20,000 nt of DNA from an uncultured virus (IMG/VR IMGVR_UViG_3300028586_000021) (Duplodnaviria > Heunggongvirae > Uroviricota > Caudoviricetes): the IMG/VR virus record IMGVR_UViG_3300028586_000021, positions 55,697 through 75,696 of that record. One strand, given 5' to 3'. Positions 1 through 20,000 of the stretch are shown here, piece by piece. Both the position numbers and the translations under genes were made by a program. The notes below the pieces were generated by a model, which was given only the letters and a program-made list of their open reading frames with translations, ran no database searches and was not told the origin of the DNA. Position 1 is the first letter of the stretch; every line of letters begins with the position of its first letter.

Positions 1-2
1 TC

Positions 3-581
3 CTAGCAGAATGCGTCGAAGAAATCAAGAAGCCAGATGAACTATTCGGTCGTGACGTTGATGCGCTAATGTGCTTCCTACGTGTGGTTACCTATGGTCC
101 AGAGTTCCGCATCGAAGCAGACCATGGCTGCCAACCAGATTCAAGCGTGCATGGCTATGTGATCGACATCGAAGGCATCATCAACGCTATTCGTCAACTC
201 GACCCAACCACTATCGGACAGCGCTATGCGGTCAATCTGCCAAATGGTCAGGTCGTAACGCTAGACCCAATTCGCTTCAAGACCGTCGTGGAATTGATGC
301 AAGCAAATAACAAGGACCTACCTACTGCTGAAGACATTCAGCGTAACATGATCCAGAACTTGCTGAACATGATCGCTGACATCGATGGCATCACCGATAA
401 GGCAATGATTCAGGAATGGATCGTCAGCGCTCCAGCGCCATACATTGGCGCTATCGCTAATGCATTGGATACCTCAAATGAATGGGGTCCTAAGTTTGAA
501 CAAGAAGTCGTGTGCCGTGATTGCGGCCAAAAGATGATTGTTGAACTGCCACTTAATCCAGTAAATTTTTTTTCAGGATAA
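3..581 (+). CDS. T4 gp26-like baseplate hub / tail assembly protein, 5'-truncated by the window edge
   Basis: The frame of ORF 69..581 is open back to base 3 (LAECVEEIKKPDELFGRDVDALMCFLRVVTYG), which resembles the gp26-family 'DxxxLLxxIRxxSYG' segment. It has a C-terminal CRDC and ends in PVNFFSG*. Confidence 0.75.
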   Translation, partial: LAECVEEIKKPDELFGRDVDALMCFLRVVTYGPEFRIEADHGCQPDSSVHGYVIDIEGIINAIRQLDPTTIGQRYAVNLPNGQVVTLDPIRFKTVVELMQANNKDLPTAEDIQRNMIQNLLNMIADIDGITDKAMIQEWIVSAPAPYIGAIANALDTSNEWGPKFEQEVVCRDCGQKMIVELPLNPVNFFSG

Positions 582-808
582 TTAAAGGCGGGAATGGTGA
601 GCAAATCGGTTCCTATATTGCTCAATTGGGAAGCGAGACACGAGCCATTCTCCGTTCAGCAACCGAATTGGTGTACTACATGCGAGGTGGCTTGTCATAT
701 ACCGAGGTGATGGCTATGAGTGCAGGTGAGCGAGAGGTAGTTGCTTCATTCATCAATAAGGCAATGAAGAACGCGAAAGATGACCCACGCACTGTGATCA
801 TGCTTTAA
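557..808 (+). CDS. gp51-like baseplate/tail assembly chaperone frame, probably translated as a -1 frameshift extension of the upstream gene
   Basis: This frame is open from 557 (after TAA 554-556) to TAA 806-808. 'GGLSYTEVMAMSAGEREVVASFI' resembles the gp51-type 'SLxEIENMxPWERxIY' motif. The TTG start at 626 has no Shine-Dalgarno. Confidence 0.65.
   Translation, partial: SSKFFFRIIKGGNGEQIGSYIAQLGSETRAILRSATELVYYMRGGLSYTEVMAMSAGEREVVASFINKAMKNAKDDPRTVIML
563..573 (+). promoter_or_regulatory. Putative -1 programmed ribosomal frameshift site (A AAT TTT and T TTT TTT)
   Basis: In-frame GTA AAT TTT TTT TCA GGA TAA contains two overlapping X XXY YYZ heptamers (563-569 and 566-572) just before the stop. 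The -1 frame is open to 808. Confidence 0.7.
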
Positions 809-814
809 TTATCC

Positions 815-1522
815 AAACGCACAGACGTGTAGATCAGCTCGCTGATAGCACGTCTTTTGTTCGCCAGAACAAATACCAAAAATCCGATAGTGGCTCTCGC
901 ATAAACTCCTATGTCATATAAGAGCTCTTACTAGGCCTTCTATCGGATTTGTCTCATGATGCATATCTCTGAACGACTCGCTGTCGCTCGTCAGAAGAGG
1001 TAATTGCTGTCGCACTTCCCTCTTCTTTATTTCCCTATCGGGCTAGTTCTACTACCTATTGGTAGGGTATTCCTCGATCCTCGGGATACTATAGCGCTAT
1101 TCAGCGCCAACCCCAAAAGTCTCAGCATCAGAAACTCTTGTTTTGGTTTCACTCTTCAGGATCAAATGTCGATCCAACCTGCCCAGGTACTGCTTTACCA
1201 GGAATTCGAGTGTGTTTGCGGATACAGTGACGCATACCAAGTAGGACTATTAACCAAACAATTCGTCCTACTTCCGTTATCAATCTTGTGATAACATCTG
1301 GGGAATTTATAAGCTTGAAGTCGTAAAATGCTTTTACGCTAGATAGTTTATAAAACCGAGCGGTCGCCATATGGACATTTGGGCGACTCTTCAAAACGAC
1401 GATTATGGTTCCTCTCGCGTTCTCGGGTTTGTTTATGGATTAGCAGCTCATATCCTGCACACCAACGGGCTGGTTAACGATTCACAGACCCCGAATAAAT
1501 TTCTGACGTATGAGTGTAAACG
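815..1522. ncRNA. Long, densely structured non-coding element (candidate large ncRNA or single-stranded DNA structure/origin)
   Basis: About 750 nt between convergent genes with no credible ORF. At least 14 stems can be read by eye, e.g. 880-890/940-950, 993-1000/1019-1026, 1239-1247/1265-1273, 1306-1315/1345-1354 and 1363-1368/1382-1387. Confidence 0.55.
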
Positions 1523-1555
1523 AAAAAAGCGCACGACATTATATCGTGCGCTTTT
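1523..1555. terminator. Bidirectional intrinsic terminator
   Basis: AAAAAA-GCGCACGA-cattata-TCGTGCGC-TTTT. It gives a U6 tail on the minus strand right after the stop of ORF 1807..1562 and a U4 tail on the plus strand. Confidence 0.85.
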
Positions 1556-1561
1556 GGGCAA

Positions 1562-1807
1562 TTACATGCCTTGTTTGCGAGCTGCCTTCTTCAACTGCTT
1601 GTAAACACCGCGTGCCGAATTCGGATTCACCATCAGGGTGCCTGGTAGGTACTTGATCTGTGGTGGGTTCTCGAGCACGCCTTCCTTAGCTTCAGGAGCA
1701 GCTTCAATGACGAAGCGCTTCGAGTTGCCTAGGTACTTGGTGCTGAATGCTTCGGTTGCCATGGTGGCAGCTAGTTTACGTAGTTTCTTTGCGGTTTTGG
1801 AGTTCAT
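1562..1807 (-). CDS. Small basic hypothetical phage protein (81 aa)
   Basis: ATG start and TAA stop followed immediately by a terminator. It has 16 K/R versus 5 acidic residues, with basic helical ends (MNSKTAKKLRK ... ARGVYKQLKKAARK). Confidence 0.8.
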   Translation of the reverse strand: MNSKTAKKLRKLAATMATEAFSTKYLGNSKRFVIEAAPEAKEGVLENPPQIKYLPGTLMVNPNSARGVYKQLKKAARKQGM

Positions 1808-1923
1808 TTGAAAAGGTCTCTTTGTTATTTTTATATGTGAGTATGGGCGAATACATTTGCGTACTCAACCCCATGAAACGAACCACAGACATTGCATCTT
1901 GATTCTTTGTTTCATGGTGATGA

Positions 1924-1945
1924 ATTATACACCGCTTTCCGTCAA
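1924..1945 (-). promoter_or_regulatory. Possible promoter for the small basic gene (TATAAT box with non-canonical upstream TTGACG)
   Basis: The minus strand reads TTGACG-N10-TATAAT. The -10 hexamer is perfect but the spacer is too short for a standard sigma70 promoter. Confidence 0.35.
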
Positions 1946-1953
1946 GGGACGAT

Positions 1954-2487
1954 TTATTTCATCCAAAAATCTGCGTGTTTGATTAGGTCCTCAAAGTGGC
2001 AGACTTTGATCCCTTCCAAGATCGTAATGTGCTTCACATCCTCTGGTAGGACGATGTCAGGCTCAACAGCAGCGTAGATAGGAGTGTTGTTGAATTTGAA
2101 GATAAGGATACCACGCTTATCCACTTTAGCAGCATCTGTCGCCGCCTCTCGCATCCAGGAGTAGATGTGTGACGTACCAAACAGAGCTTCCATACGTTCG
2201 GCTTCTTTGTAGAACTTGCACTCAACGACGAAGTTGAATCGTGGATTACCATCAACACACTCGTTGGTTGGTACAACGTCTCCGGTGAACAGAGCGAGAG
2301 TGAGCTTGCTATAGTCGCCCGCTGTTTTCGCATTCATCCCGCCGACGATTGCGCCTGACATTTGACTCTTCTTGAATTTGAGTGGTGCTAGAGCTGCGGT
2401 TAGAATCTTGCTAACCTTCAGTTCAAATGCACCACCCTTTGCTTTGCCGTTAACCTTCTTCTTTACGGTCTTCTTTTCTTCGGTCAT
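1954..2487 (-). CDS. Holliday junction resolvase (Hjc-like PD-(D/E)xK nuclease)
   Basis: Motifs KAKGGAFELKV, GDVV and VVECKFY, located downstream of gp46/gp47. Confidence 0.8.
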   Translation of the reverse strand: MTEEKKTVKKKVNGKAKGGAFELKVSKILTAALAPLKFKKSQMSGAIVGGMNAKTAGDYSKLTLALFTGDVVPTNECVDGNPRFNFVVECKFYKEAERMEALFGTSHIYSWMREAATDAAKVDKRGILIFKFNNTPIYAAVEPDIVLPEDVKHITILEGIKVCHFEDLIKHADFWMK

Positions 2488-2941
2488 GATCCTTCAGTTC
2501 CTGACAATACTCTTGTACTATCACGATTTCAGGAAGAGCAACACTGATGTCCTTCAAAATGCTCACGTCGTAATCACCAATGTCATACGAGAGAGTAATG
2601 TGAGGAATGTAGGTTGGGAAGTCGTGTGAAGCGCCCTCCCAATTCCTTAGAAAATTATGTCGTCCAATTGCTTCTGGACAATCAATCTTTAGGACCAAAC
2701 AGTTCGTGCCACTCTTAGTGCTGAATACGTCAAAGCCAATAGGCCTTGCAATCCAACCAGGAGTAATGTCACGCTGCTTTGGTACATTGGGTAGGTGTTT
2801 GCGGCTATACGCGATTGTGCTGTGATACTCGGCTTGATCAATCAGGTTTGGAACCGCATTAGCAACTCCAAACCCAACCAACTTAGCAACGGTCTCTTCA
2901 TGAAATCTAACAGCGACAAAAGTTCCGTTGTTATGTTTCAT
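2450..2941 (-). CDS. acb1: 2H phosphoesterase, T4 gp57B / anti-CBASS nuclease Acb1-like
   Basis: Two HxT motifs in gp57B-like contexts (YHSTIAYSR and HDFPTYIPHITLSYD), 163 aa, N-terminal GTFVAVRF. Confidence 0.75.
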   Translation of the reverse strand: MKHNNGTFVAVRFHEETVAKLVGFGVANAVPNLIDQAEYHSTIAYSRKHLPNVPKQRDITPGWIARPIGFDVFSTKSGTNCLVLKIDCPEAIGRHNFLRNWEGASHDFPTYIPHITLSYDIGDYDVSILKDISVALPEIVIVQEYCQELKDHDRRKEDRKEEG

Positions 2942-2943
2942 GG

Positions 2944-2951
2944 TATTTATA
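2944..2951 (-). promoter_or_regulatory. T4-type late promoter consensus overlapping the gp46 stop codon
   Basis: Perfect TATAAATA on the minus strand, 2 nt before the acb1-like ATG. Confidence 0.45.
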
Positions 2952-4692
2952 CAACCTCAATTCGATCAATTGCGCTGAATCCATTCTCGAAGCGAACAGT
3001 CATCTCACGATCAAAACGACCAATACACTCTGGACGGTGACTGATCACCCAAATGCCTAGGTTGTTTTCTTGTGAGGCCTTCAACTTCACCGAACGAATA
3101 ATAGCTTCGACGCCAGGAGCATCCATCGCACCAGCATCCACCTCATCGACGACCAGAATGTTCACACCAGTATGTAGGTGCTGAAGCATGTCGCGGAACG
3201 CCATGGACAGGGCTAAGTTCAGGCGCTTCTTCTCGCCACCCGATAGATTACCGTAGTCCAACTCACGACCGAACTCTGAGATGGTGCAGGACATGTCAGG
3301 ATTGAACGTGACCATATGAGTCAAGCCCAATGTCTTAGCATGGTAGTGAATCTGCTTATTCAGGAACGGAACAGACTTATTGATGATCTTCTTACGAATG
3401 AACGAATTCTTATCGACCAACAGTTTGAGCAAGAACTTCTGATGCTCAAGGTCCGACTTCATCTGATCAAGCTTCGAGTAATCGACAACCACTTCAGCTT
3501 CGTTGAGCAACTGCTCAAACGCTTCCAAGTGTGGGTTAGTACTTGACTCAACGCCCTTGATTTGAACTTGAACACCCGCTGCGTTTGCCTTGTCGTTGAG
3601 CAAAGCATTCATATTGGGGTAAATCAATTGGCGAGCAATTTCAGCGCGTTGCGATTCTGCCTCATCAAATTTCGTTTGATTCTCATCGCGAATCACTTGG
3701 AACTCTGCAACCTCATTCGTCAGCGAGGTGACTTGGGATTCGAGTTCTTCAATCTTCGCTTGAGTGTCGTTGAACTTCTGTAGGCAGTATGGGCACTTTG
3801 CGTCACGAAGATGAACTAACTCTTCAGTGGCCTTTTTGATCTTCGATTCACGAGCTTTGATCTGAGTATTTGACTCAGTGACCATAGCACGATAATCGCG
3901 TTGCACTGCAACGATATGATCATTCTGGCGATGCAACTCTTCTTGGGCATCAAAGTCAATAGCGGAAATCTTTTCAGCATGAGCCTTCAACGTCGCAATG
4001 CGAGTTTCCTTATCGGTCTCCCACTTGAGAATACGAGCTTCAGCATCCTTGATATGTTTCGCATGGAGTGCTTTAGCTTTCTCCTGTTGCTCACATAACG
4101 TTTGCTGAACTGCAATGTCCTTCTCAAGGTTCTGATTCATCTGCTTGAGGTTGACTGCCTTCTCCGACAGCTTCGTGATCTTGAACATCTCTTCGATGAT
4201 CGTACGCTGTTGCGCAAGCGACATATCGAAGAACGGTTGATCACCGCCAAGGAAGACAACGGTACGTCGGAACAATTCGAAGCTGATGCCAATGATTTCG
4301 ACGAGGGCCTTGTTGACGTTTTCGATCGAGTCAGGAGTCTTGTCCTCACCATTGATCAGCAACTTGGTTTCGTAGTCGGCACCGCGTGAGCGAATGATCT
4401 TGTAATCGATGCCATTGACCTCGAAGGTCAATGTCACGACCATGCTCGTGTTCTTCGCGTTATTCGTGGTATTGATCAAACGTTCCTTACTGATTTTCTC
4501 AAGTGGAACGTTGTAGAGTGCGTAGCAGATTGCGTTCGCGATTGTGGTCTTACCCACACCGTTAGCACCACCTTTGTCGATGTTCTCGCCAAGGATAAGT
4601 GTGGTGCCAACTGCTGAAAGGTCCACGACTTCAGTTTTGTTACCGAAGCCGAGGAAGTTTCTAATGGTTAATTCTTTTAGTTTTAGTGACAT
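2947..4692 (-). CDS. gp46 / SbcC / Rad50-like recombination ATPase
   Basis: Walker A GANGVGKTT, coiled coil with zinc hook CPYC, signature LSGGEK, Walker B ILVVDEVD, H-loop ISH. Confidence 0.95.
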   Translation of the reverse strand: MSLKLKELTIRNFLGFGNKTEVVDLSAVGTTLILGENIDKGGANGVGKTTIANAICYALYNVPLEKISKERLINTTNNAKNTSMVVTLTFEVNGIDYKIIRSRGADYETKLLINGEDKTPDSIENVNKALVEIIGISFELFRRTVVFLGGDQPFFDMSLAQQRTIIEEMFKITKLSEKAVNLKQMNQNLEKDIAVQQTLCEQQEKAKALHAKHIKDAEARILKWETDKETRIATLKAHAEKISAIDFDAQEELHRQNDHIVAVQRDYRAMVTESNTQIKARESKIKKATEELVHLRDAKCPYCLQKFNDTQAKIEELESQVTSLTNEVAEFQVIRDENQTKFDEAESQRAEIARQLIYPNMNALLNDKANAAGVQVQIKGVESSTNPHLEAFEQLLNEAEVVVDYSKLDQMKSDLEHQKFLLKLLVDKNSFIRKKIINKSVPFLNKQIHYHAKTLGLTHMVTFNPDMSCTISEFGRELDYGNLSGGEKKRLNLALSMAFRDMLQHLHTGVNILVVDEVDAGAMDAPGVEAIIRSVKLKASQENNLGIWVISHRPECIGRFDREMTVRFENGFSAIDRIEVV

Positions 4693-5729
4693 TAGAGTTG
4701 TTTGTAAAGTTCGACTAGTTTGTTGTTATCTATCGACTTAATTTCCGATAGATCGAGCAGCGAGGCCACGACAATTTCATCGATCGATTTCGACTCATTG
4801 ACTTCAGCATCAGACACCGTATTTTCAAGGGCGTCTTTCTTCTCCGCATAGTTCTCTTCTAGTTTGAACTCACGAAACTTATACGTATCCTTCAATGTCT
4901 CCTTGATGACTTGAGCTTCTGAGTAGCTGATCTCGATATCGTTGACACAAACAACGCGCATACGTTCGCTTGGTGGCAATTGCCATTCGTCGGATAGAGC
5001 TTTACTCAACGTGGTTTTTAGGTACGTTGGGCCATCAGTCCAATCTTTGAAGTCGACAGTGTCGGTATCATGATCATAGATCATCATGCCGCGAGCAGTA
5101 TCACCAGCGTCACCAAAGTCCATAGGGAACGTATTGCCGATGTAGACAATATTGTCTTGGGCTTGGCGCTTATGGAAGTGACCAGAGAAAATCTGCTTTT
5201 GATTCTTGAAGAGCTTATGGTCGGGACCATGCTCGAGAACCATGTTGTAGCCAGTGATCATGAAGCCACGGAATTCAAAGTGGCCTGCAAATACGGGGAT
5301 GTTGCTGTACTTCGCTAGACCCGCATATTCGTGTGGGAAGAGGAACGGCGAGAACATAATCTTGTCCTCAACGACAATCGGCTCACTGACCAAATTGATG
5401 TTGGTGAATTCACCAAACACTTCGGTGGAGAAGATTTCACGAGTTGAACGTCGGTGTAGATCGTGGTTGCCGACTACGAAATAAATCGGCAGACCTAGTG
5501 AGTTCAGACTACGTAGGGCCTTATAGGCCATCGTGAGGGTGAGGATGTTGATTTGTGCACGATTTTCAAAGAAGTCGCCTAGGAAAGCAACGTACGTAAT
5601 GGACGGGTCCTTACGTACTTGCTCACAAAACCATTCGATGAAATCGACACAATCCTGATTATGTACAACGTCGGAGTTCCTACGACCGAAGTGAATATCG
5701 GTGAAGTACGCACCTTTTTTGATAGTCAT
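4692..5729 (-). CDS. gp47 / SbcD / Mre11-like nuclease
   Basis: Metallophosphoesterase motifs TDIHFG, GDFFE, GNHD, GHFE and SGHFH. Its stop overlaps the gp46 start (TAATG). Confidence 0.95.
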   Translation of the reverse strand: MTIKKGAYFTDIHFGRRNSDVVHNQDCVDFIEWFCEQVRKDPSITYVAFLGDFFENRAQINILTLTMAYKALRSLNSLGLPIYFVVGNHDLHRRSTREIFSTEVFGEFTNINLVSEPIVVEDKIMFSPFLFPHEYAGLAKYSNIPVFAGHFEFRGFMITGYNMVLEHGPDHKLFKNQKQIFSGHFHKRQAQDNIVYIGNTFPMDFGDAGDTARGMMIYDHDTDTVDFKDWTDGPTYLKTTLSKALSDEWQLPPSERMRVVCVNDIEISYSEAQVIKETLKDTYKFREFKLEENYAEKKDALENTVSDAEVNESKSIDEIVVASLLDLSEIKSIDNNKLVELYKQL

Positions 5730-5754
5730 TATTGTGCGTTACCTAAGTTGTGTT

Positions 5755-6456
5755 TTAGAAAGTTAGAAGCGAATTAACGATCTTCTCTTTCTTTTCTTTT
5801 TGCTCTTGACGCTTCGATTTCTTTAGCTTGGCTTCATCCACTTTCTTTTTGTATGGATTTGATTCTGGTACACGACCAGAATCGCCAGCTGAAGAGTAGT
5901 TGATGTCATCCGAATTACGATTGGATTCCATGAACGAGTACGAAGCATCTTGGCCAGCTTCAGTTAGCAATGTATCGCGAATGAAGCGTTCCTTCTTCTC
6001 GTCCAACATGTACTGCAAGAAAGAATTCTTAATTGAAGTAGTGTAGAACGCGAACGGGTTCGATGATTTTTCTGGATTGAACTTGAGAGCGTTTTGGACT
6101 AGGTTAACCAGCGCAGCTGATACCATGTCCTCGCGGAAGGAGTAACCGTTGAAATTTGCTTTACGCGAATAACGATCGGTAAGCAACATTAGCATGCGTG
6201 CTAATTTGTCGGTCATTTTACCACGCTCTTTTGCTTCAAGGACGGCAGGGAGCAGGTCAGCGTTCGTTAAATAATATTTCGGAACACGTTTCTTAGGCAT
6301 GATGAATGCGGGAACTTCCGCTTCGCCAAAGAGTTGTTCAGGAGAAGTGATGTCCGGAAAAGTGACTGGGCCTGATTTACCGGTTGAGCGTGGTGCAGGA
6401 GTTACATCGAACTCTGCTGGGATAGTAGTGATTGGAGTGAATGCTTCTTTAGACAT
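5755..6456 (-). CDS. gp55-like late transcription sigma factor
   Basis: Motifs YYLTNADLL, NFNGYSFREDMVS and KFNPEKSSNPFAFYTT, in the gene order 55-47-46. It has a Pro-rich ~50 aa N-terminal extension and ends in SLLTF. Confidence 0.9.
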   Translation of the reverse strand: MSKEAFTPITTIPAEFDVTPAPRSTGKSGPVTFPDITSPEQLFGEAEVPAFIMPKKRVPKYYLTNADLLPAVLEAKERGKMTDKLARMLMLLTDRYSRKANFNGYSFREDMVSAALVNLVQNALKFNPEKSSNPFAFYTTSIKNSFLQYMLDEKKERFIRDTLLTEAGQDASYSFMESNRNSDDINYSSAGDSGRVPESNPYKKKVDEAKLKKSKRQEQKEKKEKIVNSLLTF

Positions 6457-6572
6457 GATGGGATTTAATCCTCTTATTATGTTAGAGATTATACTTCAAG
6501 GTGCAACGAAGCAGTCGTCCTTGCAGCTGTAAAACTGCGACGACAGGTACAAAAATTGCAATTAGAAAAATC

Positions 6573-6589
6573 AATAAATAATATTTATA
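6573..6589. promoter_or_regulatory. Palindromic bidirectional late promoter pair
   Basis: AATAAATA (+, 6573-6580) and TATAAATA (-, 6589-6582) form ATAAATA-A-TATTTAT between divergent genes. Confidence 0.65.
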
Positions 6590-6605
6590 GCCCTGAGAAT
6601 CTCAC

Positions 6606-7262
6606 ATGCCAGTCAAGATCATCCTAGAAAAACGAGGTAAAGAAATTCCTCCCAAACAAAATAAGACCGCTGTTATCGTAGTTGGTCGTTTCCAACCACC
6701 TACACTCGGCCACGCAACACTAATCAATGCGGCCAAGAAGGCGTGGCGCGATGGTAAGTATGACGCTGTCATCGTTTTCATCGTTGCTGGTAAAGAATCG
6801 AGCAAGGATAAAAAGCGCAACCCGCTATCCGGTGAATCACGTCAGTACTACCTCGAACACTCATCATACAGCAAAGGCCTACGCTTCGCGGTTGTTGGCA
6901 GCGCATTTGACGCATTTATCAAGTGTCGCGAACTCGGCTACGAGCCAATGGCGGTTGTCGGTGGCAAGTTCGTTGAAGGTGAGAAAGAAGAAAATCGTGC
7001 TGAAGGCTACAAAAATCTTCTAGACAAATACTTCAAAGACGAGAACGACGAACCAATCGAACACAAAGCAATCGTTTTGGAACGCAATCAACACTCTGAT
7101 GGTGTTGCTGGCATTAGTGGCTCCACCGTTCGCGCTGCGGTCCTAGCCGACCGTTACGACGACTTCAGAGACATGGTTGCTGTAACGTCAGAAAAAGTTG
7201 CCAAGAAGATGTACGCTGAACTGAAGGACGCACTCACTAAGAAGGAAGAGAAGGAAGAATAA
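6606..7262 (+). CDS. HxGH-superfamily nucleotidyltransferase (phage cytidyltransferase / NMNAT-like)
   Basis: GRFQPPTLGH signature, KRNPLS, and C-terminal GISGSTVR (SxSxxR motif). Confidence 0.85.
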   Translation: MPVKIILEKRGKEIPPKQNKTAVIVVGRFQPPTLGHATLINAAKKAWRDGKYDAVIVFIVAGKESSKDKKRNPLSGESRQYYLEHSSYSKGLRFAVVGSAFDAFIKCRELGYEPMAVVGGKFVEGEKEENRAEGYKNLLDKYFKDENDEPIEHKAIVLERNQHSDGVAGISGSTVRAAVLADRYDDFRDMVAVTSEKVAKKMYAELKDALTKKEEKEE

Positions 7263-8434
7263 TGGGTACCCCTCAAGAAAACCTTGCGGCTGGAAAAGCT
7301 GAGCTTGAGAGATTAAAAACTCAAGCTGGCACCTCGATGGCTGAATACAAGTTCCTAAAAGAACAAGGCAAATGGAACGAAAGCGCAGCAGCTGCGGCCG
7401 TCGCCATGAAGCCACGAGTTCAGGCCGAGCTTACTGCGTACGAAAAGAAAGAGATTGAAGTTGAAGAAGTACTTCAGCCAGCAGCCGATGCGGCCGAAGA
7501 AGCAGCTTCAAACGCAGCTAAAAGTCAAACGCTGAACGCAGCTGAAACTCTCAAGAACATTAAGGATGTTCCTGGCGTTGCGGGAGCCAAGATTCTCACG
7601 GTCCAATCTGATGGTCTATTTGCTGATGGTGCCTTGCCAGGTGCGGCAGCAAGTGGGATCGCATCTGCGCAACAGACCGCATCCGAAGTTGCGCGAGACG
7701 TTGGTGGCTCCGGTGTTGCCAATACTGTTACGCCAGAAGTTGGTGGCAATCGCTTGATCAAAGCTGGCCATACGACTGAAGACTTCAAAATGAAGCTTCG
7801 CTCTAAGCAAACAGGCTTTACGATCGTATTCGATGTGACTCCATCCATCGACGAATCTCGTTCAGCGAACTATGAACACATCACGCCTGTACACCATCCA
7901 GGAACGATTCAGGTGTACAAGAACACTGAGGCTAGACAATTCAACATCACCGTTAAATTGATTGCCCGTACGGCCGCAGAAGCGTCCATGAATGTGAAGT
8001 ACATCAATGCGATCCGTTCATGGGTCATGCCATACTACGGTCAAGGTACCGCAAACAGTTCAGAGTCAAATCGTCTTGGCGCGCCACCGGACATTCTTGT
8101 CTTTGATGTGTATGGTGACAAAAACATTTCAGCGTTGCCTGTTGTACTGACAAGCTACCACTGGGTGTATCCGGATATAGTGGACTTCATCCCGACTGAG
8201 GATGGCATTCCATTCCCAACCATCATGGATATTTCACTGTCACTGATTGAGTCATATTCGCCAGAAGAATATACGAACTTCGACATTACGGCATACCGTA
8301 CTGGCAACATGGCAAATGCATATTCATTCGCTTCTGTGCCAGGCCAAGTCGTCCTTCCGGATGCTGACATGGCATCGGATGCTGAAGCTGAAATGCGTGC
8401 CATCGCTGAAGGCTACCCAGATGGATACTTTTAA
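7262..8434 (+). CDS. Putative tail tube initiator / baseplate-tube junction protein (gp48/gp54-like) with Ala-rich N-terminal extension
   Basis: The C-terminal half has a tube-like pattern (FDVTPSIDESRSANY ... GAPPDILVF ... PVVLTSY ... FPTIMDISLSLIE). It lies upstream of the gp53-like gene and is TAATG-coupled to the preceding gene. Confidence 0.6.
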   Translation: MGTPQENLAAGKAELERLKTQAGTSMAEYKFLKEQGKWNESAAAAAVAMKPRVQAELTAYEKKEIEVEEVLQPAADAAEEAASNAAKSQTLNAAETLKNIKDVPGVAGAKILTVQSDGLFADGALPGAAASGIASAQQTASEVARDVGGSGVANTVTPEVGGNRLIKAGHTTEDFKMKLRSKQTGFTIVFDVTPSIDESRSANYEHITPVHHPGTIQVYKNTEARQFNITVKLIARTAAEASMNVKYINAIRSWVMPYYGQGTANSSESNRLGAPPDILVFDVYGDKNISALPVVLTSYHWVYPDIVDFIPTEDGIPFPTIMDISLSLIESYSPEEYTNFDITAYRTGNMANAYSFASVPGQVVLPDADMASDAEAEMRAIAEGYPDGYF

Positions 8435-8443
8435 GGAATAACA

Positions 8444-8818
8444 ATGTCAACAAATAGTACATACACTAAGAACTCGCGTTACACGCACGGTGGTTCAACC
8501 GAAGTGGATGGTAAGTTCCTTCAATGGTGGGATCGCAAAAAGTTCCCATATGACAACTCCGACGTGTACTACACATTGGAGAGAACATATGAAGGTCGCC
8601 CAGACAAACTCGCATCAATCTTCTACGGCGATTCGAGCGTTTGGTGGTTGATCCTCCAGTACAACAACATCCTCGATATCAACGACGAGTTTGTTGCTGG
8701 CGTGGAGCTTCGCATGCCGACAAAAGATCGTCTGCAACGTGATCTTCTATCTGGCAAATCTGGTGGCGTACCATCTACCAGAATTCAGCCAACGATCATT
8801 GGTCCTATCGTCAAGTAA
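8444..8818 (+). CDS. gp53-like / LysM-like baseplate wedge protein
   Basis: Motif EGRPDKLASIFYGDSSVWWLILQYN ... GVELRMP; SD AAGGA upstream. Confidence 0.8.
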   Translation: MSTNSTYTKNSRYTHGGSTEVDGKFLQWWDRKKFPYDNSDVYYTLERTYEGRPDKLASIFYGDSSVWWLILQYNNILDINDEFVAGVELRMPTKDRLQRDLLSGKSGGVPSTRIQPTIIGPIVK

Positions 8819-8828
8819 GTCAATTTTT

Positions 8829-8880
8829 ACATATGCTGTTGTTTGATAAATATTTTCACACATCGAACAATAGCATATGT
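8829..8880 (+). promoter_or_regulatory. Late promoter GATAAATA (8845-8852) within a 19-bp hairpin that sequesters the next start codon
   Basis: ACATATGCTGTTGTTTGAT (8829-8847) pairs with ATCGAACAATAGCATATGT (8862-8880), with two G-U pairs. ATG 8877-8879 lies in the 3' arm. Confidence 0.75.
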
Positions 8881-10805
8881 CATATCCTATAAATCCCCTA
8901 GACCACTACCAATCATACAGCTACCAGCACTTCCTAGTTGCCGCAAACAACACCGAAGTTCTGCGTCAGATTGAAACAAAAGAAATCAGTTTGGAAAGCT
9001 TGTCTCGCCTAAAGCATGGCGAATCGGTTGAGGGCGGAGAAGGATCAGTCGTGATGGTCCTCAATTCCGTTGTTGACTCTAAATTTTTCATCGACTCACT
9101 AAGCTATTCTGCCGTCTATGTAGACGTTTCCGAAGTGGGCTCTAAGTTTACCACCGCCACTGAAATGGACATGATTGTCCGTGAAACCGGTGGAGCAACA
9201 TTCATCAACTTCCTTCTAGACGTCAGCGATCGCTACCTCGAGACTAGCTATGACTCGGTATGCTTCATGCTCAAAACCTTCTTCGTTGGTCATGAAGCGA
9301 ATGGCAACACCACCGTTTACCCAACCACTCCTATCACCTTAATCCTCGGCAAAATGGATTCAAGCTTCGACTATTCTGGTGGCGTCCACACACTCAAGTT
9401 CTATGGTCTCTCAAACGGGGCCCCACTCAAGAATGACCGCACCCATTACGTCAACCGCAACCTAAACCTAGTCACGAGCGAGAATAGTATCCTCCTAAAG
9501 GACCTCATCGCTGACTTGGAAAAGAAACTCAACGCGCAGTTGGAAGAACAGTGGAAGGCTGTTCAGAAGGCATTTGGCAAAGGTCGCCGCGTCAAGTATA
9601 AGTTCACCATCCCTAAGGACTGGGAGAACTACAAGGTCAAGTCAACTAGCAAGGACAATTACATAGAACGTCTTTTCGTTAAGGAAGGCCAAGCAACAAA
9701 TACTGACCCGAACGCTAAGAAGAACGAAACGCAAACTAATCAGCCAGGCATCGAGTCTGATCGTTTCAAGACTTCAATGAATACCTCGGTCAAGACCACT
9801 GTGACTCAAATCCTATCTGAGATTTTCAAGCATTGCGATGAGATTCATGCCGCATTGGTTGGCAATCAAAAGTTGAAAGCTGAAGAGCAGCATCTCGCTA
9901 AACTTCACCAAGTAGTGGCCGGTTTGACAAGCGATAAAGACCTTGTTACTGTTCACTTTGACATCGTGAATTACTACTTGCCAAAGCTCAAGAGCGATAA
10001 AGAAAAAGCGATCGTTGAGAAGAAGACTGAACAGGAAATCAAGGCACAGAATGATCTTGAGTTTGACCAGTACGGCATCACGTATGACTACATTTTCACC
10101 GGCAAGAATTCAGACATCCTTCAAATGGATTTGAAAGCAAATCATACGAATACAATCTTGATTGGCAATCAAACTGGCGTACAGGAAGCTACTGGAAGCA
10201 TGACCGCTACCGACAAATCGGTTCAGACAGCAGCGCAAGATACGAACGCGAAGCCAGATGATAAGAAGGTGGAGACAACCACGATCATTCGTAAGCACGA
10301 TGCGATCTATTTGTCCGATGCGCCAGCTGATGCACAGCAAGGCTACATCTACGCCTCAGCAGACTCAGCACAGCTCCGCACCAAGTACATCAATATGCTG
10401 GCGCTGCTTGCAGCAAAGACGACGATGAATATGCATATTGTTGTTCGTGGCAATCCGGTGTTTATGAACCAAGTCGTTCGCCCATTGTTCCCGCATAATG
10501 AAACGGACTATGAGCGCAAGATTCGTGAACTGGAAGCTGACGCTGAAAAAAGAGCAAAGGGCAATGGTTCACATGATTCTGCCAAATCGATTTCGGTGAT
10601 GGGCGAAGCATCGACATACTTGCCACAATTCGTAAAGGTAAATATCAAGACTCCAGTTTTTGATGATTATGGCAACGTAACGAGCTACGACCCATTCTGG
10701 TACCAAGGCAGATACCGCGTCACCAAGATTAAGAACACATTTCAAAACGGACAATTTGTTCAAGAGCTTTACCTACTACCGTATGAACTACCAGGACAGA
10801 CCTAA
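8877..10805 (+). CDS. Putative baseplate hub protein (gp27/gpD-like position)
   Basis: 642 aa between the gp53-like and gp5-like genes. N-terminal NPLDHYQSYSY; C-terminal VRGNP ... GRYRVTKIKNTFQNGQFVQEL, typical of hub proteins. Confidence 0.65.
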   Translation: MSYPINPLDHYQSYSYQHFLVAANNTEVLRQIETKEISLESLSRLKHGESVEGGEGSVVMVLNSVVDSKFFIDSLSYSAVYVDVSEVGSKFTTATEMDMIVRETGGATFINFLLDVSDRYLETSYDSVCFMLKTFFVGHEANGNTTVYPTTPITLILGKMDSSFDYSGGVHTLKFYGLSNGAPLKNDRTHYVNRNLNLVTSENSILLKDLIADLEKKLNAQLEEQWKAVQKAFGKGRRVKYKFTIPKDWENYKVKSTSKDNYIERLFVKEGQATNTDPNAKKNETQTNQPGIESDRFKTSMNTSVKTTVTQILSEIFKHCDEIHAALVGNQKLKAEEQHLAKLHQVVAGLTSDKDLVTVHFDIVNYYLPKLKSDKEKAIVEKKTEQEIKAQNDLEFDQYGITYDYIFTGKNSDILQMDLKANHTNTILIGNQTGVQEATGSMTATDKSVQTAAQDTNAKPDDKKVETTTIIRKHDAIYLSDAPADAQQGYIYASADSAQLRTKYINMLALLAAKTTMNMHIVVRGNPVFMNQVVRPLFPHNETDYERKIRELEADAEKRAKGNGSHDSAKSISVMGEASTYLPQFVKVNIKTPVFDDYGNVTSYDPFWYQGRYRVTKIKNTFQNGQFVQELYLLPYELPGQT

Positions 10806-12067
10806 TGTTTGACAATCCAGATTCACTTAAAGGCTTACAGAACATCAACTTTACCACGATCGGTATTGTTGAAGACACAAACGATCCAGCACAACAAGGT
10901 CGTTTGAAAGTTTACTGCCCATCAATCGACAACGAAGACCACACGATCGACGATCTTCCATGGACCTTGTACGCATCACCGTTTGGTGGTACCATCAAGA
11001 ATATGAAGGTTGGTCCTGAAGAAGATACGATCTATGGTCCGTCCGCGTATGGCATGTGGGCAGTCCCAAAGCAAGGTGCCACCGTCCTTGTTCAGTTCAT
11101 CAACGGTAACACGAACTTCCGTGTGTGGACCCATTGCTTGTTCCCGGCAATGTCCAACCGAGGAATGCCAGGTGGTCGTGGCTATGACATCACTAAGTCG
11201 AAGCCATTCCCGCCCGGTCCTTATTCGGACTCATACGAAGATATGCAGCCAGCAAAACGCAACCTCGAAGAGGCTGGCTTAAATGACAAACACTACTTTA
11301 CGAGAGGCGGATATGAACGTCAGATTGCTCAAGCTCTTACGGACAAGGATGGTTCCGACGGCTACGCTAAGAATCCTAATAAAACAGATGACAAAGCTCT
11401 AGACCCACAAGGTTACTGTATCGTCACGCCTGGCCGTCACTACATTTCTATGCAAGATCAGCCAGACTTCTGCCGCGTTCGAATCAAGACGACCACTGGT
11501 CACCAGATCATCATGGACGACACGAACGAGCGTATCTACATTTCAACCAACAAAGGCAAGACATGGTTTGAGATGGACACTGATGGCCATATTCACTTCT
11601 ATGGTCAGAAGTCAATTTCGTTTACTACGGATGAGGACTTCAATGTCACCGCCCTCGGCAACATCAACATGAACGCTGTTGGGTCGATCAACATGAAGGC
11701 CGGAGCAGACATCAGCCAAACTGCCGGAGCAAACATCAATGTGAATTCTGGTTGCAGCACATTGATTACTTGCGGTGACCACTTTGAAGCAAACGCTGCC
11801 TCAGATGCGAACATCACCTCTGGCGCAAAGTTCAACGTGAATGCTGGCGGCGCGGCAACAATCTCGACTTCAGCTGTACTTGGCTTAAAGGCCGGTGGAA
11901 ATCTATTAGCATCAGGTGCAAAGGTCCACCTCAACGGCCCGGCAGCTCCTGAAGCCCCTAAAGCGGCGAAGGCGCCACAAGCCCTAGAACCTGGCATTGT
12001 TCCTGAACACGAGCCATGGGGACGCCCTAAGAGCGATCAGGAACGCAACAAACATTGGAGACCATAA
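10805..12067 (+). CDS. gp5/VgrG-like central spike (OB-fold plus beta-helix, no lysozyme domain evident)
   Basis: GIVEDTNDPAQQGRLKV, WAVPKQGATVLVQF, IKTTTGHQIIMDD, 8-residue repeats (GNINMNAV GSINMKAG ADISQTAG) and C-terminal VPEHEPW. Confidence 0.85.
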   Translation: MFDNPDSLKGLQNINFTTIGIVEDTNDPAQQGRLKVYCPSIDNEDHTIDDLPWTLYASPFGGTIKNMKVGPEEDTIYGPSAYGMWAVPKQGATVLVQFINGNTNFRVWTHCLFPAMSNRGMPGGRGYDITKSKPFPPGPYSDSYEDMQPAKRNLEEAGLNDKHYFTRGGYERQIAQALTDKDGSDGYAKNPNKTDDKALDPQGYCIVTPGRHYISMQDQPDFCRVRIKTTTGHQIIMDDTNERIYISTNKGKTWFEMDTDGHIHFYGQKSISFTTDEDFNVTALGNINMNAVGSINMKAGADISQTAGANINVNSGCSTLITCGDHFEANAASDANITSGAKFNVNAGGAATISTSAVLGLKAGGNLLASGAKVHLNGPAAPEAPKAAKAPQALEPGIVPEHEPWGRPKSDQERNKHWRP

Positions 12068-12447
12068 TGGCATCACAGAAAATCTTTTACAAAGGCTTCT
12101 CGTCACGCAACGCCAGCAAGCCTGGCGGCTCATACACCTTGACCAATAAGGACTTGGTGAATGAAGACTTGTTGAATCACATCTTCACTGAGTACTTTGA
12201 ACGTCCACACATGCCATCGTTTGGTACAAGAATTCCTTCACTGGTCTTCGAACCAAACGATGCGCAAGTTAGAGGAATCATCGAAGAGGACCTACGCAAA
12301 GTGTTCAACTATGATCCACGAGTCAAGTTGATGAATCTTGATGTCATGTCGCTTCCGGATAACAATGCGATTGTCGCGGTAGCAACGTTGCTATACATCG
12401 AGTTGAAGGTCACAGGAGACCTCAAAATCGAGGTTTACTCAAACTAA
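12067..12447 (+). CDS. gp25-like baseplate wedge protein
   Basis: YKGFSS, ERPHMPSFGTRIPSLVFEP and YDPRV. The start is placed at ATG 12067 (TAATG overlap with the spike stop) rather than 12055. Confidence 0.9.
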   Translation: MASQKIFYKGFSSRNASKPGGSYTLTNKDLVNEDLLNHIFTEYFERPHMPSFGTRIPSLVFEPNDAQVRGIIEEDLRKVFNYDPRVKLMNLDVMSLPDNNAIVAVATLLYIELKVTGDLKIEVYSN

Positions 12448-12453
12448 TAAATA
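12446..12453 (+). promoter_or_regulatory. Late promoter-like AATAAATA upstream of gp6
   Basis: The octamer overlaps the gp25 stop, about 35 nt before the gp6 ATG, with SD AGGA at 12477-12480. Confidence 0.6.
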
Positions 12454-12487
12454 CCAGATTATTCCACATAGATCATAGGAAAAATTC

Positions 12488-15400
12488 ATGGCCGTAACAT
12501 CACTTTATGCAGCCGAAACTTGGGACAGAGTTTACCAAGCTTTCGACAAGATCAACTTCGTGTCCTTTGATTACGAGTCCGTCAAGGAATCTCTAATCCA
12601 GTACATGAAGTTGTACTATGCTGAACAGTTCAATGACTACATTGAAACCTCAGAACTGATCGCAGTCATTGACGCTTTCGCGGTTGTAGCAGAACAATTG
12701 GCGTACCGTATCGATATGGCGAGCCATGAAAACTTCATTTCGACTGCTGAACGTAAGCAGAACATTCTGAAGTTGGCGAAGCTTATCTCGTACAATTCGT
12801 CACGTAACCTGCCAGCTCGCGGCCTTGTGAAGCTAACTTCAATCTCGACTTCTGAGTCGATCATTGACTCACAAGGTAATGACATCAGCAATCGTACCAT
12901 CGTCTGGAACGACAGCAACAACGCCCTTTGGAAAGAGCAATTCTTCTTGATCATGAATCGTCTCATGACCAAGCCATTCGGGCAGCCAATCAAGTCATTC
13001 CAAGTTGGCGACATCGCTTTCCAACTATACTCATTCAACAACTCTCGCGGCAGCTTCACTCGTGGTGTGCATGGCTATCAAGTCAGCACCAACACTGAGA
13101 CTGTCCCAATGGAAATCGTTCCATCTGACCTAGATGCAGATGGCGTGTTTGAGAAGGCACCTGATGCTAACTCGACTATGCAAGTCGTTTACTCAAACGA
13201 CGGTCTAGGCGACGGCTCAGACATGACCGGCTTCTTGATGTACACGAAGCAAGGTACATTGTCGAATCTACCGCTTTCATTCGAGACTCCGATCCCGAAC
13301 CAAGTGGTTGACATCAACCTCCAGAACATCAACAACGTCGACGTATGGATCAATAAGGTCGATACCTCAGGCAATACACTTGAACGTTGGGAGCAAGTGT
13401 CTGCAATCAATGCACAGAACATCTACTTCAACGTGGACAAGAACCGCAACAAGTTCGAAGTCGAAACGTTGGAGAACGACCGCATTCGCCTACTATTTGG
13501 CGACGGCAACTTCGCATCTATTCCGGTTGGCAACTTCAACGTGTGGGTTCGTCAGTCCCTGAACTCGAACATCGTGATTCAAAAGAATCGCGTGGTGAAC
13601 ATGCCAATGGGCTTCACCTATAACTCGACCTTCGACGTGGCTGAATCTGCGAGCTTGACTTTCTCACTCGTCAGCACCCTACAGAACTCAGCGGCGAGCG
13701 AAGACATCGAGCACATTCGTCGCACCGCGCCATCAACCTACTACTCACAAGGTCGTATGGTCAATGGTCAAGACTATAACACTTTGCTGCTACGCGATCC
13801 ATCGATCCTAAAGCTCAAAGCCGTTAACCGTACCTTCGCCGGACAGCCAAAGTATATCGACTGGAACGACGCGTCTGGCAACTACCAGAACGTCAAGATT
13901 TTCGGTGATGACCTTCGCATCTACTACGACATGAAACAGAACTCGAACATCTCGACTCTGTCCTCACGTGCGTTGATTGACTCTGCGATCGAGCCAATGC
14001 TCAAGACCTCAAACATCTTGAACATCCTCACGTACATGACTTCGCAGCATAGCCAGCTACGTGACGTTGTTACCAACCCACGCTACAAGTTCATCGAAGA
14101 TTCAAAGCTTGGTGTGTTTGAGAAAACTGCAATTCAAGGTAAGCTTGATCGTCACTTCTATGGCGAACCAAAAGAGAACGTGCTGATCAATGGCGTGACT
14201 TGCGCTGTAGTGTCAAACGACGCCGATCAGAAGATTTACAACGACACGATCTTTAGAACCATTGACGGAACCACTTCGTTGCCTCCTAACGGCCTCCAGG
14301 TCGCTTCTGAGCAACCTACCTTTGGTATCGGCTTCACCAACGAAGTCGGCTTCAATCGTGTTGGTGCCGATGATGCTGAACGTAAAGGTCTAGTGGTCTC
14401 GATGAATGTTAAGGAAGATGCGCCAGACGAAACATGGACCATTGAGTTCACCAACGATGGTACTGGCTCGGTAACCTTCTCAGTGACTGGTTCGAAATCC
14501 GGCCTCACTGGCTTGGCAACTGTCAATTCGGTCTTGCCTTATGAAAACGACAGCATCTCGTTCTCGATCATTCCTGGCATTATCGACTTCGCGCAAGGCG
14601 ATGCGTTCGTCTTCGATGTGAAAGGTGGAGTTGCAACTCAACGCGGCTTTATCTTTGGCGGTGTCCAATACGAAGGCGTGAACCTTGCTGGTCGCTGGTA
14701 CACCATCGATGGCGAATCGCTGAACGACGATGCAGACTTCGATCCGGCTTACTCAGGTACTTTGAACCAACCGCGCGATGATCGCTCGTGGATTTTCCGT
14801 ATCCATCGTAATGATGATCCAGTGACTGGCAACGTACTTGAATGGGAGATTCGCTTCCGCGATTTGAAGATCGTTATTGAATCAGACACCACCAAGTTCT
14901 GGTACAACTCTGACTCATACATCATCGATCCAAATACCAAGAACCGTGTGCGCGATCGCGTAGCTCTGTTGAAGTCGAACTTGGGCAAGAGCAAAGCAAT
15001 GGCACTAGGCAAGAACAAGAACTTTGACGTGGTTGACGCTGTCCGCTTTGACAATGGTATTGTGAATGTGAACGCACTAGAAGTTCTACCGACCGATGCA
15101 AGCGGAACTTATCAATCCGGTGATGGTGTACCTGACGATAGCATGGGCTTCACTGAATTTGTGAACACTGGCTTTAAGCATGTCCATCAGCAAACTACTC
15201 CGTCGACTGTATGGACAATTGCTCACAACCTAAGCACCAACAAACCAGTGGTTGACTTCATGGGTCTCGAGCTGGGCACGATGACTAAAGTGGATGCGAA
15301 CAACATTACTGTGACGTTCCCAACTGCAACTGCTGGTAAGATTTCGGTGGCTAACTTTGACAACATCGACTACGTGTACTTTGACGTATCGAACATTGAG

Positions 15401-16123
15401 AATGATCCAAACAGCGCAGAAATTCCTGTGGCTGAAACGCCAGAGATTAAGAACAAGTTCGCTGTTGGTAATGCTGACGGTTATGTTCGTAAAATCGGTC
15501 GTAGTGGCCTGGACTTCTTGTGGCAACACTTCAGTCCGAACACTAATTTGATCGACCCGTCGACATCAAACATCATCGACATGTTCGTGCTAACTCGTGG
15601 TTACTTTGACAACGTTTCGTCGTACATCAATGGCACTAATAGCTACGTACCAGTCCCGCCGACTCCTCTGGAGCTACGCAACTCGTACAGTAACTTGCTA
15701 TCGACCAAGATGATTTCTGACACTGTTGTGATGCACTCCGGTAAAGTCAAAGTGTTGTTTGGTGACTTGGCTGAACCACAACTTCGTGCTCGCTTCCGTG
15801 TGATCAAGTCGCAAGCTTCGACGTTGACCGATGACCAGATCAAGGCGGAAATCGTGAAGGTCATCAACATGTTCTTCACCGTCGACAACTGGGACTTTGG
15901 TGATACGTTCTACGCGACTGAGTTGTTCTCGTTGATCCATCAGCGTTTGCCGCTTGATGTTGCTTCGGTTGTGTTGGTTCCTCTGTTCGTGAACAACTCG
16001 TTTGGTTCGATGTTCGTCATCGAATCTGGCGAGGATGAAATCCTACAGAGCTGCGCGACGATCAATGACATCGAAATCGTAAGCACTTATACTGCTACGA
16101 CACTAAGACAAAATCTAGCGTAA
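12488..16123 (+). CDS. gp6-like baseplate wedge protein, enlarged (1211 aa)
   Basis: FDYESVKESL, ENFISTAERKQNILKLAKLISY, LLFGDGNFASIP and EDIEHIRRTAPSTYYSQGRMVNGQDY; follows gp25. Confidence 0.9.
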   Translation: MAVTSLYAAETWDRVYQAFDKINFVSFDYESVKESLIQYMKLYYAEQFNDYIETSELIAVIDAFAVVAEQLAYRIDMASHENFISTAERKQNILKLAKLISYNSSRNLPARGLVKLTSISTSESIIDSQGNDISNRTIVWNDSNNALWKEQFFLIMNRLMTKPFGQPIKSFQVGDIAFQLYSFNNSRGSFTRGVHGYQVSTNTETVPMEIVPSDLDADGVFEKAPDANSTMQVVYSNDGLGDGSDMTGFLMYTKQGTLSNLPLSFETPIPNQVVDINLQNINNVDVWINKVDTSGNTLERWEQVSAINAQNIYFNVDKNRNKFEVETLENDRIRLLFGDGNFASIPVGNFNVWVRQSLNSNIVIQKNRVVNMPMGFTYNSTFDVAESASLTFSLVSTLQNSAASEDIEHIRRTAPSTYYSQGRMVNGQDYNTLLLRDPSILKLKAVNRTFAGQPKYIDWNDASGNYQNVKIFGDDLRIYYDMKQNSNISTLSSRALIDSAIEPMLKTSNILNILTYMTSQHSQLRDVVTNPRYKFIEDSKLGVFEKTAIQGKLDRHFYGEPKENVLINGVTCAVVSNDADQKIYNDTIFRTIDGTTSLPPNGLQVASEQPTFGIGFTNEVGFNRVGADDAERKGLVVSMNVKEDAPDETWTIEFTNDGTGSVTFSVTGSKSGLTGLATVNSVLPYENDSISFSIIPGIIDFAQGDAFVFDVKGGVATQRGFIFGGVQYEGVNLAGRWYTIDGESLNDDADFDPAYSGTLNQPRDDRSWIFRIHRNDDPVTGNVLEWEIRFRDLKIVIESDTTKFWYNSDSYIIDPNTKNRVRDRVALLKSNLGKSKAMALGKNKNFDVVDAVRFDNGIVNVNALEVLPTDASGTYQSGDGVPDDSMGFTEFVNTGFKHVHQQTTPSTVWTIAHNLSTNKPVVDFMGLELGTMTKVDANNITVTFPTATAGKISVANFDNIDYVYFDVSNIENDPNSAEIPVAETPEIKNKFAVGNADGYVRKIGRSGLDFLWQHFSPNTNLIDPSTSNIIDMFVLTRGYFDNVSSYINGTNSYVPVPPTPLELRNSYSNLLSTKMISDTVVMHSGKVKVLFGDLAEPQLRARFRVIKSQASTLTDDQIKAEIVKVINMFFTVDNWDFGDTFYATELFSLIHQRLPLDVASVVLVPLFVNNSFGSMFVIESGEDEILQSCATINDIEIVSTYTATTLRQNLA

Positions 16124-16161
16124 AAACAAAAATGGCTCCCAATTGGGAGCCATTTCTTTTT
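16122..16161. terminator. Bidirectional intrinsic terminator
   Basis: Perfect 26-nt palindrome AAATGGCTCCCAATTGGGAGCCATTT (16130-16155), flanked by A-rich and T-rich tracts, between convergent genes. Confidence 0.9.
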
Positions 16162-16173
16162 GAATCAAAACTA

Positions 16174-16548
16174 TTAGTCGTTCCAAGCCATGCCGATGAC
16201 GTTGGTATCGCCTTCTTCCCATGGATCAACGGTGAAGAATACGCCTTTCTTTGGGTCTTCCTTGCTGTAGATGAAGTCGCCTTTATAGCCATGTTGGCCT
16301 TTCTTGACTTCATATCCCGCCGCTTTGAAAGCGTCCACGATCTTTTTCATTTCTGCTTTGGTGATCGTTTCGCCTTCACCACCCATGCCACCAATACCAA
16401 ATTCGGTACTTGGGCGACCTTTTTCGATGATCGCTGCTAGCTCAGTTGCCCATGGTTTTAGCTTAACGCTTCCTTTGTTCTTAGCTTCGGCTAGCGGCGA
16501 TGGTTGGCCGCTGATCTTCGCTTCGAAGATGTCTATTAGTTTAGTCAT
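16174..16548 (-). CDS. Small late-expressed hypothetical protein, candidate internal head protein
   Basis: SD AGAGGA, its own GATAAATA promoter-like octamer and a shared terminator. N-terminus MTKLIDIFE-AK ... LAE-AK. Confidence 0.8.
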   Translation of the reverse strand: MTKLIDIFEAKISGQPSPLAEAKNKGSVKLKPWATELAAIIEKGRPSTEFGIGGMGGEGETITKAEMKKIVDAFKAAGYEVKKGQHGYKGDFIYSKEDPKKGVFFTVDPWEEGDTNVIGMAWND

Positions 16549-16580
16549 TTGATTCCTCTGATATAGGAGATGTTATTCCA

Positions 16581-16588
16581 TATTTATC
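16581..16588 (-). promoter_or_regulatory. Late promoter-like GATAAATA
   Basis: The plus strand reads TATTTATC, about 33 nt upstream of the minus-strand ATG at 16548. Confidence 0.6.
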
Positions 16589-16629
16589 ACTTGAGCCATA
16601 ATATCACAAATTTTAAGAAACGGACATTT

Positions 16630-16637
16630 TATAAATA
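16630..16637 (+). promoter_or_regulatory. T4-type late promoter TATAAATA
   Basis: Perfect consensus 32 nt upstream of ATG 16670. Confidence 0.75.
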
Positions 16638-16669
16638 TCTCCATAACGAATACCAAATGGAAGAAGTTA

Positions 16670-19600
16670 ATGTCAGACTACACCAAAAAATTCACCGACC
16701 TCGTAAGTTACATCCCACAACGTTACCGCACCGTTGCTGGTACTTCGATCCTTAGAAACTTGCACAACAAGTTCCTTACCAAGGAAGAGTCCGCAAAGGT
16801 CCTCGGGTATGTTGGCGACGCGGTGGCTCATGACACCTCACCATACGTTCCAGCAGCAGACCTCGATCGCCAGATCAACTCGCTAGTGCCATCGGTCTAC
16901 ACTAAGCTCGGCGCCGAAGAACACATCTTCACCTTCAACGACGTATTGAAGAAACTAGAAATGCTAGGTGTCGACATCGACAACTTCGCAGAATGGGGCG
17001 CAGCTGTTGGCTTCAACTTTGTACCACCAATCAACCTAGACAAGTTCACAAACTACTCTCGCTACCGTTGGTACGGCCACCTACTTGGCGCAGACGCCCC
17101 ATCGTACAACCCAACCATGGCGCCAGAATACTATGTGATCGGTCCAGGTGGTAGCTCAGACTGGGCAAAGCACAACTACTGGGTTCATGAAGAAGATGTA
17201 GCTGAACTGGCTATGGGCATCGGCGCGAACTTCACCATCGACACTACTATCCAAGCAGTGCGCCCAATCATCGAATATGATGTTCGTCTAGAATCAAGCA
17301 TGGTTCTACGAATCGCTGACGGCCGCCCAGGCGACGAAGGCGAAGAGATTGTTCAGGCCAAGACTAGCTTTAACCAGAAGCCTCTGTTCAACCTATACCT
17401 TCACACCGGCAAGCACTCAGGCTTCGTCAGCCCAATCTTCTACTATGCGGAAGGTAATGACTACGCAGTCGACACTGCACTGAAGGCACGTATCGTCAAG
17501 GACGCGTACGGCGACTTTACATTCGAACAAGGCTTGATCAGCAAGGACGGCAAGCGCATCCTATTCTACAAACTAGGCGATGAACTACAATCGATCTGGA
17601 AGAAGGGTCCAGCTGAAGCTCCTACCTACGTGACCGACGAGGACGGCGCCAGGGTGTGGAAGCATCCGAAGCAGATGTTTCATAACGTCACCCACGAGAA
17701 CCGTAAGCAGGTTGGCTATGGCGACCTCCTAGGCCACTTCACTGACATTATCAAGAACCAACCTGAATTCGAAGGCAATCCATTCGGTGTGAATAACTTC
17801 CGCAACATTGATTCCTACGACCTAGGTCTTGGCGGCCGCATCAAGGATTACAACACCAACTTTGGTCTATTCCTTGGACTCGCAAATCAACTTGATGTAT
17901 CTGTGCCAAGCATTATCGAATTCGGTAAGCTTCAATACGCACAGTTGCTAAACTCAATCAACGAGTTTGTGACTCGCAACGTTGCGGACTTCATCGTTGA
18001 TGGAAAGGTGGTTGCTCCAAGCACGATGCTATCAAACGACGAAGATGAATCGCTTGCACCGCTTTACAAAGAATTCCTAGCTTCAGTTGCTTCACGTAAC
18101 GATGCGTCAGTCTTCAGCGATACAACCTCGAGTATCGTCGGTTGGGTCGCGACTATTCCTTACCTGGGTCTAGGCAAAGCATATCAGCCAAGCATCTACT
18201 TCGATCAAAGCATCGGCGCATTGATGCTTCAGCATCATGACGGACACCTATCCGCGGTTGACGTAACAAACGTGGCGACTGAGAAGAACATCGCCAATAT
18301 GGTATTCAAGCGTTCTGATGGCTCCTCTACTCCAGGCGTTATCGGATACTTGCCACCAGCTCGCCCATACAAGAATCAATTCTGGTATGACGCAAACACC
18401 AATGAACTAAAGTACTTCGCTGTTAAGTCAGACACTGGTCCAGTATTCCCGGCTTCAGTTGGTGATACGTTCTATGTGCGCGCTCAAAACAAGCTATTCG
18501 CATTTGACGGCGAAGGCTGGATCGAGCAAGGCGACATTTCGCAAGCATGGGCTGTTCTGAACATTGGCGTCGTTGCATCCCAAATCACGTTGATGATCGA
18601 GAATCAGCTATACCAAGATTGCCCATTCAATACTTCGAAGATCGACATCGACTCGACGTTTGCGCAAAACACTGATCAGGCGGCACGCTTACTTGAAGAG
18701 CAACTTGCGGTCTATGCTGCGAAGAATAGTCTGGACCTCTACACTGGCGACTACAATCCAACCGATGCATTCACTTGGAACTACAAGGCTGTTGCGATCG
18801 ATGGCGTGTCGTATGCTCGTTGGTTCGATATGTACAAGGCGTATTTCGGTACTCCGCGCCCTAACCTAGAGCCATGGGTTCTACTTGGCCACGACGCGAT
18901 GCCGGATGGTTGGGCTGAAATGTACATGGCTACTGACGGTACTCGCATGTGGAACACTCAGATGTGGGCCGATATTAAGGCTGCATGGGCGAAGCCATTG
19001 GGTGTGGACATTCATACTGATCGTCTACTGCCACCATACGTTTCAGCATCTGACGAGAATGCGGCTGAAGCTTTGATCAACGTGATCCCAAGCGGTATCG
19101 CGGACGCGTACTCATTTGGTGACAACGGTCCTACCGAATTCACATGGCGCAATTCTATCGACTATCGCTATGACGCATTGAAGGTTGGCTTCTTGATTGA
19201 CCCGATTCGCTTCGTGAATTCTGCGTGGGGTCAAAACACGGTGACCATTGGCGATTACACCATCGACCGTCACGAGCACCGAGTGTTGAGCCACCACGAG
19301 CTTCTTCTCCATGGTGAAGCACCGACTCCAAAATTCAATGGCTACGACATCTCTAAGAAGTCGTTTAACTCGACCGACGATAAAGTCTGGACACTGACCT
19401 GTGTCGGCAATGGGGCACACGGAAGTATCTTCACTGTTAAGGGCGATTTCTCAGGCGTCGTAACCAAAAACTATGTTGTGAACACCGAGTTCATTTCAGC
19501 GCAGATTCGTTTCGTCCTAAATGACAACGGCTCCGACTTCAACATCGGCGACAAGATCGTGCTATCAACCGATGGCACTGATAAGTTTGTAGCTTCGCCA

Positions 19601-20000
19601 TACAGCAAGTTCAATGGCCTGAACCAATGGTTCGTGAACCTAAATCGTTACAACTCGGTTGACATGAGCGTTGCTCTTGCGAACAATCTACTACGTGACT
19701 GGGACTTGAAGCTAGGTTACAGAATGTCCGGTCTCGTGAATACCGAATTGCTATCGATTCGCACCGACCAGTTCCAAATGAGCGATAACGATTACAGTGT
19801 TATCATCAAGGAGAACAAGGGCATTTCGAACCACTGGCTAAACGCTATTCGTGTGCAGTTGATCCGCGTCGGTACCACCCAAATGGTGAATGGCCGTAAT
19901 GTCCCACGCAACAAGGGTGCAGACTGGGTGTTCCGTATTGAGACCTTCAATACCAACAACCCAACCATCGAGTACTACGAGTACGACAAGGAAGGCCGCT
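16670..20000 (+). CDS. Giant virion structural protein (baseplate/fibre-associated), 3'-truncated; absent from the ORF track
   Basis: ATG 16670 opens MSDYTKKFTDLVSYIPQRYRT. The segments I translated (16670-~17580, 19321-~19580 and the window end, ...YDKEGR) are in one frame with no stop, giving about 1110 codons. Motifs PPINLDKFTNYSRYRWY and QAVRPIIEY are as I recall them from large-myophage structural proteins. Confidence 0.85.
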   Translation, partial: MSDYTKKFTDLVSYIPQRYRTVAGTSILRNLHNKFLTKEESAKVLGYVGDAVAHDTSPYVPAADLDRQINSLVPSVYTKLGAEEHIFTFNDVLKKLEMLGVDIDNFAEWGAAVGFNFVPPINLDKFTNYSRYRWYGHLLGADAPSYNPTMAPEYYVIGPGGSSDWAKHNYWVHEEDVAELAMGIGANFTIDTTIQAVRPIIEYDVRLESSMVLRIADGRPGDEGEEIVQAKTSFNQKPLFNLYLHTGKHSGFVSPIFYYAEGNDYAVDTALKARIVKDAYGDFTFEQGLISKDGKRILFYKLGDELQSIWKKGPAEAPTYVTDEDGARVWKHPKQMFHNVTHENRKQVGYGDLLGHFTDIIKNQPEFEGNPFGVNNFRNIDSYDLGLGGRIKDYNTNFGLFLGLANQLDVSVPSIIEFGKLQYAQLLNSINEFVTRNVADFIVDGKVVAPSTMLSNDEDESLAPLYKEFLASVASRNDASVFSDTTSSIVGWVATIPYLGLGKAYQPSIYFDQSIGALMLQHHDGHLSAVDVTNVATEKNIANMVFKRSDGSSTPGVIGYLPPARPYKNQFWYDANTNELKYFAVKSDTGPVFPASVGDTFYVRAQNKLFAFDGEGWIEQGDISQAWAVLNIGVVASQITLMIENQLYQDCPFNTSKIDIDSTFAQNTDQAARLLEEQLAVYAAKNSLDLYTGDYNPTDAFTWNYKAVAIDGVSYARWFDMYKAYFGTPRPNLEPWVLLGHDAMPDGWAEMYMATDGTRMWNTQMWADIKAAWAKPLGVDIHTDRLLPPYVSASDENAAEALINVIPSGIADAYSFGDNGPTEFTWRNSIDYRYDALKVGFLIDPIRFVNSAWGQNTVTIGDYTIDRHEHRVLSHHELLLHGEAPTPKFNGYDISKKSFNSTDDKVWTLTCVGNGAHGSIFTVKGDFSGVVTKNYVVNTEFISAQIRFVLNDNGSDFNIGDKIVLSTDGTDKFVASPYSKFNGLNQWFVNLNRYNSVDMSVALANNLLRDWDLKLGYRMSGLVNTELLSIRTDQFQMSDNDYSVIIKENKGISNHWLNAIRVQLIRVGTTQMVNGRNVPRNKGADWVFRIETFNTNNPTIEYYEYDKEGR

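Follow-up and report, generated by a model that had tools for sequence, protein, structure and literature searches.

A conserved structured element with a divergent EGFOA-type core occupies a fixed place beside baseplate genes of jumbo phages

Introduction

What does a phage keep in some 750 nucleotides that hold no supported gene? The question is posed by the window analyzed here, a 20-kb stretch of DNA (20,000 nt) taken from a 75.7-kb virus record, in which the list of open reading frames (ORFs) leaves positions 809-1561 as the largest stretch without a supported gene, bounded by a gp51-like ORF that ends at 808 and by the next ORF with relatives (1562-1807, minus strand). A first-pass annotation, made from the letters of the sequence, had singled out the gap for its size, and in this it is borne out, the remaining gaps between long ORFs measuring ~150-230 nt. 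It had also proposed that the gap holds an undescribed large non-coding RNA (ncRNA) or, alternatively, a structured single-stranded DNA element, and had left the functional strand open. The 747-nt stretch 809-1555 is found at 100% identity in a 348,873-bp metagenome contig, and the source of the window is therefore a jumbo phage. Here we ask whether the gap is coding, whether its predicted structure is conserved in other phages, which known RNAs it resembles and what kind of molecule it might encode.

Results

Gene neighborhood of the gap

On its left, the gap is flanked by two plus-strand genes. The first encodes the C-terminal part of a gp26-like baseplate hub protein (3-581; Pfam T4_baseplate, E = 3.3e-4, under its cut-off; PHROG 150 'baseplate hub', E = 6.5e-6) and served as our synteny anchor. 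The second is a small gp51-like gene (593-808) that is convergent with the proposed RNA, its stop codon adjoining the RNA 3′ end. According to tblastn, a gp51-like gene adjoins the RNA in 9/9 loci that are positive for R1, the model of the RNA core described below. On the right, a gene encoding a small basic protein of 81 aa (1562-1807, minus strand) lies directly upstream of the RNA and on the same strand. The protein has ten close homologs and no Pfam family, its AF2 model is poor (pLDDT 62), and tblastn places its gene upstream of the RNA in six of the nine R1-positive loci. The 81-aa protein is at most a candidate RNA partner. Past the gap, the minus-strand order runs from the 81-aa gene through genes for a PDDEXK/RusA-like nuclease, Acb1, and Rad50-like and Mre11-like proteins to a weak gp55-like sigma match. 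The intrinsic terminator of the upstream small gene (1525-1555, minus strand), with a 14-pair stem that includes six G-C pairs and is followed by a T-run, marks the 5′ boundary of the element, and its hairpin is kept with other letters in two related loci (L001 and L007). This end had been annotated as a bidirectional terminator; the terminator itself stands, but it is called on the minus strand only.

Non-coding character and folding strength

Three ORFs of 77-95 codons lie inside the gap, none of them with a Pfam or PHROG match. Across eight homologous elements, no ORF is common in place or strand, and the L007 element is without any ORF of at least 50 aa. The changes between the window and the L001 element, counted by codon position, amount to 12/19/14 and 25/19/27 and show no third-position excess, in contrast to the gp51-like gene, where 17/10/29 changes at codon positions 1/2/3 reveal clear codon periodicity. 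With no shared ORF, no family match and no codon periodicity, the element is non-coding. Its conserved blocks are nevertheless 78-81% identical between relatives, against 67% for the neighboring gp51-like gene.

The folding test that had been suggested for the gap sets it apart from shuffled sequences on both strands. The stretch 809-1555 folds with z-scores of -5.83 (plus) and -6.47 (minus), with 0/20 shuffles folding as well on either strand, whereas two 747-nt coding controls yield z-scores of +0.73 and +0.84, with 15/20 and 14/20 shuffles, respectively, folding as well. ARAGORN detects no tRNA or tmRNA gene in the window, in line with the absence of tRNA and tmRNA hallmarks reported earlier. 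Scanned with Rfam, the 20-kb window yields nothing at gathering score, and GOLLD, ROOL, OLE, HEARO and other large Rfam RNAs are not among the six weak matches obtained at E ≤ 10 in 560-1950.

Homologous elements in related phages

When 560-1950 was compared as DNA with 50,697 phage records, no match emerged, and the relatives were reached through motif scans and protein synteny alone. A protein-anchored scan identified L001, the gap of which aligns with that of the window, and a pattern derived from the most conserved block identified L007. A looser pattern yielded 45 viral loci; 32 of these present an upstream CCCAGA, and nearly all of the 32 show a stem of at least three pairs around the loop. 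Homologs of the whole gap, 621-786 nt in length, are present in seven other phage contigs, and ten distinct sequences overall contain the core. The L009, L040, L013, L032 and L037 loci and their duplicates align across the whole gap, which is always followed by the reverse complement of a gp51-like gene. Relatives of gp26, with 29-75% identity, were detected by tblastn beside all members aligned over the gap, and in the homologs the element lies in the same place, convergent with the gp26/gp51-like genes. A single copy is found in a complete 360,227-bp genome with terminal repeats, as well as in the window's own record. The comparison of syntenic gaps that had been recommended thus reveals homologous gaps in relatives, with compensatory pairs in the core and in the 5′ junction.

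Judged by gp26, the nearest relative among cultured phages is Ralstonia phage RsoM2USA (45.6% identity), which presents an unannotated 1.4-kb stretch after its gp26 gene (L059 4589-5989; MG752970.1 about 251,624-253,024). Model R1 matches this stretch on the convergent strand with 55.2 bits (E = 1e-15), and this is the sole copy in 343,806 bp. Inspection by eye further reveals a terminator upstream, a junction presenting the conserved loop of the other members, the G+C-rich hairpin and, at the end facing gp51, a second terminator, which suggests an RNA of ~1.1 kb. R2, the model of the 5′ junction, gives only insignificant matches in RsoM2USA (12.9 and 9.5 bits; E = 0.11 and 0.9), located at other places. 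The words non-coding, ncRNA and intergenic are absent from the searchable text of the RsoM2USA genome paper (PMC8504454). The unannotated stretch also holds a gp51-like ORF (tblastn E = 3e-9).

Detection of the core is uneven. Among 75 viral loci with gp26 relatives, 12 have an R1 match, corresponding to eight distinct sequences. When R1 was run at E ≤ 10 on 56 of the 63 R1-negative gp26 loci, it returned one irrelevant weak match. There is no R1 match in five near-complete relatives or in XacN1, and some R1-negative loci have only ~330 nt between the gp51 and nuclease genes. A missing R1 match may, however, mean divergence as well as loss, because L072 keeps the R2 junction (49.2 bits) without an R1 match. 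In this locus, ~940 nt separate the gp51-like and 81-aa genes (3390-4330, minus strand), and, in a core that would be too diverged for R1, a CCAGA-type strand and two hairpins can still be seen by eye. Where it is found, the element has a fixed place beside gp26/gp51-like genes in XacN1/RsoM2USA-like jumbo phages.

Architecture and compensatory changes

The bounds of the conserved non-coding element, as set by an alignment of eight sequences, are 802-1522 on the minus strand (721 nt, read 1522→802; fold z -6.47), and this is the proposed RNA gene. To follow its structure in relatives, a stem was taken as supported when it showed covariation or when a different sequence formed a hairpin at the same place. 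Model R1 was built on the core (1142-1309, minus strand) from eight sequences with hand-set helices. Once these were realigned, 22 of 29 pairs had changed on both sides, and 89.8% of cells paired, against 31-38% when partners were slid. R1 was then extended to ten sequences by adding L065 and the cultured phage RsoM2USA and by writing in the pseudoknot. In this form, 25 of 34 pairs are compensatory and 91.3% of cells are paired, against 28-40% with partners slid; at most 1/500 shuffles attained any of five measures, a control that overstates significance because the 8-10 sequences are related. Both R1 and R2 were fitted to our own structures on these sequences, and slid partners are for them a fairer control than shuffles.

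The core contains a five-pair pseudoknot. Its 5′ strand, which reads CCCAG in the RNA sense (1298-1302, minus strand), pairs in 10/10 sequences of the R1 alignment with 1182-1186, which lies within a conserved 17-nt hairpin loop, and two independent double changes from C-G to U-A (in L065 and RsoM2USA) preserve the pairing. The hairpin presenting this loop (1178-1202) is conserved in all ten members, with double changes in two of its four stem pairs. The outer helix that encloses it (1150-1154 with 1208-1212) comprises five pairs, with 94% of cells paired, one double change and two one-sided changes, and had been correctly anticipated as a long-range pairing of CACTC 1150 with GAGTG 1208. R1 further includes hairpins P1 (1276-1295), P2 (1239-1273) and P6 (1159-1175). 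A kissing contact between the loops of H1, described below, and P2 was considered and dropped; it fits the window and fails by eye in L009 and L040.

In RNA order, the core is preceded by a 5′ domain. This begins with stem-loop H1 (1463-1494, minus strand), which was read from the alignments and has a conserved loop and compensatory changes between the window and L007. It continues with a three-way junction (H3; 1352-1433, minus strand) that combines a closing helix with an inner helix, whose purine-rich loop is conserved, and with a conserved-loop hairpin. Model R2, which describes the junction, has 17 pairs, 13 of them altered on both sides, and 91.9% of its cells are paired, against 31-47% with partners slid; the junction has no Rfam match. 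Between the 5′ domain and the core lies a hairpin of variable length (1306-1354, minus strand), which is long in the window and L001 and is replaced by a short hairpin in L007. The 3′ domain (802-1141, minus strand), as drawn from close relatives, consists of a variable hairpin, a G+C-rich hairpin (1093-1108) that is visible in all members, a hairpin at 993-1026, conserved single-stranded blocks, a hairpin at 856-873 and a terminal hairpin at 823-855. For this 3′ half, 52 pairs are predicted, and ten of them show changes on both sides in a comparison of three close relatives only. In the first 70-90 nt past the core, RNAalifold predicts 0 pairs on the eight-sequence MAFFT alignment, a result that we take as alignment failure, since two hairpins are visible by eye in each sequence. 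Beyond the three close relatives, support for the 3′ half is weak.

Most of the stems listed in the first-pass annotation reappear in this architecture, namely 1276-1282/1289-1295, 1239-1247/1265-1273, 1159-1175, 1363-1368/1382-1387, 1094-1107, 993-1000/1019-1026, 856-862/867-873, 823-855 and 1306-1354. Others are particular to the window: stem 880-890/940-950 is present in it but falls inside an insertion missing from L001 and L007, and the hairpins at 1033-1089 are likewise present but not conserved, in a stretch that aligns poorly. Three of the proposed pairings had to be given up. Each arm of 1423-1432/1484-1494 belongs to other, covariation-supported helices; the closure of CCCCA 1111 with TGGGG 1299 gives way to the pairing of 1298-1302 with the hairpin loop at 1182-1186; and the closure of CGTCAGAA 989 with TTCTGACG 1501 is not kept in L001. 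The broader claim, that the gap is a large multi-domain structured ncRNA element under selection, holds, given the many covarying pairs and the conserved blocks that exceed the identity of the gp51-like gene.

Relation of the core to EGFOA RNAs

EGFOA copies cluster and have an associated motif; to our knowledge, the family is an orphan, and we know of no function, host system or genetic context for it. The EGFOA motif was described by Weinberg et al. 2017 (PMC5737381), and the accessible text of a preprint (10.64898/2026.07.01.735769) reports that two EGFOA RNAs form, in vitro, a trimer and a dimer by cryo-EM and that the RNA fold has been solved. The Rfam EGFOA model (RF02955) matches the window on the minus strand at 1165-1307 with 24.5 bits (E = 0.063), below the gathering score of 37.7. 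The Rfam scan advised at the outset thus finds no family at gathering score and a sub-threshold EGFOA. The same model gives 30.4 bits in L032 and L037, no match in L009, L040 and L013 at E ≤ 0.1, and no match in L006, L007 and RsoM2USA at E ≤ 1. Overall, the gathering score is reached by 0/10 members scanned, the best matches having 24.5-30.4 bits. In the opposite direction, catalogued EGFOA copies match R1 along its full length, with 32-40 bits. Homology therefore runs both ways, since the Rfam model matches members and R1 matches catalogued copies, and on these comparisons the core is a divergent EGFOA-type pseudoknot fold. To call the element undescribed was hence too strong: its core is of a catalogued kind, whereas no description appears to exist of its 5′ and 3′ domains or of its fixed location in jumbo phages.

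The element and EGFOA share the 5′ CCCAG strand, the loop hairpin (GUAAAGC, three variable bases, ACCUGGG), the enclosing helix, their orientation and a setting in long gene-free stretches; that the CCCAG/CUGGG pairing defines EGFOA is our own reading of the Rfam consensus. They differ in that, here, two inserted hairpins separate the pseudoknot strand from a conserved single-stranded block and an additional hairpin follows the loop hairpin. In EGFOA, a conserved single-stranded block lies past the 5′ strand and ahead of the outer helix, and a similar block is partly invariant in our members, but the two extra hairpins intervene and cmscan aligned the block differently. Furthermore, catalogued EGFOA spans ~108 nt, whereas the core described here is embedded in a conserved element of 0.6-0.8 kb (~1.1 kb in RsoM2USA) that has a fixed place next to gp26/gp51. 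Among the first 37 sources, the R2 junction matches only this subfamily, with no match in the other 29, which include catalogued EGFOA loci. The large architecture, the 5′ junction, the place beside the baseplate hub gene and a cultured carrier were not found in the searchable literature on EGFOA, which does not extend to the supplement of Weinberg et al. 2017 describing the motif and its surroundings.

Catalogued EGFOA is common in viral contigs: nine of 20 scanned loci reach the gathering score, three fall below it and eight have no match at E ≤ 0.1. Three metagenome loci are true EGFOA, with 53.7-59.7 bits. In a group of 45-66 kb viral contigs (L016, L020, L029, L039, L044, L046, L048 and L052), catalogued EGFOA scores 72-74 bits within gaps of 640-1,900 nt, a crude measure that counts stretches free of long open frames (stop to stop, at least 80 codons). 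These contigs have no gp26/gp51 nearby, and other large RNAs may surround their EGFOA cores.

One transcript or several

Conservation of separate domains raises the question of whether the gap encodes one RNA. It might instead encode two or more small ones, that is, an EGFOA-sized RNA with its start shortly ahead of the pseudoknot strand, a separate 5′ RNA and the 3′ hairpins. Catalogued EGFOA is, after all, only ~108 nt long, and the two domains can be detected apart from each other, with the junction lacking an R1 core in L072 and R2 being insignificant in RsoM2USA although R1 matches there. Moreover, an A/T-rich box (1304-1311), situated three bases before the CCCC run and common to the window, L001 and L007, has what we take to be a resemblance to the T4 late-promoter consensus, and the window encodes the weak gp55-like sigma match mentioned above. 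The box, however, is not kept in L013, L032 and L037, no terminator is called between the domains in the window, and the junction with its conserved loop can be seen by eye in RsoM2USA too. R1 and R2 also occur together, in the same order and with similar spacing, in nine of the ten R1-positive sequences. We consider separate RNAs unlikely. A single RNA of ~0.7 kb would most likely be transcribed, with its start beyond the terminator of the small gene upstream and its end adjoining the stop codon of the gp51-like gene, which is convergent with it.

Signals that would delimit such a transcript are detected in part of the members. RNA-sense terminators are present at the 3′ end of the element in L040 and L037, and none is called there in the window, L009 or L032. 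No sigma-70-like promoter is identified in the window, L009 or L040, and the matches in L032 and L037 are no more than shuffles give. Metatranscriptome contigs from four runs include pieces over 786-936 and 1234-1516 at a depth of 2-3, like the neighboring genes; these contigs are unstranded, show neither ends nor level, and come from a type of library that can hold DNA.

The functional strand

The strand, formerly given as unresolved, can now be assigned with some preference. Counted over the covarying helices, G-U cells in the minus sense number 27 and A-C cells 12, the latter being those that would be G-U in the plus sense, a ratio of only ~2:1. EGFOA matches lie in the minus-strand sense of the window wherever scored, both in members and in catalogued copies. 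The minus strand is thus favored by the Rfam orientation, by the G-U excess and by the L040 and L037 terminators.

Were the plus strand functional, the gap would be a long structured 3′ untranslated or terminator region of a late gp26/gp51 transcript. The plus strand does fold well (z -5.83), RNAalifold yields a consensus for it as well (-113 kcal/mol, against -124 kcal/mol for the minus strand), and the hairpin at 823-855 with its T-run reads as a plus-strand terminator of gp51. Yet this terminator, located right past the stop codon, would end plus-strand transcripts ahead of the element, and both the 27:12 count and the uniform orientation of EGFOA matches point to the minus strand. We regard a plus-strand function as quite improbable.

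DNA element or decayed gene

A role as DNA, whether as a replication origin, a packaging site or a recombination hot spot with hairpins forming in single-stranded DNA, is in our view even less probable. The gap does lie at the junction of convergent transcription units and next to a resolvase-like nuclease gene, either of its strands can form hairpins, and in T4 an origin is located close to the gene 25/26 region. Nonetheless, a covarying pseudoknot and conserved loops are hallmarks of folded RNA, and the core is homologous to a family whose RNA fold, according to the accessible preprint text, has been solved by cryo-EM, which together disfavor the single-stranded DNA alternative put forward at first. 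The gap presents no direct repeats or iterons, only short two-copy matches, and the absence of R1 matches in five near-complete relatives would be odd for an essential origin, though their cores may have diverged. Finally, a decayed protein-coding gene, or a chance run of hairpins and terminators, is hardly credible, for the ORFs of 77-95 codons are conserved in neither place, frame nor strand and lack both a family and codon periodicity, and conservation exceeds that of the flanking gene and is accompanied by compensatory changes.

Discussion

The reading that we prefer, with a probability of roughly 0.7, is that the gap encodes a stable, highly structured ncRNA on the minus strand, with an EGFOA-type center and lineage-specific 5′ and 3′ domains. 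In such an RNA, the 5′ CCCAG strand forms a pseudoknot with the 17-nt loop of the hairpin inside the enclosing helix, and the invariant loops would provide tertiary, quaternary or partner-binding contacts. The molecule would act in trans, as a scaffold made of RNA only or of RNA and protein, with the EGFOA module driving its self-assembly. A self-assembling scaffold RNA is our best guess by analogy, since two EGFOA RNAs form a trimer and a dimer and since, according to the accessible text of the respective papers, GOLLD, ROOL and OLE form RNA-only homo-oligomers (PMC12286853; PMC5737381). The element shares with GOLLD, ROOL and OLE a length of hundreds of nucleotides, many helices, an association with phages or prophages and an unknown function; it differs from them in having no Rfam sequence or structure match to these families, no nearby tRNA genes and a different core motif. 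Because detection is uneven among relatives, the RNA would have an accessory, rather than a core, role in infection.

A more ambitious proposal, which we advance tentatively and would sooner doubt than adopt, is that the element represents a new class of ornate large jumbo-phage RNAs (0.6-1.1 kb). In these, the EGFOA module would be the oligomerization center, and the lineage-specific domains would build a multimeric particle, RNA-only or bound by a small protein, made during infection. If this were true, the EGFOA motifs that sit in other long phage stretches without genes would mark the visible cores of comparable large RNAs, as yet undescribed.

The element places an EGFOA-type core at the center of a much larger conserved, putative RNA, and gives this RNA a fixed place in a jumbo-phage clade and a relative in a cultured phage genome. 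The cultured relative turns an environmental motif into something that could be deleted, probed and imaged. The Rfam threshold misses a whole branch of EGFOA, and the same may hold for the gene-free stretches around other EGFOA copies.

Several further features of the window were recorded. The Acb1 anti-CBASS gene (2450-2941, minus strand; Pfam E = 7.5e-31) overlaps the end of the PDDEXK/RusA-like nuclease gene (1954-2487, minus strand), and the pair sits just upstream of the transcription unit of the RNA; tblastn finds Acb1 in only the three closest of nine RNA-bearing loci, some of which are cut short. In the gp26-like gene, eight consecutive T immediately precede the stop codon (565-581), a feature conserved in L001 (5385-5405) and L007. 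Neither ATG nor GTG occurs in the gp51-like frame ahead of a TTG at 626, yet its homology begins at 593, and both an alternative start and a frame change between gp26 and gp51 are possible. Lastly, each of the four metatranscriptome runs has contigs over 16173-16526, which is true of no other part of the 20-kb window. This stretch comprises a 102-aa ORF (16132-16440) and the bases that follow, and may correspond to a highly expressed late gene or to another stable RNA.
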